Shown: piece by piece, positions 1 through 64,000 of the stretch
How positions within the stretch are numbered: the stretch's first letter is position 1
Layout: every line of letters begins with the position of its first letter
Assembly (NCBI GenBank): GCA_907165135.1
Contig: OU015567.1
Location: 3,968,001 to 4,032,000, forward strand
Direction of reading: 5' to 3'
DNA: 64,000 nt
DNA from: Oikopleura dioica
Lineage: Eukaryota > Animalia > Chordata
The notes under the pieces: model-generated
Database searches by the model: none
Told to the model about the DNA's origin: nothing
What the model saw: only the letters and a program-made list of their open reading frames with translations
Position numbers and translations under genes: made by a program

Positions 1-1090
1 GTCTGGGTTGAAATATCCGCCGCTCGACTCGCCACCTGCTGATGGAGGGGTTTTTATGCGTTAGTTCTTTGAAATAAGAGATTGACAATTAACGAAGTTT
101 CAGTGGATTTGACGACAGACGACCTTGATCCCAAAAAAGTCGACATCATGGCCCCCTTCGATCCCTACAAATTAAACCCGCATGGAATCCGCGTCTACGA
201 GCCCGGAGACGGACGAATCCTAGTCTACATCTCGAACCACGGACTTGGACTTGACAAAGTCGAGAAATTCGAATACTCAGTCACGAAGAATCAGCTAAAA
301 TGGATCAACTCTTTCAAGCAGAAGAAGGAATTCTACTCGCTGAATGATATCGAGATGATTGCTGAGGATGACTTTTTCTTCGTTAACGACCAAGTAAGTA
401 AAGCTCCTTACTTGTACTCATGTGAAAATACGTATAAAAGGTCAAGACAAATGCTTTGACATGTAACATTTCCACTTAGAAGCTTCAGGAAGAACATGTT
501 TTTTTAGTACTTTTCGACTCGTCAGCGATTCTTGCGCTTTTTGGAATACCACTCATTTATCCGACTCGGCTCGCTTGGCTACTGTAACAAAGGCAACTGC
601 CAGCTGGCAACCAAGCACAATCTTGGCTACCCGTCTGGACTTTCCATCCGAACAACGACCGACGAAAACGGCAAGTTTCGAAAAGAACTAATCGTCGTGG
701 AAAAACGCGCGTTTCGAGCTTCAATTTATCATTTGGATCCATCCAACGGCTTTGTTTTTTCCCACACGATTCCGTTGCCCGCGAATATTGACAATATTTT
801 CAACGACGGGGAGGATATTTATTTTGCAGGATCGCCGAGGGGATCGAATGGGGATGATTTGGTAGAAGTGATCAAATTGAACAAGAAAAATGAACTGGAG
901 ACGATTATCTCCACGACTCTAATTAAGGGTATGTGAACTTATTAGACAAGCGCTTAGAATTATTGAATAATATAAAACCTATAATTACGAATAAACCATG
1001 TTTTTAGGAGTCACAAGTTATGCTCATTTCGAAGACAAAATACTTTTTGGAACCCAAAACAGCAATCTTCTTGTATGCACACGTGATTAG
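1..1090 (+). CDS. PON: Paraoxonase/arylesterase-like beta-propeller, 5' end outside the window, multi-exon
   Basis: Spliced translation shows PON motifs in order: SGLKYP, LNPHGI, YISNHG, SLNDI...FFVND, NIDNI, and a last exon (1008-1090) GVTSYAHFEDKILFGTQNSNLLVCTRD*. Confidence 0.85.
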
Positions 1091-1314
1091 TAAAATTGAA
1101 TTAAAAGCTGTAAAATAAAAAAAATAATAACAAACTTTTTTGCTGACTTCAAAATCGGAAAGAGTTCATTTATCGCAAGAAATATTAAATTGGATGAATA
1201 CGGGATAAAATTTTGTATCTCGAAATTGCGCAAAGAACTTGTGAAAATTTACATCTGTCGGCCCGGCAACAAGAATGAATTGCGGGAAAAGAGCAGTTGC
1301 AGAGAAAAATTACG

Positions 1315-1635
1315 ATGAAGCTCACAGCGGCAATTTTGTCGCTCGCTCGGGCGGATCTTTGGCCGGCAAAGTGGAATCCTTCCGCCTCTCCATCGACCTG
1401 TGGCGCTGATGATGCTGGAGATCCGGATATCGGCGGAGCCTGTATGGAGGGCACTGATTGTTGCTTCGTTTGCCCAGATCCTGGCAAAAAAGAATACCGA
1501 GTTCCACTAATTGAATGCGGGGACAAATTCGCTCCCAACGGATGCGCTGGTCAAAATGAACAAGGATGCACTTGCACCGCTATGACTTTCGAGGAACAGA
1601 TCGAACTCTTCTCAGGAAAGGGTTTATTTACATGA
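1315..1635 (+). CDS. Small secreted Cys-rich protein of unknown family (106 aa)
   Basis: Intronless ORF beginning MKLTAAILSLARA (signal-like), with 8 Cys including a CC pair and a CxC. Confidence 0.6.
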   Translation: MKLTAAILSLARADLWPAKWNPSASPSTCGADDAGDPDIGGACMEGTDCCFVCPDPGKKEYRVPLIECGDKFAPNGCAGQNEQGCTCTAMTFEEQIELFSGKGLFT

Positions 1636-1950
1636 GAATAAAATACCGGTATCTCAGCAGTAAAGCCCAACATACGGATCGATCCATTTATTCGAAGCGG
1701 TTTCTTCCTTGATTTCAGTTTGTCCTTCTTCTCTCGAGATTGGCGATGAAAGAACATCGTTTATGTAAAATATATAAAAAAGAAAAAAGTTCATTTTTTG
1801 ATTTTTTCGGTCAATGAGCATTTCACGCTGAATTTGAAAAGAAAAAATTTTCAAATTCGGCGACCTTTTTAATTCTCGCGAATTTAAGTTTTCAAGTGAC
1901 CCGCTGATAAGATTTCTTATTCCATATTCATTTCCTCTTTCTTTCGAAAC

Positions 1951-4165
1951 GTGTCCCTCAGAACCTTTTCAAAAGCGGACTACATCTTTGACGATGATCT
2001 TCGCGTCGACCCAAGTCCCCTGAACGACTGCAAGCAAACAGCAACTCACGACTGTGACACTCTCGGCGGCCATGTTGATTCAACCAAGACCTGTGCTTCT
2101 GCCATGGCTAACAGCGTCCAGAACAAGGACGCCCGACCCAACGATGGAAAGAGAAACATCATGCAGACAAACGACGGCTTTGCCACTCTCGCTGGAGCGC
2201 ACCAGCACATGACCTACCACATCGAAGAGCCGCTCAAGGATCAGGTTGGAATTTCCATCGAGCAGATTTTCAATGATGTCTGCACTACTGGAAGCTCAGG
2301 GGACATAAAAAACTGTCTTGCTCTTCAAGTTGAATTGAACAAAGTCCAAGTTCGAATCGACGGCCAATTCGCTGCCCTTGACAATGTTCTCGAAGATCTT
2401 GAAAACAGAAACAACGCTCTTCTTTCCCTCCTTGCTAAGTTGGAAACAGAGGAAGTCGACAAGTGCCCTAACCGAGTCTGCCAGTGCGAGCCAGGATACT
2501 ACTGGGATCCCGATCAAGTCAAATGCGTGAAATGCATCGGTGTCATCGTCGATGGAGTTTGCGAGGAATGCCCGAAGGATGAGTTCTTTGATCCCGAGGT
2601 TGGGAAGTGTACCAGCTGCCGTCATGGATACGAACCCATTTGGATCAATTTCCCAGATGGACCCCAATGCCACCCAGAGCATATCGGAGACCACGATGAG
2701 TGCTGCCGCGAATGTGATCCCGAGGAAGAAGATTGGAATCCCGTCTTCGGTCGATGTATGCCAAAGATCCGGGAGGCCTTTGGAACTGGAGTCGTCCTCC
2801 TTGTTGGCGGAAACGACATTTATCAGGAAACAACTGATGCAATCGTTTTCTGTCCTGGTGCAGTTGACGAAGATGACATGGAATTCGTCGGAGATGTCAT
2901 TGATAACCAAGCCTACAAGTCAACCATGAAAGCTCATTCCGCCACTTTTAACCCCTTCTACTACAATCAGACTGGATTGAACAATGCCTACTCAAGATTG
3001 GTCTTTGGTGGTATTGGCTCAGAAGAGGTCGTCAGAGCTTTTGTCGATTCAGAGTACCAAGGAAATAACCAAGGTCTTGCCGAACGACCATTGGCCGCTT
3101 ATCTCCTCGAAGAAGGAGAAGAAGTAGACCCAGATATGTGGCACATTCCATCAAACGTCCAGCCTCGACAAAATGGCGAGTCGGGAACCATTACTGAAGT
3201 CGGTAAGAAACGACATCGAGGAATTTCCTGTCGACCTGATACCGCTTGTTTCCCCGACAACTTCCTCATCGGCGGTCAAATCGATGGATCTCACGCTTCT
3301 CGAGCTCTTTACAGATGGGATATCCGCGGCTTTGTTGACAAGGATCCTGATGCGTCGAATGGTCACATGGTCGCATGGGACGCTGCTCCGCCACTGATCG
3401 AAGGAAGACGAGATTTTGCCGCAGTAGCCTTGGGAAGAAATGATCGATTCTGCAAAATGATTCTCGTCTGTGGAGGAGAAGGGTCCAAACCCACTTCAGA
3501 CCCGACTCCGAACTATTTGAAAACTTGTGAATGCTTGACAGCAGTCAACGGCGAAAATGAATGGGTGAAGTTTGCGCATGACCTGCCTTACCCAGTAAGA
3601 GAATTTTAAAGACTTTTAAATGACCTGACTTTCTAGACTATTGGATCAGAGCTCGTTGCTGTCCTCTCTCTCCCGACTGAAGATAACCCCGACGCTCCTA
3701 TCGAAGAAGACATCTACCACCTCGGCGGTGATCAAGTCCGAAATTCTGGCCCCGTCCCCACCAATCTCATTCGAAAGCTCACTGATTCTGGCTGGCAAGA
3801 TATCGCTACGATGCACCACGCTCGAGGATTCCACCGCTCCTGGGTCAGCTACGGATGGGATGCCGTCCCGAGTTATGAGTTGCCTCTGATTTTCTCTGTC
3901 GGAGGCGATGGAACCTCAGTCATGGAATTAGAGGTTTTCGACGTCAACTCTCGCTACAGGAATGCTCTCGAATTTCAGGCTTTACGCACGATAATTGATA
4001 AGAATTTGATTCGAAAACACAAAAAGTGATCCATTGGAAGATGAAGCTACTTTCGATCAGCGATTCGATTTCGACATCATGGAATTCGGCAACTGTCAGT
4101 TCGACCTCGACCAGCTTCCATTCTACAATGATCCCTGCGCAGACTCTGAATACTGTATTGCGTAA
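1951..4165 (+). CDS. Coiled-coil + Cys-rich repeats + kelch-like repeats; probable secreted/house protein (start codon not resolved)
   Basis: The 552-aa ORF continues through introns at ~3595-3637 and 3990-4026. It shows heptad segment ALDNVLEDLENRNNALLSLL, CxC-PGYYW Cys-rich repeats, kelch GG..W motifs (LIGGQ, LVCGGE, YHLGGD, FSVGGD) and last exon DPLEDEATF...EYCIA*. Confidence 0.7.
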
Positions 4166-4416
4166 ATAAATAGCATTTGTCCGCAAACATGCATTCTTCT
4201 TCGATTTTTTATATAAAAAAAAACTGATGATGATGATGTTGCTCAATTTTTTTGTTTTTTACCCCTTTGTTGATTTATGGTCAAATGAACTCGTTCAAAC
4301 AGTCCTGTTTACGACCTTGAAAGTGTTTTTATCGGGAAACGCCCCTTGCATTTTCCTTTCTCCCCTATTTATTGTGCATTAAGTCTCGTGCATTGAACAT
4401 CACTTAGAATTTCAAA

Positions 4417-4905
4417 ATGACAAATGAAAATTTTTCGGATGATGAGGATGAGTTTTTATCCGCTGATGAATGTGAGCATGATCTTCGAATTCGAGAGCGG
4501 GTCGAATTACTCCCTTTTAAGGAAAATCAAGTGGAAATTAACCGAAATCCAATGATTATTCAAAATTTTGCCAAGAACATCTATGTATGTAACGAACAAC
4601 TTTACAAAGATAACCAACAATACCGGACCCTCTTTAACGGCGATTTTTGTCGCCTCTGCTCTCACTTCTGCAGCATCGTCTTATGTTACTAGTAACATTG
4701 CGAACGGGAAAATAGGTGAGTCTCTAGCTCATAAGATTGGGAACTTATATATTTATTTCAGAACTCTTGGAGAAAGTGATCGATGACTTAACCCTCATGA
4801 ACAGTAAGACAAAGAGTTCGCTATTTGTGAGTCGCAACATCTTTGTTTAGCAAATCTACTCGAAGAATTGCGGGAGAGTTCTCAAGCTATCGCTCGGCTC
4901 ACGCT
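4417..4905 (+). CDS. Hypothetical small multi-exon protein
   Basis: Overlapping ORFs 4417-4692 and 4568-4786 with GT..AG intron-like segments (gtgag at ~4716). No recognisable domain. Confidence 0.3.
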
Positions 4906-5033
4906 TCAAAATAGTTTGTTCTTTCAATCTTTGAATATTATGATAATCGTATTATCATATCATTTAACTAACGTTTATGATGGATTCTAGATAAACGTTT
5001 CTATTTAATAAATTTTATTTACAAGACCGACTG

Positions 5034-6364
5034 ATGGAGAAAGTTGAGAAACTATCGAAGAAGAAAACGATCGGGCTTGGTAAAATTCTCGCCGGCCTTA
5101 TTGCCGGAAAACTTGTAACTTGCGTTATTTGAATCAAGATGCAGATCTTCCTGTTCATATGAAGAATTCTTCCAGTCAATAAAAATTTATTTGTTTCTTT
5201 ATCAAACCGAAAATTGGAGAACATCTGTATTTTCTATAAACACCCTCATCCGAATATCTCTCCCCAGATCATCAAAGCAAGTTCCATATCGTGCCCCGCG
5301 GGCGTTTCTCTCAGTCGTACTAAGAATAGCCTTTCATTTCTCTTTCTATTTTCTAATCATGTCTTTCCACCCGTTTTCGTAGAAAGAGAAATGCTAAGAA
5401 AACTCTACCACAACCTCACTCCAATAGGATGGTTTCTCGCCTTCATTACCAGTTTCTGTTGGAGAACAACTCTTCCGGAAGATTCAAAAGCATAAAACCA
5501 AAAGAAAAGCTTCTTCTTGTCTTTCCGATAATTCCGACAATTGAAAACTATGAAATGGTCAACGAGCAATTTTGCGGCCTCCTTCGCGAAAAATACGGAC
5601 AAATCGGCAACGACCTCGGCATTGAAATCAAAACGCTGTTTATTACTGAAGGAACAACAATCACCCAACAAGCAGCGAGAAAAGACTGGAATGTAATCAA
5701 CAAAATAAGCAGTACAATTGGAATCAAAATGGCCTACGCACCCGATCATATTTTTAACTTTTATCGAGACTTGAAAATTCAAGAAGATCCGCTCGACTTG
5801 CTTCGTTTTTTGCCCAAAAAAAGGATCGATTCAAACATTCTGCTTCTCAAATCCGCCAAGATGTCAATGGAGAAAGAGAATATCAAACTGCTGATGGATT
5901 CGATTAAGTCATCAGGAGTCGTTTGCGTCAGAAACTGCGGAAGACCAGAAGCCCTTGGACTCGACCCTCTTTCGCTCGAAAAACTCCGAGCGAAACTACC
6001 AGTCGTCAAGCCACAATTCCAGCCCAGCGAAACTCGCTACCTTCTGAAAGAATTCCTGACCGCAGCGAAAAAGTTTTTGACCCGCTCTCACAAGATCATT
6101 CCTCTCTCTTCCGCCGTTACAGTCATCGCGAACGAAAGGGCCCAATTCGGCTCGTATTACAAGCACGAGATGCCGGAATATATTCAGGCGTCAAATTTGA
6201 CCTACTGGATGATTTCGGATGAGCTTGCTCCGCAATACAAGAAGAATGTCCCGAAAAAGGAAAACATTGGGTTCCTCTTTTTGCCGGAAAATATTTCGAA
6301 GACAAAATGCAACGAGGCTGAAAGCGAATTCGTCTATTTGATCAAAACAGGATTGGATATATAA
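5034..6364 (+). CDS. Hypothetical protein
   Basis: 311-aa open frame 5429-6364 with protein-like composition. Upstream exon-like segments begin MEKVEKLSKKK at 5034; the 5' structure is uncertain. Confidence 0.5.
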
Positions 6365-7029
6365 GACTTTCTTCTTTTTCACTCTTTTTTTTCATTTCAA
6401 ATGATGATCGTAAGGAATTTGAAAGCGAAAAAAGCTCTGCCATCTTTCTTTAATTTCATTTATCTCCTCGACGAAGTGGCTAAATCAGTTGGTAATAATA
6501 ATTAATTGATAAAACTTAATAATATCCTGCTGAACTTACCGGTAATCATCATTGATAAATTTTTCTAAATCATTTTGATTTTCTGGAGAAGATTCTTGAA
6601 TCAAATTAAATATTGTTCCAAAAGACCTACCAGTAAGCTTTATGATCTCTAAAAGCTGGCAATATGAAGACGAAATCATAAATACAGTAAATGTCGCAAA
6701 AAACCTCATTCAATTATTTGGACTACAGTCGACATCTACAGTAGATGATCTACCCTTTTTATACGCGATAAAACCGCTCGATGAAATGTAAATGATGAAA
6801 TGATCAATCAAGAAATCATTTTATTCGCTCATCACCTTAATGCAAAATTGTTCAAAACCGTTCGAGAATAATGTCTATTCGAAAAATGTACCATTATGTA
6901 CCATTAACGTCAAGGGCTAGTCAAGTTGGAATATTCTTATTTTGGACAGAAGGTTTTTATCTACATTAAAATCTGTTCTTAATTTTAGAATCCCTATTTG
7001 ATCCTCATAAATTATTTTTTTTAATGGAA

Positions 7030-8068
7030 GAAAAAATTCAACGTTTGATCGTTTTCTTTATTATTTTTCTGCCGAAAACCTGTCATCAACGCGATGCGAA
7101 GTCGAAAATTATCCAAAAAAAGCGAGAAACGAAGTAATGGAGCGATTCGCAACCCGGCGAATGTTCAAATCCGATGAATCGTTCAAGGCCAAAAATTATT
7201 TTTTCATACTCGGATCTGACTCTGATGGATCTGCTTTTAGAGACGACAGTTTTCTCCGCGAAGAAGCTGAAAAATATCAAGACATTGTCATTGCCGATTT
7301 CGTCGACACTTACAACAACCTTCCGACCAAAACTCAGAGCATGTATGATTTCGCTACGACTTACTGTAGCGATTCTGTTCTCTATTTCGTCTTTCACGAT
7401 TCGGATACAATCATCGACAGTCGCGAACTAGAGCATCGAATGACCAAAAAAGTCAGCTGGGAAAGATTGAGCACATCGTCTAAGAGGACGATAACAGGTC
7501 TCTCATCTCTCAAGGACAATTTGGATGTAAAGACAGATTTCCAAATTCCTTTCCTGAGAAATATTTCGGAAGAAGAAGACGGCCATGGAGTTGTTCACGA
7601 AGCTTTGGGAAACGAGAAGGGCCAAATCTTCTGTCTAAGGTAAATTTTATGAATCACGAAAACTCTTCAATACTTCCATTAAGGCCGACAGGATGGAATC
7701 ACAACGCGAAAAACACGGAAAAATACAACATCACGCAATCAGAATACCCACCCTTATTTCGTCTTCCCGAGTACTGTAATGGCCAGGGAGCGATTTTAAA
7801 CAGAATTGCTCTCGAAAAAATCCACCAAGTTTCGAAAGTTACCGAAATGGGCAGCTTCAGAATCGAAGACATTTACTTCACTGGCATTTTGCGGGCCAAA
7901 GCGGGTATTCAAGTGCCGGAGCGAGTTTTGAGCTTTGACTCGGAGAAGATTTCTTCAAGAGGAAATTTGATGCATACGTTGCTGCTCTTTGCAAAGCATA
8001 ATTCAAAAGATGCATTTAGTGGAACTAGCCCTGTTCTTCAAGGAATGGTTTTGAGATTAGTACGCTAG
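7030..8068 (+). CDS. Beta-1,3-galactosyltransferase-like (GT31); 5' and 3' exons not resolved
   Basis: LREEAEKYQDIVIADFVDTYNNLPTKT, FHDSDTII (DxD), EYPPLFRLPEYCNGQG, RIEDIYFTGILR are GT31 hallmarks. Confidence 0.85.
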
Positions 8069-8191
8069 GGTTGACAAAATTTTTCGAGGAAAAAGGGATT
8101 CTGGTCTCTTATTGGGCGACGAAAAATACACTGACATCTGATTGGCTCAGGGGACCCGGCCCCCACACTCCGAGTTGTCTGCCAACCCTAG
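8065..8191. mobile_element. Possible MITE-like element
   Basis: Ends CTAGGGTTG...CAACCCTAG (9-bp perfect inverted repeat, extendable with a gap). No target duplication found. Confidence 0.35.
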
Positions 8192-8763
8192 TCATCAAGC
8201 CTCTTTTCGTGTAAGATCATTCTCAAAAACCAATAAAAGACGATAAACTCATTTACGCAGCCGCATCAGGATTTTTCCCTCAAGTGCTCATGAAACGAAA
8301 AGCGACAGAAGACTTTGAAACGGACCTCAAAGTCGGAGATATCGAATCAGTTCTTGGAAATCAACGAGATGCGCTAGAAAAACGACTTGAGTGGTTCTAT
8401 GAGCAAGAGAGAAAGAATAAAAACTTGCATCTTAAAATTCTCGACTGATTCTTTCTGAAACATATTTAAGATGACAACTGCCCAGATTTTGAATCTAATA
8501 AAAGAAAAATTATGATCCTGACTAAATATCAACTTCTTTCCGGTTACGCATGAAGAGCTTAATCTTACCCTTCATTTTTTGAATCAGAAATCATTTTCTT
8601 ATGTTATTTTCCTGTAATTTTAGCGATATAGTCAAATTGAATCGTATCATTATTCGAGAGTTCGAATTTTCCATTCAACAGAAATTCAAAAAAAAAGAAT
8701 AGAGGAAGTCAAATAAAGCCCTTTTTAAAAGCTTTTTTTAAATAAATTCTTTGCCAAAAGAGA

Positions 8764-9881
8764 ATGCTTTTGAAGTCTATTCTACCATCTTTTGCTTTGG
8801 GAGCATCTGTAGCAGACTATCTCGGGGAGAACAAGCCAGTTGCGATCATTGATGAATTCGAAGTTCAAGGCGATCAAATTGAGACATTTCTAAATCTTCA
8901 CTTTTCTATCTTTGACGAGGGCTACCAAAAGGACTCTGGATTTATCAAGTAAGAACAGAACATCTTTTTCATTAAAAATTCTTTGCAAGAAATGATGAGT
9001 TTGTTGATATGTCGTCCGACTTTGAGGCCGAGAAGATGTGTACAGTTGTTCTCATGAGCTACTGGAACAATGAAAAAGCAGCTGAAGAGGCAAGAGCTGA
9101 TACGAAGCTTGAAAATGAATTCAATAATGCGGTAAATCTCCATTTCCTAAATTTTTTTAATCTCATAAATGACTATCAGCTCGAAAAAATGGGAATATCA
9201 TCAAAAGTAAATGGTCAATATCCGAGAAATATGATTTTCTCCATCATCGGACCTCCAGCGTAATATCTTTTCAACTCAAGAATCACCTTAAAATAAACCA
9301 TTAGCGAGAGTGGATCACCAACTCAATCAAGGGAGATCCTCTTTGAAGATGCTTTTTCATCAAATGCTTGGAAAACGAGTGCTTATCCTTACAAGATTCC
9401 CGGTAATTTGATGCAGCAATACATCGATCTTGAGTCTGAGTATTGGGGAACTTTCAATGGCGGCTTTTCCTTCTATCAGAGGTTTTTGCTTTGAGAGAGA
9501 ACTCCAACAATTTTTTTTCAAGAAATTCTGAGTTCGTCTCAAACGATTGCGATTTGACTTCGCCAAACGAGTGCTATTATTTAAATCTGAACTTTTGGTC
9601 AGATCGAGAGGAAGTCAGCAATATCAATGGAGTACGTCCCTTTATCGAGAAGATCAATATAATGAAAATTTAAGACGGAAGTAGGCGAAGTTAACGCAGC
9701 TTTCAACAAAGCAGCAGCGGAAAGAAACATCACTTTTGAATACGTTGGCCCTTTTCCAGGAGCAGGAACCGATGGTCTCGCAAATTTGAATGGAAGAAAG
9801 ACTGAAGATCCTCGTGAAAACGATACTTCTCAAACAATCGCGTCAATGAGCCTCCTACTTTTAACACTGTTATTTTCTTGA
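8764..9881 (+). CDS. Secreted, probably GPI-anchored protein of unknown family
   Basis: N-terminal signal MLLKSILPSFALGA, several short exons, and hydrophobic C-terminus ...IASMSLLLLTLLFS*. Confidence 0.55.
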
Positions 9882-9941
9882 TTATTTATTTTCTCTAAAT
9901 CTGGCATAATCAGAAATGAACTTTGTCATATTCGTGAAATT

Positions 9942-12933
9942 CTAGTTTTGTGGATCCATAATGATCTTGCAGGCTTTGCCGGACAAAAGCGCATCGTAGG
10001 CGGTTTTGAAGTCGGACAGGGGGACTCGATGAGAGACAGTCATTTCTATTGAGGTTTAATGAAAAGGAAGATGATAGTGATGACAGACCTGGTTGAACCT
10101 TTCCACTTTCGATCAATTTTTCGCACTCCTCCCAAGTGTGGAAAATCTTTCTTCCGTGGACGCTGTGAATCTCCAAGCTCTTGAAAATCAGATCGGGCAG
10201 GGGATCCTCAAACGTCACTGCCGACTTAGGCAGGCCAACGAGGCCGAGTTTCCCGCCTTTTCGCATGTATTTCAGACATTTTGACAGGGTCGGAGCATGC
10301 CCAGAAATTTCGCAGATTCGGGGAATTCCCTCGCCATTTGTTGCTTTCATGATGGTTTCGTGGAGGTCTTCTTTTGTCACATCAATCACTAGAATCAGTT
10401 TTAAAGGAGCAAATAAATAAATAAATAAAAAAGAAGGTGTGGACCCTTATGCTTTGAATTATGTAACTATCAAAGGGTATATTTACGAAGTACTTCTATT
10501 TGGGTCAGAGGACCAAAATCTCTACTCCTTGATGTTTGTTTTTATGGCCTCTATTTGTCGAAATTTGTTGCACTCAGAAGAGACAGTACTTGAATAAATC
10601 ACAGTCCACGTCTAGAAAATGAGCTTTTTCGGGACTTGCAGTTTGCGAAAAATTATAAAAGCAGCACTTTTGAGCATTTTTGCTGTTTCGGCGCTTTTTG
10701 GAATAGCCCTAGCAGCTGGAGTTACAACAGTGAAAATAACAGAGGATAAAACTAAACCCGAAGAGATAACTACTTCTATTCCGGGCTTTCCGGACGGACC
10801 AGAAGGAGTCGATTTTGCCTGTAACGGCAGCGCTAGAATCCCGATAGATAATATTCTTTGGGAGAGAAATGATCTTTACCAAGGAGAAAACTCAGGCAAA
10901 AATCGATTCTTTCCGACAAATCGTCTTAATTTCTTTTAGATTATGCCGATTGGTGCATTTTCATCCCGTCTGCTCCTCGATCCCGACTTCCATACAAAGC
11001 CCAATGCGCTCTATACGATGCTTTACCCATTTCAATCCACGACGATCTCACTCAAAAATCCTTTGAAATCGCAAAATCAGACATCGATGATATTCAAATC
11101 ATCCAATTTGGCGGCGAAACAAATCGAAGAGGGGAGTTTTCCTGGTTCGACGGAACGTAAGAAAAACTTTTTAAGAATCGTTTTCATATTTCAAGTTTAG
11201 AAAGATTGATTTTATGGAAAGTGAACTCGCAAGCGGAACTGGCGAACTCTACCTTGACTCTGCCGGATGGGAGGTCAAATCTGTCATGCGAAATGTCTCC
11301 GCTCACTTTGCCTGCTACGTTGATCAAAAAGCTCTTACTACAGTTACAAGTACTGCTTCCTCCGCTTCTACGAGCTCATCCAGTCGACCAACTTTGTCCC
11401 CAACAACGACGACATCGAAAACGACTACCACACCGCTGCTAACAACAACGACAACAGAGGAAATCACGTTAGGATGGAGCTATTGCGATTCAGGTACCGT
11501 AGACTCTTCTGATTGTTGATCGAAAAGTCAATAAAATCAAATTCCAGACGCTGACAAAACAAAAATTCTTTGGACAACAACGCCCATTTACGATGGTGCA
11601 AGTGATCAGTTCAAAGACTGGTGTGTTTACATTCCGAGAGAGTCTCGTCAATCTGGACTATCAGTAGACGAGCATTGCGAGCAGTTTTTCGGATCTGGTT
11701 TATCAATTCATGACCAAAACTTGCAAAATTCCATCGAAAGAGGTAAACGAACCTATATGTAAATTTTGATAATTTTTAGTTTTTCGGGAATTTTCTGAAG
11801 TTTCTGTAATTTCTGTTGGCGGCAAAAAAGACGCAAGAAATGAAGACTTCTACTGGCAAGATAACAGGTAATTTGAAAACAAAGACAAAATTCGAGATAA
11901 AATTTAGCGATGTGGATTACAAGAAGCGAGAACTGAATGGATTGACTGTTGGAACCGGAGAACTGGTTTACGCAAGAGCGAACTTTCAAAACGGAAATTG
12001 GGAGCTCACAAAAAATGAAAATACATTGAGCCATTCTCATTTTGCTTGCTATCAGAAGATTCCGGAAAAAGAAGGCTCCGCTGAAATCATAGAAGACTAC
12101 TTTCAACCACTTTTTTGAAAAAAAATCCGTTTTTTTTTTGTAAATAAAAAAAGACTTTTTCAAATCATTTTTTACCTCTATCCGCGCCCATTTTCTCCGC
12201 CAACTCCAATTTATCAGCAATCACATCCGCCGCATAAATCTTCTTAGCTCCCATTCCTCGGGCACACGCAATCGCCAGCAATCCTACCGGGCCGCATCCG
12301 ATTACGAGAAGGTCCTGGCCAACAATGTCGATTCGCTCTAGAATATTGTGGGCGACACCCATCGGTTCAATCAGACAAGCTTGTTCGTCGGTGATGGATG
12401 AGTTGATTGGGTAGAGGTACTTGGAGCTGACATTTGACAGCTCAGAGCAGCCACCCTTAATCCAAAGATATTCAACTGGGAAAAAGGCTCCTTTACCTGA
12501 GTAGTTCCTTTTCCATGCCCATATTGCTTCATCTTATTGCAAATATCACCCCTTCCTGCATCACACATGCAACAATTTTCGCAGTAAAAATGGTTCTCCA
12601 CCGCTACTCGCTGCCTGATTTTATGAGTCGCTTCCGGGCCGCATTTGACCACGATTCCGACGGCTTCATGACCAGGGATGAAAGGCAAAGATGCGATCGT
12701 TCTAGCTACATCATTCCATTTCCACAAGTTTATGTCTGATCCACAGACCGAAACAGCCGTTACTTTTATTTGGCATTCGTCTTGAAAAATATTTTGACTC
12801 TATTGCTTTCGCTTATTTATTTAAAAATTGATATAAGAAGATATTTTCGAAAACCTCCAACAGGCTCATCAATGGGACAATTTTCGTCGAATTCAAATCC
12901 CTCAGCTGGGTCTCTTTTGATTAACGCTCTCAT
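9942..12933 (-). CDS. tdh: Zn-dependent (MDR-family, bacterial-type) L-threonine 3-dehydrogenase, five exons
   Basis: MRALIK..., VSVCGSD, PGHEAVG, HFYCENCCMCDAGRGDIC (structural Zn), IEPMGVAH, VIGCGPVG (NAD-binding), SVHGRKIFHTW, C-terminal GKACKIIMDPQN*. Large intron 10389-12175. Confidence 0.9.
10619..12118 (+). CDS. Membrane-anchored protein with two divergent C-type-lectin-like domains separated by a Ser/Thr-rich linker
   Basis: N-terminal hydrophobic anchor. Two internal repeats: ILW..DWCxxIP..SIHD..GG..FxWxD..GTGEL..GxWE..HFACY. Lies wholly inside the tdh intron. Confidence 0.7.
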
Positions 12934-13069
12934 TTTTATTGCTTTGATTTTCTTACTTATTGACCCCAGAACCGAGTCCGTGATTGTTTGCCAAGGGCAA
13001 ATGCAACTACGCCTACAGATAATTATTAAATAAGACCTCCGATAGAAGCAATACCCCCGTCAACCCTTT

Positions 13070-13158
13070 CACGATCAATCCAAACACAGAAGGAGCAGTT
13101 GCTCTTAGGTCAATGATGATGATTAATTTTATTTCCTGCCTGAAAAAGTAGAGCCTCT
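13070..13158 (+). repeat. 89-bp direct repeat, left copy
   Basis: CACGATCAATCC...GAGCCTCT matches 18068-18156 with one mismatch. Confidence 0.95.
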
Positions 13159-14756
13159 GATTTGGCTTCATTATATCCAGATGCTTCATTTTATCCAAAG
13201 CTTCATCCTATCCAATTACTTCATTTCATCCAAATTTTTTTTTGGATAAAATGATGCCTTTGTATAAAATGAAGCTTTTGGATAAAATGAAGCCAATTTT
13301 CAAAAAAATCAGAATTTGGATAAAATGAAGCATATGGATAAAATGAAGACAAAATGTTATCGGAAAAATCTGTGGATATAATGAAGCTTTTGGATAAAAT
13401 GAATCTTTGGATAGAATGAAGCGATGGATGAAATGAAGCAATTGGATAAAATGAAAACTTCATTTTGAATTTCATAAACTGTTGACTCAATAAAGCGTTA
13501 GAATGAAAGGAAGCTCTTGATAAGAAAAATCAGTTTTTGAAAAAAAAAAATATAATCCATACTTCATAGCGGCGTTATTAAAAATGACTTTTTTATTGAA
13601 AGTTAGATCCTGAGTCAGGCTTTTTACACAGAAAGCTTTCATAACTCACGAACTATTGAAGTCATTTTCGTTTTAAAAAATTCATTTTAGCGACAATTCT
13701 TCTTCATCAAACGACCTTAACATCGGATCATCGGATTTCCACGGTTGCGAATGCAAAAACACGCAGTCCTATTACGACATTCGGTTACGCACCAATCGAG
13801 CTACAGTAACAGACTGCAGTTACAGAGGGCCAAAGTAACCGAAAAGTAGATTTCATCATCTGTCTCTTCGTTTTTGGCTATTTCTTGCAGAAACAATCTC
13901 CATGCTGATGAGCACTTCGATCCAGATCGTTTCATTCTGTATTTTTCAATAGAAAAGTCTTATTTGATGAAACAATAAATAGTAACGTCTTCGTTGTTTA
14001 TTAATAAAATTCGCTAATAACAGCACATACTATCAATTTGAACATAATCATAAAAAATTTTATTGAATTCAAGCAAGTAATCTAAAGCCAAAAAGTCTCT
14101 AGATGAAAAAATTATGAGACGTCGTGGCGCTCAGACTGTAAGACTGCGAGACTATAAAAATTAGCAAAAAGTCTCTAGATGGTAATTTATTTCTGATGCA
14201 CGATCAGAAAAGATGTGAAAAGAGAAAAATGCTGTCTCAGGTCAGTGTCTATATCCAAACGAATCCGAAAATTCCAAAAATATTTTTTCCGGGAATCGTC
14301 CGAGTGGGACGCGGACTTTTGGTGTAAAAGGGCCTTTTCTTGTAAATTTGAAAAACACTTTATACGCCAAAATAACATTCCTTATTTATTTTTTCGAGGT
14401 GGATGATTCTTTTATCGTCATTATTGAGCGTTGAAAATAATTTTTTCAAGAAAAAATCAGAATTCGGAATTTTTAAAAATTTGTTTTTTCCATAAAATTG
14501 TTCCTGGAGTTTCTTAATGATTAATTAACGTATGAGATGACGTAAAACATGCTTAACTTTTGTTGAAGATAATTTCGTTACGTCTCTCTAGAAAAAAATC
14601 CTTCAAATTAACAAGAAAAGGCAATTCTATAATAAATTCTTGTAAAGGGGACGGAGAGGGGGGTCGACGAGAATTTTCAGGGTTGATCGTTATTTCGCTT
14701 ATAAAGATAATTCTTGGTGATAAAATATAAGATGACAATATAGGGACTCCCGGAAT

Positions 14757-14807
14757 ATGTCGCGAATGTCGCGAATGTCGCAAATGTCGCAAATGTCGCG
14801 AATGTCG
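14757..14807. repeat. 9-bp tandem repeat (ATGTCGCRA)
   Basis: About 5.5 copies. An inverted partial copy occurs at ~16144-16161. Confidence 0.9.
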
Positions 14808-15330
14808 AAGCAAAAAATAAAATTGAAAACAAAGACATTCTAGAAAATAAGAATTTCCGAATCCCTCGGAACAGTAGGGGCGTGAAAACAGATGTGTAAC
14901 CTGCCAAATCAAGGAGTTTCCTACCAGTTAACCCGCGGAGCGGGCACTTACTTACGATGGTTTCAATATTTCAATATTTCTCGTTTTTACGAAGTTCTAC
15001 CATATTTTATGACTATTTTCGATAATTCGGCAATTTTGTTATTTTATCTACCGTGGGCGAGAGATATCACGACGGAGTCTGAGGGCCCGGGCCGGGGTTT
15101 TGAATATTTCGCGCACATTCAAGTATTTTCCCATGCCTAATGGAGGACTTTTATCTGGTGGAAGACCCAATTGATGGAAGATAGGTCTAACCTAGACTCT
15201 TTAAGATTATTTAATCTTTAACTTATAAATAGATAAAAATTTTAAAAAATCTTGATCATGTGACTCTTGGAGGACCCCTGGAGGACCTTTTCTGGTGGAA
15301 GACCGGCCTTCCTGGAAGACCCTTAAAATT

Positions 15331-15704
15331 CAGCCCCGTTCCATGATTTTTAAATTTAAGGGCTTGACGGCCCTTCGGGCCGTCTCAGCCCCGTTCCATG
15401 ATTTTTAAATTTAAGGGGCTTGACGGCCCTTCGGGCCGTCTCAGCCCCGTTCCATGATTTTTAAATTTAAGGGGCTTGACGGCCCTTCGGGCCGTCTCAG
15501 CCCCGTTCCATGATTTTTAAATTTAAAATGCTTGACGGCCCTTCGGGCCGTCTCAGCCCCGTTCCATGATTTTTAAATTTAAGGGGCTTGACGGCCCTTC
15601 GGGCCGTCTCAGCCCCGTTCCATGATTTTTAAATTTAAGGGGCTTGACGGCCCTTCGGGCCGTCTCAGCCCCGTTCCATGATTTTTAAATTTAAGGGGCT
15701 TGAC
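15331..15704. repeat. 56-bp tandem array (6 full units + 1 partial), each with hairpin GACGGCCC-TTC-GGGCCGTC
   Basis: Units start at 15331, 15386, 15442, 15498, 15554, 15610 and 15666 and are nearly identical. Confidence 0.95.
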
Positions 15705-16298
15705 AATGGCTGGGAACTCCGAGGTGATCAATCTCAGTCCCCAACCCCGCCCACACCCATCGTCTTTAAAATTCAAATTGATCAAGTTTTCAATTATGTT
15801 ATGGTTTTGAATATATTTTTTAATTTAAAGATTTTCTTTGATTATTATTTACAAATTATTATTATTTAGTTTATTTATTATTAAAACAAAATCAAAGTTA
15901 TAAAAATTGAAGGAAGAAGAAGTTTCTAAGGTCAATTATTGAGAGAGGTGAATTGTGAAAAATGTTTCTAGACGGGGGGTTGTTGTTGTTCTTCGCGGAG
16001 GACCCACTCCCACGTGGCGCAAGATGCGCGCCAAAAAGAGCAAAAAGATTGGGACGAGAAAAACACGCGCAAATGCCCCAATCTATTTCGCTCTCCGTCG
16101 TGAAATCTCTCGCCCTCGGTAGAACAATTGCTGTTTTTCGAAATTGCGACATTCGCGACATGGAAGATTTATATTATAAATATATGTAAATATAAATATA
16201 AATAAATATAAATATAAATATATGTATAATATTTTTATATTATACATTAACTAAAAATGTGCTGGGGTCCGGATGTGTATATATAGCATAAAGTAAAA

Positions 16299-16731
16299 GG
16301 CCAATTTCAATAAGGAATCCAAATTCAAAATCCTAACCCCCCATGTATTCATGCTCGTTGGAAAGAGCGTAAAAAGTTACGTCAGAAAAAAATATTTCTG
16401 GTGAAGAGCTATCTTTTTCGGAAAAAATTTTGAAAAAATCGGAAGAAAAATTTTTTTCTAGAGTTGGATATTTCGTATTAAACTCTACCTCGGGTAGGTC
16501 AAGGCGATCATTTTCGTGTATTAAACTCAAATTTTCCATTTGTGGAAAAAAAATGAGAGGGGAACCAAGGTTTTGGACTTTTGGAACTTCAATCACCCGC
16601 CATGACGTCATTGCTGATGACTCAGCCTCTAGAAATATTTTTTTCTGACGTAACTTTTTACGCTCTTTCCAACGAGCATGAATACATGGGGGGTTAGGAT
16701 TTTGAATTTGGATTCCTTATTGAAATTGGCC
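16299..16731. mobile_element. MITE with ~100-bp TIRs starting GGCC, possibly PIF/Harbinger-type
   Basis: 16299-16399 is the reverse complement of 16631-16731. Flanked by AAA on both sides, a possible 3-bp TSD. Confidence 0.7.
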
Positions 16732-16738
16732 AAAGCTA

Positions 16739-16951
16739 ACCCACGCTCATTTGGGGACCGTATATCGGGCCAGGTGTTCACACCAGACTATTTTCAGGAA
16801 AGCTCACCCACGCTCATTTGGGGACCGTATATCGGGCCAGGTGTTCACACCGGACTATTTTCAGAAAAGCTTACCCACGCTCATTTGGGGACCGTATATC
16901 GGGCCAGGTGTTCACACCGGACTATTTTCAGAAAAGCTCACCCACGCTCAT
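16739..16951. repeat. 67-bp tandem repeat (3 full units + partial)
   Basis: Units start ACCCACGCTC at 16739, 16806, 16873 and 16940. Confidence 0.95.
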
Positions 16952-18067
16952 ACACCCTTAAGAATAAGACAAGATAAATTTTATAAGATAAATTTCAAGT
17001 TTTCAGCCATCAATAGACTCCTGCGAACCAAAAAACGGTTGGTGTCACGAATCGACAAAAATCCCGACAAAATTTTGCGTGGAAATTCTCAACCAATCAG
17101 CAGCCTTGATCCGTCGAATCCTGTTGTCGACACGATGCCGAGCCGTAAGCGGAAAAGACCGGTTTCTTTTGCAAACTGATGTATTCATGCCTGTTTTTTA
17201 TCGAAAAAATATAATTGAAATATTTTAATTTATATCTTTTGATGTTTCTTTTGTTGAAATTTCTTACTTTTATTTTAAACAGACAAAAAACAAGGACAAC
17301 AAGCAAAAATGTTTATTTTAAGTAGACTCTAGTATAGTCAGAAAATATTCTTGATTTTAAAAATTCATCGTCGAGTTCGCAAGGTACATTATTATCGAAA
17401 GTTAGTGTTAGGATCGGTATTTCGAAGCTTTTTGCTCGTGCCCGGGAGTGAGCAAATGAAGAAAATGAGGAATTTCTGAGTTTGCGAAAATATGTGAACA
17501 AATACGTAAGGACCCGTTGTTTGCGGAATAATAAACGCCTCTGATGCCTCGTTTTACTAGCTGCACTTGTTTAATTAGACAAAAAGAAATTCAATAGATT
17601 CGTTCGGTATCGGGCGAGAATTCAATTAAAAACTTGAAGAATTACTGAGTGGGGGTCGAGTAGAATATCAAAAATAAAGACAAGTTAAACTGTTTTTTCA
17701 CCTGAAAAATATCGCTTCATTTTATCCATTTGACTCATTTTATCCAAGAACTTCATTTTATACAAAGCATCATTTTATCCATTTGCTTCATTTTATCCAC
17801 TTTTTTAAACGTTAAAATACTAGCTTCATTTTATCCATTGACTTCATTTTATCCAAGTCGTCATCTTATCCAATAACTTCATTAGATACAAATGCTTCAT
17901 TTTATCCATTTTCTGAATTTTTTGAAAAATGGGCTTCATTTTATCCAAAAGCTTCATTATATACAAAAGCATCATTCTATCCAAAAAAAAATTTGGATTA
18001 AATGAAGTAATTGGATAAATTGAAGCTTTGGATAGAATGAAGGTCTTGGATATAATGAAGCCGAATC

Positions 18068-18156
18068 CACGATCAATCCAAACACAGAAGGAGCAGTTGC
18101 TCTTAGGTCAATGATGATGATTAATTTGATTTCCTGCCTGAAAAAGTAGAGCCTCT
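18068..18156 (+). repeat. 89-bp direct repeat, right copy
   Basis: Matches 13070-13158. Ends 21 bp upstream of the lipase ATG. Confidence 0.95.
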
Positions 18157-18177
18157 AGTTTTTCTGTTTTATTAAAA

Positions 18178-19460
18178 ATGGGTTTCCTTGACTATTTTAA
18201 AGAGACTCTGTCCAACTGCATCAACAGGGATGCGGAGAAATGGATCGAAGAGAATTATCAAGACGTCTCAATTGATAAAATCCTAAAAGTACAATTTTCA
18301 ATTCGGCTAGCTGCGCTTGCTTATTATTCCAATGTAAAAAGTGTTAATATCTTATCCAATTCATTCTGTTTTAAGCATTTTGCCTGCCTCGACAGTGTTT
18401 CTCTAGAAAAGAACAAAAATGATTTTTCCAAACTTTTGCCTGAAAAAATGATTGGGACTGAACTCGATAAGGCATTGGATCAAAAATCTTCAATTATGCC
18501 ATTGGCATAATGCCAATGGCCCATTGCAAATCGCGTCGATTTTCTGTATTTTGAATCCGGTTTCAGTCATCTATGATTTCACTGCTAAAGAGATTCGAAA
18601 TTTTCGACTTCGAAGCTATTCGAGACGACAGAACCGGTTCCGATGCCATCTTAATCTTCGCAAAAGACAAGCCTGTCGATAATGTTGAGGGAAAAACCTA
18701 TGCCATTGTCACCGTCTGCGGGACATTCGAGCTGCAAGACGTCTGGCAAGACATCAAGATCTCCCAAGTTCAGTTTGAAGAAACAGAAGCTCGCGCACAC
18801 AGCGGATTTTATGAATGCTTCCAAGCTCTGAAGCCGGGAGTTGAAAGCTTTCTTGATAAAACTGTCGCTGAAAAAACGGTCGACGAAATTTTGATTGTTG
18901 GGCATTCACTTGGTGGCGCAGTCGCCTCTCTTCTCGGAGCATCGCTAGGATTGGCTTAGATTTTTACAATTTTTAATTTTTTAACATTTTTTTAAATTGA
19001 TATAAAATCAAAACCAAAATTTGAGCACCGAAGTATGAAGGGGAAAATTTCCGAGTAGTGAGTGTTGGTGCTCCGAAAATCGGAAATAAGGCTCTGCAAG
19101 ACTTGTTCAAAGAAAGGTTCAATCATACCGTTCTATTTGAATATGCATTAGTTGTATTTGAAGAGTGAAGAAGCATGTGCGAGTCCGACTAACGAGCGAT
19201 CTTATAGTGAGAATGCCAAATCTTCTGTATTGGTTCAGGAAAGCCTTTTTTTGAATTGACGAAAGAAAACCTTCTTCAGAAATTCAGGCGAAGACCACGA
19301 CCCGACTGACTTCCCCATTTTTGACGAGTCCGACTTTCCCATCGGAAGTCATTTTACTCATCGTGTTTACGTCGGGCTGGAAAAAAATAAAGAAATTATT
19401 TTTAAGAAAAAGTTCGGAAACGCTGTTCAAAAGGCTCAAAAATATCTGCAAGCTCAATAA
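18178..19460 (+). CDS. Class-3 lipase (alpha/beta hydrolase)
   Basis: VCGTFELQDVWQD, AHSGFYEC, IVGHSLGGAVA (GxSxG), VSVGAPKIGN, RVRLTSDLIVRMP. Confidence 0.85.
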
Positions 19461-19511
19461 AACAGGAAATAGATGACAAGAACAATCAGTAATTGACCTT
19501 TATAATCAGAA

Positions 19512-20903
19512 TCAAAGAAAAAGAAAAAAGTGAACTGAAATGATCAAAAACAGAAGCAGTTTCGAAGCGGATGAATGATCCGATGAATTCGAGAAAATGA
19601 CGATTTCCCCTTGAATTTCCCTCAAATCAACGTCATCCAACAGAAATGCAGATACTTTTATGCTTTTTGAATATTTTTCCAAATTTTCGTCCCCTATGAA
19701 GATGGCTTTCCGGGTCGTCAACAGCTCTTTATTCCCTGAGAAGGATTAGTTGAATAAGCTTTACTGCAAAATTTACCAATTTGATTCTGGCAATCAGATT
19801 TTGCCTGGCAAAAGATCTCGTCATTTTTGCTGCACGCTCCAACAGATACTTCGAAAATGACTGTTTTCGAATTGGCGAAGGAAAAACTTTTCAGAATAAT
19901 CGTTTTTGCTTCCTCATCAATTGTGACAATTTCTTCAACTTCTTGCAGTGCGCATCCGTTTTCAATTAAGGAAACGGAGCTTGATAAATCGCCAGAACTT
20001 GCGGTAAGGGATTCAATTCGATAGTCGAGAGAGTCGACGAGTTTTTCCGGCTTGATAAGCATAAGTTGACCAAGATTCAAGTTTTTAAAGTTCGAATGAT
20101 CGCAGGCACCAGTGATTTCAAGAGAGCAGATTTGAAGGTCGAAAAATGATCTTGATTGAGAGGAATTTGACGAGACCGTGATTGCAGTTGTGTCCAGCGC
20201 GATTGTTGAGTTCAACAGGTCCCCGTTCTTTAATATTTTTTATGCGTTTAGTGGTATTCAGCGATGGCTCGTGGAGAAACTCATTAACCCTGCTTTTTCG
20301 ACTCAATAGCCACGCCCGTCGGTAACGTAGCGTGTGGTAACTCATGATCATTTCTTAGTTACCTCATGTCAGGGGCCATAAATATATTGATGGGGTAAAA
20401 AACAAAGCCTTTAAAATCAAAATTGATAAAAAAAATACCTGGAAACTGCATTCAAATTCTAATGCAGCAGTTTCTTCCTTTTCTTTTAATTTTGAATATT
20501 CTCCAGTCTCATTGACATATAAATGTTCTATCAAGGCATTTAACTTCCATCGATAGCTAAATCTGTCCCAAAAACCAGGCTGCACTTCCAAGTACGATCC
20601 GCACTCTTCGAACGGCAGAATAATTCCATCTTCGGTGAAATATTCAGCGCAATTTTGAAGAGAAAAAGTTGTGGAATTGTCAAACTCGCCGAAAAATTGG
20701 ACCGATAAATAATTGCTTCCGAATTGAAAATTATAACAACGCGGATTTAATGATATTCTGAATTCATCTTGCCCGCATTCAAGTTCGAAGATGTCTTCTC
20801 TTTCACAAGGAATATATTCTTGAGTTATAGTCGCAAGAGTCGATGTTTGCGACGAAAATACTGGTTTGAAAAGGAGGCTCTCGATAAAAACAAGTATTTT
20901 CAT
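19512..20903 (-). CDS. ZP-domain protein with hydrophobic (GPI/TM-like) C-terminus
   Basis: Signal-like start MKILVFIE, LEC..FRI, PFEECG, LEFECSF, LIENGC, IFEVSVGAC Cys pattern. Ends LLLFLIISVHFFLFL*. Confidence 0.7.
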
Positions 20904-21160
20904 GGTTTTTAAAAAAGCAAAGATGAAGAGAAAACCGAGACGGAAAATATGATCAATCATTATAATCGTAAAATTAAGCCGATCCCAAAGGAATGAGCTT
21001 ATTCAACTCCTTGTCTATTGACATAAAACCAGCAGAAACCAGCAAAAATCAGCAGGCTACTCTCGTAGAGCCCGGTTCGAAATCGTACTTATGAGCGAGT
21101 GAACTGGAACGATACCTATTGACCCTGTCTTTTCCAGCTGTTGGTGACGCCCGTTATTAA

Positions 21161-21914
21161 GGATATAGCCTGTAAAATTCAACTTTCGTAGCGGCTAAAC
21201 GCGAGGTCGGATCTTTTTCATTTCAAAAACAATCCTACCTAAAAATGCACGAAAAACTCAATTCTGGTATATTTTTTAAAATTTTCACCTAAATTTTTCT
21301 CTCTAGAGCGACTTGAAATCTTACGATCACGATTTCTCAAAATTTTTCCACTAATTCGCTAAAACTAAACCGTGTTCTCTGTTGTCATAATGCTAAGCTA
21401 GAAAATTGAGGGAATAAAATTCTCAAACTCGGTCATATTTTCATTCTAGTATTCTCCTCTTTCTTGCTCTTGCTTTTCTTCCCTGCGCGCTTTATCGCGT
21501 GTAGCCAATCAGAGCGCTCGCAAAAACACGCACGCTCTCCCGGAAAAGAGGAGGCGAGAGAGCGAGCACCGAGCGCAACGCTTTTTATAGCTTCTGCGCG
21601 CTGAGTTAGCCTCATGGAAAAGGCTGTAAAATCGGTTTCTTTCGGAATTAGAGAAAACTAAACCGTCAATTTTGTAGATAAAGGTCTAAAGAACCTATCT
21701 ATCGAAAAAACTCGACCGATTTAGTGAAAAATTTTCGAGGAATCGCGATCGTAAGATTTCAAATCGCTCTAGAGAGAAAAATTCAAGTAAAAATTTTTAA
21801 AAAAGTACCAAAATTGAATTCTTCGTCCATTTTTAGGTAGGATTGTACTTGAAATGAAAAAGATCCGACCTCGCGTTTAGCCGCTACGAAAGTTGAATTT
21901 TACAGGCTATATCC
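21161..21914. mobile_element. Non-autonomous TIR element, TTAA target duplication, GG termini (Kolobok-like)
   Basis: TTAA|GGATATAGCCTGTAAAATTC...GGCTATATCC|TTAA with long TIRs. A second copy lies at 57527-58279 in opposite orientation. Confidence 0.85.
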
Positions 21915-22027
21915 TTAATCCTGGTCACAAATTCTTCGATACTAAGTTTACTAAATCAGAACTCAGTTCATCAAACTAAATAAAGAAAAATATTGATTTT
22001 TTCATTATGAGCAAGAAGTAAGTTTAA

Positions 22028-22720
22028 GGGGGAGTATCACGCTTTTTTGAAAGTCGGTATTTTAATAATCTGTCTCGAGATTCTTGTAGCTTAGGCCTTG
22101 ACTAACAAAAAATATATTGAATTTTTTTCTTATTTTTCAGAAAAAGTACCCTAAAAATGACATTTAAAGTTGTTTACTCGCGCCTAGTGAAATTTTCCCG
22201 CGACATTCTGGATGAATTTCTTTTGCCCAGAGTCGTTTATTTCTTCATTTTTATGAATATTTTCAATCAGAGATAAATGTTTTCACAAGAAAATAGCAAA
22301 AAATAACCTATTCGTCACTTTTCACTGCTGATTGATTTCATGAAAATCTGCATTTTTGGAACCACTTCCTCAGACAAAAATTTTGTTAAGAATTTTTTGA
22401 GTTTTCAAATTTTCCTTCAAAACAGCCCTAGAGAAGGGGATGAACTTTCTAAAACCAGGAGCGACTTTATGATCGAACGTTAATTTCTTAGAAAAATTTC
22501 AATCCTCCGACAGGCCAAAATCGAGATTTTGTGAAGACGGGACTCAGTCTCAGCTCTCTACTGCGAAAACTGCTTGAGTAAATGAGAATCCGAGAAAAAC
22601 AGCCCTAGATATTGGTCATATCTAACTACTCGAGGAAGGATTTATTGGATACCTAAGGTTCTCTGGAAATGAGAGCAAATCTCCGACCCCCCTTTAGCAG
22701 AAAATGCGTGATACTCCCCC
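22028..22720. mobile_element. Second TTAA-targeting non-autonomous TIR element
   Basis: TTAA|GGGGGAGTATCACGC...GCGTGATACTCCCCC|TTAA (15-bp perfect TIR). Confidence 0.85.
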
Positions 22721-22782
22721 TTAAGTTATTATTATATAAATATCTTTTATATTTTCTTAATAATACTTTTTTATCAATTTAG

Positions 22783-23831
22783 GTCGCATTTCAAAAGGAG
22801 ATCCGAGCCCATCAAGATGAGCTCAAGGAGCACCCGGTTTACGAAAGCATCGATAGCCTAAAAGGCCTTCGACAATTTATGCGATTCCATGTCTTCTCAG
22901 TTTGGGGAAACATGAGTCTTGTGAAACGACTTCAAAGGGATCTTCTTTGTATGAATACTCCGTGGACTCCACCAAAGACAAAACAAACGGCTTCGATCAT
23001 TAATCAGGTAAAAAAATGATTATTGTCGTTTAGGTATAACGACTCCTTATTTTCAGTTGACTCCTGGAGAAGATTCAGCTTACGAGCTTTACGTAAAAGC
23101 TATGAACGAAATCGGATCAGGAAGGTTTAATTGTCCTAGATAGAATATTTTCAAAATTAACAAATATATTGAACCAGTGGAAAGACTCTACCGAAGTCAC
23201 TAAACTTGTTTCGATGATCGAGCGGGGCCAATCTTACGAAAACGCGCTAAACTCTCATCAATCCGTTTTCGGCGATACGATCCCAGAAGCAATCTACGAT
23301 CAGCTCCGCGAGACCTTGCGAATCGCCGAGAAGGGAAGCACTCATGAAGCGATGGCAGCACTTCTCTACAGCGAAGAAGAAGGGCTGACGATTCTCTTCC
23401 AGGACTTCCTCGACAACAAAATTTTTTCAAACGGAAAAAAATCAAACTCGCTTCATATTTATCTCCAGAAATACATGCATCTTGATCAAGAAAACTACCG
23501 TCAACATGCTGTTGCTGCCGTTAGGTTCGAAAGACAAGGAGATAAATGAAATAAAGATAATTTTTTTTCAGCGAAATTTGCGGCAAGGACGAGAAAAAGT
23601 GGAGTGAAGCGACAGCTGCGGCGAAAAGCGCGATTGAGATGAAAATTCACTTTTATGGCGAGATTTTGGAAAATCTGCCAAAGGTCGAGAAATGGCAGCA
23701 ACAAGGCGCGGATAACCCTGCAATGAAAAGGTCAAAATGAGAAGAGAATATTTTATCTTATTTTTGATTAAAGGATGCAAATGGTCCAGTTCTGGAATAT
23801 GTTCGCGAATCCAAATATGTTCGATGAGTAG
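22783..23831 (+). CDS. DUF3050-like (heme-oxygenase-like fold) protein, spliced; first exon/ATG unresolved
   Basis: [57 protein letters not shown] and [21 protein letters not shown] resemble my recollection of the bacterial DUF3050 pattern. GT-AG introns at 23008-23056, 23525-23571 and 23731-23773. Confidence 0.8.
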
Positions 23832-24173
23832 ACTCGATGATTATATTAGTTTATTGCTTCTTTACTTACCTGACCTTAAAGGCTACCTATCAAATAAATA
23901 ATAGACAATTCTCGTTCTCAAATCCATCTCATTGCAAAACGTGTGAAAAAACCCAAATAACCGGCAAAAAAATTCCCAGACAAGTCTTAGATCAAACATA
24001 ATTCTATTCTGTCTATCAAAAATGACCGCCCTTGCACCCCGCTCCCGCTGAGAAAACCGATTATAATTACACTCCCAGTCTTGCATAAGTAATCATCTGC
24101 GCCTTTATAACCGATCTCGTCGCTCCACTCCTCATCCAGTTTTTGAAAGAACCAAAAAGTAAAAAAAACAAAA

Positions 24174-25570
24174 ATGAAACTTTTCAAGTTTTTTTCCGTC
24201 GCCGGCTTCGCTGCTGCTCAATCGTCTCCTTGCACCTTGATCACTGCAACTTGCGATCACGAGGGCTTTCATGTTGTCCTCAGTGACACCTGCCGATCGA
24301 CCGACTACTCAGGCGTGACTGTCAATGAGGTTTATGCTTCCGGATGGACTCAGAACTCCACTCTCCCAGGTACGTCACTAATCAACAGAAAAATATGAAA
24401 TTTTTCGAGTCAAAATTGAATCCCCTTTTCAGTCTATGGCGCTCCAAGTGAAGCTCCATCAATGTGCCGCTTTTCCGTCGACCCCGCTGAATCGACACAG
24501 TACCTGATGGATTTCTCCTTCCTCGAGTGCGGCACTGACTACCCCGACTCCACCTCAACCGATTTGGTCTACCGGAACACCATCCAAGCGAATGAGTACT
24601 ACTCCGACATGCTCATGGGCGCCAAGATCCGCTACATGATCACGTGCACTGGCGATCGAGTCGCCGAAGTGACCAGTCAGACTGGCGACATCACCGCTGA
24701 AACCGAGTTGGTGACGACTGATAATCAGAACAAGCCCGCCAGCTGGGTCGACAACATTATCTCGATGAAATTTTACAACGATGCAGGTTACTCCGCGGAG
24801 ATGTCTGGCTCTACCAACGTCGTTCCCTTCGGCCACAACGTCTACACCTCCATCGAGCTCGACAACACCTGGGCCGACATCAACGTCAGAACCACCAAAT
24901 GCTGGGCAACTGAGTCCTCTGACTCAGCGTCGTCCCCTTCTTTTACGATCTTCGAGAACTCCTGCCCAACTCTTCAGTGGGTCAATGTTGATGACTCGAC
25001 AAATGGAGCTTCGGAAATTTCTCGATTCGACTTTAGATCGTTCAGATACCCCGGAAGCAATCAGATCCATCTTCATTGCGAGGTCTACATCTGCCACGAC
25101 GACGCCACCGATGTCTGCACCGTAACTTGCCCCTCCTCCCGCCGTCGAAGACGACAAGCCGACTTCGATTCCGACTTAACCACCCTCGCAAATGGCACCA
25201 TTATCCAGGACAACGGTCTTCCAGGTACTTTTGAGTTGCACATAAAAATTATCTTCATATATTTTTTTGTGAAAAGCTCACAAGAGACGCTCCGCTCGCT
25301 CGAACTCGCACCACCGCTCGAAAAGCCCTTCAACAAATGAATTATTATTTTTAGCTCCTAAGATTCTCTCTGCTACAATTGATGTTACCGACTTGGAAAC
25401 TCCCGTCGAAGCTCAACGGTAACGCTAGCAACCACTTATTTTTTAACCGTTTTCTAAGGGTCCAAAACAAGGTCGATCGACTTTCAGAGCTGCTTGGAAC
25501 AACCCGTTCGGAATTTTCCAAGCTCGCCCGAGTCATCAAGAAACTCCAGTCAGATGTCAATACCCTCTGA
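24174..25570 (+). CDS. Secreted ZP-domain protein with furin site and coiled-coil tail
   Basis: Signal MKLFKFFSVAGFAAA, ZP Cys pattern (FLECG, TKCWAT, FENSCP, HLHCEVYIC), SRRRRR site, last exon VQNKVDRLSELL...LQSDVNTL*. Confidence 0.85.
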
Positions 25571-25788
25571 AAATCTGGAAGAAAATAGCCGAAAACGTCC
25601 CCTTCTCGAACTTTATCCTCTAGAACAATTATCGCTGTTGTCTCGTCCTACCAATCTGAATGTTAATAAAATAATCAACAAAAAAAAAACTGCCGGCTTG
25701 ATAAAATTGACTTTTTGCACGTGACCTTACTAAGGGTATCGATCAAACTATGATACATGTTCTTTATTATATCAGATAACTTTTCATT

Positions 25789-26705
25789 TCAAAATCTTGG
25801 CAATTCGATTGGCTCTCCTTCTTCTTCCGGATGAAGTCTTCTTAGATGCTGCTCCATGGTGTCTTTTCGAAAGTGCGTGTGCGAGCAGAGACTACATTTC
25901 CATCGAGAAATGTGATGCTGCAGATGGTGTTGGTAGTCGCGCTTGAGATTTTCTTTATTGCTGAGTCCGTAGTTTTCAGAATTGATGAGCAAGTGGGGGC
26001 AGATTTTACATCTGAAGTTTCCATCGCCTTTCCCACGTTTTGGGACAGTCTCGATGTTGCGAATATGAGAAATGAGAAAGCCGACGTCTTCTTCTGTAAC
26101 CTGGTCAACCTGGATTCAAAAATGATGATCAAAAATAGAAGATGGAAAGTTACCATTTGGCTGTTTGTCAACGCCTCGATTATTTCGTTGACGCGGTTTT
26201 GATTGTCAACAGCGGAGTTGCAAGGTGCTCCATAAAAGTCCAAAAATGTTCGAAATTGCTCTTCGTCAACTTCGACTAGGCTTTCGGAAAACGGTCGTTT
26301 CAGCTTGATTTTTCGGCCACTGGAAAGGATAAATAAGATCATATGTAAAAAAAAAAGATTTTGTGTCATTTTGTTCGAATATTTTTCTTACTTTTTTGAG
26401 GCACTGATGACGGCATGTAAAAATGGGTCAATCGAAGATTCATCCCTTTTCTTCGACTCTGGTTTTTCCGGAAATTCCTCCTTATCGTCTGGTTTTTCGA
26501 AGAACTGTTGGAGTAAGGATCCCCCTTCCAATTGCTGAAGCTCAGCATCAAGAGCAGAATCGTCTGGTTTTTCATCGAAAAGTCCTGAAAACAGACATAA
26601 GATAATATTATAAGATAGTTGTTATCAAATAAAGAATATTTTAAATAAATACCGTATCTTACCGTTCAACTGAAGCTCTAACTGAAAAGTATCAAGTTCA
26701 TCCAT
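25789..26705 (-). CDS. Two-finger C2H2 zinc-finger protein, paralog 1
   Basis: CKIC...YQHH and WKCSLCSHTHFRKDTMEQHLRRLH after splicing. Acidic N-terminal exons; start approximate. Confidence 0.65.
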
Positions 26706-27346
26706 ATTTTTATCTTTCGTTTTTTTTTGATAAGTTTTACTTTCTAGCTCTTCTGACTCAAGACATAACAAGAGGCGTACTTTAAAAAGCAGCGAAACGA
26801 TCTCGTTAAATTTTCCTAGCGAAGGAATCGCGGGTTTCCGCCGCGGTAAGAATGCATAATCCAAATAGAAATTAGTGTTTGATCAAACAGTGACAGAATT
26901 ATGAGACAGAGTTTCCGAACTCTCTTTTTTTTCCCGTCATCGCGACGCCGTCGAAATAATTATTTCTTATTTCTATTTTAAATGGATATTTACCAAACAT
27001 GATAAATCAATTTGTCCTTCTCGTTTTACGATCGAAAAAGTTTAATAATCCACTTTCGTAAAAATAAAATAAATTTGATTTTTTCGTAAACGATTCAGAT
27101 AAAAAAAGGGAAAACTGACAAACAAAAAGTTCTAGTTACGCCCCTGCCTTTTCAAAAAGAAAGTTCACAATGGCAATTTTTAACGAATGAGTCGCCTCTC
27201 TTATTTATTACGGAGAGTCGAGGATTGCCGATGTTGTGCAGGGGATTTGTCATGTATTGACTATCTCATGAATTGAATCGCGCTAACAATATGTAGGCAT
27301 ATAAATTATATGATAAAATCTTTATTAAATCAGATAATTTTTCATC

Positions 27347-27894
27347 TCAAAATCTTGGCAGTTCGATAAGCCATCCTTCTCCTTGATGGATTCTTCGAAG
27401 ATGTTGCTCCATGGTGTGTCTTTGAAAGTGCGTGTGCGGGCAGTGACTACATTTCCATCGAGAAATGTGGTGCTGCAAATGGTGTTGGTAGTGTCGCTTG
27501 AGGCGTTCTTTACTGCTGAGTCCGTAGCTTATAGAATTATCGAACAAGTGTGGGCAGATTTTACACATGAAGTTTCCATCGCCTTTTCCACGCCTAGGAA
27601 CAGTCTCGATATTACGAACGTTCGCAACGAGGAAGCTGATGTCGTCGTCCGAAACCTGGTCCGCCTGAATTCTAAGATAATGATCAAGCGATGAGGTTAA
27701 TGATTACCATATTGATATTTGTAAGATCGTCGATTATTTTTTTGACGCGATTTGGATTCTCAGCCACTGAGTTGCCATTGGTTCTAGGAAAGCCCCAAAA
27801 TAGTCGAAATAGTTCCTCCTCATTTTCGAGAAGGTCTAAAATAATTTTTATTTAATTTTATTTCTAAGAAAGAGCTCTTTTTACCAGCCATCAT
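27347..27894 (-). CDS. Two-finger C2H2 zinc-finger protein, paralog 2
   Basis: MMADLLENEEELF..., CKICPHLF...KRHYQHH, WKCSHCPHTHFQRHTMEQHLRRIH. Same exon layout as paralog 1. Confidence 0.7.
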
Positions 27895-28344
27895 TTATCG
27901 AATGGATCTCGTGGAAAAAAAATTATAATTCTAATTTTGAGAAAATGAAATTGATATAGCGGCAATAAAAACAAAAAGTTCTACGCCCTAGTATTTTTAA
28001 AGACCGTAATACAATGACAATTTTTAACGAATGAGTCGCCTCTTTATTTTATGATTTGTTCATTTTGCAAATTTTCCGAAGTTTTGGATGATTTCTCGCC
28101 AGAGTTGGGGAGGCGTATGGAGGGAGAAGGTGACGGTGGAGATTCGAGGATTGCTGATGTTTTGCAGGGCATTTGTCATGTTTTGAATTTTGTCCACGCT
28201 CAACTAAAATGGATTGTATTGAAACCAGTTCCTTTATTTTTGACCCGGTCGTTACCTTGACGCCAATTGATTTTTCTCGTTTATGACTTCGATCTCGCTT
28301 ATCTGTTGTTTCCAAATGCATGTCAAAGTGCCTTAAAATTAAGC

Positions 28345-29202
28345 TCAGATTATAAACGAAAGCTTGAAATACTTTTCTCCGTATTTGTTAATTCGAATTG
28401 GCGAAAAACCCTTCACTTTGACCAAGCAATCTGGAAGATCAACTTCAGCGTACGAGTTGGACTTCATCATCGGTGGAATTGGCTGGTCGAGAAGGCCTCC
28501 CATCTTTTGCTTCGGGAGTTTGATAACATATTTTGGGCTTTTATTTTTTCCTGCGCCGAAGTTCTCGATCTTGATGAAAATTTAAAGGAAGCTGACAAAT
28601 GGCACCACCTTGAATGAATCTGATGTTGTAGCACCAAAAACATTGTCCATTGCCGCAATTTGAAGGTTGATCTCATTAACTGCGGCACTGATGTCTTCCT
28701 GGCTCTTGTTCAGACTCGATCGACTGAAGATTTTATTGCATAAATTCTTTTTTTATCAGATTAAACCTGTTGATTCTTTTAATCGCGACCAACTCTTGTT
28801 GCGCTTCTTTTTTGATCATCTTCTTTTTCTTCTGTCTTTCTTGCAATTCCTTGAGCTCATTCTTCGGATCGACTTCTTCGGCTATTTCTTCGTCGCTTCC
28901 GGAGGATGGCGCAAAGCTGCTGGTTGAAAGAAAGCTGTGGTCATTTCGGGTCATTTGCTGCTTTCCATAAAAACTGCCTTCTGTTTCGAGTTTTCGGCCA
29001 AGAGGGGATTTTGCCCGTCTCGATCCTAGTAAAAAATAAAACGAGAAAGAAAAGCGCTGATACCAGGAGTGCTGAGCAAATCAGGAGTAAGAAGGCGATC
29101 AGCATTGATTTGTGGTGAAAGGCGACGGGCTGCAACAGGTGAACGGCCACGTGACTGAGTTCTAGATGCGACGGATGATTTTCGTGAACCAGGTCTTCTC
29201 AT
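28345..29202 (-). CDS. Hypothetical protein (S/T-P-rich N-terminus, coiled coil, basic C-terminal domain)
   Basis: Spliced frame MRRPGSRKSS...LLTPDLLSTPGSRRAKSP...EVDPKNELKELQERQ...IENFGAGKNKSPKYVIKLP...KYFKLSFII*. May extend upstream to ~29600. Confidence 0.5.
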
Positions 29203-29932
29203 GACTCACAGGACAGAACAATATAAAATCAAAATTGTATTTACATTTTTCATTTTTTTCAAATTTATATTCTAACTCAACACCAATCGTTTAAGTAAAA
29301 TATAATAGGTTTACTTTTACCATTTAGTTATGGTTTTTGAATCATTTCCTTGGAGATCTAGATCTAGAACGTATTGTCGGGTTGTGGGGGGTACTCATGG
29401 TCACGTGAGTCTCCATTTGCTCAGGATCGTAAAGAGCAAGCCCTCGAACTCGAGTTTCTGTTGGAATCATCATCATGTCCTTATTTTCGGATAAAAAAGA
29501 AGAAGAAAAAAGAACGATCTGATTACCGGGAGGACAATATGGGAATTCATGGCTGGACAGTTCTCTCTTTCGGAAATCAAGGGCGCGACAGGAGATCAAA
29601 AAAGTGTTGGCCTTGCGGTTCTAGCCACGGAGCGAAAGGAAAAGTTTTTGATACGAAGGGCGCTTATCACTTAACCCAAGCACTTGTTGATCTTCAGGCG
29701 TCAAGGCCAAGTATTTTTTTGAAATATAAATCAAGCGCTTATCAGTTCTCATAAATTTTTAACTATGGATCGTCTTAGACAAATAATTGCCACTTTTAAA
29801 AAAATTTTAAGGGCGTCTAGAAGTTGCCAGAAAAATATTTGATTAAAGCATTAAGTCATGCAATGATCATCTTTATGTCAATAAGATTTTCAAAAATATA
29901 AAAAACCACAAGAAAAAACGAAGAAATTCAAA

Positions 29933-30564
29933 ATGTCAGAAACGGAAATTCAACAAATGCAGAAATCTTTAACCCTTATCTTGAAGAAACTAGAGCTGGC
30001 AGAAAAAGAAAGAAACGATTTGAAAGAAGAAAATAAAGTCATGAAAGAATCGAGCGAAAAATTGACGGAAAAATATTTGGAAATCGAAGGTAAGTTATTT
30101 TTTGAAAAATTTTATTTGAATGCCGGTAGAGAGGCATTTTTTGATGACTTGTGTAATTTGGCGCACTATAAAATACAGCAATGAAACCGGTTGATTCTTA
30201 AATAGAATAACTTCAATAATGAGTTTTTTAGGAAACCAGTCGATTCTGCAGAAAAAGAAGCAAATAGACGATGAATCAACCAAAAAGATCGAACTGCTTT
30301 TCAAGAAAATCGACTGGATACACAATACTTACAACAGCAAATTTCAGTATTTTTATTAGCGAAACGAGAAGCAAGACAGGGCGATTGCGTCGCTGGAGAA
30401 GAAAAACAAGCAATTTGCGAGACGAATAAAAGACCTTGAGGAAGCTCTTGCTATGATGAAAAAGAAATTCTCCCGATGGGAAAAGTTTCAAATCAAAAAA
30501 ATTTAGTTCGAACGAAAAAACTGAAACGAAGAATGAAGCTATTGATAAATTGTACAGTGTCTGA
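29933..30564 (+). CDS. Coiled-coil protein
   Basis: MSETEIQQMQKSLTLILKKLELAEKERNDL..., later exon AIASLEKKNKQFARRIKDLEEAL...KLYSV*. Confidence 0.55.
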
Positions 30565-31243
30565 AAGAATTAAAGAAGCGCATGATCAAATCTCATCCAT
30601 ACGTTTTTTCATTTGATTATGACGGCCATAAGCTCAGCAAATAGCCCGTGGTTGGCTTCGATACTGTTTTCAATAAACCAAAGTTGCGCATCTATCAGTT
30701 TATTTGTCAATTAATTGCAGCCTTGTTATTTAAATTCCAATGTCAAGAATTCATAAATATTTGATCATTGAAGATTTTCGCGTAAGCCGCGGTTTAGCTC
30801 TCGAAAAGCTCAGAATCTGAATGTTAAAAATACTGATCGAACTGTCCCGGAATGAAGTCAACAGTAATTGGAGTTTTTCTTTTTGCTTCAGCTCTAGGAG
30901 TTATGATCTTTTTTATTCAGCGTTTCGATCAAAAACCTATCACAATAACAAAAGAGGACGGAAAAGGTGAGATATCAACTAAGCTTGTTTAGTTTAAAAT
31001 CTTTATTCTTAAAGATTTTCGACTGAAACAACATAGACCAAGCTTTCTAGATATTCTACGAAGATCTTTCTCTCTCTGCCTAAATTATGATCATCCAACT
31101 CACAACTTGTGAGTCAAAATTCCAACTAAATGTTTGTGAAAGAAGTTTTAAACTGTATTCATCATTCAGTTTTTTTTTTGTCAAAAAGAGAAAGCGATTG
31201 ATACAGATTTTTGTTTGTTTATTTTTCAATTGATTTTTCCGGT

Positions 31244-32444
31244 TTATTTTCTTGGACTTCTTGCAATTTTCTTCGGGCCAGTTGGATTTCCAGCCACAAA
31301 ATCATATTCGCAGTCATAATTGTATCTGAACACGAAATCTTCCGGGCACATGTTCCATTCATCCTCCGCCTTCAGCACAATCGTCTCGAATTTCTTCGAC
31401 TCGACAAAAGAAGGTTCTCGCCCAAGAATCCAGAACTGAGTGTTTGTATGAGTCGCATTTAGGCGATAACAGTTCATTCCAGCGGCGTACTCGTCATAGT
31501 CAGTGTCAAGGACCCCTGAATATTTAATCATAAGAGCTTTTTTGCGGTGAAAACTTGGGTAAGCCATCAAAATTACGGATTCAAGTTGCCTCAGCAAAAC
31601 TGTCAGGGGATCAGTCGTGTCAAAATGATGAAAAGAATTTTGGTAGCAATTTTTCTTTTTTGTTTTTCTCAAGGAAGAGTCGTTGGTCCTGATGGGTGGC
31701 AGCCTCTTCGGCTACGATCCTACGAAAATTCGGAAGAAGAACCCCAAGGTATGTTTCTTTGGATTTAACTGATAAAAGGCGATATATTTTCATAAAAAGA
31801 TCACTTTTTTAACCTTTTTTTAAGATTTTTTAATGAGAGAAGATCATGGAAACTTTTTCGATATTATTCGAAAGTCACTATCCCTGTGCGTTAACGACGA
31901 CCACCTATACCACTGGTAGAACAGACTATGATAGGCTTCACCGTTACACTGTCTTCTACTTACAGTAATTTGGATAATACGGTGCGTCTTCGGGCGTGTA
32001 TTCATCAATAAAATCGACAAATAGCAAGTTGGGCGCTGTTCGTTCAAAATCTTGATACGCATAGCCAGTTGTCCATGTTTTCGCCCAGAGCCCGTCTTTT
32101 GTTGGGTTGATCGAAGTGTTATTCACGTCGATGCGGGACTTTTCGGCGTCGAAATCGTAGAAAAGCTCGATGCATTTTCCGTCCGATCCGTCTGGCTCAT
32201 TTGGCAAATATCGCTCTAGAATTGGGCTTATGTTTATTTAACGATGAAAAACGGGCTAGGAAAATTCAGGCAGAGAACAAAATTCTAGAGCCCCTTTTCC
32301 TGGATACCCCGCAAGATTCCACCAAATGCCCGAAAACGCTTCCGCATTGAAATTTTCTATTATCGGCGGAACTAGACAGTCCTCCGTTGTAGTCCTTGCT
32401 AGCGCAACTCCGACAAATCCTGCGACTCTCAACATTCTTATCAA
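31244..32444 (-). CDS. Lipocalin (apolipoprotein D-like), unusually long
   Basis: Signal peptide, CLVPPIIENFNAEAFSGIWW (SCR1), VLDTDYDEYA (SCR2), FWILGREP (SCR3). Confidence 0.8.
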
Positions 32445-32595
32445 TAATTATTACGAGAAGTCGATTTTCAAAGTTTTTGTATGGATTGTTACGATTGTCG
32501 AGCGTAAGAGATGAACTGAGTTTCGAAAGTCGACAAATGTCAGGGGTCATTTATTCATTTTCGCGTGACATTTTCAACACAGTAAGAAAAAACTT

Positions 32596-33183
32596 CTATC
32601 CGATTCGCTTCACGATCTTCTTCACAGTGCCAGTAGCCTTGTCATAGATTCGTCGGACGATTCTCTTAACTTCATTTTCTTCTTCTTCTCCCTCATCTTC
32701 CTCAATTTTTTCAATCTCTTGGATTTCCTGAACGTCCAGAAGCATCGCTCGTTGATTTTGCAGGATCTTAAAAGGTGTTAGTTTTTACTCTGATTTTTCC
32801 CATACTTGAATGAGATTCAATGTCGTTGTTGTTGCTTTTGCTGTTGTTGTGGTGGTGGTCGTTGTCGTTGTTGTTTTGGGACAATCGACCGCATGTGGCC
32901 AGTTGCAGATTTGGAGCTTCGGGTCAAAAACTGTTCCGCTTGGGCAGTTTTTGATGAATGTTCTTCCATGGGCGCAATGGTAGAATTTATTGCATTCTGC
33001 GTGCGGGAACATGCCTTTTACTGATTTCGATATTTTTCAATAGAAATAAATTTTTAAATAATGAACCAGTCCTGAACCCTTCGAGCTGCAAAAATTATCT
33101 GCACTGATTCCAGCAATGATAAATGTCTAAAATGTTGACTGTGAATTGTCATTAAAAGAAATGCTTACCGAAAATAATCTCAT
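32596..33183 (-). CDS. Secreted chitin-binding (CBM14/peritrophin-A) protein with Thr linker and charged tail
   Basis: FC..FPHAECNKFYHCAHGRTFIKNCPSGTVFDPKLQICNWPHAVDC, poly-Thr, last exon EEDEGEEEENEVKRIVRR...KRIG*. Confidence 0.85.
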
Positions 33184-33474
33184 TTCTCTTATTTTTTTCT
33201 TGTTTGACTCGTTTTAACATAGACGGTTGGTTTTTATAGAAAGCGACACTTTGAATTTTAAGTGTCTCTCCAAGAAAATAAAGTACTTCGAATTTCGTAA
33301 AAATTCGAATTCAAGACAGTGGAAAATAAATCAGTAGAAAGAGTTTATTTCTAAAAATCTCTTGTTGTTTGTAGAAAAAGACAAGTCTGACGTTTCATCA
33401 ACGCCGACTTGAGTCGTTTAAGAAGTAAGAATATGTACAGAACTGCAGCGCATAAAAAGCTGGAATCGGACTTT

Positions 33475-34555
33475 TTAGATGTTCCAATCGGGCGGGCACT
33501 CTCCAATGTTGGCCAAAAAGTATTCTTTCTTTGTAGGGTTGCAGCATTGCTTCACGGCGTCGTGATAGATTTTCCTAGAAAAAAACATAATTAACGAAGG
33601 GTAGACCCTTAGTTTGACTCACTTAGGTCCCGTAGAAGGCCCGCAGCATTTTGCATCATCATCGTGCAAATACATTTCCGTCGTCTTGTCCCCTCTTCCC
33701 ATGAAGTTGAATCCATCTCCAGCCACTCCCATCGGTCTGAAAACTGGTAACGCCAAATCAACCCGAAAAGAACAACCTCATTCGGGGCTCGCTATTGAAA
33801 GAGAGCTTTGGTTTGTGATGGCATTTTGAGAGGTCGTGATTTTCGCTGGAGAATTGAGAATCGTAAAAAGGCAGGGCTTGTTTCAGCTCTTCAGCGAACT
33901 AAAAATTTCTCTAGAATTTGAAAAAATAGGAAAATTTGGCTCAAAAATACAAAGAAAAAGAATAATTACGACAAAAATTAAGGTGAAATTTTAGACCTAT
34001 TAGATAACCGTACTCGCCCGCTAGACCAATCAGATCTCACAAAAAATCTTCCCAAAGAATCGAATTTTTTGCATTATGCCGATCTTTTTGTCTGATACCT
34101 GTTTATCACATTCGCATAAATGTCTGTTACAACTCTTCACTGGATTCATACAGTAAGGCTGATCGGACAAAAAGCCCAATTTATAGAGCGCATTTGGTCC
34201 CTCCAAATTGCACTCGCTTCCGTCCTCAATCTGCACGCATCTTTGACAGTCTTTGTAATTTTTGCACGCTTGGTCGATCGGATCGACCGCGGCACCGTGT
34301 CCTGGAGTGGCGAGGCCTTTTGGGTCGAGCAAATTGCAGTTGCATCCGTAGGACAAATACTGGTCCGCGGAGGTTTCCGGAATGTAGTACTCTAAAAGGT
34401 CGGCTAGGTTAGGATACTTAAGTTTGAAGTCGATCGCGGTAGAAGTGACGAACATCGACGAAGCCGCATCTGGTTGATGAAAAAGAGCGAGGGAAAATGT
34501 CAGCAGGTCTAAAAATGGATAAAATCTAAGTTGGAGAAGAAATCTTACCTCTCAT
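33475..34555 (-). CDS. Secreted phospholipase-A2-like protein, catalytic dyad substituted
   Basis: YGCNC, GHGAAVDPIDQACKNYKDCQRC (H/D replaced by Y/K), CNRHLCECDK, C-terminal CCG...Y...QCC module. Confidence 0.75.
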
Positions 34556-36344
34556 ATTGAAATCTCTTGACGAAAAAGCGGGAAAAGGATGCGAAATATC
34601 GGACGAAAAATGAATCGGAAAGTGAGTGAAATCGAGCCGCGCGCTCTGATTTATCATGATTTTCCAAGGTGCGCCACCTAGAGCGCATCGAGCGATTTTC
34701 GCGCGCTCGCTCTTCTGCGGATTTTTCAATGAATTAAAAATATATTTGGAATAAAAAAATGATCCATAAAATTACTAGATTCTTGACTCTAGGATTTTCT
34801 TAGGTAACAAACACACATGTTCCTAAAATTGCCGATTTAAGAAAAATGCATAATTTCTATTTTCTTCGATATTTGGCCTCTCTCTTTTAATTTTTTCAAG
34901 AAGCAACTCAAAAATAATATGCTGTTGAGTTAATTCGTGATCTAAAATATTTAACTTTTTCAAAATATGTGAAAATTAGAAGTTATTTTAATCAGGTCAC
35001 GTGTTTTCGCTGAAAATTATGCTTCGAAAGGATCTAAAAGTGGCCCGAACTTGAACATTCGCTACGCTTTGATATCGTTTTAATATCTTAGCAAAATCAT
35101 GTTTTTAAGTCAGCAGATTTGCCCCTTTTTCGAGAAAGAACCTTCGGAAAGCACGTATTGAGCTGGCTTAGATTTGATCCCGAATAAACGTTTAAACGGA
35201 TTTGCGCTCAAAAGTCCTCAAACAACAAGATTAATTCAGGGAAGAATCATCAAAAGGGCTTTTTGACTAGGTCGTAATTTCCCACCGATTTTGGAAAGAG
35301 ATGCGATCCAGAACTGACGAAAACGTGCTCTTTATCACGCCACTCTTGTTTTCGAAAAGAAGTGGCTATCTTCTTGATACCGCAGTCACTCGCCAAAAAA
35401 GGGTCTAGGATAGCAAGTGAACCAGACCGATCTTTGTATTTTTCTTTTGAAAAATTAATTTCTAAAAAAAAAATTTTTGAAAATATTTTTTGTTTTTAAT
35501 TTTTTTATTAAAAAAAAACCTCGAAAAAACAGACAAAACCAATTTTTGGAAATGAATTTTTGGATAACCAATAAGATTGCTGTATTTGGCCGACCGGCCA
35601 ATGAAAACCCTTTCCATAAAAATCTGTTCCAAAAATTTGTTCTACCCGAAAAACCCTAACCCTAACCAAAAGTTCAAATTCATTGCCCGCTTTCTCGAGC
35701 TCTAGAAAATGCAATTTAAATATTTGAATCGTGCTAATGACGAAATTAGCGAGGAGCACTTTTTCTTCCATTCATTTTGTCTGATCCTCTTACCGCGCCG
35801 ACCTCGTTCTCCACACACGTAATTACGTTTATTTGAAAAAGATAATTGACGCAGTGATGAGCCTTTTTCAGGAAGCAACGTTGAAATTAGTGCGTTATTG
35901 AATAAATTGAAAAGAAAAATTTTCTTGAAAAAAAAATGCGGTAACTTCTTTGAGTCGAAAAAAATCTGTTTTTTGAAAAAACTTCTTCAGAAAAAATATC
36001 CTTTTTTCTAAACCACATTTTGAATCAATAAAAGAGCGTGGAAAAATTGTAAATCTAAATTTAATTGAGCAAAAATGGCAATTTCCCGGTCTTCCTCGCC
36101 GCGACTATTTTGGCAAAAGTGATAAGGAATTCTAATGTCGGCTGGGAGCGACGTTTTGAGGTTCAATGAAGCTTCAAGGCTCCGCTAAAGTGACTGGCTT
36201 TTGACAAGGGCGAAATTTTAGGGAGCCGCGGAGGATTTGAATTGAGAAGGTACCGGCTTCGTTTTTTCACGTTTTGAGTTTTAAAGGGTACTATCTTCGA
36301 TTTCCTGAAAAGTCAAAGTCAATTTTATTATAAAAAGAAAGGAA

Positions 36345-37381
36345 TCAAAAGAGTTGGTTGAGCCAGTCCAAAAATCGGTAAGCCGAGTTTGTCGCTGTCG
36401 GTCGAACTGTTCTTCGAATCCAATTGTAGGTTCCCTTGAAAGCAGCAGAAGAATACACCCCGGGAAATCCTTCCGAAGCGCAGCCATTTCCCCACGAAAC
36501 CACTCCGACAAGCGACGCCCGTCCGTTTATTGCGCAAATCAGTGGCCCGCCAGAATCACCCTGGCAAGAGTCGACGCCTCCATCCGTCAAGCCATCGTCA
36601 TTGTTGTCGAGTTTTCCGGCGCATATCATTTCCGATTTGAGATCGCTTGCTCCATAGTTCGAATTTTCAATGCAGTAATCTTTCTCCATCACTGTAACGT
36701 GAGCTTGTTTGAGCTTGTTGGAGACTGTTCCAGAAGACTGAGTGTTTCCCCAACCGGCGATCCAGCAATCTGATCCTTGTTGAGGCAGATGGTCGGTAAG
36801 GCAAGCGATTTTGACGCTTTCATCGGGGTCTGAAGCGATGATGTCTCCGGAGAGTTTTACCAAGCAAACATCGTAGCGTAGATTTGAAGCTCTTTTCAAT
36901 GGTTTTTTTTTCTATTTTTTCGTACCTTACTTTTTACGATTTTGTTCAAAAACCTTTCCGATATCTTGGATGTTTGATGATTTTCGACGATCGAAGGGTA
37001 AATTCTCTAGAATCGACGGAATTCTGTGAAAGATCGCCAAAAGTAGCATCGATCGAATTCGCCCCGTCACAGCAATGAGCAGCGCTAGAAAAGTATGAAA
37101 CGAAAATCTTCGGGATTCTCTTACGTCAAAATCCAGTTATTGTCGATGATAGTCCCTCCACAGAGAGCTTGTCCTGCGTCAGTTTCAACAGTCAATCTCG
37201 TTATAAAAGGCCATTGATTGTTCTTAGCGTTGATTCCTCCGACAATTTTCGTAACATTTACTTTTGGCAAAGTCTTTCTCTCGAAGTTCAACTCGTGGCT
37301 GCATGTTTCAAGGTTCGGAAGATTGTCCAAATTTGTCCGAAAACAGGCCTGAGCCAAGCCGATGAGGAAAAATCTGATCAT
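36345..37381 (-). CDS. Trypsin-like (S1A) serine protease
   Basis: Signal MIRFFLIGLAQA, K-IVGG activation site, CGGTII, AAHC, YDVCL, DSCQGDSGGP, VSWGNGCA. Confidence 0.95.
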
Positions 37382-38384
37382 TTCGGGAGCAAATGAAAAG
37401 TACGGTGGCTTTTGTACTTCTGCGAATGTTGATCCGGAAGTGCTAAGAATCGAGACAGTAAGAGTAAAGCGACAAGATGGAATCGGAAACACAAAAAGTG
37501 ATGTTTGCTGACAACCGTAATAATTGAAAAGCTGATTTTGAAATAAATGACGAACTTAGGGAAGACAAGTTTATTGAAATCCCACTCAGAAGTGTCCAAA
37601 ACGACTCAAATCGTCTCCACAGCAAATTATTCGTATGAATGAATTTTCAATAAAAATCATTTTTGAAGTGTTACTCAATAAGTTCTACCAACTCAAATCC
37701 CCTCAAAAACCCTCTCAGCTGGCGCTCATCCCCCATTCAAGAATATTTGCTTTATAAAGTGACATTTTAATCTCTTTTGCGCAAAAACGGATTAAACCTG
37801 CTTGCCTAGACAAATTATTTTCTTAAACTTCTCAGCTAAAATTTACCACCTAGCTTTTTTTTTCTAAAATGGAACTTTTGAATGAAAAAATGCCGGTTTT
37901 TTTTCTGATGTGATAATAAAAAAGGATGCCTCTTTTGATGAAAAAGTGGAAACGGAATTTTTTGTTTTGGGAATTTTTCACTATCGGCGCTCTTGTTGAA
38001 TAACCCTTGACGATAGTTTTGTTTATAAAGCAGATGCACGTTGTTTTCAACCTCTAAAAAGGGATGATTGCTTTGATTTGGGAATTTTGAGGTTAAACGC
38101 GATCGGTGAAAAACCGGATCTGGAGCGTGTTTCTTCGACTTTTAAGAAATTGCCTTATCGCAATGAGGCAAGTGAGTGAAGAATTTAATTTCGTAGTGGC
38201 TGGATTGGATCAGCCCGAAATATGCAGAAGTGATTTTCAAGAGGCGGCGATTGCAAAGCTGGAGAACAGAGCACCGTGTCGATGCCAGTGTAAATAACAT
38301 TAACGGATCTGCTTATTTGGGACACATGCTCACTGATAGATGCGCAGTTAGAAAAATGATTTTGAAGGAATTTTATTCCACAGA

Positions 38385-40545
38385 AAATTACGTGAAGGAC
38401 CAAAGCGATCGACCGTCCGTATTTCCTGACAAGGAGATATAACGATCATTATTGGGTTTATACCAACCTTAATAAAAACTTAAATAGATAAAAATAAAGA
38501 AAAATTACCCCTCTGACTATTATCAGCAGGTCGGATTCTGTAGTAACATCTGTTGTTTTCCTATTTTTTGTTTAAGTTTTTTGATAAATATAATATTATC
38601 AATTAGAGATAAGTTAATTAGAAATATATAGCTTAAAATTTATCTTACACATCTTTCAAAGTCGAAAAACCATATGTATCCAAAATTTGCATCGCTATCG
38701 CGCCTTTTGTGATATATTCTACTTTGATTATCATCTTAAAGATAATTAAAAAAATAAGAGCTTTATGATTGCGGTACTTTTGTTTTAGGCAGCAACACAA
38801 TTTCTTGCGTTGTTACATCCGTGGGTTTCAATTATATAATGATGCTTTTCTTCTGAAGCAATAAAAGAAATAGCATGAGAGTTTGAATTCGTCACCATGT
38901 ATTTTTTGTCATAACCATCAAGACCACATTTAGCATATTTCTAAATGAAAATAATTTGTTAATAATATGTCGAATAACAAACAATACATTTGTAACTGCA
39001 GCTTTTTTTTAAACCCGATTGATGGTGACCTGCAGTTTGGCTTACCATCATGTTCCAGAAAACAAATTTTCCCATTACTACAGTCTTTTTCAAAACAAGG
39101 ATTGTCCGATTGACAAAATCGACCATATAAAAATTCTCCCTTACATAAACATTTAAATGAACTACCATCAACCTGTTATTGAGATCCATTTTGACAGTCA
39201 ATATTATGACAAGGATCATACTGACAATTTGCCCCTGAGTATCCTGATGGACATTGGCAGGTGTACGAATTTTCAGAAACTGGAGTACATGAGCCACCAT
39301 TTTCACAAGGATTAGTATCGCAGATAGAATTTTCGCAATTTATACCATAGTATCCATTTTTACAAGAACAAGAATAACCATGAGCAGTTAAGATGCAACT
39401 TCCTTCGTTTTCGCATGGATTTTCAGTGCACAAATGTGTAGAACAATCTGTCTCTGCATGATACCCTGGCCTGCAGTCACAGATATAACCAGCACCATCA
39501 ATCGAACAGATACCTCCATTGAAACACGGATGGGAGCTGCAAGGAGTTTCGCCACATTCTCTTCCAGAATAACCTTCCGGACAATCGCACTGATAAGTTC
39601 CATCTTCTATCTTGCATGTTCCCCCATGCAAACAAGGCTCGTCAGTGCATGGAGTTTCTTCACAGAAAGTACCGGAATAACCCGGTTGACAAGAGCATTC
39701 AAAACTAGCATCGATAATAATGCAAATTCCTTGATTTTGACATACAACACTTGAACATGGTCTTATCTCGCAAGTCTCGCCTGAAAATCCGGGAGGACAA
39801 GCGCAAGAAAAGTCACTTGACGGGCCATCATCGGTAAAAGTACAAATTCCGTCGTTTTCACAAGGAACTGAAGAACAAGGATTTAGTTCGCAGGTCGGCC
39901 CATCGAACCCGGGCTAGCATGAGCAGATGAAAGAACCTTCGTTAACAGTGCATTCTCCTCCATTTTTGCAAGGATTGTTAGTGCATGGAGTAATATCGCA
40001 AGTGTCGCCATCATATCCATCAGGACATCGGCAATAAAAATCATTCGATGAGCCATCCTCTTCATAATCACATATTCCTCCATTTAAACAAGGGTCATTT
40101 GAGCATGGATTTATCTCGCAATTTGTCCCAGAGAATCCGTTTCGACAAGCACAAATATATGAGCTACCAAATATGTTACAAGTTCCTCCATGTTGACAAG
40201 GTTCGTTTGAACAAGGCGTTGATTCACAGTTTAATCCGTAATAACCATCAAAGCAATGACATTGAAACAATCCGTTATTTTCGAAGCTGCAGTTTCCATA
40301 ATGACACGGATTTGATGAGCAAGGAGTTATTTCGCAATTTATCCCCGAGAAACCTCTTTGACAATTGCATTTGAATGAGCTCCCAACAACTTCGCAAACA
40401 CCATCATGATGGCAAGTCTCATTCGAACAAGGATCGTTTTTGCAAAATTCACCAAAATATCCATAAGGGCATTTACATTTAAATGAATCGCCGTTACCGG
40501 AGTTTTCGCATATATTTTTTGACCAGCTGGTTGTGATTCCGGTTC
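38385..40545 (-). pseudogene. Decayed, 5'-truncated EGF-array paralog (copy C)
   Basis: The EGF frame starts abruptly with lost Cys residues (..SWSKNICENSG-NGDSFKC). In-frame TAG at 39914-39916 (CSC*PGFDG). C-terminal exons are homologous to copy B (RCYYxIRPADNSxR). Confidence 0.65.
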
Positions 40546-40954
40546 GTCGCGGTTCATGCCCGGAAATAGGTCAAAATGTAGAAATATGTATATCAAATGA
40601 ATTCATTTTCAAGAGCGAATCTTTTTAACATATTCAGAAGTTCAACCGCCCGGTTATAATTGCGGTTCATGGTGGTTCATGGTGGTTCATGGTGGTTCAA
40701 GCGCAGAAATGAACTAAATAGCAGCAATATGTATATCAAATTGAAACTTATATTAAGTACATTCTTAAAATCATTGAATAAGCCCGAATCAGTGTAAATA
40801 ACATTAACGGATCTACTGAATATACACGCATTTTGATCGTCGAGCAGTTAGGTTTTTTCCATTAACCGCATAACATTTTATTACATATATTTTGTAATAG
40901 CGAAATCAACTGAAAAAAATAGTAGTTTATAAAAGTAATTTATATTTTAATAGA

Positions 40955-41191
40955 TTCGTTGTTTTATTCCGGGGACGCGTTTCGGCACAACAATTCGCTA
41001 TCGCGGCAGGTGAATGGAGCGCCAGAGACAGCGAATTTTTATTTTCTGTTTTCAACCAGCGTTTTCATTCGAAATTGTCCACTCTTAGTTGAGAGTACTC
41101 TTCCTTTTTCTGAGCTGCAAAATTAATTTCTGTACTAGGGAAGATGAGGGCACTTTTGTGCCGAAACGCGTTCCCGGAATAAAACAACGAA
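40955..41191. mobile_element. MITE-like inverted repeat
   Basis: 35-bp near-perfect inverted repeat at 40955-40989 / 41157-41191. Confidence 0.55.
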
Positions 41192-41524
41192 CCTTTTATT
41201 ATGAGAACTATAAGACAATTAATATTTTGACAGTCAAAAAAAGAAAAATTAAATGCCAGAAAAATACCAAAGAGCTTTGTTGTCATCATTTTCTGATAAA
41301 CGAATATCGCTTTCACCATACCAACCTTCAAAAAGAAAAATTAAAGATCAAAATTTTATCAACTATCATTCAGTAATTGTAAGCGTTGCGTGCCTAAGCC
41401 TGCAACCCGGATTTTTTGATCCCTTGTTAATTTTAAAACAGTTAAGTTTATTGTTATAAAATGAAAAAAAAAGAAATAAAAAATCCGGCCTTTTAAACTT
41501 TGGCGGGCAAGGATTAGATGTCTT

Positions 41525-44074
41525 ACTTCTCACAGAATTATCAGCTGGTCTTATGAAGTAATAGCAACGCCTCGAGTCCTATAAAATTATAATGATTAAT
41601 TTGTTGAATTTTCTACTGAAATAGGTGGAAAGTGTTATTGATATCATTTTACTTACGCAATCAGAAAGATCGAAATGCCAGATGTATTCAAAATCGGTTT
41701 CATGTAAAACATTATCAAGAATATTATGATAAACATAGCTCTCATTCTCATCTTAAATATCTTTTAATTTTAATGATAAAATAATTTTACTTTTTTTATA
41801 TGTTGCAACGCATCTATCGTCTCCACCACATCCATGAGTTTTGATGATGTACTCATGTTTGTTCTCTGTTGCAACAAAAATAACCTCATGAAAATATAAC
41901 TTCGTCATCATATAACTGTCATTATTCGAAGACCACCAGCAAACAGCATTTTTCTTAGAATTAAAATTTTGTTTGAAAAGATTTGCTCAAAACTGATACA
42001 TACCTTGGTAGCCTTATTGTAAAAGCCAATATCAGGATCAACACATTTTGCAATATCATATCTATCAAGAAAGCAAATTTTATCTCCTTCACAATTTTTT
42101 TCAAAGCAAGGATTATCAGACTGACATTCTGAACCGTACCATCCATTTTCGCAAAAACATTCACGTTTATAATCTTCAACCGAGCAAGATTGATGATGAT
42201 CATTACAAACGTAGCCTTCGCAAGGGTGGGTTCCGCAGTGATGTCCAGAAAAATCGCCCAAGCAAGTGCAAGAAAATCCTGACTGGGTTTTTGCGGGTTG
42301 ACAAGTTCCGTCGTTATCACATGGATTCGGATCACAAATATATTCTTCGCAAGTTTCTCCAGAATATCCAAGGAGACAGTCACATTGAAATTCTTTCGAT
42401 GACCCGTCTTCTGTGAATCTGCAAACTCCATCATTTTGGCAAGGATTGGAAGAACATGGTGTTGTTTCACAAGTTGGCCCTTCAAAGCCATTTTGGCAAT
42501 AACAAATAAACGAATCTCCGTTAATTGAACATTCTCCTCCATGTTTGCATGGATTGCCTGAGCAAGGTGTTTTTCTGCAAAAAGTTCCCGAAAAACCACT
42601 CGGACATGAACAAACATAGTCCGAGCCCATGATTTCGCATGTGGAATCATTTTCGCAGAGATTATTCGTGCAAGGAGTGATTTCACATCGGTTACCGTCG
42701 TAATAATCAGGACAAATGCATGTGAAAGAATTTGATGACCCATCTTCAGAAAAATACAGGTTCCACCATTTTCACAGGAATCTGTAGAGCAGGGAGTAAT
42801 ATCGCAAATGATCCCCTCAAACCCATCTTGACAAGTGCACAAGAAGGAATCTCCGCTAACAGCGCATTCTCCTCCATGTTTGCAGGGATTCTCCGTACAT
42901 GGTGTTATCTCACAAGTGTCTCCAGAAAAACCTGGCTGGCATTCGCAATTAAACATGCTCCCATCAACCTCGCAAATTCCATCATTTTCACAAGGTTCCG
43001 TAAAACAAGGATCTTCTTGGCAAAATTCTCCAGAATATCCATTTGGGCACTTACACTTGTATGAATCGCCGCTTATCAAGCATTTGCCAGAGTTTTCGCA
43101 AAGATGCTCATCGCAGGGAGTCACTTCGCAATTCGTTCCTGAATAGCCTGGACGACAATCGCATTTATAAGAGCTTTGATTGACTGAGCAAACTCCTCCA
43201 TGATAGCATGGTTGAGAAGAACACGGAGTGAATTCGCACAACTTGCCATAGTAACCTTCAGGACATTGACATTGATAAGAACTTCCATCGATTGAACAAA
43301 CACCATCATGTTCACAAATGATTCCATCACATGGGTCATACTCACAGCGTTCACCTTTGTACCCATAAGGGCATTTGCACGAAAAAGAGCTTCCATGAAT
43401 AGAACATTTTCCGCCATTTTCACATTTATCAAAGCAAGGATCGTTTTCACAATGCTCTCCAGAATAGCCATAAGGGCATCTACAGAGAAAAGAATTACCT
43501 TCTATTTTGCATTTTCCGCCATTTTTGCAAGGATTTGAGTCACAAGGGGTTATTTCACAGTTTTCTCCAGAAAAGCCAGTTTTGCAAGAACATTCATACA
43601 AATTTTCAGAATCATTTTCGCACCCACAACTTTTCAGACACTCTTTAAATTATTTATAACCTTTACTCGATAAAAAGCTTACTTTCGTATTCTCCGGCAC
43701 AAATGGATAGACAATAATCAGTCTCACATAAGGGTCGGCATGAAATAAGATCATTACGACAACGGTTATTACAATCGCTCGCCTCGCAAAAACTTTCAGA
43801 CGAGCAAGTCCCATTGAACAAGCATGGATTTTCATCGCATGGGCTGATTTTTGGTGGAGAAGTCGTGCTGGATTGAGGAGTTGTTTTCGATTGACTCTTC
43901 TCTTTTACATCCCCGTAGATAAAAGGAAATCCGATTGCAATTACAGTCAGAATAATTGTCACTAACGAAGTCAATATAAAAAAAAACTTCACGAAATTTC
44001 AATTCTATCTTGAATATTTTTGTCTCTGCCTTTTTACCTGTAGTGAAAGAAATCGCAAGTTTTTGGTGCTTCAT
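41525..44074 (-). CDS. N-terminally anchored EGF-array protein (copy B), with an apparent 1-bp frameshift
   Basis: MKHQKLAISFTT, hydrophobic LVTIILTVIAIGFPFIY, more than 20 EGF repeats in one long exon. The frame changes at the A5 run 42750-42754. The 3' end may extend further. Confidence 0.8.
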
Positions 44075-44493
44075 TTCAAGAAAAATTCTTCTTTTTCATA
44101 GCAGTGTAATCTAAGAGAAAACGGAAGTTTTGGATTGAGTTCTTTGAGTTCTATTTGTGAACTCATTTCATTTCATAAACAAGATAAGAATATATCTTGA
44201 CTTTTGTTGACATATCTTCAAGAAGAAGACAACGACATGAGCTGCAAAATGTTTTATCGAGATGAAGAACCGTTATCAAAATTATTGTCTCTCGATCTCT
44301 GACAAACTGTTTGGTTAACAAGACTCTGCTCAAAACTAGAATTTTCCAGATTTGGATGCCCGTGCTAGACTGAGATGATGACGCGAATGATTGTTGGGAA
44401 CAATTTAATTCGATTTAAATTATTTACAGAGAGAAAGGGCAAAAATGATCAAAAGATTGATTCAAAAATACAGTATTTTAAATACTGTATGTA

Positions 44494-47400
44494 TTATCCA
44501 TTATTACAATTTTTCTCATTGCATAAAGCTCCACAGTGGCCCGGATTGCATGTGCATGTGAACTCTCCGTTATCTTTAACGTCGCACTGGCCATTACCCT
44601 TGGCTTCACATTTAGTGGGACTCTTATTGTCGCATGGAGTAATTTCGCAAAAATCACCAGCAAAATAATCCAGACACTCGCATTCATACGTACTTCCAGT
44701 TATTTGACAGTCAGCACCGTACAGACATTTATTTTCAGAACAAGGTGTTAAGTCGCAAGTGTCTCCAGAATATCCTTCTGGACAAGAACAAGTGAAGCCA
44801 TCGCCACCGAGAACGCAGGTGGCTCCATTAAGGCAGTTGTGATCATCGCATGGTGTTTTTTCGCAATTTTCCCCCGAGTATCCATTTTTACAAGTGCATT
44901 GATAATTTGGGGATGAGCCATCTTCTGAATAATGGCATGTCCCGCCATATTGACATGGTCCTGGAGAACAAGGGGTTTGATAACATTCGTTTCCGGAAAA
45001 CCCATCTTTGCACTCGCAATGATATTTTCCGTCTTGAATTGTGCAAATTCCCCCGTGATCACAAGGCTCGCCTGTGCATGGAGATATTTGACAAAATTGT
45101 CCAGAAAATGGATCAGCACAATCGCATCGATATCCCGAACCGACATCTGTACACGTAAAGTCATTCTTGCAATCATTATTTGAGCAAGGAGTTATTTCAC
45201 AATGGACGCCTGAATATCCCTCGAGACAGTCGCATTCATAAAAATTAGCAGATCGGTCATCTAATACTCGACATGATCCACCATTTTCACAGGTGATATC
45301 GTCACAAGAAGTTTCTTCACAAAATTCACCAGAGTAGCCATCAAGGCAAATGCATTCAAAGTTGCTTGATAATCCCTTTTCGTCGAACTGACATGTTCCG
45401 CCATTATCACAAGTGATGTCTTCACAGGGAGTTTTTTCACAAAACTGACCATCAAATCCGCTCATACAGGCGCATATAAAGGTGCTACCAGTGACGGAGC
45501 AACTTCCTCCGTGTAAACAATCGACAGAAGAACAAGGTGTTTTCTCGCAATGCTCCCCATAATAGCCATCAGGGCAAGCGCAGTTGTACGTTCCGTTATT
45601 GAAGAAAAAACAAGTTCCTTCGTGAAAACATGGACTTGTTGTGCAAGGTGTCGTTTCGCAGTTGTCGCCGGTGAATCCCGTATTACAATTACAAGTATAA
45701 CTCGGAAGATCAACGATGCAACTCCCGTGATTGTTACAAAGTTTGCGGTCTCCTTCATGACAAGGGTCATTTTCGCAAAAATTTCCAGAATAGCCAGGGT
45801 CGCAAATGCACTTATTTTCATTTCCAACGATTTCACAATGGCCATTTTCGCAAATGTCGGGTTTTCTACAGCCAGTAATTTGACAATGCTCGCCAGTTAA
45901 ACCAACTGGACACTCACACTGATATGATCCTTCAGGCGGCAGTTGACATTCTCCTCCATTTTCACAGGGATTGGTATCACATGGTGTTATTTGACAAAGA
46001 TCTCCATCGTATCCATCAAGACAAACACAACTGAATAAGTCACCATCAACCGTGCAAGATCCTCCATTAGCGCACGGACTTTGTGTACAAGGCGTTATTT
46101 GACAATCATCGCCGAAGAATCCGCTATCACATTGACATTCATAACTGTGTTCTTTAACAAGACATACTCCATGACCATTGCAATCGTTTTCCACTCCGTC
46201 TTTGTGACAGGGATCATGCTCACAATCTTTCCCGGTAAATCTGTTTCTGCAAGTGCAATAATATTCGTTTTCGCCGTCGGCAGAACAGGTTCCATTATTT
46301 CCACAGGGCTCATCCTTGCATGGATCAAAAGACTCAAAAGTGAAAGATACTGAAAATGGCCGAGTTTAATTGGAATAATAATTTCGTGATTTATATAATT
46401 TTAGAGCGATAGATAAATTATATTTGTGCGTTGTAATTTCAAGATTTTTTTTGTTGATTCAAATTTTATTTAGCGAACATCAGCCATTTTCAGTACCTTG
46501 GCGGAAGTTGTAGTTGGACTCGTCGTTGTTATCGATGAAGTTGTCGCAGCAGTTGTCTTAATCGAAGTAGTAAGCGTGGTTAAAGTGATTGTTGTTGTTG
46601 TAGATAGCGTCATTGTTGGCGTTGTTGATGTTGTTGTGCTTATTGTTGTTTTGGATTGCGTCGTTGTTTGGGTTGTTGATATTGTTGTGCTTGTTGTTGT
46701 AGTGATTGTTGTTGTTATCATCATGTTCGTCGTTGTAGAAGTTCTCGTTGAAGTTGCCTTGGTGGTGGTCGCTGTCATTCTTGTTGTTGTTGTAATAATT
46801 GCAGAAAGAGTTGTACTTATTATTGGTCTTGTAAAAGTCGTTTTTATTGCAATCGATGTTGTCGTTGATCTCGTGCTTGGAGCGATAGTTGAAATTGAAG
46901 AAAAAGTTGTTGCTAGAGACAACGTTGTTATTTTAGTCGTAGTTGTTGACGTTGTTGTGGTTATCATAATTGTCGATGTCGACGACACAGATGTAGTTGT
47001 TATTGAGGGAGATGTTGCTTGTGTTGTTGAATCTGGGGTTATTGATGTACTGGTGAGTGAATTTGTCGGAGTTACTGAAAATCTTTTATGATTTCAGTAA
47101 AAATTAAAGGTTGACCTGGGCTTTTCGTTGTTGATGTCGAAGATATTGATGAAACAGTAGAAATTGTCGGTAAAGTAGAAGAAGATAAAGCTGTTGTCGA
47201 TATTGTCGAATGAGCAGAAGATGAAGATGTTGAATGTGCTGAAGTTGACAGCGTATTTGTCAAAATTGTTGAAGAGGTCGTTGTTATTGTTGACGGATTT
47301 AACGGACTTGACGTGCTTGTGGTTGAAAGCGATTTTGAAGTTCTACTCGTTGTTGAAAAAGACGAAGTAGGGCTATTTGCTTCTATTGTACTTGTTGAAA

Positions 47401-48113
47401 GCACCGATGGAAAAATAGGCATAGGGACTGGTGAGAAAATAGGATTTGTTGAAACTGTTGAAGAAGGTGATAAGGTTGTGCTTGATGACGATGATGACGT
47501 TCCGGTATTTTCGCAAAGATTTCCGTAAAAGCCATCTGTGCACTGACATGTAAATGAGCCATTTTTCAATGTACACGTTGCTCCATTTTCGCAAGGCAGC
47601 GAGTCACAAGGCGTTATTGCGCATCTGTATCCGGAAAAACCAGCCATACAGGAACACTCATACGTAGCGTCACAAGAACAGGCTGTTATACAATCTTAAA
47701 ACGGAATTGTTTTGTAATATTTCTTTATTTTGAACCTTCATGTTGATCATCGCAAATGGTGAGGCAATATTCAGTCTCGCATTTTAGCCAACACTTTGAT
47801 TTCTCATTTTTACAAAAGCTCATACATTCTGTAAGGGTACAGTCTTCGTATTTTAAGGAGCAAGTGCCATCATACAGGCATGGATTAGGATTGCAAGGGC
47901 TGATTTCTGGCTCAGAAGTCGTCGTTGATGAGGGAGTTGTTTTAAGATTGTTCTTTTTTTGGTCGATTTTTCGATAAATAAAAGGAAATCCAACAGCAAT
48001 AACAGTAAGAATTATCGTTACTAAAAGAAATTTTATGTCTTGATTTCATTTTTCAAGATAAAAAGATATTGGAAACCTGTTGTAAAAGAGATAACAAGCT
48101 TTTGATGCCTCAT
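44494..48113 (-). CDS. N-terminally anchored EGF-array protein with Ser/Thr mucin stalk (copy A)
   Basis: MRHQKLVISFTT, LVTIILTVIAVGFPFIY, two or three EGFs, S/T-rich exons 46470-47500, then a long EGF exon ending CNEKNCNNG*. Confidence 0.85.
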
Positions 48114-48596
48114 TTATTCAATTAACCCTGATTTTCCTCTCTTTTTCATCGTTGTCTCCAAAAAAATATTTCTCGAAAAAGAGTGTTTTATCAAGCAGCA
48201 AATCCTGTCACTTTGTTTATGATATTCTTCCGATTGATATGTTTGATCATTTTGCTGCATAGAAGACGACCCTGGAACTTGCGCTTATCTCAGGGATATC
48301 TTAGTTTATTTATGATTATTTCGAGATTGTTCAAATAAAGACTAATTTTTCTGCGTTCTTTTTTGAACCAGAAAAAATGATGACCTGGTGATCTTCAAAA
48401 CAGAGGTTTTCCGATATGCTGTTGATCTTCAGAGCAAATTATTCTGATTTATCATCAAAATAAGATTTGATAGTTTACTTTATTTTTTCTGGAAAAAAAA
48501 TCAACAAAGAAAACTTGATTTTTAAATATTTTATTTTCTTGAAAATATCGCAGGCTCAAAATATGAGTAAAGAACTTAGACAGTTAAAAAATCTGT

Positions 48597-48770
48597 TCAA
48601 ACATTCACAATATTGGAGTAGTAAATTGTTCTCGGGCGGTAATGTCCAGAGAATCGTGGCTGGTTAGCAACAACTCGGTTGTATCGGTCTCCAGAGTAAA
48701 ATCGTCGACCGGAAATGAATCGGGCTGAGCAGATCTGAGCGAGAATGGCGAGGATGAAGAGAAAGTTCAT
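48597..48770 (-). CDS. Small secreted Arg/Tyr-rich peptide, copy 1 (57 aa)
   Basis: Translated by hand: MNFLFILAILAQICSA-RFISGRRFYSGDRYNRVVANQPRFSGHYRPRTIYYSNIVNV*. The paralog at 49965-50132 conserves frame, start and stop. Confidence 0.85.
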   Translation of the reverse strand: MNFLFILAILAQICSARFISGRRFYSGDRYNRVVANQPRFSGHYRPRTIYYSNIVNV

Positions 48771-48968
48771 TTTGTTATTTTTTAGATAATTTGTCTTTTT
48801 TTATCAAGATGAGGATTGAGAGGCGAAGACGCGCTTATATATTTTCAAAAGAAGCACTGATTCGTGGTAGAAGGGAGCCATCCTCCTTGATTTAGGAGTC
48901 TTTGAGTTTCCATTCTTGATTTCGTAGCACGAAATGACGCCGAAAGAACATCATCGAACGTAGAGAGG

Positions 48969-49078
48969 GGTTATCATTCGAGCCTTTGATTCGAGCCATC
49001 CAATATCTCTAGAATCAAGGGTAGTGGTTAGGGTTAGGGACTTGGAACTCTCAAGGGGCCTTCGCTCGAATGATAACC
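48969..49078. repeat. Short inverted repeat enclosing telomere-like GGTTAGGGTTAGGG
   Basis: 15-bp perfect IR GGTTATCATTCGAGC / GCTCGAATGATAACC. Confidence 0.6.
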
Positions 49079-49299
49079 TTTTACTACCCCATCGAATTTA
49101 GAGCAAATTACTGTAGTTATTAATACCATTTTTTCCTTTGATACTATCAAATTGATACTGTGGATAGAGTTCCAGATGATCGAGGGACAAATTAGCTGAT
49201 ATCTTCACAAAAGTTTTCTTATTGCTTTTTTATTGTTCAAAAATTCCGAAAAACTGTCACGGTGAAATCTGACGATTTTTGAGCTTCTTCGCCAGCGAG

Positions 49300-49604
49300 G
49301 AGGCTTGCAATTAGTCTGGCACGCCTTGTTTTGAAGTCTAAAAAACATGTTCTAGAGATTTTTTAAGGAAAATAGAGGCTCGAAGGTAGAGAAAGTTGGC
49401 CACTTTCCCAAATGAATTTCTCTATAAAATCAGGCGCGGAGCGCATCCTAGGCCCAAGGATGCTTAGTTCAGAAGAAAAAATTATTTTTCCCGAAATAAA
49501 GTTGAGTTCTGGCCATTAGAAATTTCTAAGGAATTTTGCGAAAAATCTCTAGAACGTGTTTTTGAGACTTCAAAACAAGGCGTGCCAGACTAATTGCATA
49601 CTTC
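49300..49604. mobile_element. MITE, possibly Mutator-type
   Basis: About 60-bp inner inverted repeats, GA..TC ends, 10-bp flanking direct repeat CGCCAGCGAG (49290-49299 / 49605-49614). Confidence 0.65.
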
Positions 49605-49964
49605 CGCCAGCGAGCTGCTTTTCGAAGTTCAGTGTTACAAAAATTCGATTCTAGCGATTAACTTCCAAGAAGACAGGTCGCTGTCAAAATTTCAGCAGCA
49701 AAATATTTTTCTCATTCCATCTTAGCGTCAAATCTTTATTCATCGGAGCTTTTGTTATTTTTTGAAGTTCATTTTTCAATCTTTATCAAGAAAAAAAAAC
49801 AAGGTACATGCTCCTGAGCTGCTTTTTGCTGATAGCTTTTGTTTTTATCATTGAGTAAAGAAGTCTGCATGACAAAAAAAGCAAAAAATGTTTTTTTTGG
49901 TTTCATTTTTATTACTATGGATTCTTAGCAATGCCGAAATCTGAAGCAGAGAAAAAGTGACGAT

Positions 49965-50132
49965 TCAGACATTGACGATTGTTGGGTAGTAGATTCGGTT
50001 GTAGTAGTGTCCTGAAAATCGAGGCTTGTCGGCGAAAACTCGGTTGTAGCGAGCTCCATCAAATCTTCGGCCGGAAATGAATCGGGCTGAGCAGAGTTGA
50101 GCGACAATGACGAGGAAGAGGAGGAAGTTCAT
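49965..50132 (-). CDS. Small secreted Arg/Tyr-rich peptide, copy 2 (55 aa)
   Basis: Translated by hand: MNFLLFLVIVAQLCSA-RFISGRRFDGARYNRVFADKPRFSGHYYNRIYYPTIVNV*. Confidence 0.85.
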   Translation of the reverse strand: MNFLLFLVIVAQLCSARFISGRRFDGARYNRVFADKPRFSGHYYNRIYYPTIVNV

Positions 50133-50961
50133 TTTCTTGAGTTTGAAATAGAGGTTTTTTTTATTATTTATATTATTGGTCTTTTTAGAAAGATGAAGAA
50201 TTGGGGAGAGGAGGTGATTTTATATTTCTTGCCGAAGCACTGATTTTCGCGTACAAAGGACATTTCCTCCTTCGTCGATCAGTCCCCAGTCTTGATTCTT
50301 TGCGAAACGGAATCCCTTGACTCAGATTTAATTTATTCATTTTTTGGTCTAGTCGATGTCTTGTTGTTACGAATAGATCAAAGGCAGATTCTTCTTGCAA
50401 ATGAGGATGAGAATTTTGATGAAGAAAATTCTCCCTCATTATTGATGAAAACTATTGTTGAAACTGCTCGAGGCAATGTTTCCAATTCTTTATCGCCGAA
50501 AGCTTTCTGTTAGTGAATAAAGTCCGTGTTATGTGTTATCACCAAAAACACTTAAAATGCGAAACTCGCGAACCCTCCGACCGTGCCCGCGAGCGCCCCC
50601 CTTGATTAGGTAAAGTAATGCCGTGTGTAGCCTTCGACTTTTTTTGGTGCTCTCACGATCGCTAAATTCGGAGATATAATAACTAGTTCAACAAAAAGCT
50701 CATTAAAATCAGGGCATTTTTTTATTTAATAGATGCAGAAGATAGAAAAGTAAAAAGAGACTTTGAAGAAACAAGAAAAATGATAAAGAGATCCATCTTT
50801 GTCGAGTTTTTGACGGCGCTGGCGATAGGGTAAGTCGACCTGGAACTTATGCAATCTGTAGACATTTTTTTACGATAAAGTCGGTCGATTTTCTGACCTG
50901 AGTCGAAGTATTTTTTACGCATTTGATGATTTTTCCATCAAAATTCATCTTTTGTTTAGAT

Positions 50962-53900
50962 ATGTTGTCGGTCAAATTCTCTCATTCACGCTTCTCAAAG
51001 ATGCTACTTGTTTAACAAGGCAAGGATTTATTATTTTTTTAAGATTTTATTTATTATATTATGAGAATTTTTTATGTATCTTATTCTCATGCTCTTAATA
51101 AATATATATTTTCTCTAAAAATAAAAATCCTTTGAAACAGTCGTTTTCTTTCCTCCGAGCCCTTAGGCGACGCTTCCCGCCTGCCTGTAATTGGCGAAGA
51201 AGTCAAGAACTCCAGTGCAAGTGGCGCGGGGTCAAATTCCAAATCTGACCATGTGAAGCAAAAAGTTCACAAGCGCCCGAAACGAAGAATTTTCATCGCC
51301 ATTCATTCCACCCCAGAATATCTCAAAACCCGAGGCCAGGCAATTAAAGACAGTTGGTTGCAAGAAATAGACGAAAGAATCGCAACTGTAAGATTTATTT
51401 CTGCCCCCTTGGAGGGCTTCCCGACTTTTACACTGCCAGATGTGAACGATTACGATTACCCGCCCCAGAAGAAGTCTTTCAAGGATCAGGGATAAAATTC
51501 AGAAGGAAAGAAAACCGCTTTCCGGGTCGATTTAATGTTGAGAAAAATAACCCTAACCCTAACCCTAACCTAACCCTAACCTAACCCTAACCCTAACTGC
51601 TGTTTTTAAATCCTCATAAAAACGGCGCTTCTGATTGTAAGACGGCTTTTGTAAACCCGCAATCTTGTTTCTCTCCTGACAAGATTATCGTTCCGGCAGA
51701 TCTCAGATTCCTGTCGAAATTTTTCAAATCTGAGAGGCGCAAATGACAGTCCAATTATCCAAAGTTTCCACTTGCGCAAAGCCTAAAATTGCCAAAATAT
51801 CAAGTTTTCTGCGTACGAAAGGTTAACCCTGTATGAATCATATCTCATCCCTTACCAAGCTCTTGGCGTATTTCGCAAGCATTGCTGATAAATACGATTG
51901 GTTCATCAGAGTCGATGATGATTTGCACATGCAGTTTGATCACTTGATAAAGTTTTTGTCGAAACTGGATCCGGACGAGCCGCACTACATTGGAGGAACT
52001 GGATTCGGAAGAGATGCAGATGATTACATTCCTCATGGCACGGCGTTTTGCATGGGCGGTAGTGGGGTTTTATTTTCCCATGCGCTTATTACGAAGCTAA
52101 GGCCGTATTTGACCACCTGCATTAAGGTAATTGAAAGCTAGGATCGACAAGCCCCACCCGACACCCGATCGAAAACCGACGTTTTTGTCGGGTTTTTGTT
52201 GGATTCAATTTATTTGATTTAACTTCAGTGTTGTGAAAACCCGACGAGAACCCGACAAAGACCCGATAAAAACCCGAAAAATACCCGACAAAAACCCGAA
52301 AAAAATCCTACAAAAACCCGATAAAAAACCCGACAAAAACCCGACAAAAACCCGATCGGAAAAATCAGAGCTCAAGAAAATCCGATGAAAACCCGATCCG
52401 GATTTCGGGGGCATTTGTCGATCCTAGATTGAAAGCTTTAAAAATATTGAATTAAATGGCTTCTTGTTAAAATATGCCCAAAAAAGCCTCTCAAACTTAG
52501 AAAAAAGCTTGCTGAAATACTGTTTTTTACTCAAATTCCTTATCTTTTGCCGGGGACGCACAAAGAAATGCTGATAGCATTCTTGCTCCCATTATGGCTC
52601 GGGGCCAAAATTAGGACTTTCCCAAAATACTTGTTTTGGGTGAAAGGGAATGAAAAGCGCGTCCTGAGAAGCGGGCGCGCCGCTGTTATCTAGACAAGTT
52701 GTCCCACCGCACATTTGTACCTAGCGATGTCCCGATTAAGGGTCGCTGCGGTGGATAATTTTCGGAATAGAATAATATTATATGAGGGAGATAGTGTTTT
52801 CACAACGATTCGATGCGCTCGTCTTTCCAAATTTGAAGAAATTCTGAAATGTCAGTGTATGAAATTGAACCCTTCGAATTTGAATAATTCGAAATTCTGA
52901 CAGCTGTGACATTTATTTGAGACCTAATTACAGCTCTAGAATTTAATGACCGAGCATGAAGACGTCGAAGTCGGCCGCTGCATTTGGACCCACCTGAACA
53001 TCGACTGTACTAAATCCTATGAAACGAATGAGCTCCTCCATCAAAATTGGAAGAGCCATGTGGCGGCGGGAGAAATTGGATACAAAAATGACATTGACGC
53101 GGAACTGGATCTCGACGAAAAAGTGCTTCATAGCTCGATTACGCTTCATGCAATTAAAAATCCAGTCTCGCAGATAAGGGTCAGAATGAGGATTTTGCGA
53201 CACAGGAATGGTTTCGTTATTGAAAAATATGGTCAACAAGAAAACCATAATATCGACTTTAATGATTGTGTACATAATTTTTTTAGATTGGCAACCATTG
53301 AATATAAACCATCAGTCCATATGACTAATCGATTCCAATCTTTATGATATTGAACAAGTGTTGAGCAGCAAACGAAACCAAAAAAGGGCAAAACAATTAT
53401 ACGGACGAACTCAGTCGATACGTGAGCATATGCGAGATCTCGGCTCTATACGTATCAAATCTAACTTCGAAAGAAAAAGTTTAGACGGCTGCATTTGGTC
53501 ATTTATTCACAATCTCGAAACACGATGGACCGTAACTGATTTTACTCTTGGCCCGATTCCGCATTTTCAAGTTCATAAGCCCTGGCTGGGCATGTTGAAC
53601 AATATCCACGAGGAATACAAGCACATGTTACTGAGCCATCAACTCTATCAATGTATCAATTCGTGAGTCCATTTAAAAAGGCTTGATAATAATTTTTTTT
53701 AGAGACAGAATCGCGTTTCTCCGCTCCCGATCATACAAAAACCAATGGGAACCGCAACTATTCTCTCGAAAATTCTCCGACTCAGTTTTCGTCCACGAGC
53801 AAATGCTCCTCCATGATCTCGTCCGACAAGATCCACGAACAGTCACTTTTATCGTCCCCCTCTTTGGTCGTCTAGACAACTTCAAGCGCTTCGCCGGCGT

Positions 53901-54992
53901 CTACGGACAAATTCTCGAAACGGATCAAAATGTTAATCTCATCGTCTCGCTGTCTGGGGAAGAAAGTGAACGGGATGATATAACACACATCCTGAGGGAC
54001 ACAGTCGGTGCGGAAAACATGGTGGACAAGACAATGGTGGTCTTCTGCGACATTCCGTTTCGGAAAGCGAATTGCCTTCAAAACGCAATCAACGAGCTAG
54101 GAATCGGGTCGAGGAAATCGTTGTTGATTCCGAGCCAAGTGCGTCAATCGCATTGTTGTAGGAATCAGGAGCGCATGACTCATTTCAAATTTGAAAATCG
54201 TCGCTGATCTTTTGGTTCTTATTTTTTATAGTATTGGTATGATAATAATGACGCCTGGAAAAATAAGAAAAAGAAATACTTATTTTTTCGATTTCTCGTC
54301 TTTTGAAGCACTTGAAAATTTGCCGGGCTAAATTTTGAGCACCTTTGTTATGGTCTTCAAAATTTTAGAATGATAGAAGGCCTAACCCGATAAAAGGAGA
54401 TGATGATTTGTTCTTCGTCTACGATGTTGATCTAGTCGTCGATGTCGAATTCATCGAGAGGATAAGAAACATCGCCCAGAGTCATGTTTACTTCCCAGTG
54501 ATTACGAGCCAGTATGAAATTGCCAAGGAGAAGGAGCCAAAGATATCTGGAAACGATGGCTTCTGGAGAGAATGGGGCGTCGGACCAGTTGCGATGACAA
54601 AGGAACGGGCTGTATTTTGATCATGAATTTTCCATATTTTGGAATCACGAAAGAGAATATCATCAAATTTCGTTGATCAATCTAAAAGCCTATGGAAACA
54701 GCAACTGTACAACCAAACTGCCGGCTACAATCAAACAATTTCCGGCTGGGGCAACGAAGACACCGAGTTATACGAAAGCGTCATCGAGCGGAGACTCCCA
54801 TTCATCCGCGCTCGTGACGAAGGCATCTTTCATCCCTGGCACGACAAGAACTGCCATGGACTCTCGAAGGAAACAGGGCAGTACCGTGCCTGTGTCAATG
54901 TCAAGAAGGATCATGTCATGGGAATAATGGATCTGGCGAAGAGATATTTGAAAAATGAAAGCACTCTTTCTTTCTTAGAACTTGATGAATAA
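50962..54992 (+). CDS. CHSY: Chondroitin sulfate synthase (CHSY-like); 5' exons approximate
   Basis: DYDYPPQKKSFK, YDWFIRVDDD, FCMGGSGV, TEHEDVEVGRC, FVYDVD, WREWGVG, GWGNEDTELY, IFHPWH. Confidence 0.92.
51548..51597. repeat. Interstitial telomere-type (TAACCC)n tract in a CHSY intron
   Basis: About 8.5 imperfect hexamer units. Confidence 0.9.
52138..52427. mobile_element. hAT-like MITE in a CHSY intron
   Basis: TIR CTAGGATCGACAA, 8-bp TSD ATTGAAAG (52130-52137 / 52428-52435), internal AAAAACCCGAC subrepeats. Confidence 0.8.
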
Positions 54993-55677
54993 ATTATTGA
55001 CACGGTGCTAGTTTGAAGCATAGATTTTAGTTTTGGAGGTGGAAAACGATACTAAAGAAGACTGAGCATGGTTTCCTTTGAATGTAAAAAAAAGTCTGCA
55101 GAATTATTTCCAGTCGTTTCCGTTTCATTCCAGCCAAACCAGTCGTCTGGGAAAGAGACTTTCTTGTCGAAAAATGCCTCTCCTTTTCCGCACATTCACC
55201 AGGAGAAAAACAGGGAGAAAAAAGCACTGGATTTTACGGATTTCGAATGTCTATGTCACTTGCTTGCGCAAGCATCCCCCAACTTTCGTTCTCTACTCTT
55301 CCTTTGGACAGAAAAACAAATTCCGGAAAGCTTGAGAAACGTCTCAATGCCAAGACTGCTTCAAAATAGCAAAGCGCAATGCTGTTTATTAAGCCAATTT
55401 TGATTTGATAATGATGAACGAATTAACCATTTTTTCAGTTTTCAGAAGTCAGAAGGTCAGAAACTAGTTGTCATCCTGACTCCCCGTTGTGCGTCTTTTC
55501 TTCTCGGCAAGCGTATCGCTAAGTAGACGTCCCAACGGGCCCCACTTTAGAAATTTATCAGGAAATAATTACTCCCCGCTTTCCAGAGCTTTTATGAGGC
55601 CCAGGAGGACAGATTCCCGCTCAGCTGAGATTTTCGTCTTCTGAATGATCAGTCGCTTATTTTTCAAAGAGAAGAAA

Positions 55678-56744
55678 ATGCTCGTTTTTGGCCTCTTTTC
55701 GATTTTTACTTTTGGAGTTACTAAAGGAGAAGTAGAGATTGAAAAATTTCTTAATTTTTCGAGCTCGTCGGAGAGCTCTGAGGATTATTCGGAGGTTTCT
55801 GATGCTTCTAGCGAAAGTTCAAGTGATGAACCAGAGGAAAAAGGTAGGCTTTGAGCTCCAGAGATAGATTTTGGACATGTTTTTTAAGGAATCCGGCCGG
55901 ATAAGACTTCTGATGACGAAACAATAATCGTCAAGTCAGGATATTGCCGAAAATGCGAGCGCTACGGGGGCGTTTGTATTGAAGACAATGTCGATTCATC
56001 TTTTGACAGCGCTTCGGATGATGAAGATCAGGCAAAGAGGATGATCTGTTCGTGCAAGTTCATGGACTGCGACCCGGAGTTTCTCGACGAGGCTGTTTCC
56101 CGACCTGTTTGCGATCAGGAATGGATCATTCAAGAGCTTTTTGTAGGAAAGGACATGAAAAGAATGAAATTTGATCAGAAAATGATCTCATGAAAGAATC
56201 GAGTAAAATACGAGTCATTGTGTCTTTTCAAACTCACTCGTTGTACGAAACAAGAAAATCTCAAGCAAACTCCTTGCAGAGGAAAACCAGCTAGAATCGT
56301 TGTTTACTCAAAGGTACATTTCTTTTTCATTATGTAAAATAGCATTTTTTGAAGACTGATGAAGACTACATTTCTTCCTACTCTGAAAACCCGCTGGATT
56401 TTTACGAAACAGAAGATTACGAAGAAGTGATTCTTCCAAAACCAACATCAACCAAGTCGACAACTACCACTCAAAAATCCTCAACAATCGAAGCTGAAAT
56501 TTTGACAACAAAAGAAGTCGATCCTGGAATTTCGGAAAAAGACAGAACAACGGCTTTGATCATCGGAATCGTCGAAGGACTTGCATTTGTAACACTCGTT
56601 GCTGTTCTTACAGTCAGGTATTATTGGTCCTTTTTTGCTGTTATAATCATAATTTTGAGCTGTTATCTCGCCCAACAAGCGAAAATAAATCGCCATGAGC
56701 CGCTTGATTCTGTCGAAACTGCACCACTTACTCAGGTTCGTTGA
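55678..56744 (+). CDS. Type I membrane protein with follistatin/Kazal-like domain
   Basis: Signal MLVFGLFSIFTFGVTKG, acidic Ser tract, CERYGGVC..CSC..C..RPVC..YESLC..RC..C, Thr-rich stalk, TM ALIIGIVEGLAFVTLVAVL. Confidence 0.65.
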
Positions 56745-57526
56745 CAATTCAGGGCCCTTCTCTTGACAAGAAACAGTTCCTTTACAATCAATTCTAGCCT
56801 GACAAGAAGCTGACAAAAATCTCAACAATTGATTCCTCCATTTGATTCTCTCAAAATGCCTGTACTGAAAAATCCTCGTTAAAACTGACAAATAAAGATT
56901 TTCATGTATTTTCGTGATTTATTATTTTTGATGAAGAAAAACGGCAAGATTACAAATTTTGAATCGAAAAAGAAGTGAAGATTTGATAGCTTTTTAGGCA
57001 GTTAAATAAGAAGAAACATCGACATAATTTTTCAATGAAGTGAAAATCCTTCGTCGATTACAGGTGCGGTCCCTGTAGTAGACCCGTCCGCAAAGTGGAT
57101 TTTCTGATGAGGTTTTGGTCGGAACAAGTACTCGTGATATTTTTCCTCGGCTGTCTGTGGCTGTGGTCTTAAAATTCAAAATTACAGTAGCTGTCTAAAT
57201 CAATCGGAAAAGAAAAAATCATGCTTGTAAGAGAGGCTCTGTAACAAAAGCTTTTAAGAGCTTCTGTATCGATTGTGGACAGTCCATTATGCTTAAAATA
57301 ATAAAGAGCTTTTCCTTGCGTAAACTAAGACTGGAGAAATTATATTAATTAATCACGAGCAGGAAAGACGTTTCGCATATCGAAATGTAAGAGAGTCAGA
57401 GTGATCGTTATTTTTCAAGATTTTCGAAGGACTTTTCTGATCGTTTCAGAAAAAAGAGGCGCTGTTCATTTGGATTTATCACCTAACTGTAAAATCAAAA
57501 CTCGCTGTTTTTTTAACAAGGCTTAA

Positions 57527-58279
57527 GGATATAGCCTGTAAAATTCAACTTTCGTAGCGGCTAAACGCGAGGTCGGATCTTTTCATTTCAAGTACAATCC
57601 TACCTAAAAATGGACGGAGAATTCAATTTGAGTACTTTTTTAAAAATTTTTACTTGAATTTTTCTCTCTAGAGCGATTTGAAATCTTACGATCGCGATTC
57701 CTCAAAAATTTTTCACTAAATCGGTCGAGTTTTTTCGATAGATAGGTTCTTTAGACCTTTATCTACAAAATTGACGGTTTAGTTTTCTCTAAGTCCGAAA
57801 GAAACCGATTTTACAGCCATTTCCATGAGGCTAACTCAGCGAGCAGAAGCTATGAAAAGCGCTGCGCTCGGTGCTCGCTCTCTCGCCTCCTCTTTTCCGG
57901 GAGAGCGTGCGTGTTTTTGCGAGCGCTCTGATTGGCTACACGCGATAAAGCGCGCAGGGAAGAAAAGCAAGAGCAAGAAAGAGGAGAATACTAGAATGAA
58001 AATTTGACCGAGTTTGAGAATTTTTTTCCCTCAATTTTCTAGCTTAGCATCATGAAAACAGAGAACACGGTTCAGTTTTAGCAAATTAGTGGAAAAATTT
58101 TGAGAAATCGCGATCGTAAGATTTCAAGTCGCTCTAGAGAGAAAAATTTAGGTGAAAATTTTAAAAAATATACCACAATTGAGTTTTTCGTGCATTTTTA
58201 GGTAGGATTGCTTTTGAAATGAAAAAGATCCGACCTCGCGTTTAGCCGCTACGAAAGTTGAATTTTACAGGCTATATCC
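57527..58279. mobile_element. Second copy of the TTAA/GG-ended element at 21161-21914, inverted
   Basis: Same TIR and TTAA TSD. The internal segment is the reverse complement of copy 1. Confidence 0.88.
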
Positions 58280-58399
58280 TTAAAAAGGATTTACACTCTT
58301 TCTAGATATATTTCAGAAAAAAAAAGAGCAAAAGAATTATTTGAAAATGATTTGCTGAAGCCACGCCGAATTTTGGCTAAAGAGTGATATTGAGAATTT

Positions 58400-58654
58400 A
58401 TGAAGAAAAATGAAGAGGACTTTAATAAAATTATTGGACTCGTGATAGTCTTCCTTGTTTTATTCTTGGTTGGATTTGTTGCGATCAGGAATGCATTGAA
58501 ATTCAAAAATGAAGACAGTATTGACATTGTATACTGTATTGTTGAACATTTTTTCAACGCAAAAAAGTATAGTTCAATTTATTCTGCCTATCTGCTTGAT
58601 TGGATGTCCAGCTCTTATTTATTACTTAAAATCACGCGAATAAATGAAAAATGA
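58400..58654 (+). CDS. Possible small membrane protein
   Basis: 84-aa ORF with one hydrophobic stretch. AT-rich and could be spurious. Confidence 0.25.
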   Translation: MKKNEEDFNKIIGLVIVFLVLFLVGFVAIRNALKFKNEDSIDIVYCIVEHFFNAKKYSSIYSAYLLDWMSSSYLLLKITRINEK

Positions 58655-58931
58655 CATGCTTACTTGATGACTGTTATTTGAGGTCTGTAGTTTGACGACT
58701 GTGGATCGCCAGATAGTTCGGCAGAGTGCAGGTAGATAGGTTGATGTGATGATTTTGTGATGACGCGAATGATAGCTGAAATTGGATTAACTTTCAAAAG
58801 AAAAATAAAAACCATAAAAGATACAAAAATAATTTTTTATAACTATTTTTTAATAATAATTTAATTGAGATTAACACTTGAAACCCAACAAAGATTCTAG
58901 ATTATTCAATAGATAACGTTAAAAAGGTGGC

Positions 58932-60167
58932 CTATTTCAAACTCAACTTACGCTTTTGCTCAGGAGCATGGAGAATCTTCTGCCCATTCTGTTTTGTATG
59001 ATATTGACTCTGATGAAGCATCAATTCTTTTTCACTTCTGAAAAGCCCGAGACAGGTGCTGCAAGAAATTAAATCATCAGACGCTCTCGTAAAAACGGCT
59101 GGGTCGACAGGAGCTGGAGGTTCAGCAACACTCTTTTCATGCACATTCTTTTCGTGCTCCTTGACTTGAGCATGGCTTCGAAATTTCTTGTTGCAAAGTT
59201 TGCACTAGAAAAAGTTTTCGGCTAAAAACGAAAGGGGGCTTTACCTGGGGGACATTTCGCTGAGGTCTTTTCACTGGTTTCGGATGTTCGTCGACCTCTT
59301 CTTCAGAGCCAGAATTCTCGTGACTCTGGTTCGTTTCGTTGTCTTCTTTTTTCGGATCATCAGAGCTCGACTTTGAACACTTTTCCATCTTGAAACGTAT
59401 TTTTGGCACGACTTCTGAATCTCGAATTCCCTCCCTGAAACAGACGATTTTCTATTCGATATTCAGAGCGACTTACTCTTGACTATCAGAACTCATGATC
59501 GGATCGATCTCGACATGATGAATAGCGATTCCATGGACGATGCTCTGTCCAAACTCCTGAAATGTCCGGCCGCAAAGTGGACACGTAAAAGGCTTCTCTC
59601 CTTTGTGGGTGTCTTGATGTTTGGCGAGCTCCTTAGTCGTTTGAAAAATTTCGCCGCAGAAGACGCACTCGAAATCGTCCATTGGAATCATTTTCTTTGA
59701 ATCCACTTCTTTCATTTGTTTCCGAGAGCACATCAATGGTGAAATATCCTTAAAAATAAAAAAAATTCCGACCCTAGAAACCGATTTCTACACGAGAACG
59801 ATCTTAAGGATCTCCCGTTGCTATTTATTTGAGACCGCGATCATTCAAGAAAATTGTATTGGCGAAGTCTACCCTCGAATTTTTTGATGTTAGGCAAAAC
59901 AAAAAAGTAGCGGTTCAATAAAAAAATGAATTATGTTTCTACTAAAAATCCGCTCTTTCAAGCAAGAAAAAGTTCAGAAGAACTTACTTTTCCATGAATT
60001 GAGCTTCCATGATTGACGAGATTATTCATCGACTTTCCCGTGACGCCACATTCCGGACAATACAGCGGTCTCTTCTTACAGTGACGATAATAAATATGCC
60101 GCGCCAAATTGGGCTTTGTCGTCAACTTGAAGCTGCAGATTTCGCAGCTGTACAGACTTTTCTCCAT
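58932..60167 (-). CDS. Multi-C2H2 zinc-finger protein (about six fingers)
   Basis: CEIC..HIYYRH, CPEC..HGSSIH, CVFC..HQDTHKGEKPFTCPLC..H, CKLC..HEKNVH, CSTC..HQSQYH across exons. Confidence 0.8.
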
Positions 60168-61329
60168 TTCGAAAAATACAAGAATTTATTTTATTTTTTT
60201 CTGGGACTCTCTCTTTTCATTTCTTTTTTTTTTCTCTGTCGCGATCGATCGCTGGTCGAGAAAAAAAAGGGATCCGGCGATCGGCGGCAATCGATTCGCG
60301 CTCTCAAGCTCAAGGGAATTTGAATTTGATGAAGTTGCGGTCGAAATGAATCAACCCGTTATGAGTCAACAATGTAACTACTACGCTGAGCAATTTGAAA
60401 ATTACACACTCCTCAGAATAAAAAAAATAAATGAGCATCCACAATTGAGGATTTTCTTGAGAATCTTGAGAATCATTTTTAAAAAAGCTATAAAATTACT
60501 ATAAATATTTCTTGGCGAATTAGAAGATAAACCCGTTAATGAATGGTAACTCTCGCTTTTTATTTTTTTCTGAAAGAAAAGTTGATAGAGTTGATTCGAT
60601 TGATTATGTTAACCAAGAGTTGTTTCAACAAAAAACATGCCCTCAGCGCCCTTGTCAATTAGCCACAACGTTTTTATGATCGTGTTTAATCATCACAAAC
60701 TTTTCTCTTACGATGCTCCGCTAATCCTTACAAATCATAACTGATATCTCGCCAAATATGCATGAATTTCTCTTCTGTCTGAATCGAACTCCTGCTTGAA
60801 CAACGGTTTTTTTATCTGATGTGGACTGGTTTATTTCCCTAATCAAAGAATAACCGGACAGTTGTATTTAATGCTTGTTTTAACAGTTCACTTGAGGACG
60901 CTCCAGCTGTGATCAGGCAACTGTGACTTTCCCCTCCAATCGCCATTCTGCCAGCGCTAGTCTAGCCTGATGTTTTTCAACGCTCCCGAAAAGCTCATCT
61001 CAAAAACTGACTCGTTTAGCGAAATGAGCCCGGGGCGAATCAGAGGCGCGTTCCTATCTCGGGCACGTCTGTCTCACGAGCCTCAAGTTCCCCTTTAAAA
61101 AGGAACCTTTCTAGCCCTTGACGAGGAAGCTTCGGACGCATCTGATTCGTTAGGCGGCGCTGGCTGAGGAGCTCTTGGCTGGGGTAATTTTGATGGAACG
61201 TGCGTCGGTCCTCGTGAAGAGGTCTAAATGGATCTTGAATTATTCCACAATCAGGGGGGAGCTACTAAAATTGGGTGCGTTCTAGAATAGGGAAAGGCGA
61301 GATAGAAGATAAGACAGAGTTGTGACAGC

Positions 61330-63272
61330 TTAGTTGTCGTTGTTGTTGACCCAGAAGGCGTCTCCTCGGGAAAGACCGTTGTGGATGTCGTTAGCGGTAT
61401 TGGTCCATCGACTGACTTCGTTGACGTCACCAGCGTATGGCATGTTCTGGGCACGGGTGTAGCCAACGCACTTCTCATTGGTACCAGAGTTGCAGGCAAG
61501 GACGATGCTTTGGACCTCTGAAAGAAAAAGGATTAAAATTTGGAGAAGTGATTATCTCCCACTGAGGGGCTAGACTCGCGAATTTTGATGTTAAAACCCA
61601 AGAATTCTCGTAACTTACGGGCAGCTGAGAAGAAAACGTTGGGGAACGGAGATTCGAATCCAGTGGGAGCTGTCTTGTCAACAGTGTGACTGTAGGCATA
61701 CTGAAGCTGAGCCCAGATTTCTTGGATGGTACCGTACTGACGGAGATGGAATTCGTCGTATGTTTTCATCACATTTTTGATGGTCAAGACCTTGCCACAA
61801 GTGATGGCAGAGTTGGAGCAGAACTTCGCGCAGTAATGGTTAGCTGTGCCCGAAGGTCCGTAGACGTTATTGCAGGCATCGGTAATAGTAGCCTCGAGTC
61901 GACCTGAGTGATCGTAAGATCCGTCAGTTCCAGTCACGTGGTTCTCATCGATGATGATGCTGTGGACGTGCTTTGAGCAATCAGCGCTCAAGTCAGAAGA
62001 AGCACCTGCTCGGAGAGCGTGGCAGCTGTCCATAGCGGAAACGTGATGAGGGAAGGTGATGGTGATGGTGTCGACAGCGTACCAGAAGTAGGAGTCGGCC
62101 TTGTTCGCCTCGGTAGTGCGCTTGGCTTCCTGGAAACCGTGGCCGAACTCGTGGAGGGTTCGGACATTGAATCGGAAGTCGGCACCGAGCTGGTTGTGAG
62201 GGAAGGAGGAGATAGCAACACCGGCAGCAGCAGCTCCAGCAGCAGCAAAAGCGGGAGCAGATGAGCCCGCAACGAGTTTCCAACTGTCACTCGTTGTTGT
62301 CAAAGTCCATGTTCCCTTGGAATTGACGTATTGTGCAGAAATGTCGTAGGTGGAGGCGAATGGGTCATGCGTGTAGGCACCTTCGGCTGCGATAGCGGTG
62401 TCAGCGTAGGTCGAGACGAAGTTCAAGTAGCCAAGACCTTCGTAGACGGGATTCGCCATGACGATTCGGAAGCCGTTGACGGCGTTGTTTTCTTTGGCGT
62501 AGATGTGAGCGTTGAAAACGTGGACCCAGTGAACCTTAGCGCCTTTGCTGCTGCTGTCGGTCCAGGCAAGGTTGTGCTGAACGGAGTAGGTCGCAGCTGA
62601 GTAGCTGAAGTCCTTGACTTCCCAGAGGCAGCCAGAGTGACGGAGGGAGTATCTCCAGTCATCGGCCATGAAGCCGTGGTAGGTATTAGCAACCTGTGGA
62701 CCAGTTGGACCTCGATTCGCTGATGCACTGGCAACGTGGTGACCGTAGTGGTACTTGGCGTCGGGGTTGTTGTTCTGGTAGCCCCACTTGTGTGGCTCGA
62801 CAGCGTCGACGGAGTGACCGGCATCGCTGATGTCGATGTGGTTATCATCCTCGATGAATCCATAATGACCGGAAACAGCTGACTGATCGGAACCGTATTC
62901 CTGTTTGGAGGAATCGAATTTCGATCCAGCGGAGAACTCGTTTTCATAACCATACTGGTGGTGGTTGCCTGCATCGCCGATGATGTCTCCTCCGGGTGTG
63001 GCGAACTTGTTGTCGTGGTTCATGTCTCGCATGGAGTTGGAGTTCCAGCAGGACAATGCGTACGCATCAACACCACTTCTGCCATAATAGCCGGCGTCGT
63101 AGCCTTGATTTTGGCTGTAGCCACTGTCGTAGCCGGTGTTGAAGTTGTAGGTAGGAGCGTTGTAGGTGTAGCTGTCGCTCTTCTCTGCAGCTTCGTTGTA
63201 GTCGTAGGTATAGTCAGCTGTGTCACCGGACTGGCCAAGGGCAACGCCCAGCAAGCCTGCACTTATCTTCAT
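61330..63272 (-). CDS. Secreted Tyr/His/Asp-rich protein, oikosin (house-protein)-like
   Basis: Signal MKISAGLLGVALG, Tyr-rich N-terminus, long first exon, GT-AG intron 61518-61618, last exon QVQSIVLACNSG...FWVNNNDN*. Confidence 0.75.
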
Positions 63273-63536
63273 CCCAGCGAAGCCTGAATAAAATTTATCA
63301 AAAAATCTCTTTTGAAAAATAACGAACCTTTTTCTTTATCAGAAAATCGCCTTCGAAACAGGGAGCTCGCCTGGCGATTTAAGGACCACCGCACAAATAT
63401 ATTGCGCCGCGAAATGCACTGGCAACGTCAACAATTATAATTACTCGGGTTTTTAGAAAATCATTTGTTTGGAAAAGAAAAGCGACCGGCGTTTTTAACA
63501 TCATAATCAAACTTTATTTTTCAGTTTCGATTTTAT

Positions 63537-64000
63537 TTATTCCAGCAAGGCAGTTTTGATCTGAATTGATAAAAGCATTGAAGCCTGATTGTTGGTTATC
63601 ATCGAATAATATCTTATAAATTCGATGAACTGAAGAAAAACCTCAATTTCTCGAGTTTGAAGCTCTTTCCAAGTCCCTTTTTCACTAAGGTTTTGTTTAA
63701 AAATATGTTTTTTTTTCATGACAAACCTTATTTTCTCAAGTAAATCGGCAAAGTCTCGATAAGAAAATCTCTTGAGAAGCTTTTCCGAGAACATGGCCAC
63801 CTGATTGATATGAAAACATGTCAGCACATCAAATTTTTCTTTACAATTTTCAATAGAAGCTCCTTTTTCAGCCAGTTTTTCCACAGAAAGAAACTTTTGC
63901 AAGTTTGAAGGAGAGTCGATATTGTCAGAAATATTCTTCAAATTTGAATAGAGCAAAAAGTCGAAAGTTTTTTGATCAGCAAAAGCAACAACTGGCTCGA
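63537..64000 (-). CDS. 3' part of a hypothetical protein running in from beyond the window
   Basis: 139-aa open frame with helical, protein-like composition. No domain recognised. Confidence 0.4.
   Translation of the reverse strand, partial: EPVVAFADQKTFDFLLYSNLKNISDNIDSPSNLQKFLSVEKLAEKGASIENCKEKFDVLTCFHINQVAMFSEKLLKRFSYRDFADLLEKIRFVMKKKHIFKQNLSEKGTWKELQTREIEVFLQFIEFIRYYSMITNNQASMLLSIQIKTALLE

Follow-up and report, generated by a model that had tools for sequence, protein, structure and literature searches.

A gene-less inverted-repeat transposon family of Oikopleura dioica flanked by target duplications of about 89 bp

Between two Oikopleura dioica genes in the Okinawa assembly lies an inverted-repeat-bounded element of 4,909 bp without genes (Table 1; positions refer to the window, the whole 64,000-nucleotide stretch of DNA analysed). 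It is flanked by a direct repeat of 89 bp, and the locus raises the question of whether this repeat is a target-site duplication and, if so, whether its length is peculiar to one insertion or characteristic of a transposon family. The two repeat copies are identical at 88 of 89 positions, with one T/G difference, and adjoin the element tips at 13159 (GATTTGGCTTCATTATATCC...) and 18067 (...GGATATAATGAAGCCGAATC) with a spacer of zero. Agreement this close, aligned with each tip to the single base, is not attributable to chance, and four other loci show the same arrangement. In the 64.28-Mb genome the 89-mer is present only at this locus, in exactly two copies, which makes it target sequence rather than part of the element. 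The initial annotation had read the locus as a mobile element bounded by terminal inverted repeats (TIRs) and flanked by a very long duplication of its target, a reading that the abutment at both tips supports. We conclude that the element is very probably a copy of a small, transposase-less inverted-repeat DNA transposon family of O. dioica, the integration of which duplicates approximately 89 bp of the target.

Table 1. Coordinates of the element, its parts and the neighbouring genes in the window
Feature	Position	Strand	Description
Zinc-ADH/threonine-dehydrogenase-like (tdh-like) gene, 5' exons	12165..12933	-	ADH_N 3e-11 and ADH_zinc_N 2e-9 on exon ORFs
Left 89-bp target-site duplication copy	13070..13158	.	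Last base directly before element tip
Left arm (long terminal inverted repeat)	13159..13589	+	Tip plus ~430 bp common to other family copies at 80-87%
Non-coding interior	13590..17616	.	Patchwork of unrelated repeats; pieces match many other loci
Nested high-copy repeat	15048..16121	.	>200 genome matches at 86-99%
56-bp tandem array	15330-15704		6.7 units; inside the nested high-copy repeat
Nested 433-bp MITE of another family	16299..16731	.	Inverted ends perfect (101 nt at 100%)
Right arm (inverted copy of the left arm)	17617..18067	-	16 motif copies; tip ...GAAGCCGAATC at 18067
Right 89-bp target-site duplication copy	18068..18156	.	Ends 21 bp before the lipase ATG
Class-3 lipase gene, 5' exons	18178..18959	+	Lipase_3 3e-12 on ORF 18573-18956; ATG at 18178

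A genome search with the TIR end, a check that the initial annotation had proposed, revealed around six copies with both ends, one of which has lost a junction, and fragments, amounting to fewer than ten copies of 471 to 4,909 bp. At the five unrelated loci with measurable insertions (n = 5, one of them 85/87 rather than 89), the flanking duplications are 89, 89, 89, 89 and 85/87 bp long, consist of local sequence that is different at each locus, and abut the tips exactly. The initial annotation had named the presence of the 89-mer beside this TIR at unrelated loci as a refuting condition; the 89-mer does not accompany the TIR elsewhere, and other copies carry different 89-mers. Two copies (C5:2312198-2313540 and C4:13067235-13069069) have their own flanking duplications with 89/89 identity, an old copy of 471 bp (C4:442489-442959) has one of 80/89, and the flanking repeats of a further copy (C4:5623156-5624743) comprise 85 and 87 bases, a T-run being the sole difference. 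At C3:993767-996368 the right junction is deleted, with 53-63 bp of the repeat kept beside the deletion. The C5 copy is exonic, its duplicated 89 bp encoding about 30 residues, and in a paralogous domain at C1:15764xxx the segment is present once and is followed without interruption by the sequence that lies on the far side of the other duplicate. The duplication of ~89 bp is a fixed property of the whole family and not of one odd insertion. This bears on the suspicion that the repeat is a unique product of local repair or an error of haplotype merging, unrelated to how the element inserts, which draws some support from the use of HaploMerger2 to merge the haplotypes of this assembly (PMC8008620). 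We rejected this reading as almost certainly wrong, because four further unrelated family loci, on three contigs, show a duplication of the same length that adjoins both tips exactly, and the duplications are between 90% and 100% identical, a spread to be expected if the insertions differ in age.

The arms, ~300-430 bp long across the family, are built from about 14 copies each of a 17-18-bp motif with the core CTTCATTTTATCCA, spaced 17-18 bp apart. In the left arm of the window element, four copies face outward and 10 inward, and family arms have four outward and ~10 inward; these copies are plausibly candidate protein-binding sites. The terminal 140 nt of each family arm form a near-perfect, statistically significant foldback, in which a hairpin with a ~65-bp stem begins 3-5 nt from the element end; in the left arm of the window element, bases 13162-13296 can fold as a hairpin of -35.5 kcal/mol (z -8.8). 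Tips and motif positions are conserved in every family copy, and the tip GATTYGGCTTCATTWTATCC, given as GATTYGGCTTCATT... for the window copy, terminates five copies, located on three contigs, at either end.

Terminal hairpins of this kind would also be compatible with a single-strand or rolling-hairpin mechanism, in which the foldbacks would act as the working ends, as they do in parvovirus-type or HUH/Rep-driven elements, and the 89-bp repeat would arise from fixed-extent target-primed synthesis or template switching instead of DDE-type staggered joining. Besides the position and stem length of the hairpins, the fact that no DDE transposase is linked to the family speaks for such an origin. 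However, the duplication length is constant within the family, whereas replication-based duplications, for example at AAV integration sites, are variable in length. Furthermore, no Rep-like gene is associated with the family, and the HUH elements known to us (IS200/IS605, Helitrons) generate no target duplication. We therefore regard a hairpin-ended replicative element as improbable.

The initial annotation had further suggested a composite origin from two older foldback MITEs, independent of each other, that inserted nearby and were later mobilised together with the intervening DNA, and had observed that the TIRs are only ~85% alike. The two arms of the window element are indeed only 89% alike over 151 nt (13159-13309 versus 17917-18067) and ~75% over a gapped alignment of ~400 nt, each arm is itself a foldback, and the interior is absent from the other family members, which have only the arms in common with it. 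Nevertheless, all copies from 471 to 4,909 bp share one two-arm layout with identical motif positions, including 1.3-kb ones with perfect duplications, and their arms are only 84-86% alike even beside an 89/89 duplication. The arm divergence is therefore inherited within the family and gives no sign of age or separate origin. Arms capable of transposing by themselves would be expected to occur as complete single-arm copies with their own duplications, but none was seen: the pieces found that consist of one arm are truncated and unflanked. The interior is accounted for by nested repeats of other families, among them several tandem arrays and a MITE with many genomic copies at 88-98% (Table 1), and it is this interior of other repeats that brings the element to 4.9 kb, compared with 0.5-2.6 kb in its relatives. 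Hence, a composite origin appears highly improbable.

The interior of the window element contains no ORF longer than 142 aa, the two longest ORFs tested gave no Pfam match, and a search of the element for known RNA genes yielded neither Rfam families nor tRNAs. The interiors of the other copies likewise consist of nested repeats of other families, and family-specific interior sequence is limited to gene-less copies, so that the family as found in this assembly is without coding capacity and comprises neither a transposase nor an autonomous copy. Genome-wide, matches to the terminal 20-mer (up to 2 mismatches) and the 14-mer motif core were limited to the gene-less copies described above, fragments and four isolated motif singletons devoid of arrays and flanking repeats; since the 14-mer core is confined to the known copies and these singletons, no further or autonomous copy with these ends is present in the assembly. 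A one-ended copy at C1:66895 leads into non-coding DNA followed by retrotransposon-like ORFs. No flanking duplicate that could represent an excision footprint was present at a 30-bp tip remnant (C1:1972868) or at two fragments (C4:4445523 and C4:3695872), and nine matches to the tip 20-mer in JGI metagenomes were chance matches, none of them with a motif array.

In its conserved shared tips and constant duplication of local sequence the family conforms to class II TIR elements; the cognate transposase of an autonomous relative was not found in this assembly and may lie elsewhere. Like ordinary eukaryotic MITEs, these are gene-less TIR elements that would rely on a transposase in trans. MITEs are short, usually abundant and flanked by 2-10-bp duplications. 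In contrast, the Oikopleura family has fewer than 10 copies of 0.5-4.9 kb with 89-bp duplications, and thus lacks the combination of a size below ~800 bp and a high copy number. It shares with Foldback/Mutator-like elements (Drosophila FB, Meloidogyne Tm1 [PMC3169594] and MULEs) long inverted arms of short tandem subrepeats with foldback potential, a preponderance of non-autonomous copies, and insertion in or near gene 5' ends. However, the duplications of those elements are 9-10 bp long, and the Oikopleura family has no linked transposase, whether a MULE-type enzyme with related TIRs or any other. A link to the MULEs of the same genome was rejected, because the PF10551-positive loci carry unrelated TIRs of 48-66 nt; one such element with a readable junction has a duplication of ~9 bp.

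The longest characteristic duplication lengths that we found in the literature are those of the bacterial IS1202 group, likewise a group-specific trait and called "unusually long" for a TIR element (PMC10132070). At 16-28 bp they are nevertheless far from 89 bp, and IS1202-group elements are prokaryotic and encode their own transposase. IS1549 and IS1634 (IS1634 family) are TIR elements with flanking direct repeats of up to tens to hundreds of bp for which no mechanism is known (PMC2266710); in these prokaryotic elements, which have their own DDE transposase, the repeats of individual copies measure anywhere from 8 to 514 bp, whereas those of the Oikopleura family, found in an animal genome and without a detected transposase, are essentially constant in length. 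Our literature search yielded no 89-bp or comparably long fixed duplication for any eukaryotic TIR element, and no published description of this family. To our knowledge, eukaryotic cut-and-paste superfamilies generate duplications of 0-11 bp, and the ~89 bp observed here is about ten times longer than those known or found described for eukaryotic inverted-repeat transposons.

Based on the anatomy of TIRs plus duplication, the family is most likely a non-autonomous one of the cut-and-paste type, and we propose the following hypothetical integration pathway, in which (i) a transposase acting in trans would pair both element ends; (ii) the 3' ends of the element would be joined to opposite target strands ~89 nt apart, with a 5' stagger; (iii) gap filling would then duplicate the ~89-nt interval. 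Target-duplication length is regarded as diagnostic of transposase geometry. That the length stays constant across five unrelated targets points to a physical ruler within the integration complex rather than to sloppy host repair. A reproducible duplication of 89 bp would set the two strand-transfer points ~30 nm apart along the DNA, which requires target DNA that is wrapped or looped, together with a means of measurement undescribed for any transposase. We know of no enzyme that joins transposon ends 89 nt apart.

A nucleosome could in principle serve as this ruler. According to what Luger reportedly found in 1997, the nucleosome wraps 146-147 bp in 1.65 turns, which corresponds to ~89 bp per superhelical turn, so that two phosphates separated by 89 bp would be neighbours on adjoining gyres, each ~44 bp from the dyad. 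A transpososome with two-fold symmetry might dock at this position and attach the two element ends to one gyre each, after which repair would duplicate exactly one superhelical turn. This would constitute an undescribed mode of integration, and we put it forward tentatively, as a possibility that is on balance unlikely. Each Ty1 insertion creates a 5-bp duplication. Ty1 illustrates that an integration complex can use nucleosome geometry, with two preferred points per nucleosome ~70 bp apart; in contrast to the arrangement considered here, these are alternative sites and not the two joints of one insertion (PMC3545840). If the nucleosome reading were true, Oikopleura populations would harbour a transposase of a new superfamily or a drastically modified version of a known one. 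Identification of the enzyme could yield a new tool as well as a direct means of probing chromatin-guided integration. Elements such as these would be mis-annotated by standard MITE and TIR finders, which search for short duplications.

For an orthologous empty site, exact look-ups with two window ORFs and a homology search with lipase exon 1 gave nothing, and lipase exon 2 retrieved only marine-metagenome relatives with 45-88% amino-acid identity per aligned segment. The longest lipase-bearing metagenome contig (4.5 kb) extends ~2.9 kb upstream of the lipase start and contains no tdh-like gene there; the gene order thus differs, and this contig offers no alignable empty site. Direct repeats 89 bp long should make precise removal of the element by single-strand annealing more likely, a point of relevance in O. 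dioica, which is reported to lack classical end joining. A long duplication would also allow both neighbours of a compact bidirectional promoter to keep upstream sequence, as at the tdh-lipase locus. The ATG of the tdh-like gene (12933) lies 136 bp from the left duplication copy, and subtraction of the element and one 89-mer from the intergenic distance gives 246 bp, close to the ~245 bp estimated in the initial annotation for the divergent spacer that the insertion split. Each gene retained one copy of the 89-mer within its native upstream sequence, which amounts to 225 bp for the tdh-like gene and 110 bp for the lipase gene.

The window element is bracketed by two direct repeats that adjoin its tips with no spacer, and re-measurement of the borders confirmed to the base the order of repeat, tip, interior, tip and repeat proposed in the initial annotation. 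Its arms, the long terminal inverted repeats (TIRs), are inverted and 89% alike across 151 nt from the tips and ~75% alike across ~400 nt with gaps. Whole-genome searches covered the assembly of 64,281,565 bases, whose 19 pieces include one of 17.09 Mb, the longest, and one of 16.16 Mb; the O. dioica OKI2018_I69 assembly is described as 64.3 Mbp in 19 scaffolds, with a longest of 17.1 and an N50 of 16.2 (PMC8008620). In the searched assembly, the window 89-mer occurs twice, both times at the window locus. A search with the left arm yielded a small family of copies (see table) and a few fragments, and duplications were read copy by copy by comparing the DNA left of the left tip with that right of the right tip. 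The duplicated sequences differ without relation from locus to locus. This is the opposite of the 89-mer standing beside the same TIR at unrelated loci, which the initial annotation had considered: the other copies have their own, unrelated duplications. The ~89-bp duplication travels with the TIR; the window 89-mer does not.

Features of the window element, its neighbours and the other family copies (plain numbers are window positions; C1, C3, C4 and C5 are contigs of the same assembly)
Feature	Position	Size	Details
Direct repeat	13070-13158 and 18068-18156	89 nt	88/89 identical; brackets 4,909-bp segment
Element tips	left 13159; right 18067		left GATTTGGCTTCATT...; right ...AATGAAGCCGAATC
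tdh-like gene (zinc-ADH/threonine-dehydrogenase-like)	ATG 12933		minus strand; domains ADH_N, ADH_zinc_N
Class-3 lipase gene	ATG 18178		plus strand; divergent from tdh-like gene
9-bp microsatellite (ATGTCGCGA)	14757-14807		5.7 units
High-copy repeat with 56-bp tandem array	15048-16121; array 15330-15704
Nested MITE of a different family	16299-16731	433 bp	perfectly complementary 101-bp ends
67-bp tandem repeat	16732-16951		3.3 units, 96%; directly adjoins nested MITE
Family copy (window)	C5:3981159-3986067	4,909 bp	duplication 88/89
Family copy	C5:2312198-2313540	1,343 bp	duplication 89/89
Family copy	C4:13067235-13069069	1,835 bp	duplication 89/89
Family copy, old	C4:442489-442959	471 bp	duplication 80/89
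Family copy	C4:5623156-5624743	1,588 bp	duplication 85 vs 87 nt; sole difference T6 vs T8
Family copy	C3:993767-996368	2,602 bp	53-63 nt of repeat remain; right junction lacks 11 nt of the tip and some of the repeat
Family copy, one-ended	C1:66895

Each arm carries four outward-facing copies of a 17-18-bp motif (core CTTCATTTTATCCA) at positions 8, 26, 43 and 61, followed by a T-run and ~10 inward-facing copies to ~position 290, with motif positions conserved from copy to copy. The two arms within one copy are 84-86% alike, even beside a perfect flanking duplication. Low arm identity is therefore a character of the family and not evidence for two MITEs, and the suggestion that the window element is a composite of two old, separately inserted MITEs is not supported. 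The outer 140 nt of an arm fold back into a hairpin that is near-perfect, starts 3-5 nt inside the tip and has folding energies of -35.5 and -36.8 kcal/mol (z = -8.8 and -8.1 relative to shuffled sequences). These terminal hairpins speak for a minor rival explanation, in which integration would follow a single-strand or rolling-hairpin mechanism.

The family combines conserved tips, arrays of a short motif and a long target duplication whose length stays constant although the targets are unrelated. We favour a scheme in which (i) a transposase acting in trans would bind the motif arrays and pair the element ends; (ii) the paired ends would be joined to the two target strands at points that lie ~89 nt from each other and are staggered 5'; (iii) subsequent gap repair would produce the duplication. 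The constant duplication length favours a ruler in the integration complex over variable host repair. The nucleosome, reportedly described by Luger in 1997, holds 146-147 bp of DNA in 1.65 turns, so that one superhelical turn takes ~89 bp and two points at this spacing sit on neighbouring gyres. A nucleosome acting as the ruler is a hypothesis that we regard as rather improbable. The retrotransposon Ty1, with two hotspots per nucleosome ~70 bp apart, shows that nucleosome geometry can be read by an integration machinery (PMC3545840). Alternatively, the ruler would be target DNA wrapped on a large transposase-arm complex rather than on a nucleosome.

The motif core is found genome-wide only in the known family copies and four isolated singletons; the assembly therefore holds no autonomous member with the family's ends. 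MULE-type transposase genes (PF10551) were rejected as partners, since their TIRs are unrelated and the one readable junction has a ~9-bp duplication. Among the MULE-type elements, one of ~3.1 kb at C1:5819841-5822935 (L071:4842-7936; L numbers denote extracted sequence stretches) has a 596-aa open frame; its 48-nt TIRs are composed of a 9-bp unit (ATGGCACGA), and 9 bp of target (GAAGATTTC) are apparently duplicated beside it.

Arm architecture resembles that of Foldback/Mutator-like elements, whereas the 9-10-bp duplication defining these is absent from the Oikopleura family, which has no linked transposase of that kind. Duplications of 8-514 bp are reported for IS1549/IS1634 (PMC2266710), where length is variable, in contrast to the constant length here. 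The longest family-characteristic duplications that we found described elsewhere are those of the bacterial IS1202 group, at 16-28 bp (PMC10132070). The literature was also searched for Oikopleura DNA transposons and for eukaryotic TIR elements with long or 89-bp duplications; nothing relevant came up. We class the family among the TIR transposons, with an integration geometry that has no precedent; should its enzyme prove to be of a new type, the family would merit more than that.

At C5:2312198, the duplicated 89 bp lie inside an open reading frame that begins like a signal peptide and is part of an extensive family of repeated domains (76 genomic matches). A paralogous domain, at C1:15764xxx, contains the ~30 residues that the duplicated stretch encodes a single time, and this segment runs directly into the residues that follow the other duplicate at the interrupted locus (...GQPGDRTFAMF... 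against ...GKPGDRTFAML...). Since the paralogue has the segment once and uninterrupted, the target was single before insertion. In the family to which the interrupted gene (L004:1596-2186) belongs, the domains are repeated in tandem ~190 aa apart, open frames reach 1,826 aa, and a ...NIFHVT.G.N.G.PGDRTFAM... segment is conserved. An orthologous empty site of the window locus was not found among the relatives retrieved, all marine-metagenome contigs. Tara/ENA contigs of a related larvacean (L061, L062) carry a lipase orthologue with 45-88% amino-acid identity per aligned segment. On the longest contig, the ~2.9 kb preceding the start of the lipase hold no tdh-like gene; the divergent tdh-lipase pairing is therefore not conserved, which agrees with the gene-order scrambling reported among O. 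dioica lineages (PMC11067885).

The start codons of the tdh-like and lipase genes lay 246 bp apart before insertion, matching the short spacer (~245 bp) that the element was said to have split, and each gene kept one 89-mer. Counted from the lipase ATG, the duplicated interval spans -110 to -22; native upstream sequence now amounts to 225 bp for the tdh-like gene and 110 bp for the lipase. Three of the five measurable insertions lie at gene 5' ends, namely the window, C5:2312198 (exonic) and probably C4:442489, whose right flank is readable as a first exon; in so compact a genome, this supports targeting weakly. In the five measurable copies, the base just outside the duplication, in the 5'-to-3' direction leading into it, is T at 7/10 boundaries, and A follows the right-hand duplication copy at 5/5 loci; the target may thus be weakly preferred, but five sites are too few to judge.

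The window interior (~13590-17616) has nothing in common with other family members. It contains no ORF >142 aa. A Pfam search with the two longest of the ORFs tested gave no match, nor did Rfam and tRNA searches of the window copy. It consists largely of other repeats, including several low-copy pieces. Elsewhere in the genome, the 56-bp array is expanded to long satellite-like runs (e.g. C1:9744381-9747887, C4:10276592-10279075). Other genomic copies of the nested MITE are 88-98% identical, so its insertion is very recent.

An isolated 30-bp family-tip remnant at C1:1972868-1972899 (L040:601-632), with neither arm nor flanking duplicate, may be what a deletion or an imprecise excision left behind. 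The one-ended copy (L043) lies near a chromosome end and is followed by ~1.8 kb of non-coding DNA and then by ORFs that contain DSGS, an aspartic protease motif of retroviral type, and probably belong to a Tor-like retrotransposon.

Follow-up and report, generated by a model that had tools for sequence, protein, structure and literature searches.

Among the known counterparts of the gene considered here is HamA of Burkholderia cenocepacia, which belongs to the same Pfam family and corresponds to its product over the whole length of the protein. In the crystal structure of HamA (9VWB) one iron is held by E84, H96 and H199, and H40, R167 and R240 were proposed as residues for 2-oxoglutarate (PMC12522199). 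The wider HDO ligand motif, as given for MboA, reads E-H-E-H-(D/E)-H (PMC13725569). With diiron and monoiron heme-oxygenase-like oxidases such as SznF, UndA, CADD and FlcD the protein described below would have in common, by homology, its fold family and the way in which the ligand-bearing helices are arranged. Two intact genes of this kind are carried by the larvacean Oikopleura dioica, namely chr2.g4743 (P0174) and PAR.g12748 (P0175) of the OKI2018_I69 assembly, with the Bergen E4YEW6-type sequences represented by cluster P0003; these paralogs keep 42 of 44 family-invariant columns together with the full E-H-E-H-D-H motif and are also found as intronless, mRNA-like contigs. Here, we describe a further family member located in a window of 64,000 nucleotides of O. 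dioica DNA (contig OU015567.1), to which all coordinates below refer. A preceding sequence-only reading had proposed that positions 22783-23831 encode an intron-containing DUF3050 gene with altered metal ligands, horizontally acquired and probably repurposed, and we addressed which of these statements withstand comparison with the relatives.

Family assignment and exon-intron structure

Pfam profile search of the exon translations returned four collinear pieces of PF11251 within 22783-23831 (+): profile positions 1-62 at 22783-23007 (+; E 8.8e-22, 78.3 bits), a weak match of positions 77-93 at 23057-23122 (+; 11.5 bits), positions 94-198 at 23178-23522 (+; E 1.7e-11, 44.7 bits) and positions 203-232 at 23573-23732 (+; E 1.1e-3, 19.1 bits), by which the proposed DUF3050 membership is borne out. 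PF11251 is DUF3050, named HamA_HO-like in the newer Pfam release. The translation of exon 1 matches residues 8-79 of 9VWB (E 3e-15), the spliced protein scores 285 bits against the intact paralog P0003, and the strings quoted earlier as altered motifs (SAYELY, SEE and one of 11 residues) are all present in the spliced translation. Such comparisons identify the gene as the third and strongly diverged member of a paralog set that includes the two intact HamA/DUF3050 genes of O. dioica. The window represents an animal chromosome and not contamination, because its 311-aa ORF at 5429-6361 is identical to a protein of O. dioica OKI2018_I69 chr2 (90% cluster mate Oidioi.mRNA.OKI2018_I69.chr2.g4660); location in the host chromosome, which is the one bearing intact P0174, and the presence of spliceosomal introns both hold for the DUF3050 gene.

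Exon 1 (22783-23007, +) spans 75 codons and retains the N-terminal helix motif with PWTPP, with D46G and F47N among its changes (HamA numbering). Intron 1 (23008-23056, +; GT-AG, 49 nt, phase 0) follows IINQ at a position common to the intact paralog: in L002, a genomic sequence of that paralog, the acceptor precedes IVLGEE at the same place. Exon 2 (23057-23120, +) keeps E84, has lost a loop of 13 aa and carries alanine for H96, and exon 3 (23185-23524, +) contains YSEEEG (R167E, with E168 kept), H199Y, conserved D203 and H207Y. Intron 3 (23525-23571, +; GT-AG, 47 nt, phase 2) lies before EICG, again at a position common to the intact paralog, and exon 4 (23572-23730, +), accommodating the last profile piece, bears R240K and W244Y. 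The 3′ end is predicted from the sequence: putative intron 4 (23731-23773, +; GT-AG, 43 nt), in a region that no relative spans, would lead to putative exon 5 (23774-23831, +) with a lineage-specific tail rich in Met, Phe and Asn and the stop codon TAG at 23829-23831, and if this intron is retained the frame ends at TGA 23738-23740. Alignment with the intact paralogs revealed no counterpart of this tail, and the window copy differs from them at the C-terminus in this respect. A polyadenylation-like AATAAA is present 62 nt past the stop (23893-23898, +).

Intron 2, which separates exons 2 and 3 (23121-23184, +; 64 nt, phase 1), has the termini GA-AG. The introns had been described as short GT-AG ones, and short introns do split the ORF, but the exon 2/3 intron departs from this type, because the GT at 23125 (phase 2) cannot be paired in frame with any AG; this applies to the window, to L002 and to L001, the genomic sequence most closely related to the window gene. 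The junction CAG|GAAnGT...AAAG| is the only one that stays in frame in all three genomic sequences; it yields G-S/A/T-D, which equals the conserved GAD/GTD of the family, and the intronless O. dioica contigs L004 and L005 of the intact paralog read GGAACAG|ATCC, matching the predicted splice. Introns of GA-AG type are frequent in O. dioica (PMC7072748). A canonical alternative joining TAC|GTAAAAG (23092/23093) to CAG|TGG (23177/23178) is in frame in the window only and cannot be taken as a conserved junction: in L001 the GT is missing and a TAA interrupts the frame ahead of exon 3. The ends of the GA-AG intron pair as a short stem, with 3 nt separating it from the 5′ splice site and 9 nt from the 3′ splice site both in the window and in L001, and between these two (23121-23184 versus L001 742-800) the stem has changed on both sides, the L002 version being weaker. 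Folding energies of whole introns are unremarkable (z from -0.03 to -1.2), and the terminal pairing and its register alone are notable.

Two irregularities were met in the intact copies. The public gene model of P0174 reads EVGTG--KVTKL where transcript-type sequences read EVGTDPIEVTKL, probably reflecting a GT donor forced at the GA-AG intron with the loss of four residues. In L002 (~649-707), a metagenome contig of the intact PAR-type paralog, and likewise in L003, the intron before EICG opens with GT and ends without AG as ...AAATTAAAA|TGAAATC, at the place where mRNA-like L004 and L005 read CTCAG|TGAAATC; this is apparently a GT-AA intron or a variant allele.

Loss of metal and 2-oxoglutarate residues

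Ligand positions were mapped by alignment of P0003 with 9VWB (E 9e-58) and then by alignments of the window protein. One of the ligands named in PMC12522199, ‘Glu184’, falls off any conserved column in 9VWB numbering, and E84, H96 and H199 were used together with conserved E168. In intact P0003 of O. dioica all six motif residues are preserved, as are those for 2-oxoglutarate. In the window protein the motif E-H-E-H-D-H is turned into E-A-E-Y-D-Y, all three of its histidines being replaced (H96A, H199Y and H207Y), and the ligand set expected of a catalytic HDO is thereby absent; a mono-iron or di-iron site like those of SznF, UndA, CADD and FlcD cannot form since these histidines are missing. 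At the 2-oxoglutarate site H40 is kept, R167 is replaced by E and R240 by K, which deprives the protein of a HamA-type arrangement. Compared with HamA, the window protein thus has in common the N-terminal helix motif with H40, as well as E84, E168 and D203, and differs by the five replacements listed, by D46G, F47N and W244Y (HamA numbering), and by deletion of the 13-aa active-site loop after E85 (P0003 residues ~86-98), close to the metal site. In the structure model of P0003 (all-helical, pLDDT 84) the deleted segment corresponds to the entire loop (residues 86-99) that joins helix 71-85 to helix 100-110. Alignment might have revealed intact ligands; it confirmed their alteration instead, with the refinement that SEE, regarded as a changed GRE ligand, has lost the arginine (R167E) and preserved the glutamate that serves as the ligand (E168).

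The changes extend beyond the ligands. Among 44 columns defined as invariant (conserved in at least 95% of 194 family members), 21 are changed in the window copy and two in the intact Oikopleura copies, and in L001 the changes affect 17 of the 41 columns covered. Pocket positions D46, F47, F153, F173, G176, P182 and W255 (P0003 numbering) are on the list of changed invariants. L001 shares with the window gene H96A, R167E, the loop deletion and GN in place of DF; it retains H199 and has N at 207, so that its motif reads E-A-E-H-D-N. Judging by these replacements, the window protein has probably been repurposed and would no longer bind iron.

Duplication, accelerated divergence and selection

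In the maximum-likelihood tree of 76 sequences the window gene groups with L001 (support 100) inside the Oikopleura clade (support 99). The stem leading to this pair accounts for 0.91 changes per site versus 0.03-0.12 on the branches of intact copies, being 8-30 times longer, and the path between the window gene and L001 (0.21) is comparable with that separating P0003 (Bergen-type) from P0174 (Okinawa) for the intact gene (~0.19). The terminal branch of the window gene (0.066) is shorter than that of L001 (0.14). The ratio dN/dS between the two was estimated as 0.117 (bootstrap 0.067-0.182; dS 0.75, 204 codons), which argues that the gene is not simply decaying. There was, therefore, a burst of sequence change followed by an ordinary rate under purifying selection since the split from L001. 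Three intron positions, that of the GA-AG intron included, are common to the window gene and the intact paralog, and therefore the window copy goes back to a duplication that took place among larvaceans.

We propose the following scheme. An intron-bearing DUF3050 gene of Oikopleura would have been duplicated, and the burst of changes would have stripped one copy of its metal site, both 2-oxoglutarate arginines and the 13-residue loop that links the E84 helix to the H96 helix, with the tail being new; purifying selection may then have retained this copy. Its product is expected to keep the seven-helix bundle of the heme-oxygenase-like fold, to be devoid of Fe/2-oxoglutarate or diiron oxygenase activity, and to act as a pseudoenzyme with a role in binding, scaffolding or regulation. 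Both features by which a pseudoenzyme is recognized are present, as the catalytic residues are lost and the coding sequence is under purifying selection (dN/dS 0.117 against L001). The earlier suggestion of a repurposed, non-catalytic or altered-metal protein gains support from the loss of histidines and 2-oxoglutarate arginines combined with this low ratio.

The 5′ end, inserted elements and traces of expression

The ORF that opens at 22783 lacks its own start codon. A conserved ATG mini-exon of 11 nt (exon 0, 22007-22017, +; ATG AGC AAG AA) with the donor GTAAGT is found upstream in the window as well as in L001, where 11 and 16 nt make up a continuous frame beginning MSKKSNFQK... Relative to L001, one nucleotide is lacking from the TTTC(C)AAAAG stretch of the window at 22789-22797 (TTTCAAAAG versus TTTCCAAAAG), so that translation across the canonical join ends at a stop after 29 codons. 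Extension of the mini-exon to 12 nt does not help, as GT occurs one base earlier and an in-frame join needs a TA donor or a TA acceptor. An indel introduced during assembly, a null allele or recourse to a different 5′ exon may account for the out-of-frame join. The OKI2018_I69 assembly is Nanopore-based (PMC8008620), and since the site is situated beside runs of T3 and A4 the single-nucleotide difference may be an assembly error.

Intron 0 (22018-22782, +), only 122 nt in L001, holds in the window a 701-bp element with terminal inverted repeats (MITE; 22024-22724, no strand assigned), which is piggyBac-like, flanked by TTAA and has 24-nt arms complementary by 96%. ATG-bearing exons inside this element, 22157-22168 or 22157-22186, could in principle be spliced in frame to exon 1. 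Another element of 764 bp (21156-21919), with two 203-nt inverted arms complementary by 91%, is located ~90 nt upstream of the ATG mini-exon. Secreted Cys-rich genes flank the DUF3050 gene on both sides (19718-20960, -, and 24174-25340, +), the latter encoding ZP-N/ZP-C domains, and genes with EGF repeats are found at ~42-46 kb; the two ORFs on the upstream side gave no Pfam match. The NRPS or N-oxygenase neighbours typical of ham, pvf and mgo clusters are absent around the window gene, their place being taken by ZP and EGF-repeat genes; in contrast to HamA, the gene is thus an animal, intron-bearing one that stands outside any NRPS or biosynthetic cluster.

A full-length protein of the window type was absent from the best 120 of 2795 matches in a set of 5.8 billion proteins, where its expected rank was fifth. 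Word searches with exons 1 and 3 revealed L001 as the sole relative in addition to one exon of intact type, and JGI metagenome contigs gave no match to the peptide patterns or to the DNA pattern of the splice junction. The intact copy, by contrast, is represented by many 1-kb intronless contigs, and the window copy has no transcript on record, a look-up of sequencing runs having listed none from RNA. Given these blank searches, the gene seems to be unannotated and rarely or weakly expressed. Among the family members collected, P0009 (JGI metagenome, 495 aa) has two DUF3050 domains, the first truncated and the second complete, in which identical segments recur; it is the product of tandem fusion or else an artefact of assembly.

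These features could be taken to mean that the copy, functional until a short time ago, died recently as a unitary pseudogene or null allele, the deletion of one nucleotide at codon 7 and the MITE in intron 0 having silenced the Okinawa allele. The out-of-frame ATG mini-exon with its stop after 29 codons, the insertion of 701 bp and the absence from public sets of a corresponding gene model or protein, despite annotation of this very chromosome, are all in line with such a fate. We nevertheless regard it as unlikely: the remaining 281 codons are open over five exons with all splice sites intact, the terminal branch of the window gene is shorter than that of L001, dN/dS is as low as 0.12, the indel beside homopolymer runs may come from the assembly procedure, and start codons within the MITE may in principle replace the lost one.

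Retained carboxylates and the fate of the pocket

A protein maintained by selection could also still be an enzyme, be it free of metal or served by a metal site rebuilt from carboxylates and tyrosines. E84, E168, D203 and H40 are kept both in the window protein and in L001, purifying selection is strong, and heme-oxygenase-like folds dispensing with a metal cofactor do exist, TenA being an example (PMC12522199). As three carboxylates and H40 are accompanied by tyrosines at two ligand positions in the window copy, residual metal binding may persist. The segment that once formed the metal helix points in the other direction. Between the window protein and L001 (KHMILDPEKNAKQ) only 5 of its 13 residues are identical compared with 84% overall, making it the least conserved 13-aa stretch (P 1.8e-4 for the fixed window, 0.035 after correction), although elsewhere in the DUF3050 family it is among the most conserved ones. 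This suggests that the metal site was lost rather than replaced by a new conserved one. Residues substituting for the histidines differ between the lineages (Y/H and Y/N, with H/I at 201), and the pocket invariants enumerated above, from D46 to W255, are changed. Retention of catalysis by such a pocket therefore appears quite improbable, and a repurposed protein that would no longer bind iron is the reading retained below.

Ancestry of the Oikopleura genes

Members of the family come overwhelmingly from bacteria, with at least 598 matches in species-representative bacterial genomes and a bacterial share of 92-95% in atlas clusters. Bacterial homologues are only 39-46% identical, no donor group stands out, and O. 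dioica is the only animal among the named matches (best 120 of 2795). The Oikopleura clade falls into a poorly resolved group of sequences, where its nearest neighbours of other origin include P0178 and P0006. Their contigs, carrying genes for histone, Snf7, DOT1, XRN1 and kinases in the case of P0178, and for PI-PLC and fatty-acid hydroxylase in the case of P0006, look like those of unicellular eukaryotes. Bacterial ancestry of the Oikopleura family as a whole is possible on the basis of these comparisons.

The claim of horizontal acquisition would pertain to the ancestor of all the Oikopleura genes and not to the window gene as such, which stems from duplication of an Oikopleura gene that already had introns (support 99, three shared introns). 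Despite the bacterial bulk of the family, a separate transfer that brought this DUF3050 gene straight from bacteria into the animal is already contradicted by the identity of the window protein to O. dioica paralogs (52-54% versus 30-34% to other members, two of them bacterial-type), by the support of 99 for its grouping with them and by the three shared introns, the GA-AG one included, and deserves hardly any credence.

Implications

Enzymes of the DUF3050/HamA family have obtained structure and activity only recently, and in bacteria. The history outlined above tentatively suggests, with arguments for and against nearly in balance, that a patchily inherited and possibly transferred oxygenase may have become a conserved iron-free animal protein with a new role. 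If so, this protein could be, for example, a partner or regulator of the two intact paralogs or a binder of small molecules, and a dead paralog with the HDO fold would, within the searches made, have been reported for the first time from a metazoan; the gene is missing from the current annotation of O. dioica. The case illustrates that a real gene can be missing from the public protein sets of an annotated genome where it combines a conserved GA-AG intron with a 5′ end that is uncertain. Two intact copies and one selected copy without ligands represent a natural experiment on what the fold may do without its metal, and the ligand-less copy may help to reveal what the intact animal genes do.

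What the first reader, a model, noticed from the sequence alone, without database searches (positions are those of the whole stretch)
48597..50132. Pair of unannotated intronless genes for secreted cationic Arg/Tyr/Gly/Phe peptides
Seen: two ORFs below the 60-aa track cutoff share start, stop, a 16-aa signal peptide ending CSA, and a mature core RFISGRRF..RYNRV.A..PRFSGHY...IYY..IVNV. Copy 1 has 8 Arg and 1 Asp in 41 residues, no Cys, and a thrice-repeated RF(x)SG motif. Inference: a candidate new antimicrobial peptide family or mucus/house cross-linking peptide. Alternatively, the invariant RFIS-G-RR reads as an amidation plus dibasic cleavage signal that would release RFIS-amide.
Basis: partly seen in the sequence, partly recalled or inferred. 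Interest (0 to 1): 0.8.

Follow-up and report, generated by a model that had tools for sequence, protein, structure and literature searches.

The report
Orphan secreted cationic peptide gene pair
Two neighbouring tiny genes in the Okinawa Oikopleura dioica genome look like real, selection-maintained genes for secreted, strongly basic, aromatic-rich peptides of about 40 residues with no relatives elsewhere. Whether they are expressed, and what they do (defence, house matrix or signalling), could not be tested.

Summary
Two minus-strand ORFs, 48597-48770 (57 aa) and 49965-50132 (55 aa), are 72% identical paralogs. They share start, stop, a 16-residue signal-like N-terminus ending CSA, and a Cys-free mature part of net charge +6 to +7.

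Evidence that they are coding:
- Amino-acid changes are far fewer than random substitution predicts (14 against 23.3, P about 1.5e-4).
- dN/dS is 0.22 overall and 0.13 after the GRR site.
- Both CDS indels are 3 nt long.
- Only this frame is open in both copies.
- Each copy has its own TATA box, shared upstream motifs and an AATAAA after the stop.

"Unannotated" is half wrong. The window is OKI2018_I69 chr2, and copy 1 is exon 1 of public model g4990.t1 (CAG5110606.1, 178 aa). That model skips the stop through a 1,260-nt intron and reads a neighbouring Ser/Thr-rich tract in a frame other than its EGF-domain ORF, so it is probably a mis-join. Copy 2 is unannotated.

No true relative turned up in Pfam, PDB, the ESM Atlas, 1.84 billion representative proteins or JGI metagenomes. 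Expression and conservation in other lineages could not be tested.

The antimicrobial, house cross-linking and RFIS-amide readings remain guesses. Strong constraint on the whole chain argues against a mere spacer after RFIS-amide. The scan has noted several other orphan secreted-peptide clusters elsewhere in this genome, none at this locus.

The parts
48597..48770 (-). Copy 1 CDS with stop: 57 codons. Signal-like part 48723-48770, mature 41-residue peptide 48600-48722.
49965..50132 (-). Copy 2 CDS with stop: 55 codons. Signal-like part 50085-50132, mature 39-residue peptide 49968-50084.
   Evidence: Not annotated in the public record.
48834..48841 (-). TATA box TATATAAG of copy 1, 64 nt before the ATG
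50217..50224 (-). TATA box TATAAAAT of copy 2, 85 nt before the ATG
48851..48862 (-). Conserved upstream 12-mer AATCAGTGCTTC of copy 1, 10 nt upstream of the TATA box; candidate cis-regulatory site
   Evidence: (the only two exact matches in the window)
50234..50245 (-). Same conserved 12-mer upstream of copy 2, with the same spacing to the TATA box
48881..48888 (-). Conserved AAGGAGGA block upstream of copy 1
50265..50272 (-). Conserved AAGGAGGA block upstream of copy 2
48806..48811 (-). Conserved CATCTT 30 nt downstream of the TATA start; inferred transcription start region of copy 1
   Evidence: inference
50190..50195 (-). Conserved CATCTT 29 nt downstream of the TATA start; inferred transcription start region of copy 2
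   Evidence: inference
48530..48535 (-). AATAAA 62 nt after the stop of copy 1; inferred poly(A) signal
49908..49913 (-). AATAAA 52 nt after the stop of copy 2; inferred poly(A) signal
46933..47342 (-). Exons 2 (47342-47116) and 3 (47074-46933) of public model g4990.t1, joined to copy 1 through a 1,260-nt intron. Judged not to belong to the peptide gene.

Best explanation
These are two tandemly duplicated, single-exon genes of Oikopleura dioica (Okinawa lineage). Each has its own TATA promoter and poly(A) signal and would give an mRNA of about 300 nt. The product is a 55-57-residue pre-peptide. Its 16-residue signal peptide is cut after C-S-A, releasing a peptide of about 5 kDa that is Cys-free, strongly basic (net +6 to +7), rich in Arg/Tyr/Phe and without a stable fold. 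I infer that the whole chain of about 40 residues is the active product outside the cell. It would bind polyanionic targets through Arg and aromatic side chains, most likely as a lineage-restricted host-defence (antimicrobial-type) peptide. Shown: the ORFs, their paralogy, coding-type purifying selection over the whole mature chain, the promoter-like and poly(A)-like signals, and the absence of relatives. Inferred: transcription, secretion, the cleavage site and the target.
For: The ORFs are present and 72% identical. NG86 dN/dS is 0.22 overall, 0.15 for the mature part and 0.13 for residues 24-57, at dS of about 1.6. A Monte Carlo of the observed substitutions gives P about 1.5e-4 for so few amino-acid changes. 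CDS nucleotide identity is 79% with two 3-nt gaps, against 62% upstream and 53% downstream with gaps of 1, 7, 15, 11, 2 and 5 nt. Only this frame is open in both copies. CDS GC is 46-49% against 29-37% in the flanks. TATA boxes, a shared 12-mer and AAGGAGGA lie at conserved spacing, A sits at -3 of the ATG, and AATAAA follows the stop by 52-62 nt. Mature pI is 10.6-11.3, with 8 basic residues, 1-2 acidic residues, 9-10 aromatic residues (His included) and no Cys. AlphaFold2 gives pLDDT 55 and pTM 0.14, so no fold is predicted. Pfam, the word index, the Atlas, PDB and exhaustive HMMER give no true relative other than the locus's own model.
Against: No transcript evidence was obtained. The four RNA runs laid gave essentially zero reads over the whole 5.2 kb, neighbours included, so they are no test, and no listed run holds the stretch. 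Conservation rests on only two paralogs from one genome, because no ortholog from another lineage could be fetched. The signal peptide was judged by inspection, not by a predictor. Nothing speaks specifically for antimicrobial action beyond charge and size. The chain is not amphipathic-helical, and no induction or tissue data exist.
Confidence: 0.45

Rival explanations
1. Neuropeptide or hormone precursor. After signal cleavage, a prohormone convertase cuts at the invariant R-R, a carboxypeptidase trims it and the Gly is turned into an amide. This gives RFIS-amide plus a C-terminal peptide of 32-34 residues, and either or both would signal through a receptor.
For: R-F-I-S-G-R-R is invariant between the copies, with only synonymous changes (2 synonymous, 0 non-synonymous). 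G followed by a dibasic pair is the classical amidation-plus-cleavage signal (established knowledge). The precursors are small and begin with a signal peptide.
Against: There is only one such site per precursor. The product would end in Ser-amide, not in RF-amide. The 34 residues after the site are as strongly constrained (dN/dS 0.13) as a bioactive peptide would be, and they are basic rather than an acidic spacer. Pfam finds no neuropeptide family. An earlier follow-up on another Arg-rich cluster in this genome also did not favour this reading (not independent evidence).
Confidence: 0.15
2. Structural additive of the house or another extracellular matrix. The basic, Tyr/Phe-rich, unfolded peptide sticks to acidic or cellulosic matrix. 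It may be cross-linked through tyrosines, like small Arg/Tyr-rich adhesive proteins of mussels.
For: The composition is 12-13% Tyr, 18-20% Arg and no Cys, with no predicted fold. The house proteome contains peroxidasin-like oikosins 21a and 21b, which are discussed as matrix cross-linkers (PMC3390340). The neighbouring genes are secreted-type EGF/mucin-like genes and a chondroitin synthase.
Against: No expression data place it in the oikoplastic epithelium. Gene neighbourhood means little in animals. There is no sequence similarity to any oikosin or adhesive protein. Gly and Asn are far less abundant than in mussel foot protein 3 (own knowledge).
Confidence: 0.17
3. The public model is right. 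The ORF of copy 1 is only the first exon of a 178-residue protein (g4990.t1), and the in-frame stop is skipped by splicing.
For: CAG5110606.1 exists in the OKI2018_I69 annotation, which was made by AUGUSTUS with RNA-seq hints. The GT of the last Val codon can serve as a donor in both copies.
Against: The intron would be 1,260 nt against a median of 49 nt in this genome. The donor GTTTGA is weak and the acceptor has no pyrimidine tract. Exons 2-3 give an Asn-rich low-complexity tail by reading a Ser/Thr-rich tract in a different frame from the ORF that carries a Pfam EGF domain. Copy 2 keeps the same stop, similarity between the copies ends about 100 nt after it, and both copies have AATAAA just after the stop.
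Confidence: 0.07
4. The ORFs are not expressed genes. They would be a recently silenced duplicate pair or a conserved non-coding element that happens to be open.
For: No transcript evidence was found. The ORFs are short, and no relatives are known anywhere.
Against: The codon-phase pattern of substitutions, the in-frame indels and dN/dS of 0.13-0.22 at near-saturated dS require long-term selection on the protein. A non-coding element would not spare amino acids.
Confidence: 0.1

Closest known systems
Other orphan small secreted cationic peptide gene clusters of Oikopleura dioica noted by this scan (s1-319403, s1-346148, s1-400271, s1-365283)
   Same: They are in the same genome and are tiny, often intronless, tandemly duplicated genes. 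They encode a signal peptide plus a basic peptide of 40-70 residues, have no relatives outside the species and have unknown function.
   Different: They are at different loci, 0.85-3.5 Mb away or on other pieces. Sequence relationship to this pair was not testable here. The profile search found no other annotated O. dioica protein related to this pair.
Tunicate antimicrobial peptides (styelins and clavanins of Styela, Ci-MAM-A and Ci-PAP-A of Ciona); own knowledge
   Same: They are small, secreted, cationic, aromatic-rich peptides of tunicates made from short precursors.
   Different: Those are amphipathic helices with pro-regions, made in haemocytes. Here no helix or fold is predicted, there is no pro-region and no sequence similarity was detected.
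FMRFamide-related / RFamide neuropeptide precursors
   Same: They have a signal peptide followed by a short peptide that ends before G plus a dibasic site.
   Different: The residue before Gly is Ser, so the product would not be an RF-amide. There is a single site rather than several copies, the remainder is conserved and basic, and Pfam gives no hit.
Mussel foot protein 3 type adhesive peptides; own knowledge
   Same: They are about 5 kDa, Cys-free, Arg/Tyr-rich, unfolded, secreted and occur as paralogous variants.
   Different: This is a resemblance of composition only. The present peptides have much less Gly and Asn, no evidence of DOPA chemistry exists here, and the organisms are unrelated.
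Caenorhabditis elegans NLP/CNC Gly/Tyr-rich peptide clusters; own knowledge
   Same: They are tandem clusters of tiny secreted aromatic and basic peptide genes. They were first read as neuropeptide-like and later shown to act in epidermal defence.
   Different: There are no Gly-Tyr repeats here, no homology and no induction data.

Membership tests
RFamide / FMRFamide-related neuropeptide precursors | Peptide ending in R-F directly before the Gly amide donor and a basic cleavage site | tested here: not met
   The motif is R-F-I-S-G-R-R, so Ser precedes Gly.
RFamide / FMRFamide-related neuropeptide precursors | Several peptide copies flanked by basic sites, or a Pfam FARP-type match | tested here: not met
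   There is one G-R-R site per precursor and no Pfam family up to E 10.
Described antimicrobial peptide families | Sequence match to a curated family or a solved structure | tested here: not met
   Pfam gives none. The best PDB hit has E 2.3. The best Atlas score is 0.83, at background level.
Described antimicrobial peptide families | Measured killing of microbes, or induction on infection | not testable with these tools
   This needs synthetic peptide assays and challenge experiments.
NHL-repeat / TPR-repeat proteins (the bacterial hits of the profile search) | Significant match of the peptide to a single repeat unit | tested here: not met
   Per-repeat scores are 1-17 bits, and the E-values arise from summing 3-11 repeats. 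Two unrelated repeat folds are hit. Pfam NHL and TPR models do not match.
Oikosins (Oikopleura house proteins) | Detected in the house proteome, or expressed in the oikoplastic epithelium | not testable with these tools
   No expression data were obtained. The house proteome paper has no occurrence of 'tyrosine' or 'arginine', and its single occurrence of 'basic' is not about protein charge, so it describes no such peptide.
Secreted proteins with a classical signal peptide | Short N-region, hydrophobic core of about 10 residues, small residues at -3 and -1 | tested here: met
   By inspection: M-N, then an 11-residue hydrophobic core, then C-S-A in both copies. No signal-peptide predictor was available.
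Protein-coding gene (against a chance ORF) | Purifying selection in the reading frame between homologs | tested here: met
   dN/dS is 0.22, P is about 1.5e-4, the indels are in frame and only this frame is open in both copies.
Protein-coding gene (against a chance ORF) | Transcript evidence | tested here: inconclusive
   The four RNA runs laid no reads anywhere on the 5.2 kb, including the neighbours. DNA of other lineages is only 79-87% identical even in a conserved exon, so the 90% threshold probably excluded them.

The most novel reading that the evidence does not exclude
The pair founds a larvacean-specific family of unfolded Arg/Tyr/Phe-rich secreted peptides with a real extracellular activity, either antimicrobial defence of the animal and its house or a new signalling peptide. 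It would be one of many such orphan peptide clusters that make up a hidden secreted peptidome in the compact Oikopleura genome.
Probability: 0.25. Interest if true: 0.55.

Novelty: new variant of a known kind. Interest (0 to 1): 0.35.

Why it matters
If expressed, these genes add to a growing set of small secreted peptide genes that standard annotation of the Oikopleura genome misses or mis-joins. Here one copy is absent from the annotation and the other is fused to an out-of-frame tail. Larvaceans are key marine grazers and close relatives of vertebrates, and little is known about their innate defence or about the small components of the house. A Cys-free cationic 40-mer is cheap to synthesise and test. 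The practical point for annotators is that g4990.t1 should be re-examined, and a short-ORF-aware pass using paralog or ortholog conservation would recover such genes.

Tried and rejected
- Homology to bacterial NHL-like and TPR repeat proteins (P0002-P0007; best E 3.9e-15) was rejected. Scores per repeat are at most 17 bits, the totals come from summing repeats, and two unrelated folds are hit.
- The word-index protein search with copy 1 found no candidate.
- Exact look-up of both peptides in public gene calls found nothing on record.
- Scans of viral contigs and JGI metagenome contigs, by peptide patterns and by a degenerate DNA pattern over C-S-A-R-F-I-S-G-R-R-F, found no relative.
- Two attempts to reach the orthologous locus of other lineages through neighbours failed. 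The 566-aa EGF ORF returned only generic EGF proteins and the neighbouring paralog g4988. A chondroitin-synthase exon returned two metagenome contigs of 673 and 960 nt, too short to reach the peptide genes.
- RNA reads gave no test.
- Structure prediction had low confidence, so no fold search was made.
- Rfam found nothing in 47500-51200.
- Paper searches (Oikopleura with antimicrobial peptide, neuropeptide, micropeptide, oikosin) found no description of such peptides.
- A transposon-borne ORF was considered and rejected. There are only two copies in 64 kb, no terminal repeats around the roughly 480-nt duplicated unit, and no other annotated relative in the proteome.

Full report
**What is there**

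The two ORFs are on the minus strand at 48597-48770 (57 aa) and 49965-50132 (55 aa). They are 72% identical in protein (41/57, E 6e-26). They share the start codon, the stop position, a 16-residue hydrophobic N-terminus ending C-S-A, and conserved blocks along the whole remaining chain.

The mature parts have 41 and 39 residues. They contain 8 basic and 1-2 acidic residues, 5 Tyr, 3-4 Phe and no Cys, with pI 11.3 and 10.6 and masses of 4,984 and 4,773 Da. The R-F-(x)-S-G motif occurs three times in copy 1. In copy 2 the middle one is RFDG. tblastn finds no third copy in the window.

**Is it more than chance?**

Yes, and the conservation is of the coding kind.
- An alignment of about 450 nt around each copy shows 79% identity in the CDS with two gaps of exactly 3 nt. 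Upstream identity is 62% and downstream 53%, with gaps of 1, 7, 15, 11, 2, 1 and 5 nt.
- The 37 substitutions in the CDS cause 14 amino-acid differences. The same number and type of substitutions placed at random cause 23.3 +/- 2.3, giving P about 1.5e-4. Only a quarter of such random sets avoid a premature stop.
- Nei-Gojobori dN/dS is 0.22 overall and 0.15 for the mature part.
- Of the six frames, only the proposed one is open in both copies.
- CDS GC is 46-49% against 29-37% in the flanks.

**Gene anatomy (sequence shown, function of the signals inferred)**

Each copy has the same set of signals:
- a TATA box, TATATAAG at 48834-48841 and TATAAAAT at 50217-50224;
- an identical 12-mer, AATCAGTGCTTC, 10 nt upstream of the TATA box, the only two exact matches in the window;
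- a shared AAGGAGGA block further upstream;
- a shared CATCTT 29-30 nt downstream of the TATA start, where transcription would begin;
- A at -3 of the ATG;
- an AATAAA 52-62 nt after the stop.

Similarity between the copies fades about 100 nt after the stop, so there is no conserved second exon. The simplest reading is two monocistronic, single-exon transcription units of about 300 nt, about 1.36 kb apart. MITE-like inverted repeats lie between them. Rfam finds no RNA family in the region.

**Where it comes from, and what the public annotation says**

The exhaustive profile search of 1.84 billion representative proteins found one true relative, P0001 (E 9.6e-34). This is CAG5110606.1, Oidioi.mRNA.OKI2018_I69.chr2.g4990.t1 of Oikopleura dioica. 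Its contig OU015567.1 is identical to the window over 21.8 kb, so the window is the Okinawa assembly itself.

The model uses the first 56 codons of copy 1. It then takes the GT of the last Val codon as a splice donor (GTTTGA) and skips 1,260 nt. It adds two exons, 47342-47116 and 47074-46933. These encode an Asn-rich low-complexity tail.

Those exons lie in a Ser/Thr-rich tract, and they are in a different frame from ORF 47647-47072. That ORF starts with a Pfam EGF domain (frame offset).

The median intron in this annotation is 49 nt, and the models come from AUGUSTUS with RNA-seq hints (PMC8008620). The 1,260-nt intron, the weak splice sites, the out-of-frame low-complexity tail, the conserved stop in copy 2 and the AATAAA after both stops together make the model a probable mis-join. 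A spliced read would overturn this.

Copy 2 has no gene call. Nothing is annotated between the chondroitin synthase gene and g4990.

**Relatives**

None were found. The searches were:
- Pfam up to E 10;
- the 5.8-billion-protein word index;
- exact look-ups;
- ESM Atlas features, best 0.83, which is background;
- PDB, best E 2.3;
- IMG/VR and JGI metagenome scans.

The remaining profile hits (P0002-P0007) are bacterial NHL-like and TPR repeat proteins. Each repeat scores only 1-17 bits, the E-values come from summing up to 11 repeats, and two unrelated folds are hit. I treat them as chance.

**What could not be tested**

Expression was not tested. No listed public run holds the stretch. The four RNA runs that I laid at 90% identity or more gave one read or none over 5.2 kb, including exons of both neighbouring genes. 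That is no test. Two marine metagenome contigs with an Oikopleura-like chondroitin synthase exon are only 79% and 87% identical to the window in DNA. Runs from other cryptic lineages would therefore fail a 90% threshold.

Conservation in other lineages was not tested either, because I could not reach an orthologous locus. The evidence for selection thus rests on two paralogs of one genome.

**How it most likely works**

A 16-residue signal peptide, with small residues at -3 and -1 (judged by inspection), would send the product into the secretory pathway. What leaves is a Cys-free, very basic, aromatic-rich chain of about 5 kDa for which AlphaFold2 predicts no fold (pLDDT 55, pTM 0.14).

The key discriminating result is that the 34 residues after the invariant G-R-R are under strong constraint (dN/dS 0.13 at dS about 1.6), down to the last four residues and the stop. 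That fits a product that works as a whole chain better than a precursor whose only purpose is an N-terminal tetrapeptide amide.

I therefore favour an intact polycationic peptide that binds anionic targets. Host defence is the single most likely role (about 0.3 within an overall 0.45 for the statement). A house or matrix additive comes next (0.17). The house proteome contains peroxidasin-like oikosins that could cross-link tyrosines (PMC3390340), but nothing ties these genes to the house. The neuropeptide reading keeps about 0.15, because G-R-R is invariant with synonymous changes only.

**Comparison with what is known**

The kind of gene is familiar: lineage-restricted, tandemly duplicated genes for small secreted cationic peptides. 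Tunicate antimicrobial peptides, nematode NLP/CNC clusters and mussel foot protein 3 are functional or compositional analogues (own knowledge). None is a sequence relative, and the RFamide membership test fails on its defining feature.

Earlier notes of this scan report several other clusters of orphan small secreted peptides in the same genome. I could not test whether any is related to this pair. They suggest that the phenomenon is general in this genome, which lowers the surprise of this one locus and raises the value of a systematic short-ORF annotation.

**Verdict**

- The genes are probably real (about 0.85), with an error in the public model.
- Function and expression are open.
- Interest is moderate (0.35).

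Noticed in passing
window 49299-49605: A hairpin or MITE-like element lies between the two peptide genes. It has inverted arms of 65 nt, 92% complementary, around a 177-nt loop. A smaller one with 24-nt arms is at 48960-49087.
   Followed up: no
window 46470-47647, minus strand: ORF 47647-47072 encodes an EGF domain (Pfam E 1e-6) followed by a Ser/Thr-rich tract, and ORF 46988-46470 is Thr-rich. Neither is annotated in that frame. Public model g4990.t1 reads 47342-46933 in another frame. They are probably unrecognised 5' exons of the mucin-like EGF gene g4989 at 46217-44494.
   Followed up: partly
window 48597-48770 versus 49965-50132: Synonymous divergence is uneven: dS is 0.27 in codons 1-23 and 1.57 in codons 24-57. 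This suggests gene conversion of the 5' part, or a nucleotide-level constraint around the start.
   Followed up: partly
L002 (JGI 3300060457, 960 nt) and L003 (ENA ERZ23498944, 673 nt): These marine metagenome contigs carry an Oikopleura-like chondroitin synthase exon at 79% and 87% DNA identity to window 51761-52572. They are presumably from other cryptic O. dioica lineages.
   Followed up: partly
window 50780-54992, plus strand: A chondroitin sulfate synthase-type gene (Fringe + CHGN + Glyco_transf_7C; 706-aa public model) starts about 650 nt from the ATG of copy 2 in divergent orientation.
   Followed up: no
P0002-P0007 (bacterial proteins): A 28-residue stretch of the peptide aligns at about 39% identity to single blades of actinobacterial NHL-like repeats. 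Summed over the repeats this gives a misleading E of 3.9e-15.
   Followed up: yes
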